Assembly (NCBI GenBank): GCA_934132895.1
Contig: CAKPAG010000007.1
Coordinates: 23-64,022 of the forward strand
Direction: 5' to 3'
DNA: 64,000 bases
Source: an uncultured Clostridia bacterium
Lineage (GTDB): Bacteria; Bacillota; Clostridia; TANB77; CAG-465
Under the pieces are notes generated by a model. It had not been told where the DNA came from and searched no databases. It saw nothing but the letters and a program-made list of their open reading frames with translations. A program made the translations under genes and the position numbers. Shown here piece by piece: positions 1 to 64,000 of this stretch. Positions within the stretch are counted from its first letter, which is position 1; every line of letters begins with the position of its first letter.

Positions 1-91
1 ATAGAAAGGTTTTTTTTACTACTCTTAGTTTACACAAATTTTTCTACATGCTCTTTATTTTTAAATATCGTTACTCTTTTATATATTGTTT

Positions 92-1187
92 TTAAATTAA
101 TATTCGTTCAATTCTTTCATTTAATCTAGAGATTATTTCATAATTTATTGTATTATTTATTTTGGCTATTTCATCTATATCCTCTTCAGATTTAAATATA
201 GTTACCTCATCTCCAATATTTAAGTCCTGTTCAATATTAGTTATATCTATCATACACATATCCATGCATATATTCCCAACAATTTTACATTTGTTGTTAC
301 CAACATATACATGATATTTATTAGAGCAAGTTCGTGAAAGTCCATCTGCATATCCGATTGCAATGGTTGCAATTTTTTTGCCAGGAGTAGCAGTATATGT
401 TCCTCCGTAACTTATTTTAGAATCTTTTTCTATATTGTGAATTCTAAGAATTGGAGCTTTTAATGTTAAACATGACTTTATTTCTGGCACTTTAATAGAT
501 GTATCTGGCATATATCCATACATTAGTATACCAGTTCTAACATGCGTATACTGAAATTTTGAATATTTCAAAATTCCCGCACTGTTTAAAACATGTATAG
601 CATTAAATTTAAAGCCTAAACTTATTAGTTCCTTAACTATTTTATCAAATCTATTTAATTGAAACACAGTATACTCTTTATTTGTGTCAGCTGAAGAAAG
701 ATGAGTGTAAATTCCATCGATAAGTATATTATTTAAGTCTTCATTTATATGTTTTATAGCAGGATAAATATTTGTTTCATCAAAGCCCAATCTTCCCATT
801 CCACTATCTATTTTTATATGCACTTTTACAGTAGTATTATGTTCTTTAGCATAATCATTTAGTTCTTCTAGCATTTTAACATTTGAAGCAGATAAAGTAA
901 GATTGTTTTCGATTATATCTTTAAAGTCACATCTTAAAAATTGTGAAGTAACTAAAATGTCAGATTTAATTCCAGATTTTCTTAAGTTAACACCTTCAGA
1001 TACTAAGGCCACTCCAAAATTTGATATTCCATTTTTCTCCAAGAAATTTGCTATTATGTTCATGCCGTGCACCATAGGCATTTGCTTTTACCATTGCTAT
1101 TATTTTAGTTTCTTTAGATAGTTTTGATTTTATATATTTTATATTATTTAGTAAATTTTCTTTATTAATGTATAATTTTGTAGACAA
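92..1187 (-). pseudogene. alr: alanine racemase, split into two overlapping ORFs (92..1081 and 996..1187) by an apparent 1-nt insertion
   Basis: N-terminal ORF ends ...IIAMVKANAYG, which is the PLP-lysine motif VKANAYGHG. The next ORF, in another frame, begins HGMNIIANFLEKNG... and is a full-length Alr homologue. The sequence ggtGcacggc (minus-strand reading) has one extra G relative to the expected ggt cac ggc. Confidence 0.6.
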
Positions 1188-1317
1188 ATTAATTCACCTC
1201 TTAAACAATATATATGTTACCACAAATATATTATTATTTCAAGGTAAAAATGACACAAGATAAGTTGAAATAATAACAAAAATGTGGTAATATATGAAAA
1301 AATGGAGGGAAAGAAAA

Positions 1318-1893
1318 ATGAAAGTTTTGTTTGCTACTCATAATGAAGCTAAAAAGAAAATGTATAATGAAAAATTAAAAAAATGTAATTTAGAAATAAT
1401 TGGTTTAGATGATTTAAATATTGAGGTGGATGTAGAAGAAACAGGAAATAATTCGAAAGAAAATGCTATTATGAAGGCAAGAGAGTATTACAAAATAGCT
1501 AAAATTCCTACTATAGCAATAGATGATGGCTTAGAACTTGATAACGTACCAGAAAATCTTCAACCAGGTACTCATGTAAGAAGAATAGAAGGAGAAAAAA
1601 GAGCTACTGATGAAGAAGTAATAGAACACTATATTTCTATGGTAAAAAAGTATGGTGAAAACGGTATTCTAAGAGGAAGATTTAATAAATGTATGGCTAT
1701 AGCATTAAACGAAGAAGATATAAGATGCATGGTGTTTCCAACAGAAAGGATATTTCATAGTAATGTTATAAAAGATTATGATAAAGGATATCCTTTAGGT
1801 GCAATTAGCGAAAAGGCAAGTGAATGTATTTCTTTAGAAAAAGAAAATGACGAAAATTTACTTAACCTTATAATGGAGAGTTTATCCCTTTAA
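1318..1893 (+). CDS. Ham1/RdgB-like non-canonical purine NTP pyrophosphatase (ITPase family)
   Basis: MKVLFATHNEAKKK...VEETG..ENA.MKA...IAIDDGLE pattern typical of the Ham1 family. RBS ggaggg lies 7 nt upstream of the ATG at 1318, so the track start at 1294 is probably too long. Confidence 0.65.
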   Translation: MKVLFATHNEAKKKMYNEKLKKCNLEIIGLDDLNIEVDVEETGNNSKENAIMKAREYYKIAKIPTIAIDDGLELDNVPENLQPGTHVRRIEGEKRATDEEVIEHYISMVKKYGENGILRGRFNKCMAIALNEEDIRCMVFPTERIFHSNVIKDYDKGYPLGAISEKASECISLEKENDENLLNLIMESLSL

Positions 1894-1944
1894 ATTTAAT
1901 ATTAATAATTTGGTATAAAAATTTAAAAAAATAAACTTTGTGTA

Positions 1945-1973
1945 TTGACGAAACAAAAAACATATGGTATAAT
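1945..1973 (+). promoter_or_regulatory. sigma-A promoter for rpoB: TTGACG, 17 nt, TGgTATAAT (extended -10)
   Basis: Consensus hexamers with 17-nt spacing about 190 nt upstream of rpoB. Confidence 0.5.
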
Positions 1974-2161
1974 ATTTAAAACATTGTTTCTTAAGAGGTA
2001 TTACTATGTAAACTATGATATTAAAGGATGGTTGAAATAGTTGAAAAAATTCGAGTTTATTTTTAGTTAAAAGTTAATAGAAATATAAAAGCAAATTAGT
2101 TTATGTAAACTAGTTTGGCTTTTTGTTGTCTTTTTAAGTTTGTTTATTTGGGGGTATAAAA

Positions 2162-5100
2162 ATGATTCATGAAATTAAAAATGGAAAAGCAAAAAGAATG
2201 AGTTTCTCACATATCAAAGAAGTAATTGATATGCCTGATTTGATTGATATTCAAAAACAATCATATGAATGGTTCTTAAAATCAGGATTAAAGGATGTAT
2301 TAGCAGATGCATCTCCAATAACTGACTTTTCAGGTAATCTATTTTTAGAATTTGTAGATTACCATTTAGAAGAAGAAACAAAATATACAATTGAAGAAGC
2401 TAAAGAAAGAAACACAAGTTATTCTTCTAGATTACAAGTTCAAGTTCGTCTTATCAATCGTGAAACAGGTGAAATAAAAGAACAAGAAATTTTCTTAGGT
2501 GATTTACCTGTAATGACTGATAATGGTACATTCTTAATAAATGGAGCTGAAAGAGTTATAATTTCACAACTTGTTCGTTCTCCAGGGGTTTACTATGCTT
2601 CTGAAAGGGACAAAACTGGTAAATTATTATATAATGCTACAGTTATGCCAATTCGTGGAACTTGGCTTGAGTATGAATCAGATGCTCAAGATATGTTATA
2701 TGCAAGAGTTGATAGAACTAGAAAAGTTCCTCTAACAACTTTAATCAGAGCTTTAGGCGTTGAAACTGATGATCAAATAATGAGTTTATTTGAAGATGAT
2801 TTAATTAACAGTGTTATGTATAAAGATACTGCTAAAACTCAAGATGACGCATTACTTGAAATTTACAAAAAAATTAGACCTGGTGAACCATTGCATGTAG
2901 ATGCTGCAAAAAGTTTACTTTTTGGACTTTTATTTGAACCAAGAAGATATGACTTAGCTAGAGTAGGTAGATACAAATACAATAAAAAATTAAGTATTGC
3001 TGAAAGAACAATAGGACATATTGCTGCTGAAGATGTTGTAAATACTGAAACAGGTGAAGTTTTAGTAAATGCTGGTGAAAAAATCACTAAAGAAAAAGCA
3101 TATGAAATTAAAAATAGTGGTATAAATGTTGTATATATTGACATCGATGGTAAAAAAGTAAAAATTATTGGTAATAATACAGTAGATATTTCTAAATATT
3201 TAGGAATTGATATCGACAAAGATGTTATAAAAGAAGAAGTATATTTCCCTGCATTAAAAGAATTATTAGATTCTTTAGGTGATGATGTAGAAGAAAAAGA
3301 ATTAAGAAAGAAAATAAAATTAAATAGAGAAAAATTAGTTAAAAAATGCGCTACATTAGATGATATAATGGCTTCAATTAACTATTTTGTAAACTTTAGA
3401 TTTGGTTTAGGTGAAACTGACGATATTGACCATTTAGGAAATAGACGTGTTAGATGTGTTGGTGAATTGTTACAAAACCAATTTAGAATAGGTCTTGCAC
3501 GTTTAGAAAGAGTAGTTCGTGAAAGAATGGCTACACAAGATTTAGATGTTGCAACTCCACAAACTTTAATTAATATAAAACCAGTAGTTGGTGCGTTAAG
3601 AGAATTCTTTGGTAGTTCACAACTTTCTCAATTTATGGATCAAATTAATCCACTTGCTGAACTTACACATAAAAGAAGAATATCAGCATTAGGACCTGGT
3701 GGTTTAACACGTGAAAGAGCAGGATTTGAAGTTCGTGATGTTCATCATACACATTACGGAAGACTTTGTCCAATAGAATCTCCTGAAGGACCAAACATTG
3801 GACTTATATCTTCACTTTCAACATTTGCTAAAATAAATAGATATGGATTTATCGAAACACCATATAGAGTTATTAATAAAGAAACAGGTGTTGTAACTGA
3901 TGAAGTTGTTTATATAACAGCAGATGAAGAAGATAAATATATTGTTGCTCAAGCAAATGAACCTCTAGATAAAGATAATAAATTTGTAAATAAAAGAGTA
4001 AAAATTAGACATCAAGATGAGATCGTTGAAATAGAAAGAGAAAAAGTTGACTTGATGGATGTATCTCCAAGACAACTTGTATCTGTTGCAACAGCAATGA
4101 TACCATTCCTTGAAAATGATGATGCTAAACGTGCTCTTATGGGATCAAACATGCAACGTCAAGCAGTACCTCTATTAAAAACAGATAGTCCAATTGTTGG
4201 AACTGGTATAGAATACAAAGCAGCAGTTGATTCCGGTATAGTTATATTAGCTAAGAATGATGGTGTAGTATCATACGTTAGTGCAAACAAAATTATAATT
4301 GATACTAAAAAAGGAAAAGATGAATATCATCTAATCAAATATCAAAGATCTAACCAAGGAACTTGTATTAACCAAAAACCAATAGTTTTAAAAGGTGAAA
4401 AGGTTAAAAAAGGTGATGTAATAGCTGATGGACCATCAACAGATAAAGGAGAACTTGCACTTGGTAAAAATATTCTTGTAGGTTTCATGACTTGGGAAGG
4501 CTATAACTACGAAGATGCGATCCTTATTTCAGAAGATTTAGTAAGAGATGATGTACTTACTACAATTCATATAGAAGATTATGATTGTGAATCAAGAGAT
4601 ACAAAACTTGGACCTGAAGAAATAACAAGAGAAGTACCAAATGTTGGTGATGATGCACTTAAAGACTTAGATGAAAATGGTATAATTCGTATAGGCGCTG
4701 AAGTAAGACCAGGAGATATCTTAGTTGGTAAAGTTACTCCAAAAGGAGAAACTGAACTTACAGCAGAAGAAAAATTATTAAGAGCTATCTTTGGTGAAAA
4801 ATCTAGAGAAGTAAGAGATACTTCTTTAAGAGTTCCACATGGTGAAGCTGGTACTGTTGTAGATGTTAAAATTTACACAAGAGAAACTTCAGATGAACTT
4901 GCAGCTGGTGTAAACAAAGTTGTAAGAATATACATAGCTCAAAAAAGAAAAATCTCTGTTGGTGATAAGATTTCTGGACGTCATGGTAATAAAGGTGTTA
5001 TTTCTCGTATATTACCAAGAGAAGATATGCCATACCTACCAGATGGTACACCACTTCAAATCGTACTTAACCCACTAGGTATACCTTCACGTATGAACGT

Positions 5101-5842
5101 TGGTCAAGTATTAGAAGTACATCTTGGATATATTGCAAAACAACTTGGATGGAAGATATCAACTCCAGTATTTGATGGAGCAAAAGAGTCAGATATTAAA
5201 GCTTTATTTGAAAGCAAAGGATTAAATCCTACTGGTAAATTCCCAATTCACGATGGTAGAACAGGTGAATTACTTGATGCAGAAGTTACAGTTGGATATA
5301 TGTATATGCTTAAACTATATCATATGGTTGAAGATAAAATACATGCTCGTTCTATTGGACCTTACTCTTTGGTTACTCAACAACCTCTTGGTGGTAAAGC
5401 ACAATTTGGTGGACAAAGATTTGGTGAAATGGAAGTTTGGGCTCTTGAAGCATATGGTGCATCTTATACATTACAAGAAATGCTTACTGTAAAATCTGAT
5501 GATACAGTTGGAAGACTTAAAACATATGAAGCTATTGTTAAAGGTGAAAGTATACCAACACCAGGAATACCTGAATCATTTAGAGTACTTACAAAAGAAT
5601 TACAAAGTTTGGGATTGGATCTTAAAATGTATCGCGAAGATGAAAAACTAGAATTAAGAGAATCTATTGAAGATGATACAGATGGAGTAGAACCTAATTT
5701 AGATGACGATGTAGACATGACTGTAACAGAAAATGATTTTGTTGGAATGTCACTTGAAGATGAAAATGGTGATAGCATAGAAGATGACCAAGATGATTTA
5801 TTAGATAACGAATTTGATGAAACAATTGATAGTGAAGAATAA
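2162..5842 (+). CDS. rpoB: DNA-directed RNA polymerase subunit beta
   Basis: 1226-aa uninterrupted ORF with conserved RpoB blocks ([24 protein letters not shown]). Confidence 0.98.
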
Positions 5843-5863
5843 GTATAAGGGGGAAATAATAAA

Positions 5864-8800
5864 ATGCAAGATTTAGAAAAGTTTGATAGATTAAGTATTG
5901 GACTTGCATCTCCAGAAAAGATTAGAGAATGGTCAAAAGGAGAAGTAAAAAAACCTGAAACTATTAACTATAGAACATTAAAACCAGAAAGAGATGGACT
6001 TTTCTGCGAAAAGATTTTTGGACCTACCAAAGATTGGGAATGTTATTGTGGAAAGTACAAAAAAGTTAGATATAAAGGAATAATATGTGATAGATGTGGA
6101 GTTGAAGTTACAAAGAAAAAAGTAAGACGTGAAAGATTAGGACATATTGAACTTGCATGCCCTGTATCTCATATATGGTTCTTTAAAGGAATTCCTGGAA
6201 GAATGGGACTTATACTTGATATTTCACCAAAAGCATTAGAAAAAGTGTTATACTTTGCATCATACATTGTTTTAGATGCTAAAGATACTGCACTTAAAGA
6301 ATGTGATATTTTAAATGAAAAAGAGTATAGAGAAGCAATTGAAAAATATGGACCAGGAAGTATAAGAGTTGGAATGGGAGCTGAAGCAGTAAGAGAATTA
6401 CTTGCTAAAGTAGACCTTATAAAACTACAAAAAAGTTTAATGAAAGATTTACAAAAAGCAACAGGCGCAAAAAGAGCTAAACTTTTAAAGAGACTTGAAA
6501 CTGTTGATGCGTTTATCGAATCAGGAAACAGACCTGAATGGATGATTCTAGAGGTATTACCTGTAATACCTCCAGAGTTAAGACCAATGGTTCAACTTGA
6601 TGGAGGAAGATTTGCAACTTCTGACTTAAATGATTTATATAGAAGAGTTATTAATAGAAATAACAGATTAAAAAGATTACTTGAATTAGAAGCACCAGAT
6701 ATCATTGTAAGAAATGAAAAGAGAATGCTACAAGAAGCAGTAGATGCTTTAATAGATAATGGTAGACGTGGTAGACCTATTACTGGTGCAGGTGGTAGAG
6801 CTTTAAAATCTCTATCAGATATGTTAAAAGGAAAACAAGGTAGATTTAGACAAAACTTACTAGGTAAAAGGGTTGACTATTCAGGTCGTTCTGTTATCGT
6901 AGTAGGACCAGATTTAAAAATATATCAATGTGGTCTTCCAAGAGAAATGGCACTTGAATTATTCAAACCATTTGTTATGAAAGAACTTGTAAAAAGAGGA
7001 CTAGCGTTTAATATAAAAAATGCTAAAAGAATGGTAGAAAGAACAGCAGTTGAAGTATGGGATGTACTAGAAGAAGTTATAAAAGATAGACCAGTAATGC
7101 TAAACCGTGCACCAACACTTCATAGACTTGGAATTCAAGCATTTGAGCCTGTACTTGTTGAAGGTAGAGCAATTAAACTTCATCCACTTGTTTGTACAGC
7201 GTTTAATGCTGACTTCGATGGTGACCAAATGGCAGTTCATGTACCACTTTCACCAGAAGCAGTTGCTGAAGCAAAAATATTAATGCTTGCTTCAAACAAC
7301 TTATTAAAATTACAAGATGGTAAACCAGTAACTGTTCCATCACAAGATATGATACTTGGTTCATATTACTTAACAGCAGAGTTTGACGATGAAGCAGGAA
7401 GTGATAAAGTAAGAGTATTCTCTGATGTAGATGAAGCAATGATGGCTTATGATGAAAAAGTAATTGGAATGCATACTCCTATAAAAGTAAGAGTTACAAA
7501 GGAAATAGATGGTGAGAAGATAACTGGAATAATCGATGCAACACCAGGTAGACTTATATTTAACAGTTATATACCTCAAGATATAGGTTTCGTTGATAGA
7601 ACTAAAAAGGAAAACTTACTTAAACTTGAAATAGATTTCCCAGTCAAGAAAAAAGAACTTGGAATTATAATTGATAGATGTATATCTAAACATGGAATTA
7701 CTAAAACATCTGTAGTTCTTGATGATATAAAATCTAATGGATATAAATATTCTACTCAAGCAGCAGTAACAGTATCAGTATCTGATATTGAAATACCAGA
7801 AAATAAACCAGTAATTCTTGAAGAAGCAAACCAAGAAGCTGAAAAAGTAATCAAGAATTATAAACGTGGACTTATATCTAATGATGAAAGATATAATGAA
7901 ATAATTAAAATATGGTCTGATGCTACAGATAAAATTCAAGCAGAGATCATGAATAACCCAAATAAAAGAAACCCAATTCAAATGATGGCATATACAGGTG
8001 CCAGAGGTAACCCAACTCAGATAAGACAGCTTGCTGGTATGAGAGGACTTATGGCAAATACAATGGGGCAAACAATAGAGCTTCCTATCAAGTCTAACTT
8101 TAAAGAAGGACTAGACGTTCTTGAATTCTTTATTGCATCGCACGGTGCAAGAAAAGGACTTGCTGATACAGCTTTAAGAACAGCCGATTCTGGATATTTA
8201 ACTCGTAGACTTGTTGATGTTAACCAAGATGTTATTGTTATGGAAGACGATTGTGGTACAGAACATGGTTTTGAAGTTTCTGCTATTATGGAAAGTGGAG
8301 AACCAGTTGAAAAACTATATGAAAGAATTGAAGGAAGATATTTAGCTGAAGATATTCTTGATGATAAAGAAAATGTAGTATTTACAAGAAATACATACAT
8401 AACTGCAGATATAGCAGATAAAATTGTATCAATGGGAATAGAAAAAGTTAAAATAAGATCTGCACTTACTTGCGAATCTGTTAGAGGCGTATGTGCAAAA
8501 TGTTATGGTAAAAACTTGGCAACAGGAGAACCAATAACAAAAGGAGAAGCAATAGGTATTATTGCAGCTCAATCAATAGGTGAACCAGGTACACAGCTTA
8601 CAATGAGAACTATCCACAGTGGTGGTGTAGCAGGTTCTGATATAACTCAAGGTCTACCTAGGGTTGAAGAATTATTTGAAGCAAGAAAACCAAAGGGCGT
8701 TGCTTTAGTAAGTGAAATAGATGGTGTCGTTTCAATTGGTGAACATGGTAATAACAAAGAAGTTACTGTAACTAAAAACGAAAAAGAAGTAGAAAAATAT

Positions 8801-9442
8801 GTTATAGATTATGGTATGAGACTTGTTGTAAATGAAGGTGACAGAATTGAAGCTGGAGATAGAATAACAGAAGGATCTCTTGATCCACATGATATTGTTC
8901 GTATTAAAGGCTCTGTTGCTGTAGAAAATTACTTAATTGAAGAAGTTCAAAAAGTATATAGAACACAAGGTGTTCATATCAATGATAAACATATAGAAAT
9001 AGTTGCTCGTCAAATGTTAAGAAAAATATTAATTGAGGATGCAGGAGACACTAATTTAATATTAGGAACAACTGTTGATATGACAGACTTTAATGAGGAA
9101 AACAAAAAATGTATAGAAGCAGGTAAAAAACCGGCTAAAGGTAAAAAGACACTTTTAGGAATAACTAAAGTTGCACTTCTTACTGACTCATTCTTGTCAG
9201 CAGCTTCATTCCAAGAAACAGCAAGAGTTCTTACAGATGCAGCTGTTAAAGGTAAAGTTGATAAGTTACAAGGACTAAAAGAGAATGTTATAATTGGTAG
9301 ACTAATACCTGCAGGAACTGGAATAGTTGATTATGCTGGTATGGAAGTTGATACTAAAGAATCATTAAGTAAATATCAAATGGAAGATATAGAACATCTT
9401 TCTGCAGAAAATGCAATATTAAAAGATGATGATATAATATAA
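5864..9442 (+). CDS. rpoC: DNA-directed RNA polymerase subunit beta'
   Basis: 1192-aa ORF with the [16 protein letters not shown] catalytic motif and an N-terminal zinc-binding Cys cluster. Confidence 0.98.
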
Positions 9443-9453
9443 TCTAATGAAAA

Positions 9454-9490
9454 AGGAGAAGATTTGTTAAAAATTCTCCTTTTTTGTTGT
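9454..9490 (+). terminator. rho-independent terminator after rpoC
   Basis: GGAGAA...TTCTCC hairpin followed by a T-run. Confidence 0.6.
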
Positions 9491-9544
9491 CTTTTTTTCT
9501 TAAATATAATAAAATAGAATATATATTATAGTCAAGGAGAGAGT

Positions 9545-10726
9545 ATGAAAAAGGGAATAACATTTTTAATAATTTTTTTAGTCGTTTTGGTAACATTTTT
9601 GATTTTATTAAATGTACCAAGCGTTAAAACGCAATTTGCTAAATTTTATGATAGTTTATTTGTTGAAGAGATTGAAGAATATAACGAAAATTTCGTTATA
9701 AACGAATTAGGGATTTCAAATAATACTTACTTTTATTCAAAATTAAGTGATGAAAACAAAAAAATATATACATCAATAGCAAATGGCATAAAAAACTTAA
9801 AAACTAGTTTTGTATTACAAGATTATACTATAATAGATAATGATACAACTATGAAAGATGTTGAAAAGAGTATGGAGGCGTTTTTCTTAGATCACCCAGA
9901 AGTCTTTTATGTAGAAAACGAATACACAGTTTCAACAAAACATACATTATTTAACGATTACACAGAACTTGCTTTAAAGTATACTGTATCTGGTCATAAT
10001 GATTTAGAAAATAAAATAGCAGAAATAAAAAATGAGATGAATACATATTTAGATGGAGTAAAAGATAAAAGTGGTGTAGATGCTGAAATTGAACTTCATG
10101 ATACTTTAGGAAAAGATTTAACATATTATGAATATAGCGATTTAAATAGTGTACCACAAGAATGCCACACTATTTATGGAGCGCTAGTAAAAAAAGAAGC
10201 AGTTTGTGACGGCTTTGCTAAAGCTTTACAAGTTTTGTTAGATAGAAAAAATATACAAAACATAATAGTACTTGGAAGTCTTGAAAAGGAATCTCACGCT
10301 TGGAATTTGGTGAATTTAGATGATGGTTGGTACCATGTAGATTTAACTTCAAATAAATCTATAAAAGAAATAGATAAGTCAATAGTATTACACACTTATT
10401 TAAATGTAACAACTTCACAAATTGAAAAAACACATGTTATAGATAATAAAGAAGATATACCAGAAGCTAAAGAAACTAAGTATAATTATTTTGCTTATAC
10501 CGGTAAAAATATTACTGTAGCAGATAATTTTAATATTAAACTAAAACAGATACTTGATAAAAACACAGATAGTTTGATTGCTGAATTTGGAACACCAAAT
10601 ATATCAAGTGTACCAGAAAAAGTAGTTGATTTCTTAAGTAGAAATAGATATAACGAATATATATCAAATAACAAAATAGTATATTATTCTTTAATGGATT
10701 CATTTGTACTTGTAAAGAATAAATAG
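9545..10726 (+). CDS. membrane-anchored transglutaminase-like (Cys-His-Asp) domain protein
   Basis: N-terminal TM helix; CDGFAKAL...HAWNLVNLDDGWYHVD matches the transglutaminase-like cysteine peptidase core. Confidence 0.65.
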   Translation: MKKGITFLIIFLVVLVTFLILLNVPSVKTQFAKFYDSLFVEEIEEYNENFVINELGISNNTYFYSKLSDENKKIYTSIANGIKNLKTSFVLQDYTIIDNDTTMKDVEKSMEAFFLDHPEVFYVENEYTVSTKHTLFNDYTELALKYTVSGHNDLENKIAEIKNEMNTYLDGVKDKSGVDAEIELHDTLGKDLTYYEYSDLNSVPQECHTIYGALVKKEAVCDGFAKALQVLLDRKNIQNIIVLGSLEKESHAWNLVNLDDGWYHVDLTSNKSIKEIDKSIVLHTYLNVTTSQIEKTHVIDNKEDIPEAKETKYNYFAYTGKNITVADNFNIKLKQILDKNTDSLIAEFGTPNISSVPEKVVDFLSRNRYNEYISNNKIVYYSLMDSFVLVKNK

Positions 10727-10734
10727 TTATAAAA

Positions 10735-10776
10735 AAAGAGGAACCGAAGATAGAATGAACTATCTTCGGTTTTCGT
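10735..10776. terminator. bidirectional terminator between convergent genes
   Basis: accgaagatag...ctatcttcggt perfect hairpin flanked by A-run and T-run. Confidence 0.6.
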
Positions 10777-10793
10777 AAAAAGATATATGAAAA

Positions 10794-11108
10794 TTAATAT
10801 TTTGATATTAAATACTTTACGTATTTGGAAACAGCTTCTTTATCTTCTAAATTTAATTTTTGAACTTCTTTTGCAAGATCTTCGTCTTTAGTGATAATTA
10901 AGCTACCTAAAATATCATTAGGCATAACTTGTAATATATTGCATATTTGAATTAAATTAGAAAGTGTGCAAGCGTTTTCGCCTCTTTCTATTCTACCATA
11001 ATGATTAGGTGCAATATCCAATTCTTTAGCCATATATTCTTGCGTAAAATGTTTTGCCTCTCTATTTTCTTTTATTCTTTTTCCGGTATAAATTTTAAAA
11101 TCTTCCAT
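10794..11108 (-). CDS. XRE-family helix-turn-helix transcriptional regulator
   Basis: MEDFKIYTGKRIKENREAKHFTQEYMAKELDIAPNHYGRIERG is an HTH_3-type motif. Start chosen at MEDFKI, which is uncertain. Confidence 0.65.
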   Translation of the reverse strand: MEDFKIYTGKRIKENREAKHFTQEYMAKELDIAPNHYGRIERGENACTLSNLIQICNILQVMPNDILGSLIITKDEDLAKEVQKLNLEDKEAVSKYVKYLISKY

Positions 11109-11323
11109 TAATGACCACCACCTGAGATACAACTAAATTATATCATTTGGTCTATTCAAAAGTAACAGCTTCAAATATCTCAAATATAGCTTAATAAAAC
11201 ATAATATGTTGCATATATGATATAATTTAGATTATTATGTGTTGTGTAAATAAAAACTATACTATTTAGTAAAAACAATTAACGAAAAATGTAAATTATA
11301 TATACAAAAAATATAGAAAAATA

Positions 11324-11352
11324 TTGACTTTTAAGCTAAATTTATGTATAAT
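11324..11352 (+). promoter_or_regulatory. sigma-A promoter for the str operon: TTGACT, 17 nt, TGtTATAAT
   Basis: Consensus -35 and extended -10 about 50 nt upstream of rpsL. Confidence 0.55.
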
Positions 11353-11402
11353 ATAAGAGTACCTTTTTAGGTATGGTTAAAAAAGAAAGGGGTGAGCTTG
11401 AA

Positions 11403-11819
11403 GTGCCTACATTTAGCCAATTAGTTAGAAAAGGTAGAGAAGATAAAGTTACAAAATCTAAATCACCAGCTTTACAAAGAGGATATAACTCTAGAAAAAA
11501 GAAAGCTACTAATCAATCTTCTCCACAAAAAAGAGGAGTTTGTACAGTTGTTAAAACTCAAACACCTAAAAAACCAAACTCTGCTCTAAGAAAAGTTGCC
11601 AGAGTAAAATTATCTAACACAATGGAAGTAACAGCATATATTCCAGGAATTGGTCACAACCTACAAGAACATAGTGTTGTATTAATTCGTGGAGGAAGAG
11701 TAAAAGATCTTCCAGGTGTACGTTACCACATTGTAAGAGGCGTACTTGATACAGCTGGTGTTGCTGATCGTATGCAAGCAAAATCAAAATACGGTGCAAA
11801 AAGAGCAAAGAAAAAATAA
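11403..11819 (+). CDS. rpsL: 30S ribosomal protein S12
   Basis: [12 protein letters not shown]... is the canonical S12 N-terminus. GTG start at 11403 follows RBS aaaggggtga; the track ORF start at 11373 is an upstream in-frame ATG. Confidence 0.93.
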
Positions 11820-11875
11820 TTTTTAGGTTAGGCGCTTGAAGTTTATTATAGATTTACAAGCCCTTACAAAAATGA

Positions 11876-12409
<534 letters not shown>

Positions 12410-12439
12410 TAAATATTTAGGAAGGAGGAAAAAAATAAA

Positions 12440-14524
12440 ATGGCAGGAAGAGAATATCCTCTTGAGAGGACTAGAAATATCGGTATCATGGCTCACATAG
12501 ATGCTGGTAAAACAACTACTACCGAAAGAATACTATTTTATACAGGTAAAACTCATAAAATAGGAGAAGTTCATGACGGTGGCGCTACAATGGACTGGAT
12601 GTCTCAAGAACAAGAAAGAGGTATAACAATAACTTCAGCTGCAACTACATGTTTCTGGAAAAATAATAGAATTAACATTATTGATACTCCAGGACACGTT
12701 GACTTTACAATTGAAGTTGAAAGATCTCTAAGAGTTCTAGACGGATCTGTTACAGTTCTTTGTGCAAAAGGTGGGGTTCAACCTCAATCTGAAACAGTTT
12801 GGAGACAAGCAAATAAATATAATGTACCAAGAATGGTATATGTTAATAAAATGGATATTACAGGTGCTGATTTCTTTAATTGTGTAAAACAATTAAGAGA
12901 AAGATTACAAGCAAATGCAGTTCCAATTGCTCTTCCAATAGGTAAAGAAGATACATTTAAAGGTATCGTTGATTTACTTAAAATGAAAGCGTTTGTTCAT
13001 TATGATGATCTTGGAAAAGATGTTAGAGAAGAAGAAATTCCAGAAGATATGAAAGAACTTGCTGAAAAGTATAGAACTGATCTTATGGAACATATAGCAG
13101 AACAAGATGATGCATTAATGGAAAAATATCTTGGTGGAGAAGAATTAACTATAGAAGAAATGAAAGCTGCTATAAGAAAATCTACTATTGCAGGTACTAT
13201 GGTTCCTGTAACTTGTGGAAGTTCATATAAAAACAAAGGTGTTCAAGAATTACTTGATAACATTGTTGATTATATGCCAGCTCCAACAGATATACCACAT
13301 ATTAAAGGTGTTCTAGAAGATGGAACAGAAGAAGAAAGAATATCTGCAGATGATCAACCATTCGCAGCATTAGCTTTCAAAATAATGACTGATCCATATG
13401 TTGGTAAACTTACTTTCTTTAGAGTTTACTCAGGTACACTAGAAAGTGGTTCATATGTTTTAAATGCAAATAAAGGTAAAAAAGAAAGAATCGGAAGATT
13501 AATTCAAATGCATGCTAATAACAGACAAGATATAGATAAAGTTTATGCTGGAGATATAGCTTGTGCTGTTGGTTTAAAAGACGTTGTAACTGGAGATACA
13601 ATTTGTGATGAAAGTGCACCAATAATACTTGAATCAATCGAATTCCCAGAACCAGTTATAGATATATCTATCGAACCAAAAACTAAAGCAGACCAAGAAA
13701 AAATGGCTATTGCTTTACAAAAATTAGCTGAAGAAGATCCATCATTTAAAACATATACAAACCAAGAAACTGGTCAAACTATCATCGCTGGTATGGGTGA
13801 ATTACACTTAGACATTATCGTTGATAGAATGAAAAGAGAATTTAAAGTTGAAGCAAATGTTGGTAAACCACAAGTTGCTTATAAAGAAACAATTAAAAAA
13901 CCAGTTAGAGTAGAAGGTAAATTCATAAGACAATCTGGTGGTAGAGGTCAATATGGTCATGTATGGCTTGAAGTTGAACCTAATGAAGCTGGAAAAGGTT
14001 ACGAATTTGAATCTAGAATCGTTGGTGGTGTTGTTCCTAAAGAATACGTTAAACCAACTGATGAAGGTGTTCAAGATGCAATGAAAGCTGGTATACTTGC
14101 TGGATATCCAGTAGTAGACGTTAAAGTTGCTCTTGTTGATGGTTCTTACCACGATGTTGACTCATCTGAAATGGCGTTCCATGTTGCAGGTTCTATGGCA
14201 TTTAAAGAAGCTTGTAGACAAGGTGGAGCAGTTCTACTTGAACCAATAATGAAAGTAGATATAACAGTTCCAGAAGAATACATGGGAGATGTTATTGGAG
14301 ATGTTAACTCAAGACGTGGTAGAATGGAAGGTATGGATACAGTACAAGGTACTACAACTATACATTCATTTATTCCACTTTCTGAAATGTTTGGATATGC
14401 AACAGATTTAAGATCTAAAACACAAGGAAGAGGAGTTTACGCTATGGAACCTTCACACTATGAAGAAGTTCCTAAATCAGTTCTTGAAACAATAGTTTCT
14501 CAAAGAGCTAAAAAAGAAGATTAA
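12440..14524 (+). CDS. fusA: elongation factor G
   Basis: 694 aa with [19 protein letters not shown]-domain and EF-G domains II-V. Confidence 0.98.
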
Positions 14525-14641
14525 TATTTACAAAAAATGTAAATTTAAGGTAAATATATTGCAAAACTTTATGTTTTGTAGTAAAATATATTACAAATAA
14601 TGCTTTAAAAGCATTTAGATGATTAAAGGGAGGAAATAAAA

Positions 14642-15844
14642 ATGGCAAAAGCTAAGTTTGAAAGAAACAAACCACACGCTAATATTGGTACTATTGGTCA
14701 CGTTGACCATGGTAAAACAACTTTAACAGCTGCAATAACTAAATACTGTAGCTTAACTGGTGGAGCAGAATTCAAAGCATACGATCAAATCGATGGTGCT
14801 CCAGAAGAAAGACAAAGAGGTATCACTATCTCTACTGCTCACGTTGAATATGAAACAGCTAACAGACACTATGCTCACGTTGACTGCCCAGGACATGCTG
14901 ACTATGTTAAAAACATGATCACAGGTGCTGCACAAATGGATGGAGCTATCCTTGTTGTTTCTGCTGCTGATGGTCCAATGCCACAAACAAGAGAACACAT
15001 TCTTCTTGCTAGCCAAGTTGGTGTTAAATACATTGTTGTATTTATGAACAAATGTGACATGGTTGACGATCCAGAATTATTAGAATTAGTAGAAATGGAT
15101 ATAAGAGATCTATTAAACAAATATGATTTCCCTGGAGATACAACTCCAATTATCAAAGGTTCTGCACTTAAAGTATTAGAATCAACTTCAACAGATCCTA
15201 ATGCTCCAGAATATGCTTGTATCAAAGAATTATTAGATACAATCGATTCATATATCCCAACTCCAGAAAGAGATACAGATAAACCTTTCTTAATGCCAGT
15301 TGAAGATGTATTCACTATCACAGGTAGAGGTACAGTTGCAACAGGAAGAATTGAAAGAGGAACTCTAAAAGTTGGTGAAGAAGTTGAAATCGTTGGTCTT
15401 TCTGACGAAAAGAAGAAAACAGTAGTAACTGGTATCGAAATGTTCAGAAAATCACTAGAATCAGCTGAAGCTGGTGATAATGCAGGTCTTCTATTAAGAG
15501 GAATTCAAAGAACTGAAATCGAAAGAGGTCAAGTTATCTCTAAACCAGGTTCAATTCACCCACATACTGAATTTGAAGCTGAAGTATATATCCTAACTAA
15601 AGAAGAAGGTGGAAGACATACTCCATTCTTCCAAGGATATAGACCACAATTCTATTTCAGAACTACAGACGTTACAGGTGTAATCGAATTACCAAAAGAA
15701 AAAGAAATGGTAATGCCAGGTGATAACGTAACTATGAAAATAAAACTTATCACTCCAATAGCAATTGAAAAAGGATTAAAATTCGCTATTCGTGAAGGTG
15801 GTAGAACAGTAGGAGCAGGTTCTGTTTCTAACATAATTGAATAA
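14642..15844 (+). CDS. tuf: elongation factor Tu
   Basis: 400 aa with [15 protein letters not shown] and [26 protein letters not shown] motifs. Confidence 0.98.
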
Positions 15845-15869
15845 TATATACTAACTATATAGTATATTC

Positions 15870-15954
15870 TAAACAGGTGTTAATTAAATTAGCACCTGTT
15901 TTTTAAAACTAAATTATGTAACTTTGTTATAACGAAAATACTGTTAAAATATTG
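15870..15954 (+). repeat. 85-bp module (terminator hairpin plus about 50 bp downstream), copy A of a direct repeat
   Basis: About 80% identical over its full length to 16502..16587. Confidence 0.7.
15871..15906 (+). terminator. rho-independent terminator after tuf
   Basis: acaggtg...cacctgt hairpin plus T6. Confidence 0.7.
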
Positions 15955-16028
15955 TAAGCAAAAATTAGTTATAGTATAATAGTAGTATAAAAAGTATATC
16001 ATTTAACATAAGTTTAGGAGGAGTTAAA

Positions 16029-16505
16029 ATGAGTAAAATTATAAGTATTAAGAATGATGTTATAAAAATTGGAACTGATGATGGTGGCATAAAAGAAGTT
16101 AGAAAAGAAGATATAAGCTTTGAACCTAAAATTGGGGATATAGTTGAAGTATTTGAAGATGAAACTAGTTGTATAGTAACAAAGAAAGAAGAAGAGAAAA
16201 AAATAGATAATTTAAATCAATCTTCAGGAATTAACATTAATATAAATAATTCAAATAGTAATGTATCAACCCAAGACAAAAATTCGAAGACAAATGGTAA
16301 AAAAGTTGTAAACAAAGTAGTTTATTTATTATTAGCATTCTTCTTGGGAGGAATTGGTGGTCATAAGTTTTACTCTGGAAAAATAGGAGAGGGGGTAGTG
16401 TATTTATTATTCTGTTGGACATACATACCAGTTATCGTTGCATTTATTGAGTTTATAATAGCAGCATGTCAAAAAGCAGATGAAAACGGAAATATATTAG
16501 TGTAA
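16029..16505 (+). CDS. TM2 domain-containing membrane protein
   Basis: C-terminal LLAFFLGGIGGHKFYSGKIGEGVVYLLF matches the TM2 domain signature; the N-terminus is a soluble low-complexity region. Confidence 0.65.
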   Translation: MSKIISIKNDVIKIGTDDGGIKEVRKEDISFEPKIGDIVEVFEDETSCIVTKKEEEKKIDNLNQSSGINININNSNSNVSTQDKNSKTNGKKVVNKVVYLLLAFFLGGIGGHKFYSGKIGEGVVYLLFCWTYIPVIVAFIEFIIAACQKADENGNILV

Positions 16506-16587
16506 ACAGGTGTTAATCAAAATATCACCTGTTTTTTAAAGCAAAAATTATGTAACTTTGTTATAATGTTATTATCTTTAAAATATT
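16502..16587 (+). repeat. 86-bp terminator module, copy B of the direct repeat
   Basis: acaggtg...cacctgttttttaaa hairpin plus ttatgtaactttgttataa...aaaatattg tail, near-identical to copy A. Also acts as the terminator of the TM2 gene. Confidence 0.7.
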
Positions 16588-16632
16588 GATATATTTTTTG
16601 CACAATTATATAATTGTTGTGTAGGTGATATA

Positions 16633-17577
16633 ATGAAAATTGAAAACAAAATCAAAACTGGAATTTCCTTAATTGTTCTAATTATTTCTATTGTAATTAT
16701 AGTAATTTTATCTGTGGCAGCTCTTTTAACTATAAGTAAAACAGATATAATTCCAAATGCTAAAAAAGCATCCACATCATATTCTAAAGAATCAATCAAG
16801 GAAAAAATAATCGTAGATCTTTTGACAAAAGGAATAGAAAAAAATAGAAATCTAAGTTATGATGAAATTAAAGAGGCCTTGCAAGAGTATGGAGAATTAA
16901 CATACGAAGATGGTAACGAAAAAATTATACGAGGGGTATTTGTTAAAGAAATTAATTCTGAAATATTACTTTCAGATTTAGATAATAAATATTCATTGCC
17001 ATATATTGAAGATTTTGAATATAACTTTGATATTACTTTAGCAGCAACACAAGCTCAAAAAGAAGAGGCTAAAGTGGATGATTTGACAAGTGAATATAGT
17101 ATTTTAAATGTAGGTTATACTAGAACTGGAACTGATGTTGCCTGGTTTACAGACAGTGTAACATTAAAGGATTTAAAATTAACATATTATAATATTGATG
17201 TAGAAAAGAAAAAAAGTAGCATTAATTACAGAAAAGTAATACAATCAGGAAATTTAAAAATAGAATTAGATGGAAACATAAAAGAATGGAAAGAAGAAAA
17301 TTTAAAATGGAATAAAGTGATATCAAAAGAAGTAATAATAAAAAATACTGGGACTTTATATTCAAAGTTTACGCTTTGCATTAATGGTGAAAATAATAAT
17401 ATAAATAATAATGTACAAAAGTATTTAAAAATCAGGATTAAAGATAAAAATGGAACTGTTATTAAGGAATATACTCCAAAAGAAGCTTTTAGTGGACAAG
17501 CACTAATAAGCGGAGAACTAGAAAAAGGAGAAGAACAGAAATATATTTTAGAATTTGAGATGCATTATGATATATAA
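16633..17577 (+). CDS. hypothetical membrane-anchored/secreted protein
   Basis: N-terminal hydrophobic anchor LIVLIISIVIIVILSVAALL and no recognisable catalytic motif. Confidence 0.45.
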   Translation: MKIENKIKTGISLIVLIISIVIIVILSVAALLTISKTDIIPNAKKASTSYSKESIKEKIIVDLLTKGIEKNRNLSYDEIKEALQEYGELTYEDGNEKIIRGVFVKEINSEILLSDLDNKYSLPYIEDFEYNFDITLAATQAQKEEAKVDDLTSEYSILNVGYTRTGTDVAWFTDSVTLKDLKLTYYNIDVEKKKSSINYRKVIQSGNLKIELDGNIKEWKEENLKWNKVISKEVIIKNTGTLYSKFTLCINGENNNINNNVQKYLKIRIKDKNGTVIKEYTPKEAFSGQALISGELEKGEEQKYILEFEMHYDI

Positions 17578-17603
17578 TGAATGTATGTTAAGAAAAAGTA
17601 TAC

Positions 17604-17631
17604 CCCACACTAGAATTTTCTAGTGTGGGGG
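17604..17631. terminator. bidirectional terminator hairpin between convergent genes
   Basis: ccccacactagaattttctagtgtgggg perfect palindrome. Confidence 0.6.
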
Positions 17632-17637
17632 GTAAGT

Positions 17638-19227
17638 TTAATCGTCAATATTCCATCCTGTTGAATAGTCATTATCGGAAATGTCTGAGTTGCCGCTATT
17701 GATCTCTTCAACTTTATCTTCCGTGGAATTATCAATTTTAGATTCCGTTTCATGATTTGAAGAACCGTTAGTTTGAGATGTTTTAGTATCAGATTCAGTA
17801 TTGATCTTTCCTCCAAGGAAACCTGAGAGTAAGGCTTGAGGATCAATACCGGTTGCGGTTTTTATTGATTCCATTATTTGCGATGTGGTATTTACAACGT
17901 CTTTTACCATTTTAGTTGAATTACCTTCGCCATACATAACGATTGAATCTACATTTTGCAACGGCTTAGCAACAGCTTCAGCGATTTGAGGATATGCTGT
18001 ACAAATCATTTCAATAATTGAAGCTTCTCCCATTTTTCTCATTGCTTCAGCCTTTTTATCTATACCTTCAGCCTCAGCTATAGCTTTAGCTCTAATAGCA
18101 GCTGCTTCAGCTTCACCAACTAATCTTATACCTTCAGCTTCCTGTTCTGAAGCATATTTTTTAGCCTCTGCAGTTTTCCTTAAAGCTTCTGCACTTTGTT
18201 CCTCTTCATAACGTCTAGCTTCTGCATCTTTTTGACGTTGATAAAGTTCAACTTGGGCTTTTTGCTCTGCAGCATACCTTTCAGCGTCAGCTTTCTTTTT
18301 TATAGATGCAGCAAGTTCTTGTTCTTTAACTTGAGCTTCTTTTTGCTTTAATTCAACTTCGCGTTCCTGTTTAGCAATATCAGCATTAGCAGCAGTCACT
18401 TCAATTGATTTTCTCTGTTCTTGCTTTTGAATTTCATATGCAGCATCTGCTTCAGCTTGTTTGATATCAGATTGCTTTTTAAGCTCAGCTTTTTTAATCG
18501 CCAGTTCGTTATTTCTTTCTGCAATTTCCGTTTCGGCTTTAACTTGAGCTTCATTAGCCGCTTGTTTGGTTTCTGCTTGAGCAATCGCTACCTCTTTATC
18601 TGCTTGTGCTTTAGCAACAGAGGCATCTTTTTGTATTTGAGACATATTGTCTTGACCCAAGGCATTGATTAGTTGATTCTCATCTTCAACTCTTTGAATA
18701 TTACATGATATAATTTCAATACCAAGTGCATTCATATCTTTTTGAGCTTTTTCTTGAACTTCATCACCAAATCTTTTTCGATCATTGCAAATTTCTTTTA
18801 AACTTATTGTACCTATGATTTCGCGCATATTACCCTGAAGAGAATCTGTAAGAGATTGAACTATTTGCTGTTCACTCATATTAAGAAAATTCTTCATAGC
18901 AAGTTGAATGCCTGATTCATCGGTCTTTACGCGTATTTTAGCTACTGCATCCACATCAACACCAATAAAATCTAATGTTGGAATGTAACCATTAGTTTTG
19001 ATGTCAACGCTTATTTGTTTGATTATTAAAGCATCTTTTCTTTCTAAAAAAGGAAATTTAATGCCAGCTTTAGCAATCAATATTTTTGGTCTTTTCCGAA
19101 GACCAGAAATTATCAAAGCCTTGTCTGGTGGAGCCTTAACATATCCTATAGCAAGGATTGCAACTACTGCTATAAGTATTATAGCGATTGGAATAAAAGT
19201 GGTTAAATTACTGAAAATGTTTTGCAT
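17638..19227 (-). CDS. flotillin-like SPFH/band-7 domain protein (FloA/YqiK family)
   Basis: N-terminal TM helix, SPFH core and a long Ala/Glu/Lys/Gln coiled-coil (AEQKAQVELYQRQKDAEARRYEEEQ). Start placed at MQNIFS, which has AAGGAGG 8 nt upstream; the track start at 19272 is too long. Confidence 0.85.
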   Translation of the reverse strand: MQNIFSNLTTFIPIAIILIAVVAILAIGYVKAPPDKALIISGLRKRPKILIAKAGIKFPFLERKDALIIKQISVDIKTNGYIPTLDFIGVDVDAVAKIRVKTDESGIQLAMKNFLNMSEQQIVQSLTDSLQGNMREIIGTISLKEICNDRKRFGDEVQEKAQKDMNALGIEIISCNIQRVEDENQLINALGQDNMSQIQKDASVAKAQADKEVAIAQAETKQAANEAQVKAETEIAERNNELAIKKAELKKQSDIKQAEADAAYEIQKQEQRKSIEVTAANADIAKQEREVELKQKEAQVKEQELAASIKKKADAERYAAEQKAQVELYQRQKDAEARRYEEEQSAEALRKTAEAKKYASEQEAEGIRLVGEAEAAAIRAKAIAEAEGIDKKAEAMRKMGEASIIEMICTAYPQIAEAVAKPLQNVDSIVMYGEGNSTKMVKDVVNTTSQIMESIKTATGIDPQALLSGFLGGKINTESDTKTSQTNGSSNHETESKIDNSTEDKVEEINSGNSDISDNDYSTGWNIDD

Positions 19228-19492
19228 TATACAAAACCTCCTTAAAATTAATATATAATAGTGCAAAAGCACGTATTAACAAAGCATATAATAGTTAGTT
19301 TATGCGTTAAGTTAAAATGTGAGTATATTATATCAAAATTATGTATACTTGTCAATTGAGTTTAGATAAAATAGTCAGTGGAGCCAAAAAATATATATAT
19401 AAATAAAAGAAAAGCAATATACTATTTATAGCATGGAATTTTAAATTCTAACTTACTTTTAGTAAAATTTTTAAAAAAATTAGTAATACTCT

Positions 19493-19520
19493 TGACAATG
19501 GCACGTAAATATTAGATAAT
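19493..19520 (+). promoter_or_regulatory. sigma-A promoter for acpP: TTGACA, 16 nt, GATAAT
   Basis: Consensus -35 TTGACA and a near-consensus -10. Confidence 0.45.
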
Positions 19521-19549
19521 AGAGTTAGTTAATATCAAGGAGGTGCAAT

Positions 19550-19786
19550 ATGGAGGCAATTTTAGAGAGAGTTAAAGATGTAATAGGTGAACAATTAGGG
19601 ATAGAAGATTTAGATACAATTACTATGGAAACAACATTTATAGATGATTTAGGTGCAGATTCTTTAGATATAGTTGAGCTTATAATGGCATTAGAGGAAG
19701 AATTTGATATAGAAATACCTGAAGCTGAAGCAGAGAAAATAACATCTGTAGGTGATGTAGTAGAATATATTGATAAAAATAACTAA
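19550..19786 (+). CDS. acpP: acyl carrier protein
   Basis: 78 aa with the DLGADSLD phosphopantetheine attachment motif. Confidence 0.95.
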
Positions 19787-19885
19787 TAACTAGTTATCAA
19801 AAATGGTTAGCTTTTTTGTAAGCTAGCTATTTTTTTCTATTTACTTACTTGAAAACTAGTACATATTTGTATATAATATATATAG

Positions 19886-20608
19886 GTGAAAACAATGGAA
19901 AGAAAACAAAATGAACATAACAATTTGCTTTTGTTTGAAGCAAAGCTTAAATATAAATTTAAGGATATATCACTTTTAAAACTTGCCCTTACTCATAAAT
20001 CATATGCGTATGAAGAAGGACATGAAAATGGCGATTCATATAACGAGAGAATAGAATATTTGGGAGATGCAATCTTAGAACATATAATATCAGACTTGTT
20101 GTACAACCATACCCCTATAATATCAGAAGGAGATATGACTAAAAAAAGAGCAGATATTGTATGTGAAGCTTCTCTTTCACAGGCTATGAGAAGATTAAAA
20201 GCAGAAGAATACTTGTACCTTGGAAAATGTGAAAAAGCTACTAATGGGAAGAAAAAGGACGCTATAATTGCAGATGCTTTTGAAGCAGTACTTGGAGCAA
20301 TATATATTGATGGAGGCTATGATATAGCAAGAAAAACCTGCTTAAGATTACTAGATAAGGAGATTAATACAGTACTTAATGGAGGAAGTTTAAATACAGA
20401 TTACAAAACAAAATTACAAGAAATATTACAAAGAAATGGTAATGTAGATATAAAATATGTAACAGTAAAAGAAGAAGGACCAGAGCATGACAAGAAGTTT
20501 ACTGTTGATTTGTATTTTAATTCTGAAAAAATAGGTGAAGGTAAAGGAAAAAATAAAAAGCAAGCAGAACAAATGGCAGCTAAAGAGGCAATAAAAAAAT
20601 ATGAATAA
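19886..20608 (+). CDS. rnc: ribonuclease III
   Basis: ERIEYLGDAILEHIISDLLY catalytic motif and a C-terminal dsRBD. Confidence 0.93.
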   Translation: MKTMERKQNEHNNLLLFEAKLKYKFKDISLLKLALTHKSYAYEEGHENGDSYNERIEYLGDAILEHIISDLLYNHTPIISEGDMTKKRADIVCEASLSQAMRRLKAEEYLYLGKCEKATNGKKKDAIIADAFEAVLGAIYIDGGYDIARKTCLRLLDKEINTVLNGGSLNTDYKTKLQEILQRNGNVDIKYVTVKEEGPEHDKKFTVDLYFNSEKIGEGKGKNKKQAEQMAAKEAIKKYE

Positions 20609-21638
20609 AATAATCAACTTAAATTTAGATGAAGAATTAAAGAACTTAAAAAACAAAAAAGAACAATATACTATACCCATATTTATACCACATAAAGGAT
20701 GCAATAACGAGTGTGTTTTTTGTAATCAAAGAAAAATAAGTGGAAGCTTAAAAGAAGTTTTACCAGAGGAAGTGGACGATATCATTTCAAGATACTTAGA
20801 GTATTTTAAAAATAGCAATAAATATATTGAAGTTGCTTTTTTCGGTGGAAGCTTTACAGGAATTGATATTAAATTACAAGAAGAATATTTAGCTGTTGCA
20901 AATAAATATATTATTCAAGGGAAAGTAGACGGTATAAGGCTTTCAACAAGACCCGATTATATATCACCTAGAATACTTAATTTATTAAAAAAATATAATG
21001 TCAAAACAATTGAACTTGGAGTTCAGTCATTAGATGATAATATTCTTAAACTATCAAAAAGAGGACATACTAAACTTGACGTTATAAAAGCATCACGCCT
21101 TGTTAAAATGTATGGATTTAATTTAGGACATCAAATAATGATAGGATTACCAGGAAGTAGTGTTCAAACTGAAATAGCTACTGCAAAAGAAGTAGTAAAA
21201 CTAGCACCAAAAGAATTAAGAATTTACCCTGTATATGTCATATCACCAAGCGAATTGTATGATATGTATTTAAGAGGCGAATATGTTCCATTAGAGTTTA
21301 ATGAAGCAGTAGAAAGGACTTATGAAGTACTTAAAGTAATAAATACTACTGATATAAAAGTAATAAGATTAGGACTTCAATCTACAGATGAAATATGTAG
21401 CAAAAATGAAAATATAGTAGGGCCAGTATGTGATAATTTTGCAGAGTATGTTTTTGCAAGAGCTGTAAGAAATAAGATTGTAGAAACTTTAAATAGTGAA
21501 ATGTTATATCAAGGTATTAACGCTTTAGAAGTTATAGTTCCTAAAAGATACATATCGTTAGTAGTAGGTCCAAAAAAAGTAAACAAAATATATTTTAAAG
21601 AAAATTTTAATATAGATTTAAAAGTAAAAGGAGAATAA
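20601..21638 (+). CDS. radical SAM protein (Elp3/MiaB-like superfamily)
   Basis: CNNECVFCNQ is a CxxxCxxC cluster. Overlaps the end of rnc by 8 nt. Confidence 0.75.
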   Translation: MNKIINLNLDEELKNLKNKKEQYTIPIFIPHKGCNNECVFCNQRKISGSLKEVLPEEVDDIISRYLEYFKNSNKYIEVAFFGGSFTGIDIKLQEEYLAVANKYIIQGKVDGIRLSTRPDYISPRILNLLKKYNVKTIELGVQSLDDNILKLSKRGHTKLDVIKASRLVKMYGFNLGHQIMIGLPGSSVQTEIATAKEVVKLAPKELRIYPVYVISPSELYDMYLRGEYVPLEFNEAVERTYEVLKVINTTDIKVIRLGLQSTDEICSKNENIVGPVCDNFAEYVFARAVRNKIVETLNSEMLYQGINALEVIVPKRYISLVVGPKKVNKIYFKENFNIDLKVKGE

Positions 21639-21642
21639 GATT

Positions 21643-22107
21643 TTGAAAAAAGTAATATTTGTAGCAAGCTCTGGAGGGCATCTTACTGAAATTTTAAAGT
21701 TAGATAAATTGTTTAAAAATTATGATTATTTACTTGTAACAGAAGAAACTGATTTAACTAAAAATTTAGTAGAAAAATATAACACAGAATTTTTAAAATA
21801 TGGGCCAAACAAAAATATATTCAAATATATTGCAGTGCTTTTTTCCAACGTTATAAAATGTATAAAAATAGTAAATAAATTTAGACCTCAAACTGTTGTA
21901 TCAACTGGGGCACAAATTGGTGGAATAATGTGCATGATAGCTAAGCTAAGAGGTGCTAAAATCGTATATATTGAATCTTTAGCAAAGGTAGATTCATTAT
22001 CTGTTACAGCTAGAAATGTATATCCTTTTGCAGATGAATTTTTTGTTCAATGGGAAAACTTAACTAAAAAATATAAAAAAGCAAAGTATTTAGGAAGGTT
22101 GATTTAA
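21643..22107 (+). CDS. Alg14-like glycosyltransferase membrane-anchor subunit (PssD/Cps14F family)
   Basis: VASSGGHLTEIL motif and about 150 aa, as in Alg14 homologues. Confidence 0.7.
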   Translation: MKKVIFVASSGGHLTEILKLDKLFKNYDYLLVTEETDLTKNLVEKYNTEFLKYGPNKNIFKYIAVLFSNVIKCIKIVNKFRPQTVVSTGAQIGGIMCMIAKLRGAKIVYIESLAKVDSLSVTARNVYPFADEFFVQWENLTKKYKKAKYLGRLI

Positions 22108-22569
22108 GTGGTATTTGTAGCAATAGGAACGCAAAAGCAACAATTTACAAGGATCTTTAAAAAAATAGAAGATTCTAAAATATTGGAAAATGAAGAAATA
22201 ATAGCTCAATCGGGTTTTACTAAGTTTGATAGTAAAAAAATAAAAATGCTTGGGTTTATAGAACAGAAAAAATTAAACGAGTATATAAAAGAAGCCGATT
22301 TTGTTATTTGTCATGGTGGAGTTGGAACAATATTTTCAGCCTTAAATATGGGTAAAAAAGTTCTAGTTATGCCAAGACTCAAAAAGTATAAAGAACATAA
22401 AAATGATCATCAAGTAGAAATATGTAGAGAACTTGAAAAAGAAGGATATATATTGTATTTAAAAGAAGATGATGATATAGATGAAAAAATAAAAGAATTA
22501 AAACAAAAAGAATTTAAAGAATATAAAAGTGATGATAGTTATCTTAAAATACTAAAAGAAGTAATTTAA
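22108..22569 (+). CDS. Alg13-like glycosyltransferase catalytic subunit (GT28 C-terminal domain; PssE/Cps14G family)
   Basis: ICHGGVGTI motif. Begins one nucleotide after the stop of the Alg14-like gene, which indicates coupling. Confidence 0.7.
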   Translation: MVFVAIGTQKQQFTRIFKKIEDSKILENEEIIAQSGFTKFDSKKIKMLGFIEQKKLNEYIKEADFVICHGGVGTIFSALNMGKKVLVMPRLKKYKEHKNDHQVEICRELEKEGYILYLKEDDDIDEKIKELKQKEFKEYKSDDSYLKILKEVI

Positions 22570-22629
22570 GTTTAAGAATATTTTTTCGACTCATAATCCA
22601 TAATAACTATAAGGAGAATCTAAAGCTTT

Positions 22630-23553
22630 ATGGATAATATGCTTAATGAAAAAATAAATGAAAAGATAAAAAAAGAGAAAGAAAAAATTAAAGAAAATAA
22701 ATATCTCGAATTCATATTGGATGTTATATATATAGCACTAGGTGCGTTTTTTATAGCTGTTGGAATTAACTTGTTTTTACTTCCACATAAGATGACTACT
22801 GGTGGAGCCAGTGGTATAGCAACAGTAGTGTACTATTTGACTAACATTCCGCTTGGAGTTACAATTTTAGTGGTAAATATTCCACTCTTTGCTATAGCTA
22901 TAACAAAACTTGGATTAAAATTTAGTATCAAAACTATAATTTCTACGGTTCTTCTTTCAGTATTTATAGATGTTTTTGAGTTTAAAGGAATTGTAGATTC
23001 ATTTAATGCAGATTTATTTACTTCATGTCTTTTTGGTGGAATAATAGTAGGAATAGGCCTTTCATTAACGTTTAAGGCCGGCGCAAGCTCTGGTGGCTCA
23101 GACCTTTTAGCACAAATAATATATAACCTAACATCTATTCAAAGTATAAGTCAAATATTGCTTGTTATAGAAATGGTAATAATTTCACTTATTATAATTG
23201 TACTAAAGGACGTAAATGCAGGGCTTTACTCAATAGTAGCAATGTATATTTCAACTAAAATGATAGACGTACTATTTGAAGGAGTATATTATACTAGAGA
23301 AGTTACAATTATATCTAAAAATAGTGAGAATATTATAAATGACATTTTATATGATTTAAAAAGAGGCGCAACCGTTATAAAAGGAATGGGAGCACATTCA
23401 AAAGAACAAGTAGATTTGATCACATGTGTTGTAACTAGATCACAAATTGCAAAATTAAAGAGGATAATAAGAAGAAATGATAAAAAGGCTTTGATATACA
23501 TTACAAATATAAATGAAGCTATAGGTCAAGGCTTTAAAGAAATAAATGGTTGA
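22630..23553 (+). CDS. YitT-family membrane protein (DUF161 plus DUF2179)
   Basis: GGASGIATVVYYLTNIPLG repeats and the C-terminal soluble domain are typical of YitT. TGA stop. Confidence 0.75.
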   Translation: MDNMLNEKINEKIKKEKEKIKENKYLEFILDVIYIALGAFFIAVGINLFLLPHKMTTGGASGIATVVYYLTNIPLGVTILVVNIPLFAIAITKLGLKFSIKTIISTVLLSVFIDVFEFKGIVDSFNADLFTSCLFGGIIVGIGLSLTFKAGASSGGSDLLAQIIYNLTSIQSISQILLVIEMVIISLIIIVLKDVNAGLYSIVAMYISTKMIDVLFEGVYYTREVTIISKNSENIINDILYDLKRGATVIKGMGAHSKEQVDLITCVVTRSQIAKLKRIIRRNDKKALIYITNINEAIGQGFKEING

Positions 23554-23577
23554 TAAAATGAAAATTAGGGGGAGAAA

Positions 23578-24396
23578 ATGGAAAATAATAAAAAAAATAG
23601 ATTAGAGGAGATATCAAGAAATTTAAGGATAGATATAGTTACTATGATAAAAGAAGCAGGTTCTGGTCATCCGGGTGGAAGTCTTTCATGCGTTGAAATA
23701 CTTACTTGCCTTTATCATGAAATAATGAATTTAAATATTGATAAAAACGGAAAAAGAATAGATAAATTCATTCTTTCTAAAGGACATGCAGCTCCAGCAT
23801 ATTATGCAGTACTTTCAAGTAAGGGCTTTATTTCTCATGAAGATTTAAAAACTCTTCGTAAAGTAGATAGCTATTTAGAAGGACATCCAACAAATAAAAT
23901 AAATGGAATAGATTCTTCTAGTGGTTCTTTAGGGCAAGGTTTATCAATTGCAAATGGAATGGGACTTGCTAAAAAATTATCAAAAGAAGAAGGATATGTG
24001 TATTGTTTACTTGGTGATGGTGAAATTGAAGAAGGACAATTTTATGAAGCATTAATGACAATGAATAAATACAAACTTTCAAATGTAATATTTTTTATAG
24101 ATAAAAATAATCTTCAAATTGATGGTAAGGTAGATGAGGTTAAACCTCATGGAGATTTAAAGAAAAAAATAGAGAGCTTTGGAATATATACTCAAATAAT
24201 AGATGGCCACGATGTAGAGGATATTTGTGACAGTATTAGTAATGCTAAAGAGGCTAATATGCCAAGTTGTATTATTGCAAATACTATTAAAGGAAAAGGT
24301 GTTTCTTTTATGGAAGGAATAGCTAAATGGCATGGTAAAAGCTTAACAGATGAAGAGTACGTACAGGCAATAAAAGATTTGGGAGGTAATATATGA
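23578..24396 (+). CDS. transketolase, N-terminal (TPP-binding) subunit
   Basis: HPGGSLS...GHAAPAYYAVL and GDGE...G motifs of the split transketolase. Confidence 0.88.
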   Translation: MENNKKNRLEEISRNLRIDIVTMIKEAGSGHPGGSLSCVEILTCLYHEIMNLNIDKNGKRIDKFILSKGHAAPAYYAVLSSKGFISHEDLKTLRKVDSYLEGHPTNKINGIDSSSGSLGQGLSIANGMGLAKKLSKEEGYVYCLLGDGEIEEGQFYEALMTMNKYKLSNVIFFIDKNNLQIDGKVDEVKPHGDLKKKIESFGIYTQIIDGHDVEDICDSISNAKEANMPSCIIANTIKGKGVSFMEGIAKWHGKSLTDEEYVQAIKDLGGNI

Positions 24397-25304
24397 AATC
24401 AACAAGAAAAGCATATGGAGAATTTTTAGTAGAAGAGGGAGAAAAAGATAGTGATATAGTTGTTTTTGATGCAGATTTAGCAGAAGCTACATGTACTAAT
24501 AAATTTAAAGAAAAGTTTCCTGAAAGACACTTTGATATAGGTATAGCTGAACAAGATATGGTAGGTACAGCTTGTGGTATGGCAATGGAAGGGAAGAAAG
24601 TTTTTGCTTCTACTTTTGCTATGTTTATGGCTGGACGTGCATATGAGCAAATAAGGAATACAGCAGCGTACTCTCATGTTAATATAAATTTATGTGCAAC
24701 ACATTCAGGACTAGCTGTTGGGGCTGATGGAGCAACTCACCAATGCATAGAGGATATTGCGCTTATGAATGTTATTCCAACTATGAAGGTATTTTCTCCT
24801 GCAGATGATATAAGCACAAAAAAGATACTTGATGTTTGTCTTAAAGAAGAAGGACCAAAATATGTTAGACTTGGAAGATGTGAAACAGCAACAGTGTATG
24901 ATGAAAATGCAATGTTTCATTTAGGCGGAAGTAATACATTTGGTAATGGAAAAGATGGAACTATATTTGCTACAGGTGCTACTTTAGAAATTGCTTTAAA
25001 GGCTAAAGAGGAACTTGAAAAATTAGGAAAAGATGTACGCGTAGTGGATATATATAGTATAAAGCCAATAGATAAAGAAAACGTTATAAAATGTGCTAAA
25101 GATACAGATATACTTGTATCAATAGAGGACCATAGTACAATTGGTGGAATTGGTAGCATTATATCTAATGTATTAACAGAAAATTATCCTAAAAGGCTAT
25201 ATAAGATAGGAATAGAAGATAAATTTGGAAAATCAGGTAGTAAAGACGAACTATATAAATTGTATGGATTGACAGTAGAGAATATTATGGAAAAATTTAA
25301 ATAA
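24393..25304 (+). CDS. transketolase, C-terminal (pyrimidine-binding) subunit
   Basis: Overlaps the previous gene by 4 nt (ATGA) and has the transketolase Pyr/C-terminal domains. Confidence 0.88.
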   Translation: MKSTRKAYGEFLVEEGEKDSDIVVFDADLAEATCTNKFKEKFPERHFDIGIAEQDMVGTACGMAMEGKKVFASTFAMFMAGRAYEQIRNTAAYSHVNINLCATHSGLAVGADGATHQCIEDIALMNVIPTMKVFSPADDISTKKILDVCLKEEGPKYVRLGRCETATVYDENAMFHLGGSNTFGNGKDGTIFATGATLEIALKAKEELEKLGKDVRVVDIYSIKPIDKENVIKCAKDTDILVSIEDHSTIGGIGSIISNVLTENYPKRLYKIGIEDKFGKSGSKDELYKLYGLTVENIMEKFK

Positions 25305-25398
25305 AAATATGTTGACTTTTTATGTAATGTGTAGTATAATTATTTTACAATTTAATATAAATCTAAATTTAAAATTAATATTTAAGGAGGATAATAAA

Positions 25399-25710
25399 AT
25401 GATGCAGAATGAAAGTATTTCTGAGTTTCTTGATGAGTTTTTTAACGTAAGGAGCGAGAAATTTCGGGAGATAGATAATATTTTGGATGTAGCGAATAGT
25501 TTGATAGTATCTATTCTTGATTTATCTTCAGATGAAATTGCTGCATTACCTGAGCAGATAAGAGATTTAGCAATTACGTTAAAAAATTATGTTGAAGATG
25601 AAAAAGATGATTATGAGGAAAAAGACAAAGGAAAATACTGCATAAACTGTGGAGAATATTTATGCTCTAAAGCTAGGTATTGTTCAAGGTGTGGAATTCC
25701 TCAGGAATAA
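25399..25710 (+). CDS. small acidic protein with C-terminal zinc ribbon (paralogue A)
   Basis: Start placed at MMQNE after RBS aaggagga. C-terminal CINCG...YCSRCG. Confidence 0.55.
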   Translation: MMQNESISEFLDEFFNVRSEKFREIDNILDVANSLIVSILDLSSDEIAALPEQIRDLAITLKNYVEDEKDDYEEKDKGKYCINCGEYLCSKARYCSRCGIPQE

Positions 25711-25720
25711 ACATTTAAAA

Positions 25721-25751
25721 AAAGCATATCTAAATTCAGATATGCTTTTTG
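25721..25751 (+). terminator. rho-independent terminator
   Basis: agcatatct...agatatgct hairpin plus a T-run. Confidence 0.65.
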
Positions 25752-25867
25752 ACGTAAGTTTAAAGATTTAGGTTGACATTTTTCGGAAACGGTGGTATAA
25801 TACTAAGCGAAATAATCTAGTATTATTTTATTAAATTATAATTATTAATTTAAGGAGGCTTACTCAA

Positions 25868-26257
25868 ATGGATGTTTTAAAAAAAGCAAGAAATTTTGCT
25901 GAGGTGGCTTGGAATAAAGCTACAGAAGTTGCAAATGATATCAATGAAAAACTTGAAAAACGGAAGCAAATAAGAGAACTCTTAGAAGATATGGCTGATT
26001 ACGAAGATGAAATATTTGATTACATTTTATCTGCAAAAGGGGAGGAGTTTGATAAACTTCCTGACGTAATAAAAGATAATGCAGATGCAATAAAGGCTGT
26101 AATTTCTGAAATTGAGGAACTTCAAGTAGATGAATTGTCGGATGAAGAGTATTATTACCCAGAAGACGATTGCTGTAGTGTTCGTTTTTGTATACAGTGT
26201 GGAAAAAAGATTGCTTCTAAGGATGTTTATTGTAAGCATTGCGGAGCTAAACAGTAA
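25868..26257 (+). CDS. small acidic protein with C-terminal zinc ribbon (paralogue B)
   Basis: Has its own TTGACA/TATAAT promoter at about 25775-25803 and RBS aaggagg. C-terminal CIQCG...YCKHCG. Confidence 0.55.
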   Translation: MDVLKKARNFAEVAWNKATEVANDINEKLEKRKQIRELLEDMADYEDEIFDYILSAKGEEFDKLPDVIKDNADAIKAVISEIEELQVDELSDEEYYYPEDDCCSVRFCIQCGKKIASKDVYCKHCGAKQ

Positions 26258-26272
26258 TTAAATTTTTAAAGT

Positions 26273-26301
26273 GTACCCTAAAATTTAGGGTATGCTTTTT
26301 C
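26273..26301 (+). terminator. rho-independent terminator
   Basis: taccctaaa..tttagggta hairpin followed by tgcttttt. Confidence 0.65.
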
Positions 26302-26369
26302 TTTACATATTTTAATTAACATGATATAATTAGCATGAGAAAATGTAAAAAATAAAAGGTGATATATAA

Positions 26370-27623
26370 GTGGAACCATTAGCATATAGAATGAAACCTA
26401 ATTCTTTAGAAGAATTTTTTGGGCAAGAGCAAATAGTTGGAAAAGATAAGTTATTATATAGATTAATAAAAGCAGATAGATTAACATCGGCCATTTTTTG
26501 GGGACCTCCTGGTTGCGGAAAAACATCTCTTGCAAGAGTAATTGCTAAAACTACAAAAAACAAATTTGAAACTTTAAATGCTACTACTGCAGGAGTGGCA
26601 GATATAAAAAGAGTAGTAGATAGTGCAGGAAATATATTTGAAAATCCCACTGGAAAATTAATATTATTTATTGATGAAATTCATAGATTTAATAAATTGC
26701 AACAAGATGCTCTTTTACCACATGTGGAAAAAGGAACTGTAATATTAATAGGTGCAACTACTGAAAATCCGTATTTTTCAGTAAATAAAGCCTTAATATC
26801 AAGGTCTACTGTATTTAAATTTAAAAAATTAGAAGATGAAGATGTAAAGAAAATAATACTTCATACACTTAAAGATGAAAAAAATGGATTAGGAAGTTAT
26901 AACTTAGAAGTATCAGATGAAGCAATAAATGTTTTAAGTATGCTTTCAAATGGAGATGTAAGAACTGTACTTAATGCATTAGAACTTGCTGTGCTTACTA
27001 CAAGTCCAAATAGTGAAGGTAAAATCATTGTAGATAAAAATGTAATACTTGAATGTATTCAACAAAAGAAAAGCCTATATGACAAGACAGACGATTCTCA
27101 CTATGATGTAATCTCTGCTTTTATAAAATCAATGAGAGGTTCTGATCCAGACGCAACACTTCATTATCTTGCTAGAATGATAGAGGGTGGGGAAGACCCT
27201 ATGTTTATAGCAAGAAGAATAGTAATTCAAGCATCAGAAGATGTAGGACTTGCAAATAATAATGCCTTGCAAGTAGCAGTAGCTGCCATGAATGCTGTGC
27301 ATCAAATAGGAATGCCAGAGGCAAGGATACCACTGGCTCATGCAGCTTTAGTAGTAGCTCTAAGTCCTAAGTCTAATACTGCATATTTAGGTATTAATGA
27401 GGCACTAGCTGATGTAGAAAATATGGATGTAGGAGAGATTCCTATGCATATTAGAAATTGTGTTGCAAAAGGAATGGAAAGTTTTGGTTATGGAGAGGGA
27501 TATAAATACCCACATGATTATGAAAATGCACAAGTTGAGCAACAATATTTACCTGACAAAATAAAAAATAAAAAATATTTTAAACCAAAAAAATGGGAGG
27601 ATTTTTATGAGAAAGGGATATAA
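26370..27623 (+). CDS. rarA: replication-associated recombination protein A (AAA+ ATPase)
   Basis: [15 protein letters not shown] Walker A plus the MgsA C-terminal domains. GTG start. Confidence 0.9.
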
Positions 27624-28941
27624 GATAACAGTATCTTTAAATAAAAAGCCTTTAAAAAAAATAAAAGAAAGAAAAAAGGAAATAAGTGAAGAAGAACTTA
27701 CAAAAGGAGTAGAAATAGCAAATAACCATAAGATAAAGCAAGAAGACATTAGAAGTAAAAGAATTGGTAAAACTTTAGTTGAAGTTAAAAACGAACTTAT
27801 AGAAAAAAAACAAATAGAAGAAGAAAATATAAGGTCGCATAAAAGACTAAGAATTTTTATTCTTCTAGTTATAATATCTGTACTTGTATATCTTTTCTTC
27901 TACTTTGGTCCGATACTTGGTATAAGTATATATAAAAATACTGGAATAGATGAGAAAAATAAAATAGATATATCGTCAACAAGCAATGACTATTATGGTA
28001 CTTATTGTGAAGATTTTCTAATGTATACCGATAGAAAGCTTACAACATATAATTTAAATGGTAAAAAAAATTGGGAATATGAATTACAAGAAGTATTTAT
28101 ACCTAAAATATATATAAATGATAAATACATGGCAGTAGTAAATACAGCTAATTCAACAATATATTTTTTTGAAAATAAAAAAGAAAGATTTACTAAGAAA
28201 ATTGATGGAACAATTTCATCTGTATATATTAATAATAATGGAAATATTGTAGTAGAATATTCAACTAATGGGTACAAGAAAATATTAGGAGTATATAATA
28301 AATCTGGTAAATTATTATATAATACTTATCTTTCTGTTACTTCAATACTTGATGTAAAATTTATGCAAGACGAGAAAAAACTACTAGTTGTAACATCTGA
28401 TTCAACTACATTTAATATATCAACAATAATTAATATTGTTGATAGCACTAAAGAGCAAGAAAATTTAACAGAAGTAGCAAAATTTGAGAACTCTTTGATT
28501 TATGATATTAAAGTAAAAAGAAAAAATGCAGTAATACTATTAGATAGTAAACTTGTAAATTGTAATTTGGATACGGGAGTAGTTACAGATATTATTAATT
28601 TCAATGATTCACAAATACTATTTAATGGGCTTTCAGATAATTATTATACTTATATAGAAAAAGAATTAGGAGATAGTGTTAAAGATTACAATATAAAAAC
28701 AATGAAATTTGATAATACTAATATATCTGTAACAAAAGATGAAAACTCTCCTAAATTTATGAAAAATTCTGGATATTTAAATTATTTAATATATCAAGAT
28801 AAATTAAAAGTTGTAAATAAATGGGGAATAGTTATAAAAGAAATTGAAATTACTTTTCCACCTAAGGATATAGTAGTATTTAATCATGAAAAAACAGTAG
28901 CTTTAGTATACTCTAATAAAATATACTTTTTAAACATGTAA
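27607..28941 (+). CDS. hypothetical single-pass membrane protein with a large beta-rich extracytoplasmic domain
   Basis: Lys-rich cytoplasmic N-terminus, one TM helix (IFILLVIISVLVYLFFYF), then a repetitive Y/N/K-rich domain. Overlaps the end of rarA by 17 nt. Confidence 0.45.
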   Translation: MRKGYKITVSLNKKPLKKIKERKKEISEEELTKGVEIANNHKIKQEDIRSKRIGKTLVEVKNELIEKKQIEEENIRSHKRLRIFILLVIISVLVYLFFYFGPILGISIYKNTGIDEKNKIDISSTSNDYYGTYCEDFLMYTDRKLTTYNLNGKKNWEYELQEVFIPKIYINDKYMAVVNTANSTIYFFENKKERFTKKIDGTISSVYINNNGNIVVEYSTNGYKKILGVYNKSGKLLYNTYLSVTSILDVKFMQDEKKLLVVTSDSTTFNISTIINIVDSTKEQENLTEVAKFENSLIYDIKVKRKNAVILLDSKLVNCNLDTGVVTDIINFNDSQILFNGLSDNYYTYIEKELGDSVKDYNIKTMKFDNTNISVTKDENSPKFMKNSGYLNYLIYQDKLKVVNKWGIVIKEIEITFPPKDIVVFNHEKTVALVYSNKIYFLNM

Positions 28942-28962
28942 TAATATAATGGAGGATAAAAA

Positions 28963-29601
28963 ATGATTTTAGATATAATAGTTTTAGTTTTAATTATAAC
29001 AGGAGCAATTATAGGCTACAAAAAAGGGTTAGTAGGAATAATGGTAGGACTTGTAAGTATGATTTTAGCAATAATACTAAGTCTTATACTTCAAGGGCCT
29101 ATTGCAGATGCTCTATATAACAATACTGGTATGGGAAAAGTTATAGAACAAACAGTATATAATAACTTAAACTCTGCAAATAATAAAGAAAAAGAAGCAA
29201 ATGCAAGTGAAAACATAATTATCGATAGTATAACAAATAAGGCAACTGAGTCACTTACAAGTGAGCAAACTGCCAAGACTGTCACAATGTTTGTTTTAAA
29301 AGGTATAAGTTTCGTTATAATATTCATAATAGTAACAATAATATGTCGTATATTACAGTCAGTTTTAAATTTAGTATTTAATTTACCTGTTTTAGACATT
29401 GTAAATAATTTTGGAGGGCTTGGAGTAGGAGTAATAAAAGCACTATTAAAAATATATATAGTTTTAGCTATTATATCTTTTATAGCTCCAATGAATATAA
29501 TTGACCCAGTTATTGATATGATTAATACATCAACAGTGACAAAAATACTATATCAAAATAACTTATTTGTATCTTTACTTTCATTAACTCTAAAAATATA
29601 G
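28963..29601 (+). CDS. cvpA: CvpA-family membrane protein
   Basis: MILDIIVLVLIITGAIIGYKKGLV is the canonical CvpA N-terminus. Confidence 0.75.
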   Translation: MILDIIVLVLIITGAIIGYKKGLVGIMVGLVSMILAIILSLILQGPIADALYNNTGMGKVIEQTVYNNLNSANNKEKEANASENIIIDSITNKATESLTSEQTAKTVTMFVLKGISFVIIFIIVTIICRILQSVLNLVFNLPVLDIVNNFGGLGVGVIKALLKIYIVLAIISFIAPMNIIDPVIDMINTSTVTKILYQNNLFVSLLSLTLKI

Positions 29602-29630
29602 TATTATAGCATAAACTAAAGGAGTAATTC

Positions 29631-30608
29631 ATGAAAAAAAATAAAAAAAAGAGAAATACTGTGCAAAAGTTTAAACTTTTCTTTATGGTATTAAGCATTA
29701 TAGGAATAGTTGTATGGGGAGCTATTTATGCTGTTAATTATACCATAGGGGAAGATGAAGAAATTTTGTCAGCAGATGGAACAAAAGTTGAAACCACAAA
29801 GAAAAAAGATGTAATAAATGCATTGGTGTGTGGTATAAACGAAAACTTGACAGATACAATGATATACGTGAGGTATGATGTAAATAGTGGTAAAATAGCG
29901 ATGATGTCTATTCCAAGAGATACTTATGTAACAAATGATTATTGCATAGGTCATAAGCTAAATGCTATTTATCGTGGAAAAAATGTGGTACCACTTGTTG
30001 AAGAAATTCAAGAATTATTGGATGTAAAAATAGATTATTATTTAATATTTGATACAGAGATGGTTCATGAATTAGTTGATGCTGTTGGAGGCGTTGAGAT
30101 AGAAGTACCAATGAGAATGAAGTATGATGACCCAACGCAAAATTTACATATAGACCTCCAGAAAGGTTTACAAGTATTAAATGGTAAACAAGCAGAAATG
30201 TTTGTTAGATTTAGACATAATAATGATATGACAGTAGGATATAGTATGGGAGATTTGGATAGGACTAAAGTTCAACAAACATTTATTAAAGCTTTTGCTA
30301 AAACTGCATTATCAGCTTCGAATATACCAAAGTATCCAGAACTTATAAAAATAGCGTTAGAGCATACTGATACAAATGTAACTGTAAGGGAAGCTTTAAA
30401 GTATGCAACAGATGCAGCAAAAATAGATGTTGAAAACATCATTTCATTAACAGCACCTGGAGAAGCAAAATATATTGATAATCTTTCATATTTTGTATTA
30501 GATGAAGATGAAACAAGAAAAGTAATAAAAGAACAGTTTAACACTATGGAAACTGAAGATGTAAGTGATACAACTAAAAATAGTGATGATGTAAATAAAG
30601 GCAATTAA
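29631..30608 (+). CDS. LytR-CpsA-Psr (LCP) family cell-envelope phosphotransferase
   Basis: N-terminal TM helix followed by ...MMSIPRDTYV..., the LCP core motif. Confidence 0.85.
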   Translation: MKKNKKKRNTVQKFKLFFMVLSIIGIVVWGAIYAVNYTIGEDEEILSADGTKVETTKKKDVINALVCGINENLTDTMIYVRYDVNSGKIAMMSIPRDTYVTNDYCIGHKLNAIYRGKNVVPLVEEIQELLDVKIDYYLIFDTEMVHELVDAVGGVEIEVPMRMKYDDPTQNLHIDLQKGLQVLNGKQAEMFVRFRHNNDMTVGYSMGDLDRTKVQQTFIKAFAKTALSASNIPKYPELIKIALEHTDTNVTVREALKYATDAAKIDVENIISLTAPGEAKYIDNLSYFVLDEDETRKVIKEQFNTMETEDVSDTTKNSDDVNKGN

Positions 30609-30652
30609 TGCAAAAAGCACAGTATAGAAAAGTGTATACTGTGCTTTTTGCA
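30609..30652. terminator. bidirectional terminator (long perfect palindrome)
   Basis: tgcaaaaagcacagtata...tatactgtgctttttgca. Confidence 0.7.
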
Positions 30653-30665
30653 TTAAATATTAAAG

Positions 30666-32000
30666 TTATATATTATAGTTTCGTCTTTGCATTTTAGTAT
30701 TAGTTTTTCTGATTTTCTTTTTACTTTTTTTAAAATAATTTTTAAAAGTAAATAATATTATCACAATACACAAAATACATAAGATAATATTTATATATAG
30801 TTTTATATTGCTTGATGCATTAAAGTAATTTTCTTTTGAAATTAGAATTAAATCAAGGGTATTAGTGACATCAACAGAATTTCCATTTGTAGATACGGTT
30901 AAAGTTCCAACTTTATCATTTAAATTATAACTTTCTAAATCATTTTGAGTTAAATTCAAAGTATATCTTGAAAAATGAAAATCATTATTGTATAATGCAT
31001 ACATATCATCTTTTATAGAAATGGTATATTTCTTATTGTAACTTTCATCATTTATACAAAATGTGAAATCGTTTTTATCTAGTAGGTTATATTTATTAAA
31101 GTTATTAAATGCATATTCAAATAGTTGTATAGAATCTAAAAATCTTCCTTCATTTCCAGAAATATTTTGTGAACCATCAAATGCACATACAATGACTGTT
31201 TTATCATCTTTTTTACCATAGCCTACAAATGTACCTCTAGCTTCTTCAGTATATCCAGTTTTTCCACCTATTACATATTCATAATACATTTTAGTGTATT
31301 TTGGATTAAACATTTTATTTGTATTTTTGTATGTTCTTTCTTCGGTTTTGTTTGTTTTAGGAATTGTAATTTCTTTTGTCGCTATAATTTTTTTGAATGT
31401 TTCATTTTGTACTGCGTATCTAAATAGTTTTGCCATATCAAAAACAGTTGTATAATGGTTACTATCATGAAATCCGTGTGTATTTGTAAAATGGGTATCA
31501 TTACATCCTATTTCTTTTAACTTTGAATTCATTAGATTAATAAAATCTGGAATATTTCCACTTACAGCTTCAGCTAGTGCGTTAGCTGCGTCATTTCCTG
31601 ACTGAAGCAAAAGACCATATAACAAGTTTTTTATACTTATCACTTCTTCTGGTTTAAGATACATTATAGAGCTACCAATAGGAGTAGAATATACAGCATT
31701 TTTTGAAACTACAACAGTGTCATCTAGATTGAGATTTTCTATCGCTAAAAGAGCAGTTAGAACTTTAGTAGTACTAGCAGGGTAAACTTTGCTATGTGCA
31801 TTTTTTTCAAAAATAATATTACCACTTTCTAAATCCATTATAATATCATTATTGCAGTAAAGTGAAGATTTAAGCTCTTCCTCTTTAGTATTAATACTGG
31901 TAGCATTAATACTAGCGTTAAAAAAATAAAAATATATAAAAATTATAAAACTAAAAAATATCACTTTTTTAATATTTTTTTCAAAACTTTTAAAAGTCAA
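30666..32000 (-). CDS. D-alanyl-D-alanine carboxypeptidase (serine-type, PBP5/DacF-like)
   Basis: Signal peptide, SxxK active site within YPASTTKVLTALL, and the SGN motif LLQSGNDAA. Confidence 0.85.
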   Translation of the reverse strand: MTFKSFEKNIKKVIFFSFIIFIYFYFFNASINATSINTKEEELKSSLYCNNDIIMDLESGNIIFEKNAHSKVYPASTTKVLTALLAIENLNLDDTVVVSKNAVYSTPIGSSIMYLKPEEVISIKNLLYGLLLQSGNDAANALAEAVSGNIPDFINLMNSKLKEIGCNDTHFTNTHGFHDSNHYTTVFDMAKLFRYAVQNETFKKIIATKEITIPKTNKTEERTYKNTNKMFNPKYTKMYYEYVIGGKTGYTEEARGTFVGYGKKDDKTVIVCAFDGSQNISGNEGRFLDSIQLFEYAFNNFNKYNLLDKNDFTFCINDESYNKKYTISIKDDMYALYNNDFHFSRYTLNLTQNDLESYNLNDKVGTLTVSTNGNSVDVTNTLDLILISKENYFNASSNIKLYINIILCILCIVIILFTFKNYFKKSKKKIRKTNTKMQRRNYNI

Positions 32001-32067
32001 AATATCACCCCATCAAATTTTAATATAATTATACAATAAAATATACAAAAAATAAAGGAGAAATTTC

Positions 32068-32640
32068 ATGGAAAAAATTATAAAATTTATACAAAAAAAT
32101 AAAGGATATATAATATGTTTTTTAATTATTATCCTTTCAGTAATATCAATAGTGTTTCAAGATTTAGATAGAAAAAATACAATGAAGATAAATAATGAAG
32201 AAATGGCCGGTGAAAGTGGTAAAATAGGTGTATATGTAACAGGAGCGGTAAAGAACCCGGGAGTATATTATTTAGATAGAAATTCAAGGCTTTATCAATT
32301 GCTAGATATATGTGGAGGAATACAAGAAAATGCGGATATTTCAAAACTTAATTTGGCTTTAAAATTAAATGATTCCGATAAAATCGATGTTCCTGTAAAA
32401 AAAGAGGAAAGTAGTGAAAATGGTGACTTTCAAGAAGATATAGAAGAAAGTAATAAAATTAATATAAATGAAGCGGGAGTTGAAGAGTTAAAAACACTTA
32501 CTGGTATAGGAGATTCTACTGCTAAAAAAATTATAGATTACAGAAATAAAAATAAGTTTGAAAGTATTGAAGATATAATGAATGTGCCTGGTATAGGTGA
32601 AAGTAAGTTTAACAATATAAAAGATGATATTTGCGTGTGA
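32068..32640 (+). CDS. comEA: competence protein ComEA (SLBB plus helix-hairpin-helix DNA-binding)
   Basis: C-terminal INEAGVEELKTLTGIGDSTAKKIIDYR..NVPGIGESKF tandem HhH. Confidence 0.85.
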   Translation: MEKIIKFIQKNKGYIICFLIIILSVISIVFQDLDRKNTMKINNEEMAGESGKIGVYVTGAVKNPGVYYLDRNSRLYQLLDICGGIQENADISKLNLALKLNDSDKIDVPVKKEESSENGDFQEDIEESNKININEAGVEELKTLTGIGDSTAKKIIDYRNKNKFESIEDIMNVPGIGESKFNNIKDDICV

Positions 32641-32716
32641 TATTTTGAATATGCAATTTTGGTAATTAAAATTACACATATAAAATAGAATATATAGTGT
32701 AAAGTAGAGGTAGAAA

Positions 32717-33367
32717 ATGAGATATTATATATATTTAGATAAATGCTTTATTAGAAGTCTTTTTTCAATAGTAGAAAATGTAGATTTTGATATAGAAGTA
32801 GTAGAGTATTCCGTTAGAAAAAGTTCAACTACTAATAATCAATTTTCTATTGCACCATCAAATGAAAAAATATGTAATACTGGAGAAGATAGTACACCAC
32901 TTAATAAAGAAGATGTGCAAGTACATTTACGAGATGAAAGTATGTGTAAAAATTGTATTTCAGCTCAAGCTGGATATGGAGATAGTTCAACTATAGAAAC
33001 TCAGAGGAGATATATTAATATAGACGATATAACAGATATGAAAAACAATAATTTTTATCATCATTTAATAGAGAAATTAAACACAGAAAATTTTCGAGAT
33101 GACAGTAGGATAAAAGTAGATGAGGGCTTTATACGACTTTATGATAGATATGATATTAGTGAAAAATTAGATGAAGCAGATATAAAGAAAAAAGGGAGTT
33201 TTTTTATGCTAAATGGAAAGTATATTTGGTATAACGATGAACTATTAACAGGAGATATAGAGTTACTTGCTCAAATGTCATGTAAAATCAAAGTATTAGG
33301 ATATAAAATGAATTGTTTAGAACAAGATGAAGAAATAATAAAAGCAATAGCTATGTTTATTGAATAA
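32717..33367 (+). CDS. hypothetical protein
   Basis: 216-aa ORF with no recognisable motifs. Confidence 0.4.
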   Translation: MRYYIYLDKCFIRSLFSIVENVDFDIEVVEYSVRKSSTTNNQFSIAPSNEKICNTGEDSTPLNKEDVQVHLRDESMCKNCISAQAGYGDSSTIETQRRYINIDDITDMKNNNFYHHLIEKLNTENFRDDSRIKVDEGFIRLYDRYDISEKLDEADIKKKGSFFMLNGKYIWYNDELLTGDIELLAQMSCKIKVLGYKMNCLEQDEEIIKAIAMFIE

Positions 33368-33368
33368 A

Positions 33369-33403
33369 AAATCTATTACCCAATTTCATTAGGGTAATAG
33401 ATT
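33369..33403. terminator. bidirectional terminator
   Basis: tctattaccc...gggtaataga hairpin. Confidence 0.6.
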
Positions 33404-33415
33404 AATTAGATATAT

Positions 33416-33754
33416 TTATAGTTTAAATCTTATTCCGAGAACTCCATATTTACTTTGCATATCTTCAGTATAAAATTTTTGCAAAACATTTAAGAGTTCA
33501 AGCTTAGTCATTGAGCTATCTGAAAGTATCGATATATCAAAATCATTAAATAAATCACTGAACGTAGCATAGTTTAAAAGCCCTGTTACTTTTGTCTCAA
33601 AACTTTCAGTTAAATCTGGTTCTTTAAGAAAAGTAATTGTATCACCTATTTTGATATTTTTACGTTTTTCATCGTTTAATCTTAACTCGATTCTTTTAGT
33701 TCCTTTTAATATATAATTATAATAATCTGGTTGTAATTTCATTGTATGTGTCAT
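33416..33754 (-). CDS. ASCH (PUA-like) domain protein
   Basis: KLQPDYYNYILKGTKRIELRLNDEKRKNIKIGDTITF matches the ASCH beta-barrel signature. Confidence 0.55.
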   Translation of the reverse strand: MTHTMKLQPDYYNYILKGTKRIELRLNDEKRKNIKIGDTITFLKEPDLTESFETKVTGLLNYATFSDLFNDFDISILSDSSMTKLELLNVLQKFYTEDMQSKYGVLGIRFKL

Positions 33755-33773
33755 TTTATTTACCTCTTTTTAG

Positions 33774-34787
33774 TTAACTTTCTAACATTTTCTTAATTTC
33801 TTCTTTATTTTCATTTACCATAGTTACAAATTTTTCGTCAAGAGTAGGGTCAAAATGAGTGCCTTTTTCGTCGCTTATTATGTCTAAAGCATGTTCAATA
33901 GTTTGAGCTTCTTTATATGGTCTTTTATCTACTATTGCATCAAAGCAGTCGCATAGTGAAAGTAGTCTTGCAAGATAAGGTATATCTGTTCCTTTTAATT
34001 TATTAGGATAACCTTTTCCGTTATATTTCTCATGATGAGCTTCTATAATAGGGCATACTTTAGAAAATACTTTAGATACACTTAAAATATTTGCTCCAAT
34101 AGTTGGGTGTTGCTTTATGCTCTCAAATTCTTCATCTGTAAGTTTTCCTTCTTTTAAAAGAATTCTATCTGGAACTCCGATTTTCCCTATATCATGGAAA
34201 GATGCAGCTAAATTTAATGTGTTTATATCTTCTTTACTTAGACCTAAATAGTTTGCAAAATATATACAAAGTCTTGTAACCCTTATAGAGTGACGTTCTG
34301 TATAATTATCTTTTGCACCAACTGTATTTAGTAAAACTTTTGCAAATTCAATTAAGTTTTGTTCCATTTGCATACTCATATTTTTAATCTTATTTAATTG
34401 ATTAAGATATTTTATACCAGTTTGTATAAACATAATCAATTGATCAAATTGAGTGCTTTTTTCAAAGTAGGCTTGAATATCTAAACTTTGCATTGTTTCA
34501 ATTGAAGGAGCTAAATCTTTATGCATAGACATAAGAATAATATATATATCTTTATCAAATTCTCTAACTAGTTCAACAATTCTATCTCCATTTACAGGAG
34601 ACATTAGATAATTAACAATTAGAATATCATATTTTGTTCTTTTTAATTCTTCTATTGCTGCTACTGGTTCTGTATAAGTACTTACAGTATGACCATATTT
34701 AGCTAATATAACAGACAGAATATCCATCATATTTACATCATCATCAATTACTAAAATTTTTGCATTAGTTATCTTTTCGTCGTTCAT
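33774..34787 (-). CDS. response regulator with HD-GYP phosphodiesterase output domain (RpfG-like)
   Basis: N-terminal receiver (KILVIDDD...), then HDIGKIGVPD and HHEKYNGKGYP, which are the HD and GYP motifs. Confidence 0.85.
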   Translation of the reverse strand: MNDEKITNAKILVIDDDVNMMDILSVILAKYGHTVSTYTEPVAAIEELKRTKYDILIVNYLMSPVNGDRIVELVREFDKDIYIILMSMHKDLAPSIETMQSLDIQAYFEKSTQFDQLIMFIQTGIKYLNQLNKIKNMSMQMEQNLIEFAKVLLNTVGAKDNYTERHSIRVTRLCIYFANYLGLSKEDINTLNLAASFHDIGKIGVPDRILLKEGKLTDEEFESIKQHPTIGANILSVSKVFSKVCPIIEAHHEKYNGKGYPNKLKGTDIPYLARLLSLCDCFDAIVDKRPYKEAQTIEHALDIISDEKGTHFDPTLDEKFVTMVNENKEEIKKMLES

Positions 34788-35077
34788 AAGATCACCTTTA
34801 AATAAAGTATACCAAATAAAAGTTAAATAATCAAGAGGTAAAAAATGTATGCGGATAATGACATGAAAAAGTTAATACTATACAAATGTACTTGTATCAA
34901 AAATAAACAGTAAATGAACAGTAGAAAAATAGAAAGGAGCTTTTTACACAATTTTATTGAAAAATTATATAAAATTCTCCTTTTAAGTATGTCTTGTTTA
35001 TTTTTTGTTGCTTAAATTGTCTCCTATTCAAGATAGGTTCTAATAAAGTAATTACAATTAGTGTACAAATTAAATTA

Positions 35078-36265
35078 CTACTGTAACTTTTCTCCACATT
35101 CTGGACAGAATTTTTTCATTTCATCAAGTTCTGTACCACATTTTGGACATTTTTTCTTTTCTATTTTTTTTGCTCCACATTCTGAACAAAATTTACCATG
35201 GACTTCTTTATTACAATTTGGACAAGTCCATGCATCAGTAGCTGATGTAGACACGCTAGTTGCTGGCTGTGGTTGAGTTTGTTGGTTTTGCCAAGGACCT
35301 TGTGTTGCCCCTCCCATTACTTTGTCTGTTGACATGTTCATCATTTCGATTCCCATAAATCCATTTGCTGCTCCGTTTGCGTTATTTGCTGCATCTTGAA
35401 CTGCATTTGCATATGCTCCAACAAGTGTTCCTTGTTGCATCATTTGATTTGAACTTAATTCGTAGTTATCTATCTTTTTTTGTGATTCTTCGTCTAGTGT
35501 TACTGATTCTACTACAAATCCTGTAATAGAAAGACCTCTTTTCCTTATTGGTTCGTCAAATACATATTCATCCATTATCTCTTTTATTTCATCTGTTTGT
35601 GATGGTAATTCTAAAACTGGAACTTTATGTTTATTATTTCCTAGTTCATTTAAAACATTTTGGAATGATGATATTACTTCAGATCTCATTTGTTCTGTAA
35701 TTGTTTCTTTTTTGTATATATCAGCTATTCCTGCAATTTCTTTCATGAACATAAATGGATCAGATATTTTAAATGTATATTTTCCAAAACATTTTAATGA
35801 TACTCTTAATGGTGATAATGTCCCTGTCATTTGATTTGGTATTGGATGTGACCAATCTTGAAAAGGTACTGGTGCTGGTGTTCCAAATTTATTATTCATT
35901 ATTTCTTTTAAATTAAAGAAATATATCGCTTGCTCTTTTGATGTTGCACCATCATAAGTAAACCTTTGCCACATTTCTTTAAACATTCCACCGAATTGTC
36001 CAGCAAATAATGATGGTGTTGATGATGTATCAAATGTATATACTCCATCTTCTGCTGCTGCGTCTAATATTCTCCCATTATCATAAATTATTGCACATTG
36101 TCCTGGTCCTACTATAACGGTACTTCCATTTGATATTACTCCTGTGTCTGTTGTTTTCTTAATCATTAATACGTCATCTGGCATATCATCACATCTTATG
36201 GCTTCTTTCCATTGGTCATGTAATGTTCCTCCTATTGCTCCTACAGTTGCTTTTATTAATCCCAT
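35078..36265 (-). CDS. SPFH-fold protein with C-terminal double zinc ribbon (COG4260 putative virion core protein / YdjI-like)
   Basis: N-terminal MGLIKATVGAIGG..., a central SPFH-like region, and a C-terminal CPNCNKEVHGKFCSECG...CPKCGTELDEMKKFCPECG. Confidence 0.65.
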   Translation of the reverse strand: MGLIKATVGAIGGTLHDQWKEAIRCDDMPDDVLMIKKTTDTGVISNGSTVIVGPGQCAIIYDNGRILDAAAEDGVYTFDTSSTPSLFAGQFGGMFKEMWQRFTYDGATSKEQAIYFFNLKEIMNNKFGTPAPVPFQDWSHPIPNQMTGTLSPLRVSLKCFGKYTFKISDPFMFMKEIAGIADIYKKETITEQMRSEVISSFQNVLNELGNNKHKVPVLELPSQTDEIKEIMDEYVFDEPIRKRGLSITGFVVESVTLDEESQKKIDNYELSSNQMMQQGTLVGAYANAVQDAANNANGAANGFMGIEMMNMSTDKVMGGATQGPWQNQQTQPQPATSVSTSATDAWTCPNCNKEVHGKFCSECGAKKIEKKKCPKCGTELDEMKKFCPECGEKLQ

Positions 36266-36308
36266 TTAAATTTCCCCCTTATATTTTTACTTTTTTTCTA
36301 ATTTCTTT

Positions 36309-37253
36309 TTAATTTCCTTTTATATCTGTAAGTACAAAGTCATATTCTCCTGTTGTTATTACAGATCCACAATATTCACACTGTCCTGCTGATGTAATTT
36401 CGGTTGGTGCTCCACAGTTTGGGCAATTTGTTGTAGATTTTTTACTTGTGCCTGCCTGTGTTTTTACCCCCGATTTTCTTGCAAAAGTCATTATATATGA
36501 CATATTCCAATCTTTGTTTGGATCACTTTCTAAAACCTGTTTTGATGTTGCATCTATAACGTAATCTCTCATTACAGCACTAAGTGATACTGTTACAACT
36601 TCTTTATCTCCATCTTGTTTAAAATCAAGTAAATGACAAGATTTTATACTTATTTTTTCTATTACGTTTATTTTGTTGTTATCTATATATTCTTGTAATT
36701 GTGCTTGATGCGTTTCAAAAAGCTCATTTGATTCAAATGGACGTATAGCTTTCCAGTTTCTTTCTGTCCATGCTTGCTGAATTTTTATAAATACATCTCT
36801 TACCCATGACAAAAATGCTTCTTCTGAGAAATTTGGATCTATCTCTTGTATTCTTGAAGCAACACTTTGTTCAAATGAATATGAAGAATTAATATTATTT
36901 TCTAAATTATTATTTACATTAGAATTATTTTGAACATAATTATTTTTTGAGTCATAATATCTTGCAGTTGGCGGATATTTACTTCTAATGATAACCGTAA
37001 TTAATATGATAATTGCAATAATTCCAAGAACAGGATGTTTAACAAACAATAGTATTAGCCATATAATTGCCCCTAAATCACCAGAATCACTATGGTAATC
37101 GTCATTATAATCATAATTAGAGTCATAACTATAATCACTTCCTCCACTATCATATCTATTAATATTTCCTACATCTGCAAAAGCGAAATTCGAAACAAAT
37201 ACAAACATCATAAATAGTAAAATAGCAAGAATAACTTTGGTCTTCTTTTTCAT
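36309..37253 (-). CDS. membrane protein with Tim44-like/NTF2-like domain and C-terminal zinc ribbon
   Basis: Signal peptide or TM helix, Asp/Tyr/Ser/Asn low-complexity stretch, second TM helix, SWVRDVFIKIQQAWTERNW Tim44-like core, then C-terminal CPNCGAP...CEYCG. Confidence 0.5.
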   Translation of the reverse strand: MKKKTKVILAILLFMMFVFVSNFAFADVGNINRYDSGGSDYSYDSNYDYNDDYHSDSGDLGAIIWLILLFVKHPVLGIIAIIILITVIIRSKYPPTARYYDSKNNYVQNNSNVNNNLENNINSSYSFEQSVASRIQEIDPNFSEEAFLSWVRDVFIKIQQAWTERNWKAIRPFESNELFETHQAQLQEYIDNNKINVIEKISIKSCHLLDFKQDGDKEVVTVSLSAVMRDYVIDATSKQVLESDPNKDWNMSYIMTFARKSGVKTQAGTSKKSTTNCPNCGAPTEITSAGQCEYCGSVITTGEYDFVLTDIKGN

Positions 37254-37638
37254 ATATTCACCTCGTTTCTTTTTTGAAAATTATGCATAAAATGCTTCAA
37301 ATACTTAAACCTTGTTTGGTTAATTAAATTGTACAATATACTAAAAAAATTTTCAATACACTATATATAGATTTTAGTTCGAAGGCACGAAAAAGACTTT
37401 AATACTTGTAATAGAGTATTATTATCACTTATAGAAAATTTAAAACTTAAAATTGTTTATTTTCATCAAATAATATTTAGTGAAAATAAGGTTTTGCTAT
37501 ATTAGCATATGTTTTAAGTGTAAAAATAATGATTTTAAGTGGATTAGAGGGAATATAATTAGCTATTTTAGTTTGTCAATATTTTTTATGCTATTTTTTG
37601 TGTCGAAATTTTACGATCGATTTTTCTTGACTTTTAGT

Positions 37639-38496
37639 ATGCATAGGTGTTATAGTATTGTTAGAGGAGGTGGTAAGATATATGAGATTGGTATAATTTC
37701 ATTATCTATAATTCTTTCATATAATTTAATATCATATTATTTCATAAAACGCAAAGAAAAATTTTTAGTAAAAGCACAAAGTATTTTTTTAAATAATAAA
37801 TTTTTTTCAAACTTTTATAAACGTTATTTTTTAACAATTCAAGAAAATTTAAATTCTTTAGAAAGACCATATAAATTAAATCTTACAAGATATATATTTA
37901 TAAAATACATTGTTTCAAGTATTTGTTCATTAGTATTTATTTTTCAGAAAAGAAATTTTATTCAAATATTTTTTATTTTTTTATTGTTATTTTACCTACC
38001 AAATATTTTAGTTTCAAATTACAGAAAAAAAGAAAAAGTATATGTAATAAACGATTTACAGCAAATAATTAATAATTTACAAATCTCTTTAGTAACAAGT
38101 AATAGTTTATATGACTCTTTAAAGTTTTCCATAAAAAACATAAGTTATATTAGGTTTAAAAATAGCTTTTTAGATTTTATAGAAGAGTATAGAATGTATA
38201 ATTATAATATAAAAAAAGCATCTGAAAAGTTAATATATAGATTTAACCAAAAGGAACTAAAAACTTTTTTAGAAATACTGGATGGAAGCGAGAGTATTTC
38301 AAATACTTTAGAATTAATAGAACGCTTTAAACAAGTAGTAGCCAAAAAGGAAGAAAGTGCTCTTAAAGGTTATTATATAAAAACTAATATGAAAGTTATT
38401 TTTATTTCATTAATTTTATTATGCATGTCTTTTGTTATAGTTATATATCCAATTTCTATACAAATCCTAGAAAGTTTAAATACTATCTTAAATTAA
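37639..38496 (+). CDS. TadB/TadC-like (T2SS-F domain) pilus assembly membrane protein
   Basis: TM, cytoplasmic domain, 2 TM, domain, TM topology. Start is uncertain: the track ORF opens at 37480; ATG at 37639 is chosen; a strong RBS agaggagg at 37663 has no canonical start after it. Confidence 0.45.
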   Translation: MHRCYSIVRGGGKIYEIGIISLSIILSYNLISYYFIKRKEKFLVKAQSIFLNNKFFSNFYKRYFLTIQENLNSLERPYKLNLTRYIFIKYIVSSICSLVFIFQKRNFIQIFFIFLLLFYLPNILVSNYRKKEKVYVINDLQQIINNLQISLVTSNSLYDSLKFSIKNISYIRFKNSFLDFIEEYRMYNYNIKKASEKLIYRFNQKELKTFLEILDGSESISNTLELIERFKQVVAKKEESALKGYYIKTNMKVIFISLILLCMSFVIVIYPISIQILESLNTILN

Positions 38497-38509
38497 AGGA
38501 GTGATTGAA

Positions 38510-38719
38510 ATGTATAAATTTAAGAAAAATAAAATTAACATTAAGCAAAATAAAAGAGGTGGTTCAGTATTAGTTGAAAACATACTTATGATTGCTATTA
38601 CTTTAGTACTCATTATTGTTATATTTTATCCTCAGATTATAAAATTGTTTGATAAAGTTATGGATAGTTTAGCTGTTTGGTTTGACAATGCAGTGTCAGT
38701 TATAGGGGTGATAAACTAA
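38510..38719 (+). CDS. Flp-family type IVb prepilin
   Basis: 69 aa with KRGG/SVLVENILMIAITLVLIIV, i.e. a class III signal peptide with Gly at -1 and Glu at +5. RBS aaaggag lies 8 nt upstream. Confidence 0.6.
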   Translation: MYKFKKNKINIKQNKRGGSVLVENILMIAITLVLIIVIFYPQIIKLFDKVMDSLAVWFDNAVSVIGVIN

Positions 38720-39394
38720 ATGACAAGATTTAAAAGAAATATTATTATATTAACTCTTGCTATAATAATATATTTATGTTTAGTATATTTTAAATCATGC
38801 ATAGTATCCAATAATGCTAAAGAAGTATATGTGTTAAACAAAGATATAACAAGAGGAGAAAATATACTTATTACTGATGTAGATAAGATAGTAATAAATA
38901 GTGATTTAAACTTAGAATGTGTTGAAAATGTGGAAAACTTAGTAGCAAAAACAGACTTAAGTAGAGGAAAAATTTTTTGTAAAGAAGATGCAATTAATAA
39001 AAGCGAATATCAAACGTTAGAAGATAATAAAAAAGAAAAAATATTATTAAAATTAGAAGATATGGATATTAAGGGAAGTAATAAACTTACAAAAGGCAGT
39101 ATTGTAAATATATATTATACTGGGAGGACAACTCAGCTTGATAGTTTAATAGCAAGCAAAAGCTTTAAAAAAATAAAAAGTTCAAGTATTGCTGATGGGT
39201 ATACAACAATAGCTTTTTTAAATAGTATTAAGGTAGTTGGAGTGTATAATAAAAATGGAGAGGAGGCAAAAAGTGAAAGCACATTTTTAAGTGACACAAC
39301 TTATGCTATAGAAATTGAAGTAGACCAAGATATTGCAATGCTTGTACAAAATCTTAAAAATTATGGAAAATTTAATATTACAATTAAAAAATAA
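38720..39394 (+). CDS. CpaB/RcpC-like pilus assembly protein (SAF domain)
   Basis: N-terminal TM helix then EVYVLNKDITRGENILITDVDK, a SAF-domain pattern. Starts directly after the flp stop. Confidence 0.5.
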   Translation: MTRFKRNIIILTLAIIIYLCLVYFKSCIVSNNAKEVYVLNKDITRGENILITDVDKIVINSDLNLECVENVENLVAKTDLSRGKIFCKEDAINKSEYQTLEDNKKEKILLKLEDMDIKGSNKLTKGSIVNIYYTGRTTQLDSLIASKSFKKIKSSSIADGYTTIAFLNSIKVVGVYNKNGEEAKSESTFLSDTTYAIEIEVDQDIAMLVQNLKNYGKFNITIKK

Positions 39395-39815
39395 AGAGGT
39401 GAGAAAGAGAGTAAATATATTAATTTTACATGATAATGAACTCATTTTAGAAAAAAATGAAAACATTGAAAAAATATACAAAAAACTAAAAAAAGAATTA
39501 AAAAAGAAACAATACGAAAAATATAACCTTTCTATAATTGAAGATAAAAATTATACTAATAAAATTAAAGTTAGTGCTGTTTTAATACTATCAAATGATG
39601 TTAAAAAAGCTATATTCTATAAGTATAGTAAAAAAATAGAAAAGTTTAGGCAAGATAATGTTCCTATTTTTATAGTGACAGGAGGCCTAAAAACAAATAA
39701 TATTGCCTATTCAATAAGTTTAACACCTTATGTGTTTTATAAAAACAAAAGAGTTGAAAGTATATGTATGAAAATTATAGAGATAATGAAAATAAAAGAA
39801 AGAATTAGAATATGA
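39363..39815 (+). CDS. hypothetical protein (possibly a receiver-like alpha/beta domain)
   Basis: VNILILHDNELILE... Start is uncertain (ATG at 39363, or GTG about 39406 just after aaagagg). Overlaps the end of the CpaB-like gene. Confidence 0.35.
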   Translation: MENLILQLKNKEVRKRVNILILHDNELILEKNENIEKIYKKLKKELKKKQYEKYNLSIIEDKNYTNKIKVSAVLILSNDVKKAIFYKYSKKIEKFRQDNVPIFIVTGGLKTNNIAYSISLTPYVFYKNKRVESICMKIIEIMKIKERIRI

Positions 39816-41407
39816 AAAAATTAAAAAAAGTTAAGATAATATCTATTCCTGTATTAATACTAATTTATTTATTGTTACATTTCAATATATTAGGGTATTC
39901 CTACCAGTTAGATTTTAGTAATATTATTGATATGGTAGGAATACCAAAATTAAATAAAAAAGGTGAATGTTTAAATGAAGAAATATATAGAAAATATAAT
40001 ATTTTTGTGTACTCTGATCCTGTGAGTATTTTAAAAGAAACTAACCTTCAAAGATTTAAAGAAGTAAAAAATGATGGTAAATACTTGTATAACGGAAAAT
40101 CAGGAGAATTCTATATTCTTGGTACCAATTTTGATGGAGCATATGTGTATAATGTTTATTTTCCCGTGGACTTTGTACCAGATACTTATCCAGAAAGTTG
40201 GCAATATGTAATTTCGAAAGATTTTGAAAGTTCTTGGAATCAAAGTTATATATATAAAGATCAATTAGAATATATGAAAAATGCTAAATTGCTTTTTGAT
40301 AAAATTGATTTAATAAATAAAACTTGTAATTCGTATGATTTAGTTGAATATAATCTCTCTCCTCTAAAAGAGGGGCTTGGAAAATTTAGACTTAATAGTT
40401 TGTCAACGTGGAAAACTATGGGAATTGTAACAGCCAAAAGAAGATTGAAAAATGGAGTTATAAGAGATGTTATATTTATGACAAAGCCTATGGCAGTTGA
40501 AGCAAATATATATTCATATCTTAATGTTCAAGATGAAGTATATATTAATGAAACCGAGGATGAAACAAGTATTAACATTCAGTTTGGTTCAGAAGTTAAA
40601 GGACTTACAGAGTATGCAAATCAAAATCAAATAAAAAAGATCTATTCCGAAATATATATAAATGGCGTGTTAGTCGACACAGTAAGTGGCAGTAAAATAA
40701 CAAATGTGGACAAAAAAATAGATTTTGTTATATCCCGAGAAAAAGATAATTTAAACGAACAGGTTATGTCGTATTCGTTAGAGGTAAAAAGTTACCTTTT
40801 AACTGATTTTTTAGAAGACGGTATTTTATGCGATAAGTTAGAAAAAGATGTTGTTGTAAAAATGGCCCCCAGAAAGCTAGTTCCTATAAATGACATAAAA
40901 ATTAAACTATTAACTTTAGAAGAAAATTATTGGGTTGTAAGTCCACTTGCCCAAATTGATAAATTAAATTCTGAAACACAAGGATTTTTTGAACAAGGAA
41001 GAAGAATAGTATTATATATAGAAGGAGCAAAAGATTTTAAGAGGATTAGTGATATTAAAATATATTTAAATAATATAGAATGCAAGTACAATATACTAAA
41101 GTTAGATGAAAATTATTTATATTTAGAACCTGATATAGTAGAAAAGACATATATAAGTTTGGGAGGATGGAAAACTATGAGAGAAGAAAAGGAAAGTTAT
41201 TTTGATGTGAAAAAAGAAGATATTGGAAGAAGAGTTAAAGAGCCAAATGAAATATGTATTAGAGTTCTTTGTACACCTGGAAAAGAAGAGCTATATACAC
41301 TTTGTTTTGATGTGATTGATGATTATATGAGTAACTTAAATCGTGTATTTGATAAGTCTGATAGTCAAGAATATAATGGTGAAAAAATAAAATTTGCTAA
41401 AGAATAA
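39812..41407 (+). CDS. hypothetical secreted/membrane-anchored protein (531 aa)
   Basis: N-terminal signal anchor. Overlaps the previous gene by 4 nt. No recognisable motifs. Confidence 0.45.
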   Translation: MKKLKKVKIISIPVLILIYLLLHFNILGYSYQLDFSNIIDMVGIPKLNKKGECLNEEIYRKYNIFVYSDPVSILKETNLQRFKEVKNDGKYLYNGKSGEFYILGTNFDGAYVYNVYFPVDFVPDTYPESWQYVISKDFESSWNQSYIYKDQLEYMKNAKLLFDKIDLINKTCNSYDLVEYNLSPLKEGLGKFRLNSLSTWKTMGIVTAKRRLKNGVIRDVIFMTKPMAVEANIYSYLNVQDEVYINETEDETSINIQFGSEVKGLTEYANQNQIKKIYSEIYINGVLVDTVSGSKITNVDKKIDFVISREKDNLNEQVMSYSLEVKSYLLTDFLEDGILCDKLEKDVVVKMAPRKLVPINDIKIKLLTLEENYWVVSPLAQIDKLNSETQGFFEQGRRIVLYIEGAKDFKRISDIKIYLNNIECKYNILKLDENYLYLEPDIVEKTYISLGGWKTMREEKESYFDVKKEDIGRRVKEPNEICIRVLCTPGKEELYTLCFDVIDDYMSNLNRVFDKSDSQEYNGEKIKFAKE

Positions 41408-41493
41408 TATTTCCTTAAAACTAAAAACTCGGAAATGCATTAATTTTAATTTTTAGTTCTTTTTCAATACTCTTTTTAATAATTTTTTCTATA

Positions 41494-41829
41494 GTGATAA
41501 TATACTTTCAGGTTTTTATAAAAGTAAAGTATATTGAACAAGATTTAAAATTTATAGTTAAAAATCAAGCTGTTTTAAACGCAGATAAGGAGTTATTAAA
41601 GTTAAATGTGTATAGATTTAATATAGAAAATATGAAAAGTGGTATAGAACAAAATCTACAAACTAAATATTCTAATTTAACAGTTTTCGATATCAAATAC
41701 AAAGAAGATGATAACTCGTTTTATATTTCATTAGATTATGAAATTTTTCCAACCATTCTTTTTAATAATAAAAACGTTAAATTAAGATTGAATAAAAAGG
41801 TAAAGTTTAAATTAATGGAGGTAATATAG
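41494..41829 (+). CDS. hypothetical small protein
   Basis: GTG start. The open frame extends upstream through a hydrophobic stretch FSSFSILFLIIFSIVII with no canonical start, so it may be a TadE-like minor pilin. Confidence 0.3.
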   Translation: MIIYFQVFIKVKYIEQDLKFIVKNQAVLNADKELLKLNVYRFNIENMKSGIEQNLQTKYSNLTVFDIKYKEDDNSFYISLDYEIFPTILFNNKNVKLRLNKKVKFKLMEVI

Positions 41830-41836
41830 TCATAAA

Positions 41837-42232
41837 ATGAATAAAAAGTTAGGAAATGCAGCAATTTCAAATACAATTATATTTTTCATAACTACGATAC
41901 TTTTAATATATCTTGGTATATATTTGTTTAATATAATGTCGGTTTTTGTATGGTACCAAAAATTAAATAACATATATGAAAAATATAGATTGGTAGTAGA
42001 AAGCTATGGAAATCTAACTGAAAATGAGGAGAAAAATTTGTATTCTGATTTAAAAGCTGAAGGATTTGAACTATCAAAAGTAAAATTAGACATACCAAAA
42101 GATAAGAAATATTATGGTGATGAGATTAAATTTGAAATTAAATATAGTGTTAGTATAAATAAGTTAAAGCTCGTCTTTAAAGAGGAACAAGTAATAGATA
42201 TTAAAGTGGGAAATTCATTTATAATGGTATAA
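41837..42232 (+). CDS. hypothetical small membrane protein (TadE-like N-terminal hydrophobic segment)
   Basis: NTIIFFITTILLIYLGIYLFNIMSVFVWY. Confidence 0.35.
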   Translation: MNKKLGNAAISNTIIFFITTILLIYLGIYLFNIMSVFVWYQKLNNIYEKYRLVVESYGNLTENEEKNLYSDLKAEGFELSKVKLDIPKDKKYYGDEIKFEIKYSVSINKLKLVFKEEQVIDIKVGNSFIMV

Positions 42233-42260
42233 AAAAAGCCCAAAATATGGGCAAGTTTTT
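42231..42260. terminator. bidirectional terminator
   Basis: gcccaaaatatgggc hairpin flanked by an A-run and a T-run. Confidence 0.6.
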
Positions 42261-42879
42261 AAATTTTTCTTAAAGATTGAATAGCATTATTTTCTATTAC
42301 AAGTTTTGATTTTTCTTTTAAAGATGCTTCTATTGATAAAGATGAATAATAATCATCACAATATTCTGATATAAAAGCAAAAGTTTTTAAGAACCTTTTA
42401 TTTTTAACAGCTGATTTATTAAAAATGATATAAAAAGAATCTTTGTATTTGTATAAACTATTTCTTCCAAAGTATAATTTTTCTTTTTTTGTAACTTCAC
42501 AAAGTGAAAGAAGTTTGTCTATTGAACTGAAAGCATATATATTACTATCTACTTTATAATCAACTATATGTGAAGTACCTCTGTTTTTGTTACTACTTAG
42601 ATTAAGATTGTTGTATTTTTTTAGTTCTGGTATTGCATCAATTTTTGTTATTGTAAGAATAAAAAGATTGTTGTTATCAGAACAAGCTTCTATAAAAAGT
42701 TGAGAGCCTTCTAAGGCAAATTCTTCGTCTAAATTTGATTCTTCTATTAGGTCTATAAATAATTCTTGTGCTATAGAAGAATTTTTTTCTATATCGGTTA
42801 ACGAAATTTCTCTATTTTCTAGTTCTTCTAGAGTAAGAGTGATCCTTATTTTATTTTCATTTATTTTTTCAACCTTCAT
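42259..42879 (-). CDS. mecA: adaptor protein MecA
   Basis: MKVEKINENKIRITLTLEELENREISLTDI is the canonical MecA N-terminus, followed by a C-terminal ClpC-binding domain. Confidence 0.8.
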   Translation of the reverse strand: MKVEKINENKIRITLTLEELENREISLTDIEKNSSIAQELFIDLIEESNLDEEFALEGSQLFIEACSDNNNLFILTITKIDAIPELKKYNNLNLSSNKNRGTSHIVDYKVDSNIYAFSSIDKLLSLCEVTKKEKLYFGRNSLYKYKDSFYIIFNKSAVKNKRFLKTFAFISEYCDDYYSSLSIEASLKEKSKLVIENNAIQSLRKI

Positions 42880-43108
42880 AAAGTAACCTCCAAAGATTTG
42901 GTTAAAATATTCTTATTTGTAGTATATGTATTATATAATAGTAAAGTTACAAAGTCAAGAATGGTAAAAATGTTTTTATTATCTATTATATATTTTTTCC
43001 TAAAACTAAAAAAATATAATTAATTATATAAAATAAGTAAAAAAATAAAAATTTAAAAGTAAAATATCAAAAAAAATTAAAAATTTTACTAAAATTCATT
43101 AAAAAAAT

Positions 43109-43137
43109 TTGATTATGTAAATAAATTGTGGTATAAT
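43109..43137 (+). promoter_or_regulatory. sigma-A promoter for rpsF-ssb-rpsR: TTGATT, 17 nt, TGgTATAAT
   Basis: Extended -10. A leader hairpin ctctatatttattatagag follows at about 43158-43176. Confidence 0.5.
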
Positions 43138-43207
43138 AACAAAAGTTAGTTTCCTTACTCTATATTTATTATAGAGTCTTAAGTCCAAAAGGAGGTGAGT
43201 TTAAGTC

Positions 43208-43489
43208 ATGAATAATTACGAAACAGTTATAATCCTTTCAACAAATGCAAACGAAGAAGAAACAGTTGCTTTTGGTGAAAAAATGAAAGAATTAATTTCA
43301 GCAAATGGCGAACTTACAAATGTTGAGGAATGGGGTAGAAAAACTTTAGCTTATGAAATTAAAAAGCAAAAAGAAGGAATTTACATACTATTCACATTTG
43401 TAGCAAAACCAGAATTTATTTCAGAATTCGAAAGAGTTTTAAGATTAGATGAAATTGTTTTAAAACACATGGTTATAAAAAAAGACTAG
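43208..43489 (+). CDS. rpsF: 30S ribosomal protein S6
   Basis: YETVIILSTN...EEWGRKTLAYEI pattern. Confidence 0.92.
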   Translation: MNNYETVIILSTNANEEETVAFGEKMKELISANGELTNVEEWGRKTLAYEIKKQKEGIYILFTFVAKPEFISEFERVLRLDEIVLKHMVIKKD

Positions 43490-43533
43490 TTTTAATTTAA
43501 GAGAGTATCTAATCTCGTAAAGGGGGAATAAAA

Positions 43534-43959
43534 ATGAATAAATTTCAATTTATGGGGAGATTAACAAGAGACCCTGAAGCAAGATTTACTCCAAATACAA
43601 ATACACCAGTAACAACATTTTCTATTGCTGTAAATAGAAGATTCGCTGAAGCAAATGGAGAAAGAAAAGCAGATTTCTTTAACTTGACTGCATATGGTAA
43701 ATTAGCAGAATTTTGTGCTAAATATTATCAAAAAGGTCAACAAGTTTTAGTTGAAGGAAGAATTCAAAATAGAAGTTGGGATGATCAAAATGGTCAAAAA
43801 AGATATGCAACTGATTATATAATTGAAAATGCATATTTTGCTGATTCAAGAAGAGATAATAATGTTTCATCTCAATCAAATGATTCAATGGCAGTTCCAT
43901 CATCTAGTGTAGATGGAGAGTTCATTACTATAGATGATAATGAAGAATTACCATTCTAA
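43534..43959 (+). CDS. ssb: single-stranded DNA-binding protein
   Basis: OB-fold N-terminus MNKFQFMGRLTRDPEARFTPN and an acidic C-terminal tail DDNEELPF. Confidence 0.92.
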   Translation: MNKFQFMGRLTRDPEARFTPNTNTPVTTFSIAVNRRFAEANGERKADFFNLTAYGKLAEFCAKYYQKGQQVLVEGRIQNRSWDDQNGQKRYATDYIIENAYFADSRRDNNVSSQSNDSMAVPSSSVDGEFITIDDNEELPF

Positions 43960-43992
43960 TTAATATATATTAATTGAAGGGAGGATTATATA

Positions 43993-44247
43993 ATGGCTGA
44001 CAATAAAAAAAGAGCAAAAAATGAAAAATCATACAGAAGACCTAGAAAAAAAGTATGTAATTTTTGCGTAGACAGAGTAGATGAAATTGATTATAAAGAC
44101 GTAGATAAATTAAAGAAATACGTTAGTGATAAAGGTAAAATCTTACCAAGAAGAGTAACAGGAACTTGTGCTAAGCACCAAAGAAAAGTTACTGAAGCTA
44201 TTCAAAGAGCAAGACATATTGCACTTTTACCATACACAGTAAAATAA
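43993..44247 (+). CDS. rpsR: 30S ribosomal protein S18
   Basis: [11 protein letters not shown]...[32 protein letters not shown]. Confidence 0.92.
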
Positions 44248-44263
44248 TAATGAAGGTAGCTAT

Positions 44264-44288
44264 ATTTTAAATTGTAGCTACTTTTTGT
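44264..44288 (+). terminator. rho-independent terminator
   Basis: gtagcta...tagctac hairpin plus a T-run. Confidence 0.6.
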
Positions 44289-44371
44289 TGCTTTTAGTTG
44301 ATTTTTTGTTATAATTACATTATAATATAATCGTTAATCAAAAAATAACATTAGTATAAGGGAGGAAATTT

Positions 44372-44935
44372 ATGGCAGGATTACCAATAGTTGTTAAATA
44401 TTTGATTGTATTTGTAGTGTCAATGGTACCAATAGTAGAGTTAAGAGGTGCTATTCCGATTGCGGAAGGAATGGGACTAAATATATTTTTGTATTATCCT
44501 ATAGCAATTATAGGAAATATATTACCAGTTCCAATAATTTATTTGTTTGCAAGGAAAGTTTTAGAATGGGGAAAAGATAAAAAAATTATAGGAAAATTCT
44601 TTACTTGGTGCTTAGAAAAAGGTGAAAAAGGTGGAGAAAAATTAAGGGAAACTGCTGGAAATAGAGGAATATTTTGGGCATTATTAATATTTGTTGGAAT
44701 ACCTTTGCCTGGAACAGGAGCTTGGACTGGAACACTTGCAGCAAGCTTTTTAAAGCTTGACTTTAAAACAAGTATTGCGGCTACTACTCTTGGAGTTGTA
44801 TTGGCAGGTATTATAATGTCGCTAGGAAGCAAGATAGTTTCAACACTTGGCTGGATGGGCGTTATTGGTATAATAGTAACTATCGCTTTAATTGTTACAA
44901 TTTCGCTAATTATTAAAAAGAAAAAAACAAAATAG
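44372..44935 (+). CDS. small multidrug-export-like membrane protein (COG2426/Sm_multidrug_ex family)
   Basis: VELRGAIPIA motif and four TM helices. Confidence 0.6.
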   Translation: MAGLPIVVKYLIVFVVSMVPIVELRGAIPIAEGMGLNIFLYYPIAIIGNILPVPIIYLFARKVLEWGKDKKIIGKFFTWCLEKGEKGGEKLRETAGNRGIFWALLIFVGIPLPGTGAWTGTLAASFLKLDFKTSIAATTLGVVLAGIIMSLGSKIVSTLGWMGVIGIIVTIALIVTISLIIKKKKTK

Positions 44936-45044
44936 TTATATAGACTTTAGGAAGTATTTTTTAGAAATAAAGAAACTTCCTTTTTTTTCTTTATTTTTTT
45001 TGAAAAAGATGATAAAATAATAATAAATTTAAGAGGTGGAAAAA

Positions 45045-45860
45045 ATGAGTTTAGAAAATATTTTAGAGCAAGTATTTACTCCTAAAATTATAGAGTCAAT
45101 TATAGTTGCAGTTGTACTATTTGCAGTGTATTTTATATTAAAAAGGATTGTAAATAAGGTACTACTTAAGACGGATAAAATAAATATAAAAGCAAAAAAT
45201 AAAAGAGAGAAAAAGAAGAATACATATTTAAAGATAGTAAAAAGTAGTCTTAAATATATATACTTATTGTTAATCCTATTTATAATACTTCAAATAAATG
45301 GAGTTAACGTTTCTTCAATAATAGCTGGAGTAGGAGTAGTATCTGTAATTATTGGTCTTGCACTTCAAGATGCTCTTAAAGATATAATTATGGGGGTAAA
45401 CGTTTTAGTTGATGATTATTTTTCTTTAGGAGACATTGTAAAAATAGACGATATTGAAGGAAAGGTAGTAGAGATAGGAATAAAAAATATAAAAATAAGG
45501 GATATATATACAGACAATCTTTTTGTTATAGCAAACAGAAATATATCAAAAGCAATAGTTATAGCTGATAGATTCGATATAGACATTCCTTTACCATATG
45601 AAGAAAATGCATTAGAAATGGAAAAGATATTAAAAGAAATAATAGATACAGTTAAAATAAATGAAAAGATTAAAGAAATTAAATATGTTGGAATAAATGA
45701 GTTTGCAGATTCGGCTATATATTATAAATTAAGAGTATGGTCTAGTGCAGAAACTAAACCACAAATAAAAAGAGATATATTAAAAGTAATAAAACTTAAA
45801 TTAGATGAGCATAAAGTAGATATTCCATACACACAAATTGATATACATACGAAGAAGTAG
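45045..45860 (+). CDS. mechanosensitive ion channel, MscS family
   Basis: TM helices followed by GDIVKIDDIEGKVVEIGIKNIKIRD, the MscS beta-domain. RBS aagaggtgg lies 5 nt upstream of the ATG at 45045; the track GTG at 45036 sits inside the RBS. Confidence 0.8.
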   Translation: MSLENILEQVFTPKIIESIIVAVVLFAVYFILKRIVNKVLLKTDKINIKAKNKREKKKNTYLKIVKSSLKYIYLLLILFIILQINGVNVSSIIAGVGVVSVIIGLALQDALKDIIMGVNVLVDDYFSLGDIVKIDDIEGKVVEIGIKNIKIRDIYTDNLFVIANRNISKAIVIADRFDIDIPLPYEENALEMEKILKEIIDTVKINEKIKEIKYVGINEFADSAIYYKLRVWSSAETKPQIKRDILKVIKLKLDEHKVDIPYTQIDIHTKK

Positions 45861-45947
45861 TATTAAGTTTAATTATAAATGATTATTTCCTTGCAAGTGA
45901 TTTGCTTGTAGGGAAATTTTTTTGTATTAAAAAATTAGTAATTTTTC

Positions 45948-45976
45948 TTGACAAATAGCATATAATATAGTATACT
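45948..45976 (+). promoter_or_regulatory. promoter TTGACA, 17 nt, TATACT, followed by candidate TetR operator repeats (three GTATAC hexamers, 45971-46006)
   Basis: aGTATACtaatatacgatgttgGTATACaaGTATACta overlaps the -10 and the transcription start region. Confidence 0.45.
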
Positions 45977-46019
45977 AATATACGATGTTGGTATACAAGT
46001 ATACTAAGGAGGCAATAAA

Positions 46020-46595
46020 ATGAAAGAAGAACAAATCGTAAAATCTGCAAGAGAACTGTTCGGCAGATATGGATATAAAAAAGTATCTATGGATGAGATA
46101 GCTAAAAATGCTTCGGTAACCAAAAGAACAGTATATAAGTATTTTACTTCTAAGGAAGAATTATTAAAATATTTTATTGCTGAGGAAGTTGAACAAATGA
46201 AGAAAATTGTAGAAAGAGTTGAAAGAAAAAATCTCGACTTTTTCGATGCCATACATGAGATAATATATAATTTAATAAAATATACAAGAAAAGCCAAGTT
46301 TTTACAAGTTATTTTGAAAGAATCAGAAACATTCAAGGAACCAGTTATACTAGAATGCCTTAAAACTATTGATTTGGAAATACAAAAATATATAAAGCAA
46401 AAGCTTGTTTTGGCCATAGAAAAAGACCATATAGTAGTTAAAGATGTGGATATAACAGCCTTTTTAATATATAAAATGTATATGGCTTTAATGTTTGAAT
46501 GGACTGAAAATAGCAAAAAAATAGACGAAAAACAAGTAGCAGATAATATTGTGTATATTATTAAAAACGGAATATGTAAGAAAGGAAATGAGTAA
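46020..46595 (+). CDS. TetR/AcrR-family transcriptional regulator
   Basis: GYKKVSMDEIAKNASVTKRTVYKYF is the TetR HTH. Confidence 0.85.
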   Translation: MKEEQIVKSARELFGRYGYKKVSMDEIAKNASVTKRTVYKYFTSKEELLKYFIAEEVEQMKKIVERVERKNLDFFDAIHEIIYNLIKYTRKAKFLQVILKESETFKEPVILECLKTIDLEIQKYIKQKLVLAIEKDHIVVKDVDITAFLIYKMYMALMFEWTENSKKIDEKQVADNIVYIIKNGICKKGNE

Positions 46596-46597
46596 AA

Positions 46598-48679
46598 ATG
46601 AATATGAAAAAAGTCATGAAAACTGTAATTATGATTGCAGTGATATGCATTCCTATCATTTATAGTTTCTTTTATTTAAAAGCATATTGGGATCCATATG
46701 GAAACTTAGAGGATATTAAGATTGCATTGATAAATTTAGATGAAGGAGAAAATGGAGAAAATCAAGGTGAAAAATTAGTTGATTCTTTGGTAGAAAAAGA
46801 TATAGTAGATATAGTAAAACTAAATGATGAGGAATTTGCTAAAAATGGACTTATAAATAGAGAATACTATGCAACTATAACTATACCAAAAGATTTTACT
46901 AAAACTTTAAATAACGCGGAAAATAAAGATAGAGCTAAAGCTGTTATAACATATAGCCCTAACCAAAAAACAAATTATTTAGCTTCTCAGATTATAAATA
47001 AAATAGTAACTTCTACTGAAACAAAGTTAAGGGGAGAAGTTTCAAAGAAGGTTGTAGAAAAACTTTCAGATAATATAAAAGAAGTACCAAGTAGTCTAAA
47101 TGAAATAAATGATGGAGGTACCAAAATACAAGATGGCACTGAAAGTTTGCAAGCAGGACTTGGTGAGCTAAAAGATGGCACATCTACATTAGTAAATAAA
47201 TATTCAGAGTTTAATGATGGAGTAAGTACTGTAAATAGTGGCGCAAATGCGGTTAAACAAGGAGTTCAAAGTATATCTAGTGGAGCTAGTGCATTAAGAG
47301 TTGGAAGTACAGACTTAGATGATGCTTTAAAATTATTAAATAGTGGTGTAGAATATTTAGCATATCAAGGACAGTCTGGAATTACAGAAATTTCAGGTGG
47401 AATAAATAGACTTAAAACAAGTAGCACTAATTTAAGCAATAATTTATCAGCTTATGTTACAAAGGTAGATGAATATAACAAAAATACAACAGACCTGTTA
47501 GAGAAAGTAGTAGCATATGGTAATAGTAATCCTACATTACTTGTAACTGATCAAAACTTTGCAACACTTTACGGCACTGCTAAAGCCATAGTTGCAACAG
47601 GAAGTAAAGATGCTTTAAAAACAAATGGAGCTTTAATTGCTGCAGGTGGTAATGATTTAGTACAAGGAGTTTCACAATTTGAAACCAAATTATCAGATGT
47701 CTCAAGTTTAGTACAAGGTGTAGATAAACTTAAAACTTCCGTAGAAAGTATTAATAAGGGGGCAGAAAAATTAAATGCAGGCACAATTAATTTAGATGCG
47801 GGTGTTAATACGTTAAATGCAGGTGTTGCAAGTCTATCAAATGGGACTAACACTCTTGCGGCTGGTTCATTGCAAATAAAAGATGCACTTGATATACTTA
47901 ATAAAGGAACAAAAAGCGCATATGATGGAAGCGTTACTTTAAATGAAGGCGTTAAAACATTTAAAACTGAGATAGAAAAAGGAATAAATGATGCTAATTC
48001 ACAAATAGAAAAACTTGATGGACTTGCAGATTATGCAGAAAATCCAGTTGAAATTGTTGAAGAAGATTATGGAGAGATAAGTTCATATGGAGTTTCATTT
48101 ACACCATTATTCCTAAGTATAGGCTTATGGGTAGGAATACTTATGCTATTTGTTATACTATATTATGATCAAGAAAATAGATTTAAATTACTTGGAAGGT
48201 ATGCAGAAAATAAAAGCTTAAGAATGGTACTTTTTGCTGTGATAGCAATAGCTCAAGGACTTGTTACAGGAGTACTTCTAAAACTTGGATTAGGACTTGA
48301 AGTAACAAATAATTTCTTGTATTATGCATCTTGCATTTTAAGTGCAATAACTTTCTTAAGTATAATACAATTCTTGATACTTACATTTGGTGATATTGGT
48401 AAATTCTTATCATTAATAATTCTTGTATTGCAACTTGCTGCTTCTGGAGGAACATTCCCAGTTGAAACAATTGCAAAAGGATTTAGAGTATTAACTCCTT
48501 ACTTACCAATGACATATACAATAAGGTTGTTAAAAGAATCAGTTATTTTACAAGATAGTGGATTTGCTAGAGAAAATATACTTGTTCTTTTAGGAATAAT
48601 AGTTGTATTCTTTGCTCTAACTATAGTAATAGAAAAGATTAAAGATAAGAAAGAAAAAAGTACAAAAGTGAAAGCTTAA
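46598..48679 (+). CDS. YhgE/Pip domain membrane protein (phage infection protein-like)
   Basis: N-terminal TM helix, a long extracytoplasmic helical repeat region, and a C-terminal six-TM ABC-2-like domain. Starts 3 nt after tetR. Confidence 0.8.
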   Translation: MNMKKVMKTVIMIAVICIPIIYSFFYLKAYWDPYGNLEDIKIALINLDEGENGENQGEKLVDSLVEKDIVDIVKLNDEEFAKNGLINREYYATITIPKDFTKTLNNAENKDRAKAVITYSPNQKTNYLASQIINKIVTSTETKLRGEVSKKVVEKLSDNIKEVPSSLNEINDGGTKIQDGTESLQAGLGELKDGTSTLVNKYSEFNDGVSTVNSGANAVKQGVQSISSGASALRVGSTDLDDALKLLNSGVEYLAYQGQSGITEISGGINRLKTSSTNLSNNLSAYVTKVDEYNKNTTDLLEKVVAYGNSNPTLLVTDQNFATLYGTAKAIVATGSKDALKTNGALIAAGGNDLVQGVSQFETKLSDVSSLVQGVDKLKTSVESINKGAEKLNAGTINLDAGVNTLNAGVASLSNGTNTLAAGSLQIKDALDILNKGTKSAYDGSVTLNEGVKTFKTEIEKGINDANSQIEKLDGLADYAENPVEIVEEDYGEISSYGVSFTPLFLSIGLWVGILMLFVILYYDQENRFKLLGRYAENKSLRMVLFAVIAIAQGLVTGVLLKLGLGLEVTNNFLYYASCILSAITFLSIIQFLILTFGDIGKFLSLIILVLQLAASGGTFPVETIAKGFRVLTPYLPMTYTIRLLKESVILQDSGFARENILVLLGIIVVFFALTIVIEKIKDKKEKSTKVKA

Positions 48680-48808
48680 AAAGTATATATTGATATATAA
48701 CTAAAAAAAATAGATATTTTTGATTTTCAAAGGTATCTATTTTTTGCTACTAATTTACTTTTTCTATGCTATAGTATATAATTAACATGAATTTAAGAGG
48801 TGGAAAAA

Positions 48809-49126
48809 ATGAAAAATAAATATATAATGGTTACAACTACTTTTGAAAGTGAAGAAGAGGCTAATAAGGTTATAAATGTGTTACTTGAAAAAAGACTTGT
48901 TAGTTGTTGTCAGATGAGTAATATAACTAGTTCATATCATTGGAAAGGTAAAATAGAATGTGAAAATGAGTTTTTAGTTCAAATGAAATCAAAGAAATCT
49001 TTATATAAAGAGATTGAAACTGAAATTTTAAAAATACATAGTTACGAAACTCCACAAATAATTTGTTATGAAATAGAAGATGGGTACAAAGATTATTTAA
49101 ATTGGATAGATGAAGAAACTAAGTAG
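48809..49126 (+). CDS. cutA: divalent-cation tolerance protein CutA
   Basis: MVTTTFESEEEANKVINVLLEKRLVSCCQ...YHWKG..E.E.E..L..KT. RBS aagaggtgg lies 5 nt upstream of the ATG. Confidence 0.72.
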   Translation: MKNKYIMVTTTFESEEEANKVINVLLEKRLVSCCQMSNITSSYHWKGKIECENEFLVQMKSKKSLYKEIETEILKIHSYETPQIICYEIEDGYKDYLNWIDEETK

Positions 49127-49259
49127 AATGGAATTTTATTAGTATTACTAAAAAAACATATATATTCTTTAAAATTCGACAAAAATTACAAAAAAATGCC
49201 ATTTCATTTGTATAATAAATAGAAGCACTTGAAAACTAATATACAAGGAGGATGGCTAG

Positions 49260-49976
49260 ATGCATAAGAATATTATAAAATGTACATGTGTGGCTTTAGT
49301 TATTTTGAGTTTTTGTTTTGCAAATGTATTTGTTTATTCTCATTCAGGAAGAACAGATGCAAATGGAGGACATAGAGATAATAAAAATAAAAGTGGACTT
49401 GGCAGTTATCATTATCATTGTGGAGGATATCCAGCTCATTTGCACGATGGAGGAAAATGTCCGTATAAATCTTCGAATAGTAATGTTACTGAAGAAATTG
49501 AAAAAGTATCTCCAGTAACGTCAACACCAACAACTAATAATACTATAACTGATTATAAAGAAGAAGTGCCTAAAGAGGTAATGGCAAGTGATATAAAAAT
49601 TAATCAAAATCCAAAAGAAATGGAAGTAGGAAGAGAATATAACTTAACGGCAACTATAGAACCAGACAATACCAGTAACAAAAAAATTATATGGAGTACT
49701 AACGATAGTCGTATATTAAAGGTTGATAAAAATGGAAAGGTAACTGCTAGTGCTGCAGGACTTTCAAAAATAACCGCAACAACTGGTGATGGAATAAAAG
49801 ACACAATCGAAATAATAGTTAAAGAATCGGACAAGCCTAAAGTTACAAAATCACAAGAGAGAACAAATACCAATAATAGTGATATGAGTTCTAATTTTAT
49901 AGAAACATTTTTTGGATTTTGTGGAATTGGTGGAATAGGTGCAGTTGTATATGGAATTTATATGAAAATGAAATAA
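49260..49976 (+). CDS. YHYH-motif protein with Big_2 (bacterial Ig-like) domain and C-terminal membrane anchor
   Basis: Signal peptide, GSYHYHCGGYPAHLH, a Big_2-like segment (IWSTNDSRILKVDKNGKVTASAAGLSKITATTGDG) and a C-terminal TM helix. Confidence 0.6.
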   Translation: MHKNIIKCTCVALVILSFCFANVFVYSHSGRTDANGGHRDNKNKSGLGSYHYHCGGYPAHLHDGGKCPYKSSNSNVTEEIEKVSPVTSTPTTNNTITDYKEEVPKEVMASDIKINQNPKEMEVGREYNLTATIEPDNTSNKKIIWSTNDSRILKVDKNGKVTASAAGLSKITATTGDGIKDTIEIIVKESDKPKVTKSQERTNTNNSDMSSNFIETFFGFCGIGGIGAVVYGIYMKMK

Positions 49977-50022
49977 AGCTCATAACCCGAAGGTCCCAGG
50001 TTCGAGTCCTGGCTCCGCAACC
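49977..50022 (+). tRNA. truncated tRNA-fMet: 3' 46 nt only (anticodon loop CTCATAA, variable loop, T-arm, acceptor 3' strand, CCA); the 5' half is absent
   Basis: gctcataacccgaaggtcccaggttcgagtcctggctccgcaacca matches the 3' part of Firmicutes initiator tRNA-Met. The sequence directly upstream is the CDS ending at 49976, so there is no D-arm or 5' acceptor strand. Confidence 0.7.
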
Positions 50023-50102
50023 ATATTTATCAAGGAATTTTTTTAGAAAGAATGTGATAAATATATAGTAGCATAATTATTTGAAAGAGAGGATGGCATA
50101 AA

Positions 50103-51434
50103 TTGGATGAAATTGAATATTCAAAAGAATTTGCTAAAGAATTAATGAATGTTGGTAACTTTGAAACTGCAAAGCAAGTTTTGGAAAAACTATGGAATGA
50201 GTCCTCAAAAGATGACTTGTATTTACTAAATATGTATGGCAGAGTATTGAGAAGAACAAATGAAAGCAATAAGTTTGTTGAAATATGTAGAGATCGAAAA
50301 AAGTTTAAAACATACTTATCAAATAAATATATAAAATCTACACTATGTTGGTGTATATATGATTGCTATATAAAAAAGTTTGAATATAATCCTGATGATG
50401 CAGAAACATTTAATGGCTTTATACAAAGAGCAGAATTTATTGTTGATAATTGCGTTCAAGAAGATAAAGAGAATTGTTTTATTAATCCGTTTGTTTTAAC
50501 AATAAGAAAAGTAATAAAAGTCTATAAAGGCAAAGGTACCAATTATAGAGCAATGTTGAGGTGGATTCAATATCTAGATCCTAATAAATTGCCAGAGGAT
50601 GTTTTTAAATATACTGATGTAAGTGGAATAGAAAGAGAAAATGCTTCCCTAAAAGAGTTTTACTATCAAAATAAATCAGCTGGATTAGAAAAACTTGGAG
50701 AATATTTAGAATGTATTGAATGTTGTGAAGATGCTTTTAGTGTTATACAAAAGTTTCATTATAAAAATCATATTTGGTTAAAAGAAAGGCTGTTATATAG
50801 TAAATGCTTAACTGCAGATAATGAAAAACAAGCTGAGAAGTGTTTGAATGATTACAAAAGATTTGTATCTAAATATAATTATTGGTATATGTACCATAAG
50901 ATATCTCAATATTACTATGTTAATAACAAAATTGATAATGCAATGTTTTATGCATGCAAAGCACTAACAATTAATTTTAATGCGGAAAATATGGTAAAAT
51001 TGATATTAGATTTAGGTTTTATTTTTGAAAATAAGGGATATTTAAGAGAAGCAGAGATATTTTTTCACGCATGTTCATATTACAGAAATAGAAATGGTTG
51101 GATAATAACAGAAGAGCTAAAATATAAAATAGTAGAGTATAAAATTGATGTTAATATAAAGCCTAAGACACAGGAACTTCAAAGAATATGCAGGAATGTT
51201 TTGAATGAACATGATAAGAATAAGAGAATGACAGGAAAGATAAAAAAGATTTTTCTTGATAAATGTTTCGGATTTATATCTTATAATAATTCAGAAGATC
51301 TTTATTTTAAGATAAAAAGTGTAGCTGATATTGATATAATTGCCATAGGAACTGTAGTTACATTTGAAATTGTAGAAGATTTTGAAGGCAGAAAAAGAGC
51401 AATAAAAATAAAAGGAGTGGAATTAAATGGCTGA
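50103..51434 (+). CDS. TPR-like helical-repeat protein with C-terminal cold-shock (OB-fold, nucleic-acid-binding) domain
   Basis: TTG start 7 nt after agagaggatgg. C-terminal GKIKKIFLDKCFGFISYNNSEDLYFKIKSV...GTVVTFEIVED..GRKRAIKIK resembles a CSD (FGFI..., a V.F.I... motif, and G.K.A... at the end). Confidence 0.5.
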   Translation: MDEIEYSKEFAKELMNVGNFETAKQVLEKLWNESSKDDLYLLNMYGRVLRRTNESNKFVEICRDRKKFKTYLSNKYIKSTLCWCIYDCYIKKFEYNPDDAETFNGFIQRAEFIVDNCVQEDKENCFINPFVLTIRKVIKVYKGKGTNYRAMLRWIQYLDPNKLPEDVFKYTDVSGIERENASLKEFYYQNKSAGLEKLGEYLECIECCEDAFSVIQKFHYKNHIWLKERLLYSKCLTADNEKQAEKCLNDYKRFVSKYNYWYMYHKISQYYYVNNKIDNAMFYACKALTINFNAENMVKLILDLGFIFENKGYLREAEIFFHACSYYRNRNGWIITEELKYKIVEYKIDVNIKPKTQELQRICRNVLNEHDKNKRMTGKIKKIFLDKCFGFISYNNSEDLYFKIKSVADIDIIAIGTVVTFEIVEDFEGRKRAIKIKGVELNG

Positions 51435-52467
51435 AATATATATAAATGCAGATGATTTAAATTATTTTATAGGAGAATATGGAAAGATAGATAAATCTTT
51501 TGGAATAAAAAATATATATGAAAAAGGAAATAGAAAGATATGTAATTTTCATTTGAAAGGTAAAGAATGTAAAGTTACATTCTATATAAAAAAGAATACT
51601 GTAAACATGATTCCTGAAGGAAAAAACAAAGATGAATCAAACTTATTAATAGAGTATATAAAATCAAAAGGAATGTCGACAGATGCAGAATCACAGACCG
51701 TTGTATTTAAATTTGAAGAAAAAATGCTACAGAGAATGATAGAATATTTCAATGAAGAAAGGATAGGATTAATTAAAAGTGTACAAGTTGCAGAAAATAG
51801 ATTTAAATTTGCAGGTTATAATAGAGATGAAGTAACATTATCTTTTTATCCTCAAAAGCAGAAAGCTATGATTCAAGGAAAACCATTACAAGCATTCTGT
51901 ATAATTGCAACATATTTATCAGAATTAGATGATTTTAATTTTGATGAAATTGTAGAATTAAATAATAATTTTTCTGGAGGAACTACAGCTAGTTCTATAA
52001 TAAGAGATGAAATGAAAGAAAAGTTAGGAAATGCATATACATATTTATCAGAAGCATTGAAAAAATCAATTTCTGGATCAATAAGTTTATTAAAAGCTAA
52101 AATATATTGTGAAGATTACAAAGGATGTTTAGCAGGAGTTTTTGTTGGATTAGAAGGATATTTAAAAGAAATATTAAAAAACAAATATCATTACAAATTA
52201 CAAAAAACAAACACTTTTTCAATGTTTCATATTGATAGAGAAACTGAAAAATGTCTAATAGATTTAAAATCTGATATTACAGAAAAAGAAAAAATAGAAT
52301 TAAAAAAACTATATAGCTTGTATAGCGACAAGAGAAATGTTTATTTGCACGCTACGATTGATTCATCCCTTACGGCTATAATTCCAAATATAAAAGATGC
52401 TAATAGTTTATCAAACGAGATTATAGATACAATTAAAAATTCATATGATGTGTTTTTCAATAAATAA
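51427..52467 (+). CDS. hypothetical protein with C-terminal R-x4-H (HEPN-like) motif
   Basis: Overlaps the upstream gene by 8 nt (ATGGCTGA). SDKRNVYLHATID lies in a predicted all-helical C-terminal domain. No other recognisable motifs. Confidence 0.45.
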   Translation: MAEIYINADDLNYFIGEYGKIDKSFGIKNIYEKGNRKICNFHLKGKECKVTFYIKKNTVNMIPEGKNKDESNLLIEYIKSKGMSTDAESQTVVFKFEEKMLQRMIEYFNEERIGLIKSVQVAENRFKFAGYNRDEVTLSFYPQKQKAMIQGKPLQAFCIIATYLSELDDFNFDEIVELNNNFSGGTTASSIIRDEMKEKLGNAYTYLSEALKKSISGSISLLKAKIYCEDYKGCLAGVFVGLEGYLKEILKNKYHYKLQKTNTFSMFHIDRETEKCLIDLKSDITEKEKIELKKLYSLYSDKRNVYLHATIDSSLTAIIPNIKDANSLSNEIIDTIKNSYDVFFNK

Positions 52468-52486
52468 AAAGGAAAGGGAAAGTAGT

Positions 52487-52846
52487 ATGATAAAAGATTA
52501 TGAGATTTTCAATTTTAAAGATGAAGATATACAAAATGTAATACTTTTAACATGCACGGAAGATATATACTTTTTACAAGATGATATATATGATAAATTA
52601 TCCAGTTCATTTGGAAGCGAATTTACTGTTTTAGTGGATTTATTTGTAAGAAATGGTTTTTCATATAATAGATTTATTTCTTTAAAGTTTAAAGGAAAGA
52701 ATAATATAAAAACGTTAATAGTAAATCCTAGAGATGTTTCGGAGAAAATAAAATGTGAGATTAGAAAATATTTGAAAAATCATCTTGATATTTTAAATAA
52801 AAGTGCACTTTCAATGAATACAATAAAATTTGTTAAAAGTAGTTAA
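52487..52846 (+). CDS. hypothetical small protein (119 aa)
   Basis: RBS aaaggaaagggaaag lies upstream of the ATG at 52487. The track ORF from 52445 overlaps the previous gene and probably starts too early. Confidence 0.4.
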   Translation: MIKDYEIFNFKDEDIQNVILLTCTEDIYFLQDDIYDKLSSSFGSEFTVLVDLFVRNGFSYNRFISLKFKGKNNIKTLIVNPRDVSEKIKCEIRKYLKNHLDILNKSALSMNTIKFVKSS

Positions 52847-52863
52847 AGAAGTAGTTAAAAAAG

Positions 52864-52895
52864 TAGACGGGATTATAATCGAAATCTCGTCTATT
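52864..52895. terminator. bidirectional terminator-like hairpin between convergent genes
   Basis: agacgggatt...aatctcgtct imperfect palindrome. Confidence 0.4.
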
Positions 52896-54035
52896 TTAAT
52901 TTACTCTTGCAAAAACATCATCCATAACATTAGAAACATTTTTAAATTCATCATCAAAGAAATGAGAATAAATTCTATCAGTCACTTGAACACTTGAATG
53001 ACCAACTTTTCTGCTAATAATTTGAGTTTGAATACATTTTGCAATCATTAAAGAAACATTAGTATGTCTTAAGCCGTGGAATGTAATTCTTTTTAAATTA
53101 TACTTTTTAATTATTTTATCTAGGATTTTAGTAGGAGTATCAGGATGGATATCACCACCAAAATCTGTAGTAAATACTCTATTAGTTCTATTCCATTTAG
53201 ACCAAAGTTGTAATTGCTTTTCGAACTGTTCTTTTTGATACTTTTTAAGAATCTCAATAGTCGTTTTAGTAATGTAATTTACTCTATCACTATTTTCAGC
53301 TTTAGTAGTTTTTTCAAAGATATGTCTATCAATGTATTGCGTAGTTTTATTAATTGTAACTTTTCCAGTTTTGAAATCTATATCATCCCAAGTAAGACCT
53401 GTAAGTTCACCACGTCTACAACCTAAATCTAAAGCTAAAATTATAATTGCTTGATATTTTAAAGGTTCTTTCATAACACATTGTAAAAGCAGATCAACTT
53501 CATCAGGAGAATAACATTGAACATCGGCTCTTGTCCTTTTAGGTTTTTCTATTCTGGTATTAGGATTGTAACTTATATAATCCCATTTTATTGCAACTTC
53601 TAACATATTGTTAATTATTGCATAGTAGCTTTGAATTGTTGTAGGACTATATGGAGTACCTTTTATAGTAATATGTTCATTTCTTAAATAGTTATAAAAT
53701 TTATCTAGAATTTTAGCATTGATGTTTCTTAATTTTACATATCCAATATGCTTATTTATAAGTTTAATTCTATCGCTATAAGTTCTAAATGTTTTAGGTG
53801 ATAGAATATTTTGTTGATAATTTAAATATTCCTCACTTAAATTTTGAATTGTTAAATTGTTTTTCTGTATAAAAGAGCCCTCTCGTAATTGAATTTTCAA
53901 TTTTGCCTCTTGAATAACAGCTTCTTTTTTACCACCATAGAACGTTTCAAAATGTCTAATTTTTTTATCTCCGTTGTAACCTAAAGGAATTTCGATTTGA
54001 TATTTTTTATTACGTATGATTTCTCTTACACTCAT
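52896..54035 (-). CDS. int: tyrosine site-specific integrase (phage integrase family)
   Basis: C-terminal ...ITFHGLRHT...HSSVQVTDRIYSH.. contains the R..H..R...Y catalytic residues. An N-terminal SAM-like domain is present. Confidence 0.9.
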   Translation of the reverse strand: MSVREIIRNKKYQIEIPLGYNGDKKIRHFETFYGGKKEAVIQEAKLKIQLREGSFIQKNNLTIQNLSEEYLNYQQNILSPKTFRTYSDRIKLINKHIGYVKLRNINAKILDKFYNYLRNEHITIKGTPYSPTTIQSYYAIINNMLEVAIKWDYISYNPNTRIEKPKRTRADVQCYSPDEVDLLLQCVMKEPLKYQAIIILALDLGCRRGELTGLTWDDIDFKTGKVTINKTTQYIDRHIFEKTTKAENSDRVNYITKTTIEILKKYQKEQFEKQLQLWSKWNRTNRVFTTDFGGDIHPDTPTKILDKIIKKYNLKRITFHGLRHTNVSLMIAKCIQTQIISRKVGHSSVQVTDRIYSHFFDDEFKNVSNVMDDVFARVN

Positions 54036-54917
54036 TTATTGTCCTTCTTTCTTTATAGTATTTATAAATTTTTTATATTCAGAAGGAAGTTCGTTATTTT
54101 GCCCTAAAATTTCATGAAGATTATCTCTAATTAATTCAGTTATTTGATACTGGCAAAATTGCAAATCTTTATATGTATATTGAAATGATTCAGCACCAAT
54201 TTCGGTTATTTCATTTAATATTTCAAACAATTCATCATCAGATGTAGTAATTTCTTTATTATATGAAACACAATATTTTTTTAGTTTCTTAATATATTTT
54301 TCTAATTCTTTATATGAATTATTATCTAATTTTGATGATGTGTCTCCGTGAATAACGCATCTTTCATATATCTTAAGTTTTTTGTCTAGAATTTTAAATA
54401 TACAATCCAACTCTTTTATATTACTATTTAAGCATTCAGTAAAAAATGGTTTTAATTCTAAAATTGTTGAAAAATATTTAGAACACTCTAATAAATCTTT
54501 TAATATATGATAGTCATTGATATATAATGTGAAATTTTTTAAATAACTAAAACTCTCTAACCATGTATTAAATGCAAGAGGTGGTTCTTTATCTTCTTGT
54601 TTAGAATTATTTGTGAAATCAGTATAAGTTTGTAGATTAATAATTTGTTCTATTGACTTATCAGATAATTTTAATTTTTTTCCAATATCAATAGAAATAT
54701 TAGTTCTATTTTCACATTCTTCATCTAAAAGATATTCGTAAGTAACATCGTAAAAATCTTTTAACATTTTTAGTTGAACTGTGTTTGGAATCCTATCTAA
54801 AGAATCATTTTCATAATTTCTAATAGATTGAATACCAATACTAAGTTTATCAGCTAATACTTGTTGAGTTATTCCTTTTTCTTCTCTTAATAATCTTAAT
54901 TTTTGAGATAATTTCAT
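54036..54917 (-). CDS. XRE-family HTH regulator with a large C-terminal domain (putative island repressor)
   Basis: LRLLREEKGITQQVLADKLSIGIQSIRNYEN is the HTH. Its stop codon abuts the int start. Confidence 0.65.
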   Translation of the reverse strand: MKLSQKLRLLREEKGITQQVLADKLSIGIQSIRNYENDSLDRIPNTVQLKMLKDFYDVTYEYLLDEECENRTNISIDIGKKLKLSDKSIEQIINLQTYTDFTNNSKQEDKEPPLAFNTWLESFSYLKNFTLYINDYHILKDLLECSKYFSTILELKPFFTECLNSNIKELDCIFKILDKKLKIYERCVIHGDTSSKLDNNSYKELEKYIKKLKKYCVSYNKEITTSDDELFEILNEITEIGAESFQYTYKDLQFCQYQITELIRDNLHEILGQNNELPSEYKKFINTIKKEGQ

Positions 54918-55104
54918 TTCAAATCTCCTTCTGTGTTTATTATGACATTAAAAATAAAAAATCAACATGTTTGTATGTATTTATTGATTTCAATACAATT
55001 TTGTTGTTTAATATCATTATCAACACAATAATGTTTATTACAACTTTATTATACATATTTGTGTTGCAAATGTCAAGATAAATATAAAGATTGGAGGTGA
55101 AAAT

Positions 55105-55281
55105 ATGGACAATGAGAAAGAATTAAACGAAATTGTAGCGGAAATGCGCAGAGAACAAGCCAGAATATGGAGAACAAATAATAAAGATAAAGTAAAAGAA
55201 ATAAATAAAAGATATTGGCTAAAAAAAGCAAAACAAGTATTAGAGGAAAGGCAAAAATATAATACGAAAGAGGTGAATTAA
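55105..55281 (+). CDS. hypothetical small basic protein (58 aa)
   Basis: ggaggtg RBS 7 nt upstream of ATG. Reads MDNEKELNEIVAEMRREQARIWRTNNKDKVKEINKRYWLKKAKQ... It is absent from the ORF track because it is shorter than 60 aa. Confidence 0.35.
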   Translation: MDNEKELNEIVAEMRREQARIWRTNNKDKVKEINKRYWLKKAKQVLEERQKYNTKEVN

Positions 55282-55282
55282 A

Positions 55283-55477
55283 ATGGAAGATGTATTTAAT
55301 GTAAAGGAACTTGCAAGATATCTTCGTTGTAGTGAATCAACTATTAGAAAGCTATTAAGGAATAATAAGATTCCTAGCTTTCGAGTTGCATGTAGAATAT
55401 TTTTTAAGAAAAAGTTAATAGATGCATGGATTAATAATCAATGTTTAGAAAATTGTGAGGTGATGAGATATGAATAA
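55283..55477 (+). CDS. excisionase/Xis-like helix-turn-helix DNA-binding protein
   Basis: VKELARYLRCSESTIRKLLRNNKIPSFRV matches the HTH_17/excisionase motif. Confidence 0.6.
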   Translation: MEDVFNVKELARYLRCSESTIRKLLRNNKIPSFRVACRIFFKKKLIDAWINNQCLENCEVMRYE

Positions 55478-55629
55478 TAAAAAAAGAGAAAAAAGAATGT
55501 ATTACATAAGCCAATCCGAATACATTTATTTTCCTCTAACCGTCCATTCAAAGACATATTTGTATTCTACTATAAATACAAGAAAAAATCAATTAGTTAA
55601 TTATATTTTTGCTGTAAGTAGGTGATTTA

Positions 55630-56067
55630 ATGGCAAAAACTAAAAGACCAAAACCACCTGTAAATTATAGTTTTGAAAGTACAAATAATAGATATGATTT
55701 TACTAAAATATGTAGAGATATGCAAAAATCAGAAGCATGGAAACAATTAAAACCAAGGCAAATAGGATTATATTTTTTACTTAAATCAAAATTTACTGTT
55801 AATTCTAAAACTCTTGAAACTAATGCAGAAAATATTTCATTTACTACAAATGAAGCTAAAAGATACTATGGTGATTTAAGAACTTTTAGGGCAGATATGG
55901 ATATACTTATTAATTTGGGTTTTATAAAACAAGTCATGAGTGGAGTGCCTAGAATGGAAGCATCTATTTATGGTTTTTCTGATAAATGGAAAGATTATGG
56001 AACAGATAAATTTTATATTCCTAATTCAGATAAAAGATATAAAAGAAAGACTAAAGTTGAACAATAA
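55630..56067 (+). CDS. hypothetical protein (possible winged-helix replication/regulatory protein)
   Basis: ORF with an aggtga RBS. No secure motif. Confidence 0.35.
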   Translation: MAKTKRPKPPVNYSFESTNNRYDFTKICRDMQKSEAWKQLKPRQIGLYFLLKSKFTVNSKTLETNAENISFTTNEAKRYYGDLRTFRADMDILINLGFIKQVMSGVPRMEASIYGFSDKWKDYGTDKFYIPNSDKRYKRKTKVEQ

Positions 56068-56304
56068 AAATTACTATGGATATGGTAATAATATAAAGGA
56101 TGTGTTGTTTCACATATACAAAGTAACAAAAAATATAGTAAATAAAAAAGTGAAGAAAATGCATTGGAATAAGTGCTTATAGAAGAAAATACTATTGTGT
56201 AATTTAACACAATTTAAAATATATAGATAATGGCTAATATGTGTGAAAAAATATAATTGAATTGTGTTAAATAACATACGATAAAAATTTAGAAGGAGGA
56301 AAAA

Positions 56305-56550
56305 ATGGGTGATACAAATTATGAAGAACAAGAAACACAAATAAGTATAGATTATGCAGGAGGAATAATTTCAATATATACATCAAGAAGAATGACTTAT
56401 AATAAAATAAAAGCTAAAATAGGAGAACCAAGTAATACATATTATTTAAAGAAAAAAATATGTGGTGCTACTTGGAAAATACCTTTTAGTGAAAAGAGAA
56501 AAATTACAACAATACTATCTAGACCATTGTTAATTGGAAGTATTAAATAA
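56305..56550 (+). CDS. hypothetical protein (81 aa)
   Basis: RBS aaggagga lies upstream. Confidence 0.35.
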   Translation: MGDTNYEEQETQISIDYAGGIISIYTSRRMTYNKIKAKIGEPSNTYYLKKKICGATWKIPFSEKRKITTILSRPLLIGSIK

Positions 56551-57046
56551 AATTGAAAATTTAATGCTAGAATTAACGAAAATCGAAAGAATTAGAACTT
56601 AAAATATAAAAATGGATAAGTTGTATGGCTAGAATATTAAAAGTGAAAAAATAACGATTTTGAAAAGAATTAGAAGTGATAAATTGCTAGAGATAGTGAA
56701 AGGGGAATATTGAATCTCCCCAAACCATATCAATGGCAATTTTTTATTTTTTTCAAGACCCACAGCCCAGGTATATTTACACAATAATAAATTTTCCGTG
56801 AGTTTTTTGGAAAATAAAGATTGGATACAAAATGTATACGCAGGATAGGATAGGTTAGGATAGATAAGGTAAGTATAGTATAAATATATTGTACAAATAT
56901 TGTACAAAACTTTACTAGAGATAGAATAAATATAGAGGTGAAAATCATTGTGGATAAAATTTTAAAAAATAGTATGAAATTGTTGAGAATAATGTCGTTT
57001 TATGATATAAAATAAAATAGAATAAGTGTAAGTGTTGGGGGAAGAA

Positions 57047-58607
57047 ATGAATAACAAAAAAGAACAAGAGAGAAATGAACTTCATAAAACAATATGGAAT
57101 GCAGCTACAGAATTTGTACATGGAGGAATAGTAAGTGCATGGGATTTTAAAGAGTATTTTCTTGGAATAATGTTTTATAGATTTATATCAGAGAATATAA
57201 CAGAATATATAAACAAAATGGAACCAGAGGAAAATTTTGACTATTCTAAGATATCAGACAAAATGGCTAAATTTGGAAAAGAACAGACTATAGCAGAAAA
57301 AGGATTTTATATATTACCAAGTGAATTATTTGGAAATGTAAGAAAAAGAGCAAAGCAAGATGAAAATTTAAATACTACTTTAAGTAACATTTTTAATAAT
57401 ATAGAAAATTCTGCTAAAGGGACTGCGTCTGAAAACGATTTGAAGGGATTATTTAGTGGTATAAATGTCAATAGCGATAGTTTGGGGGAAACAGTAAAGG
57501 AAAAGAATAAGGTATTAGCTAAGTTATTAGATGTTATTGGCGATTTGAAGTTGGGAAATTATTTTGATAATACAATAGATGCTTTTGGAGATGCGTACGA
57601 ATATTTAATGAGTATGTATGCTGCTACCGCAGGACAAAAGGGTGGAGAATTTTTTACACCACAAGAAGTTGGAGAATTGCTAGCAAGAATAGTAATTATG
57701 GATAAAACTTCGGTGAATAAGGTTTATGATCCATGCTGTGGTTCAGGGGGATTATTATTAAAATTTGCAAAAATATTAGGGAAAGATAATGTAAAACAAG
57801 GTTTTTTTGGTCAAGAAAAAAATTTGACAACATATAATTTGTGCAGAATAAATATGTTTTTACATGATATTAATTATAATAAATTTAATATTGCAAGAGG
57901 AGATACATTAAAAGAACCTAAACATTGGGATGATGAGCCGTTTGATGCAATAGTTTCAAATCCACCATACTCAATACCATGGGAAGGCAAAAAAAACCCC
58001 TTGCTTATAAATGATGAAAGATTTTCACCTGCTGGAATATTAGCACCAGCATCGAAAGCGGATTTGGCTTTTACGATGCATATGTTATCGTGGCTTTCTG
58101 AAAAAGGAACAGCAGCAATAGTTGAATTCCCAGGAGTATTGCATAGAAGTGGTGCGGAAGAAAAAATAAGAAAATATTTAGTTGAGAACAATTTTGTCGA
58201 TGCGGTTATACAATTGCCAAAAGATTTGTTCTTTGGCACTGGAATAGATACTTGTATTATAGTGCTAAAGAAAAGTAAAAAAGATAATGAAGTGCTATTT
58301 GTAGATGCATCAACAGAGTTTGTTAGAAATGATACTAAGAATAAACTAACGGGAGAAAACATAAAAAATATAGTAGAACTAATAAAAGATAGGAATAATT
58401 TACAATATAAATCTATACTTATCTCTAATGAAGTTATAATAAAAAATAAGTCAAATTTATCTGTTAATGCATATTTAAAACAACAAATCAAAGAAGAAAA
58501 AATAGATATAAAAGAATTAAATAATAATATAAAAGAAATAGTAAAAAAAGAAAACAAACTCAGAGAAAGTTTAGAGAAAATTATAGAAGAATTAGAGGTA
58601 ATGTATA

Positions 58608-58615
<8 letters not shown>
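57047..58615 (+). CDS. hsdM: type I restriction-modification system, DNA methyltransferase subunit M
   Basis: N6-adenine methyltransferase motifs: DPCCGSGGLL (motif I) and IVSNPPYS (NPPY, motif IV). ATG at 57047 follows ggggga. Confidence 0.9.
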
Positions 58616-59835
<1,220 letters not shown>

Positions 59836-59854
59836 AGTAAAAAGGAAGATGTAT

Positions 59855-62800
59855 ATGGAAAAATTAAATGTTGTATCAGAGAATATGAATTCTACAGTAA
59901 TTTCAAAATATGAATATGATAGAAGTAAAGCACAAAGTTTTCAATCAGAAGCGGAACTGGAAAAAGAATTTATAAGAACTTTGCAAGACCAGTCATATGA
60001 TTATTTAAATATTAATTCTGAAGCAGAACTTATATTAAATTTAAAATTACAACTTGAAAAATTAAATAACTATGAATTTAGTGAAAAAGAATGGAATTAT
60101 TTATTTAATAGTATTATTAAAAATGGTAATGATGGAATATTAGAGAAAACTAAAAAAATACAAGAAGACTATATTCAAACTATTACTTTAGATGATGGAA
60201 CATTAAAAAACATTAAATTTATAGATAAAGAACATATTCATAATAATAGGTTACAAGTAATCAATCAATATGAAAATAGTGGAAGCAGAGATAATAGATA
60301 TGATGTAACTGTCCTTGTTAATGGGTTCCCAATGATACATGTTGAATTAAAAAGAAGAGGGAAACCAATAAGAGAAGCATTTAATCAAATAAATAGATAT
60401 CAAAGAGATTCGTTTTGGGCTGGTTCTGGTCTTTATGAGTATATTCAAATATTTGTAATTTCTAACGGAACATACACAAAATATTATTCTAATACAACAA
60501 GAGATTTACATGTAAAAGGTGGAACAAAAAAATCATCAAATACATTTGAATTTACATCATATTGGGCAGATCAAGAAAATAAAGCAATTACAGATTTAAT
60601 AGATTTTACAAAAACATTTTTTGCAAAAAGAACAATATTAAATATATTAACAAAATATTGTGTGTTTACAAGTGAAAATAATTTATTAGTAATGCGTCCA
60701 TATCAAATAGTAGCAACGGAAAAAATAATTAATAGAATTGAAATTGCTCATAATGATAAAAAAAGAATTGGAACAATAAATGCAGGAGGATATATTTGGC
60801 ATACAACAGGTTCGGGAAAAACATTAACATCATTTAAAACTGCCCAACTTGCAACAAGTCTAGATTATATAGATAAAGTATTATTTGTTGTTGATAGAAA
60901 AGATTTGGACTATCAAACAATGAAAGAATATGATAGGTTTAAAAAGGGTTCAGCAAATGCCAATACATCAACTGCTATACTAAAATCACAATTAGAAGAT
61001 GATAGTAAGATAATAATTACTACAATTCAAAAACTAACAAGTTTTATAAAGAAAAATCCAGAGCATGAAGTATATAATAAACAAATTGTTTTGATATTTG
61101 ATGAATGTCATAGAGGACAATTTGGAGATATGCATAACTTAATAGTAAAGAAATTTAAAAAATATTATATGTTTGGATTTACTGGGACTCCAATTTTTGC
61201 AGAAAACAGTAGAACTATAAAAGGAATATCAATGACAACAGGACAATTATTTGGAGACAGATTACATACATATACAATAGTTCATGCAATAAACGATAAA
61301 AATGTATTACCATTTAGATATGAATATGTAAAAACAGTTGATATAAAAGATAATATAAAAGATGAAAAAGTAAATGCAATTGATACTGAAAAAGTGTTAA
61401 TGAATCCAGCAAGAATAAATTCTGTAACTAACTATATAATTGATAACTATTCAATAAAAACAAAAAATACAGAAACTTATTCTCATAGTACATTGTATAA
61501 TGTAATTGAAGTAGCAAAGAACAACAAGACAGAAGAAGTTAGAGAAAAAAGATATATAAATGGGTTTAACTCTATTTTTGCAACTGCATCAATACCTATG
61601 GCAAAAATGTATTATGAAGCATTTAAGAAAAGGCAAGAAAATCATAATTTGAAAATAGCATTAATATATAGTTTTGGAGTAAATGATGAAGAATATGACA
61701 GTATAGATGATGAAAATTCAGAAAGTACAGAAAATTTAAGCCAAACAGATAGAGATTTTCTTGATTATGCGATTAGAGATTATAATGAAATGTTTGGTAC
61801 AAGCTATGATTCGTCAAGCGAAAAATTCCAAAATTATTATAAAGATGTTTCTTTGAGAATGAAGAATAAAGAAATAGATTTATTAATAGTTGCAAATATG
61901 TTTTTAACTGGATTTGATGCTAAAACTTTGAATACATTATGGGTAGATAAAAACTTAAAATATCATGGTTTAATACAAGCATTTTCAAGAACAAACAGAA
62001 TCTTAAATTCAATAAAAACTTTTGGAAATATTGTATGTTTTAGAGATTTGGAAAAAGAATTAAATGAAGCATTAGGTTTATTTGGAGATAAAAATGCTAA
62101 TAATATAGTATTATTAAAGACGTATGAAGATTACTATTATGGATACGAAGGCAATGAAGAAACAAAGGAAAAAGAATTCCCTGGGTATCAAGCATTAGTA
62201 GAAGTGTTAAAAGAAAGATTTCCAGTTGGAGAAATGATAATTGGAGAACAAAATCAAAAAGAATTTGTTAAACTATTTGGACAAATACTAAAAGTAAGAA
62301 ATATATTATCTTCATTTGACAAATTTCAAAATGATACATTATTAACAGATAGAGAATTACAAGATTATCAAGGTGAATATTTAAGAATTAGAGATGATTT
62401 TGCAATAAAAGAAAAGACAGAAAAAGTTGATATTACAGATGATGTAGTATTTGAAATGGAACTTGTAAAACAAATAGAAGTAAACATCGATTATATATTA
62501 GCTTTGATTGCCAAATATCATGAAAGCAATATGCAAGATAAAGAAATTAGAGTCAATATCAATAAAGCTATTATGGCAAGTCCTGATTTAAGAAATAAAA
62601 AAGAATTGATAGAAGCGTTTATAGATTCTTTAGATGGAACATCAAATGTATTTAGAGATTTCCAAGATTTTATGAATAGTAAAAAAAGAGAAGAGCTTGA
62701 TAAAATTATTGAAGAAGAAAATCTGAAAAAAGAAGAAACTTATAAATTTGTTGAGGATGCATTTGAAAGAGGAATGGTAGAAACAGAAGGACCTAAAATA

Positions 62801-63031
62801 TCTAATCTACTTCCTAAAATGTCAAGATTTTCTGCTGATGGAAATAGACAAGTTAAAAAGAAAAACGTTATTGAGAAAATATTAGATTTCTTTGACAGAT
62901 TTTATGTTTTAACAAACACTTTATTAAATCATGATCCAGTTGAGTATGGAAATGTAAGTGATGAATATGAAACAGAAAACTTAATGGTAGCAGAAGAAAG
63001 TGAAGAATATAAAGTAGATAATGAAGAATAG
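59855..63031 (+). CDS. hsdR: type I restriction enzyme, R subunit (helicase/endonuclease)
   Basis: About 1060 aa with DEAD-box helicase motifs (HTTGSGKT, FDECHRGQ) and an N-terminal nuclease region. ATG at 59855 lies 8 nt after aaaggaag. Confidence 0.9.
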   Translation: MEKLNVVSENMNSTVISKYEYDRSKAQSFQSEAELEKEFIRTLQDQSYDYLNINSEAELILNLKLQLEKLNNYEFSEKEWNYLFNSIIKNGNDGILEKTKKIQEDYIQTITLDDGTLKNIKFIDKEHIHNNRLQVINQYENSGSRDNRYDVTVLVNGFPMIHVELKRRGKPIREAFNQINRYQRDSFWAGSGLYEYIQIFVISNGTYTKYYSNTTRDLHVKGGTKKSSNTFEFTSYWADQENKAITDLIDFTKTFFAKRTILNILTKYCVFTSENNLLVMRPYQIVATEKIINRIEIAHNDKKRIGTINAGGYIWHTTGSGKTLTSFKTAQLATSLDYIDKVLFVVDRKDLDYQTMKEYDRFKKGSANANTSTAILKSQLEDDSKIIITTIQKLTSFIKKNPEHEVYNKQIVLIFDECHRGQFGDMHNLIVKKFKKYYMFGFTGTPIFAENSRTIKGISMTTGQLFGDRLHTYTIVHAINDKNVLPFRYEYVKTVDIKDNIKDEKVNAIDTEKVLMNPARINSVTNYIIDNYSIKTKNTETYSHSTLYNVIEVAKNNKTEEVREKRYINGFNSIFATASIPMAKMYYEAFKKRQENHNLKIALIYSFGVNDEEYDSIDDENSESTENLSQTDRDFLDYAIRDYNEMFGTSYDSSSEKFQNYYKDVSLRMKNKEIDLLIVANMFLTGFDAKTLNTLWVDKNLKYHGLIQAFSRTNRILNSIKTFGNIVCFRDLEKELNEALGLFGDKNANNIVLLKTYEDYYYGYEGNEETKEKEFPGYQALVEVLKERFPVGEMIIGEQNQKEFVKLFGQILKVRNILSSFDKFQNDTLLTDRELQDYQGEYLRIRDDFAIKEKTEKVDITDDVVFEMELVKQIEVNIDYILALIAKYHESNMQDKEIRVNINKAIMASPDLRNKKELIEAFIDSLDGTSNVFRDFQDFMNSKKREELDKIIEEENLKKEETYKFVEDAFERGMVETEGPKISNLLPKMSRFSADGNRQVKKKNVIEKILDFFDRFYVLTNTLLNHDPVEYGNVSDEYETENLMVAEESEEYKVDNEE

Positions 63032-63046
63032 AAAGGAGGAAGTTAG

Positions 63047-64000
63047 ATGAAATTAGAAGAATATGATGCTGGAAAATATGTGCAAATGAAAGATTATAAA
63101 GCATTTATTCCAAGTAAGATTAATTACAATTGGGAATGGTCAGATACAAAATTAAATAAATTGTTATCTGAAGCCGACCGTCAAATAGGAGAATTAAATG
63201 CATACTCATTGTTAATACCAAATGTTGACTTATATATTAAAATGCATGTGAAAATTGAAGCAAACAAATCAAGTAGAATAGAAGGAACAAGAACAACTGT
63301 TGATGAAGACTTGCTAGATATAACTGATATCAATCCGGAAAAAAGAGATGATTGGCAAGAAGTTCAAAATTATGTAAAAGCAACAAATTACGGTGTTGAA
63401 AGAATAAAAGATGGTTTTCCTGTATGTACACGATTGATTAGAGAAATGCATAAAATTTTAATGAGTGGTGTAAGAGGGGAGAAGAAAACACCAGGAGAAT
63501 TTAGAACATCTCAAAACTGAATTGGAGGAAGTATGCCAAGTACAGCAGTATATGTTCCACCTCCACATACAGAGATGTCAGATTGTTTAACAGATTTTGA
63601 AAAATTTATTAATAATGATGAAATTGATACACCAGATTTAATTAAGATTGCTATAATACATTATCAATTTGAATCAATTCATCCTTTTCTAGATGGTAAT
63701 GGGAGAATTGGTAGATTGTTGATACCGTTATACATTCAAAGTAAAGGAATATTGGACAAACCTTGTTTATATATATCTGATTATATTGAAAAAAATAAAG
63801 ATACATACTATGATACTTTAACAAGAGTAAGAACACATAACGATATGATTGGATGGATTAAATTTTTCTTAGAAGCAATAATAGACACGTCAAAAACTGC
63901 TAAAGAAAAATTTAGAAAAGTAGTTGAATTTACAAGAGAAATGAATGAAGTAATTATGACTATGTCTGTAAAACCAGAAAATGCCAAAAAGGTATTAGAA
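63047..64000 (+). pseudogene. Fic/Doc-family protein with an in-frame TGA (63518-63520) at a conserved Trp; partial at the window end
   Basis: The Fic N-terminal region (ANKSSRIEGTRTT) ...GEFRTSQN*IGGSMPSTAVYVPPP... then continues in the same frame through the FIC motif HPFLDGNGRIGRLL. Homologues have W at the stop position. Confidence 0.7.

What the first reader, a model, noticed from the sequence alone, without database searches (positions are those of the whole stretch)
50103..52846. Three-gene translationally coupled cassette (TPR-like protein with cold-shock domain, R-x4-H protein, small protein) between a tRNA remnant and an integrase: candidate novel defence or accessory system
The cassette lies between the truncated tRNA-fMet att remnant and a convergently oriented tyrosine integrase. 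A type I R-M system and a Fic gene sit a few kb further into the same island, which is the typical setting of a defence island. Gene 1 fuses a roughly 370-aa TPR-like helical array to a C-terminal cold-shock OB-fold (FGFI...GTVVTFEIVED..GRKRAIKIK). That is an unusual architecture and suggests nucleic-acid sensing. Gene 2 overlaps gene 1 by 8 nt (ATGGCTGA) and has an all-helical C-terminus containing RNVYLH, which matches the R-x4-6-H HEPN RNase signature. Gene 3 (119 aa) follows immediately. None of the three matches a defence system family I can name. Together they look like a sensor (TPR plus CSD), a putative HEPN effector and a partner protein.
Basis: partly seen in the sequence, partly recalled or inferred. 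Interest (0 to 1): 0.8.

Follow-up and report, generated by a model that had tools for sequence, protein, structure and literature searches.

The report
RnlA-RnlB toxin-antitoxin with TPR-cold-shock partner
The three genes are a conserved variant of the known RnlA/RnlB RNase toxin-antitoxin anti-phage module, always preceded by a TPR-plus-cold-shock-domain gene; this architecture was already named TOTE by comparative genomics, but I found no experimental study of it.

Summary
In detail: three tightly packed same-strand genes lie at 50103-52846, between a tRNA-Met 3' fragment and a convergent tyrosine integrase, with a type I R-M system and a Fic fragment further in. The claim that no known family matches is wrong.

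Gene 2 is an RnlA/LsoA (RNase LS) toxin. Pfam RnlA domains match, the AlphaFold model matches full-length E. coli RnlA (Foldseek E 8e-15), and E243, R303 and H308 are invariant. Gene 3 is its antitoxin RnlB. Gene 1 is a TPR solenoid plus cold-shock OB fold that hits Pfam DUF7017 and the PADLOC model 'TPR ... fused to cold shock-like domain'.

The triad is a strict module. Every gene 1 relative I could inspect (about 30 distinct loci, 34-87% identity) is followed by RnlA and RnlB. Conversely, 41 of 44 RnlA-clade metagenome loci carry gene 1 upstream.

More distant gene 1 relatives pair with helicases carrying Pfam 'TBP-TOTE' domains, or are fused to a Swt1-type HEPN domain. So this is a member of the computationally defined TOTE (TPR, OB, TBP, Effector) conflict systems, with RnlA (TBP-TBP-HEPN) as effector.

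The sensor or regulator role of gene 1 is inferred. Interest is moderate.

The parts
49978..50023 (+). 3' 46 nt of a tRNA-Met(CAT) gene (anticodon loop to CCA). It marks the junction of the integrative island. The 5' 30 nt are missing, and the fragment begins 1 nt after the stop codon of the Big_2 gene.
   Evidence: 93.5% identity to positions 201-246 of L044, which ARAGORN calls the 3' part of tRNA-Met(cat) at 171-246. No tRNA in the window. Single copy. No Rfam match to the truncated piece.
50042..50069 (+). Promoter-like site (TTTAGA-16-TATAGT) upstream of gene 1. Weak evidence only.
   Evidence: The number of such sites in this AT-rich region is not above the shuffled expectation.
50103..51434 (+). 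Gene 1: TPR-like solenoid (aa 1-372) plus C-terminal cold-shock OB fold (aa 376-438). This is the 'TPR-OB' component of a TOTE-type system.
50604..50663 (+). Family signature inside gene 1: a beta-hairpin insert (aa 168-180) and the motif D-x2-G-x2-RE-x-AS-x-KEFYYQ (aa 172-189). It is the most conserved patch of the family.
   Evidence: Invariant D172, G175, R178, E179, S182, K184, E185, Y187. Strands 168-171 and 177-180 in the model. S and E of the motif are still about 90% conserved in distant relatives.
51228..51416 (+). Cold-shock domain of gene 1, with RNP1-like FGFI and RNP2-like LYFKI.
   Evidence: Pfam CSD 6.7e-6. PDB 2k5n 3e-5 with TM 0.75 over 69 columns. G378, G390, I392, F402 invariant and F391, Y401 >=90% conserved.
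51427..52467 (+). Gene 2: RnlA/LsoA-type (RNase LS) toxin. It has two TBP-like beta-alpha-beta4-alpha repeats (aa 1-80 and 88-166) plus a C-terminal HEPN domain (aa 172-346).
   Evidence: Pfam RnlA-toxin_DBD 5.5e-14, RnlA_toxin 1.1e-7, RnlA_toxin_N 6.5e-3. LsoA 5hy3 at 5e-7. AF2 model pLDDT 87 matches full-length RnlA 4i8o_A at E 8e-15, TM 0.63.
52333..52350 (+). RNVYLH, the Rx4H HEPN catalytic motif (R303...H308). It works together with E243 (52153-52155).
   Evidence: Aligns with R318 and H323 of E. coli RnlA, and E243 aligns with E258. All three are invariant in 107 of 107 distinct clade members. Their catalytic role in E. coli is shown in PMC8266594.
52487..52846 (+). Gene 3: RnlB-type antitoxin, 119 aa (alternative start at 52445 gives 133 aa).
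   Evidence: Pfam RnlB_antitoxin 3.5e-12. PDB 6y2p_C RnlB 1e-7. Present downstream of RnlA in 53 of 53 metagenome loci with enough sequence.
52860..52897 (+). Terminator-like hairpin between gene 3 and the convergent integrase. Probable end of the operon.
   Evidence: 15-pair stem followed by a T run. One site found against 0.5 expected.
52896..54035 (-). Tyrosine integrase of the island (context, not part of the system). It is followed by a cI-like HTH gene (54036-54917, -) and an Xis/AlpA-like HTH_17 gene (55283-55477, +).
   Evidence: Pfam Phage_integrase 1.3e-21, HTH_19/HTH_3, HTH_17. The same triad-int-HTH-HTH_17 order occurs in L003.

Best explanation
The cassette is a three-gene RNA-targeting toxin-antitoxin and anti-phage module carried as cargo on an integrative island.

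Gene 2 is an RnlA-type HEPN endoribonuclease with a TBP-TBP-HEPN architecture. Gene 3 is its cognate RnlB antitoxin, which by analogy with E. coli holds the HEPN dimer shut. Gene 1 is a TPR solenoid with a C-terminal cold-shock OB fold. It is an obligate third partner, making the whole a TOTE-type (TPR, OB, TBP, Effector) system with RnlA as the effector.

Most likely mechanism:
- The three proteins are made in fixed ratio from one transcript and form a complex.
- The TPR-CSD protein docks on the TBP-like N-terminal domains of RnlA. It uses its OB fold to bind single-stranded nucleic acid, and possibly its TPR groove to bind a protein or peptide. This couples an infection cue to RNase activity or to substrate choice.
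- When infection shuts off host expression, the labile RnlB decays. RnlA then cuts mRNA and stops phage and host growth.

Shown here: the identities, folds and catalytic residues of the proteins, and the strict three-gene linkage.
Inferred: the complex, docking on the TBP domains, the sensor role, lability of RnlB, and phage defence in this host.
For: Identity of genes 2 and 3:
- Pfam RnlA and RnlB families match, as do PDB sequences of LsoA, RnlA and RnlB.
- The gene 2 model matches full-length RnlA.
- E243, R303 and H308 are invariant in 107 of 107 clade members.

Identity of gene 1:
- It hits PADLOC 'TPR ... fused to cold shock-like domain' at 5e-41, plus Pfam DUF7017 and CSD.
- The model is confident and the RNP-like aromatic residues are conserved.

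Linkage:
- All gene 1 homologues inspected are followed directly by RnlA and RnlB wherever the contig allows. These are 9 look-ups and 24 species genomes.
- In the reverse direction, 41 of 44 RnlA-clade loci have gene 1 upstream and 53 of 53 have RnlB downstream. One exception is a transposon insertion.
- The gene 1/gene 2 junction ranges from -53 to +4 nt.
- Pairwise distances of the three proteins correlate at r = 0.87-0.92.

The partner is the TBP/effector rather than RnlB:
- A distant gene 1 relative overlaps an SF1 helicase ending in two Pfam 'TBP-TOTE' domains.
- Another precedes a UvrD helicase with RNase H1-type hybrid-binding domains.
- Another is fused to HEPN_Swt1.

TOTE is defined as TPR, OB, TBP, Effector. 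The setting is defence genes on mobile elements: type I and III R-M, GmrSD, DUF4435-AAA, integrases.
Against: - There is no experiment on any member, and I found no paper on this triad.
- The primary TOTE description is not held, so its exact criteria are unverified.
- Gene 2 does not hit Pfam TBP-TOTE, and hhalign against a TBP-TOTE region gives nothing. The TBP assignment rests on fold only.
- The residue equivalent to E. coli R255, which is needed for substrate binding and activity, is V240 here. A lysine at position 232 co-varies with this and may compensate, but that may be a single evolutionary event.
- E. coli RnlAB works without any TPR-CSD protein, so gene 1 is not mechanistically required for the RNase/antitoxin pair in general.
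- No physical interaction was modelled.
Confidence: 0.6

Rival explanations
1. This is a plain RnlAB addiction module that stabilises the island. Gene 1 is only its regulator: a cold-shock-domain protein that binds the operon's own mRNA or single-stranded promoter DNA to set toxin and antitoxin levels, with no role in sensing phages.
For: RnlB has no recognisable DNA-binding domain, so another regulator is plausible. CSD proteins bind mRNA (established knowledge). Gene 1 is first in the operon and translationally coupled. The module sits on integrative elements.
Against: Distant gene 1 relatives pair with helicase-TBP effectors that have no RnlB, or are fused to a HEPN domain. That points to a protein-level partnership with effectors rather than operon-specific regulation. 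A 370-aa conserved TPR scaffold with an invariant hairpin motif is more than an RNA-binding regulator needs.
Confidence: 0.2
2. Gene 1 acts on the antitoxin side. It is a TPR chaperone or adaptor that stabilises RnlB or presents it to a protease, like SecB in toxin-antitoxin-chaperone systems.
Confidence: 0.1
3. It is a previously unknown defence system with no known relatives, or a retron-derived system using a Se72-like cold-shock effector.
For: PADLOC has no model for genes 2 and 3. The CSD weakly resembles the retron Se72 effector family (NCBIfam 24 bits) and PADLOC CSD_V.
Against: Genes 2 and 3 are RnlA and RnlB by sequence and fold. The Se72 score is far below its 82-bit cut-off. No reverse transcriptase appears among the Pfam-annotated neighbours of nine loci. 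TOTE already names the TPR-OB plus TBP-effector combination.
Confidence: 0.03

Closest known systems
E. coli RnlA-RnlB (RNase LS) and plasmid LsoA-LsoB type II toxin-antitoxin anti-T4 systems
   Same: The toxin has two TBP-like domains plus a C-terminal HEPN domain, with the same E...Rx4H catalytic residues. The RnlB-family antitoxin is encoded immediately downstream. The toxin gene precedes the antitoxin gene, with tight or overlapping junctions. The module is carried on mobile DNA (CP4-57 in K-12).
   Different: Sequence identity is only about 15% in the structural alignment. An obligate upstream TPR-CSD gene is present here, whereas E. coli has none (yfjM lies on the opposite strand upstream). 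The R255 position is V, with a co-varying K232. The hosts are Clostridia and other Bacillota rather than Enterobacteria.
TOTE (TPR, OB, TBP, Effector) conflict systems (Aravind, Iyer, Burroughs 2022) and the related TALON systems
   Same: A TPR-cold-shock fusion protein is encoded next to a protein that joins TBP-like domain(s) to an effector. Pfam DUF7017 is found on gene 1 and on relatives that pair with Pfam TBP-TOTE helicases.
   Different: Here the effector is the RnlA HEPN RNase and it comes with an RnlB antitoxin. The RnlA TBP-like domains are not recognised by the TBP-TOTE sequence model. I could not read the primary paper to see whether the RnlA/RnlB form is explicitly included.
SAMD9/SAMD9L, an animal antiviral STAND protein with a C-terminal TPR-OB region (analogy only)
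   Same: A TPR array followed by an OB fold acts as the regulatory part of an antiviral RNA-targeting effector. In SAMD9 the TPR-OB region folds back and moves on activation (bioRxiv 10.64898/2026.02.02.703423).
   Different: No homology was tested or claimed. SAMD9 is a single giant polypeptide with an NTPase switch. Here TPR-OB is a separate protein and there is no NTPase.
Tripartite toxin-antitoxin-chaperone (TAC) systems
   Same: A toxin-antitoxin pair with a dedicated third gene in the same operon.
   Different: The third gene there is a SecB-like chaperone acting on the antitoxin. Gene 1 has no SecB similarity and its relatives occur without the antitoxin.

Membership tests
RnlA-RnlB / LsoA-LsoB (RNase LS) toxin-antitoxin | The toxin has the three-domain NTD(TBP1)-NRD(TBP2)-HEPN(DBD) architecture. 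| tested here: met
   Pfam RnlA_toxin_N (weak), RnlA_toxin and RnlA-toxin_DBD match in order. The model matches full-length 4i8o_A at E 8e-15, TM 0.63.
RnlA-RnlB / LsoA-LsoB (RNase LS) toxin-antitoxin | HEPN catalytic residues E258, R318 and H323 (Rx4-6H) are present. | tested here: met
   E243, R303 and H308 are invariant in 107 of 107 clade sequences. Residue roles come from PMC8266594.
RnlA-RnlB / LsoA-LsoB (RNase LS) toxin-antitoxin | A substrate-binding arginine equivalent to R255 is present. | tested here: inconclusive
   The aligned position is V240 in the window and K or R in 83 of 107 relatives. The V/I variants carry K232 instead (23 of 107), which suggests relocation of the basic residue.
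RnlA-RnlB / LsoA-LsoB (RNase LS) toxin-antitoxin | An RnlB-family antitoxin is encoded directly downstream of the toxin. | tested here: met
   Pfam RnlB_antitoxin 3.5e-12. RnlB 6y2p_C 1e-7. Adjacent in 53 of 53 loci.
RnlA-RnlB / LsoA-LsoB (RNase LS) toxin-antitoxin | The toxin is a growth-arresting endoribonuclease neutralised by the antitoxin, and the system restricts phage. | not testable with these tools
   Needs expression, RNase and phage assays.
TOTE (TPR, OB, TBP, Effector) conflict systems | One protein combines TPR repeats with an OB (cold-shock) domain. | tested here: met
TOTE (TPR, OB, TBP, Effector) conflict systems | The neighbouring protein carries TBP-like domain(s). | tested here: inconclusive
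   Met by fold: there are two beta-alpha-beta4-alpha repeats, and the model superposes on RnlA, whose NTD and NRD are described as TBP-like. Not met by sequence: no Pfam TBP-TOTE hit and no hhalign signal against a TBP-TOTE region.
TOTE (TPR, OB, TBP, Effector) conflict systems | The TBP domain is fused to an effector domain. | tested here: met
   A HEPN RNase domain follows the two TBP-like repeats. Relatives use SF1/UvrD helicases or HEPN_Swt1.
TOTE (TPR, OB, TBP, Effector) conflict systems | The TPR-OB gene and the TBP-effector gene are conserved neighbours. | tested here: met
TOTE (TPR, OB, TBP, Effector) conflict systems | Any further criteria set out in the original description. | not tested
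   [quoted passage not shown] The definition is taken second-hand and from the Pfam family title.
Retron with cold-shock-type effector (Se72-like / type V) | A reverse transcriptase and msr/msd ncRNA lie next to the effector. | tested here: not met
   No RT family appears among the annotated neighbours in nine loci. The Se72 model scores 24 bits against a cut-off of 82.
Toxin-antitoxin-chaperone (TAC) | The third gene encodes a SecB-like chaperone. | tested here: not met
   Gene 1 is TPR plus CSD with no SecB match.

The most novel reading that the evidence does not exclude
The TPR-cold-shock protein is the infection sensor and gatekeeper of RnlA. It docks on the N-terminal TBP-like domain of RnlA, whose function has been unknown since the first RnlA structure. 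It uses its OB fold to recognise phage single-stranded nucleic acid, or to recruit substrate RNA. This would make the textbook two-gene E. coli RnlAB a stripped-down relative of a sensor-coupled three-part system, and it would give the first mechanistic handle on the wider TOTE family, which numbers several hundred protein clusters.
Probability: 0.35. Interest if true: 0.55.

Novelty: new member of a known kind. Interest (0 to 1): 0.4.

Why it matters
RnlA/RnlB is a reference toxin-antitoxin defence system. [quoted passage not shown]

In one large clade, mostly gut and anaerobic Clostridia, RnlA and RnlB are essentially always preceded by a co-evolving TPR-cold-shock gene. Relatives of that gene pair with other TBP-bearing effectors. 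This gives a concrete, testable hypothesis for what the TBP domains are for.

It also offers a compact three-gene model for the TOTE family, for which I found no experimental study. For annotation, these unnamed proteins can now be named. In itself the locus is an ordinary member of a predicted family rather than a new kind of system.

Tried and rejected
- Foldseek against afdb50 was unavailable.
- Rfam does not score the truncated tRNA. I identified it by BLAST to a plasmid-collection record followed by ARAGORN.
- No gene 1 homologue was found in PLSDB plasmids or IMG/VR viral contigs. There is one 22%-identical hit in the phage collection. There are no PHROG families for genes 1 and 3.
- Alignments of distant gene 1 relatives were too diverse for the locus scan. 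The partner diversity of the wider family therefore rests on only four look-ups, and one more was not on record.
I repeated it with database homologues.
- The primary TOTE paper could not be read.
- hhalign of the RnlA clade against a TBP-TOTE region gave no signal.
- I considered and rejected a retron link, a TAC-like system, and chance ORFs.
- I could not resolve the origin of PADLOC model PDLC01170.
- The conserved cysteines and histidine of gene 1 (C82, C84, C204, C208, H219, C235) could be a metal site. They are not conserved in the wider family, and I had no access to model coordinates to check this.
Full report
**Observation.** The window carries three same-strand ORFs exactly as described.
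- Gene 1 is at 50103-51434, 443 aa, with a TTG start behind GAGAGGA.
- Gene 2 is at 51427-52467, 346 aa. Its ATG overlaps the gene 1 stop in ATGGCTGA.
- Gene 3 is at 52487-52846, 119 aa, 19 nt after the gene 2 stop behind GGAAAGGGA.

Public records hold exactly these three products, unnamed. A promoter-like site (50042-50069) and a terminator-like hairpin (52860-52897) bracket the cassette. Only the hairpin is above the shuffled expectation.

To the left, 49978-50023 is the 3' 46 nt of a tRNA-Met(CAT) gene. It is 93.5% identical to the matching part of an ARAGORN-called tRNA-Met. No intact tRNA and no second copy exist in the window. To the right lie a convergent tyrosine integrase, a cI-like HTH gene, an Xis-like HTH_17 gene, a type I R-M system and a Fic_N fragment.

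**What the proteins are.** Gene 2 hits Pfam RnlA-toxin_DBD (5.5e-14), RnlA_toxin (1.1e-7) and, weakly, RnlA_toxin_N. It also hits LsoA and RnlA in the PDB by sequence.
- An AlphaFold model built on 30 homologues (pLDDT 87) has two beta-alpha-beta4-alpha repeats followed by a helical domain.
- The model superposes on full-length E. coli RnlA (4i8o_A, Foldseek E 8e-15, TM 0.63).
- Aligned to E. coli RnlA taken from MG1655, E258, R318 and H323 correspond to E243, R303 and H308. All three are invariant in 107 distinct clade sequences. They are required for RNase activity and toxicity in E. coli (PMC8266594). So RNVYLH is indeed the HEPN motif.
- The fourth residue, R255, aligns with V240 in the window. 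Most relatives have K or R there. The V/I variants have K at position 232 instead: 23 against 83, with one sequence lacking both. This may be a compensated relocation, though it could be a single event.

Gene 3 hits Pfam RnlB_antitoxin (3.5e-12) and RnlB of the RnlA:RnlB crystal complex (1e-7).

Gene 1 hits Pfam DUF7017 and CSD just around their cut-offs. It also hits the PADLOC model PDLC01170 'TPR repeats containing protein fused to cold shock-like domain (OB-fold)' at 5e-41 over its whole length.
- Its model (pLDDT 90) is a helical-repeat solenoid (residues 8-372) with one beta-hairpin insert (168-180), followed by a five-stranded barrel (376-438).
- The RNP1-like FGFI and RNP2-like YF residues of the OB fold are conserved.

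**Is the triad a unit?** Yes.
- The word-indexed search found 22 gene 1 clusters. In all eight look-ups that returned a close or mid-distance relative (34-64% identity, plus P0046), the next gene is RnlA-like. RnlB follows wherever the contig continues.
- A scan of one genome per GTDB species gave 24 loci, nearly all Clostridia or other Bacillota MAGs. phmmer of the three window proteins against all ORFs found the same order in every locus long enough.
- Starting instead from gene 2, a metagenome scan gave 58 loci. Of these, 41 of 44 with at least 1400 nt upstream have gene 1 adjacent, and 53 of 53 with at least 450 nt downstream have gene 3. One exception has a Mu-type transposase and a TniB-like ATPase inserted upstream.
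- Gene 1/gene 2 junctions range from a 53-nt overlap to a 4-nt gap. Pairwise distances of the three proteins correlate at r = 0.87-0.92 over 27 distinct loci.
- Neighbours are type I and III R-M, GmrSD, a DUF4435-AAA protein, integrases, a relaxase and a primase. The triad is therefore cargo of mobile defence islands. L003 has the same triad-integrase-HTH-HTH_17 backbone as the window, but with a type III R-M cargo.

**The wider family and its name.** An exhaustive profile search found 316 representatives (50%-identity clusters) at E<=1e-30 and 957 at E<=1e-10. The window's clade is thus a branch of a larger family. Sampling that family gave the following.
- P0064 overlaps by a few nucleotides an upstream SF1 helicase. 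Its C-terminus is two copies of Pfam PF22721, 'TATA-binding-like protein domain of the TOTE conflict systems' (5.7e-38).
- A 22%-identical relative in a gut 'phage' contig precedes a 1216-aa UvrD helicase with two RNase H1-type hybrid-binding domains.
- P0087 is a direct fusion of HEPN_Swt1 to TPR-DUF7017-CSD.
[quoted passage not shown] 2022)', and that these systems often include RNase H domains.

RnlA is TBP-TBP-HEPN, so the window's cassette fits that definition with RnlA as the TBP-effector protein and RnlB added as antitoxin. There are caveats. I could not read the primary paper. The RnlA TBP-like domains are not recognised by the TBP-TOTE sequence model or by hhalign, so the TBP criterion is met by fold only.

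**Mechanism.** Shown: a catalytically equipped RnlA-type HEPN RNase, its RnlB-type antitoxin, a TPR-OB protein with an intact nucleic-acid-binding face, and obligate, translationally coupled linkage of the three. Following from established RnlAB biology (PMC8266594; PMC3710099), RnlB blocks the HEPN dimer, and loss of the antitoxin during phage-induced shut-off frees the RNase.

Inferred: gene 1 protein binds the TBP-like domains of RnlA and couples a nucleic-acid or protein cue to RNase activation or targeting. The argument is that the constant partner of TPR-CSD proteins across clades is a TBP-bearing or HEPN effector, not RnlB. I put identity at about 0.9 and the sensor/gatekeeper role at about 0.4. 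The rivals are an operon-specific RNA-binding regulator (0.2) and an antitoxin-side chaperone or adaptor (0.1). A wholly new system or a retron derivative is excluded for practical purposes.

**Novelty and verdict.** No paper in the held library describes or tests the TPR-CSD/RnlA/RnlB triad. The locus is a new, unannotated member of a computationally known kind.

Its value is as a compact model for TOTE and as a lead on the unexplained TBP domains of RnlA. Interest 0.4.

Noticed in passing
window 58608-59835 (repeats at 59100-59135 and about 59207-59239): The type I specificity gene hsdS is split into two overlapping ORFs by a (CA)n dinucleotide run that reads THTHTH in both frames. It also carries three tandem copies of a 12-nt unit encoding TAEL in the central conserved region. 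This looks like a phase-variable specificity subunit, possibly variable in spacer length.
   Followed up: partly
window 49974-50023: The tRNA-Met 3' fragment starts 1 nt after the stop codon of the Big_2 surface-protein gene. It is in sense orientation with the island on its 3' side. That fits an island-proximal junction whose tRNA 5' half was lost, rather than the usual distal remnant. The other island end is beyond the window.
   Followed up: partly
window 63047-63520: The Fic ORF contains only the Fic_N domain (157 aa) and stops before the catalytic Fic domain. It is probably truncated or frameshifted.
   Followed up: no
window 52120-52146 (gene 2 residues 232-240) and relatives: In the RnlA clade the basic residue equivalent to E. 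coli R255 alternates between two positions eight residues apart: T/S232 with K/R240 in 83 sequences, and K232 with V/I240 in 23. Only one of 107 sequences lacks both.
   Followed up: yes
window 50346-50354, 50712-50726, 50757-50759, 50805-50807 (gene 1 C82, C84, C204, C208, H219, C235): Cysteines and a histidine are invariant or nearly so within the RnlA-linked clade of gene 1 but not in the wider family. They may form a metal site or be structural. This was not checked in 3D.
   Followed up: no
L053 708-2883: In one metagenome locus a Mu-type transposase (rve, Mu-transpos_C) and a TniB-like ATPase sit where gene 1 should be, directly upstream of an intact RnlA-RnlB pair. This is a natural gene 1 knockout by transposon insertion.
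   Followed up: partly
L038 246-4976 (MT837669.1): A high-GC gut contig labelled as phage encodes a distant TPR-CSD protein. It is followed by a 1216-aa UvrD helicase with two RNase H1 N-terminal hybrid-binding domains and a C-terminal extension of about 300 aa without a Pfam hit. The best PADLOC hit of the helicase is 'RTasHel' (DRT).
   Followed up: partly
L001 317-2270 and L002 3752-5705: In the closest relatives outside the window's own lineage (64% identity), the triad is preceded by a DUF3427/NOV_C gene, a 102-aa gene, a MazG-like gene and an MGMT-like (DNA_binding_1) gene. It is followed by a type I R-M system without an integrase. L002 also has a Big_2 gene nearby, as the window does, which suggests a recurrent chromosomal hotspot.
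   Followed up: no
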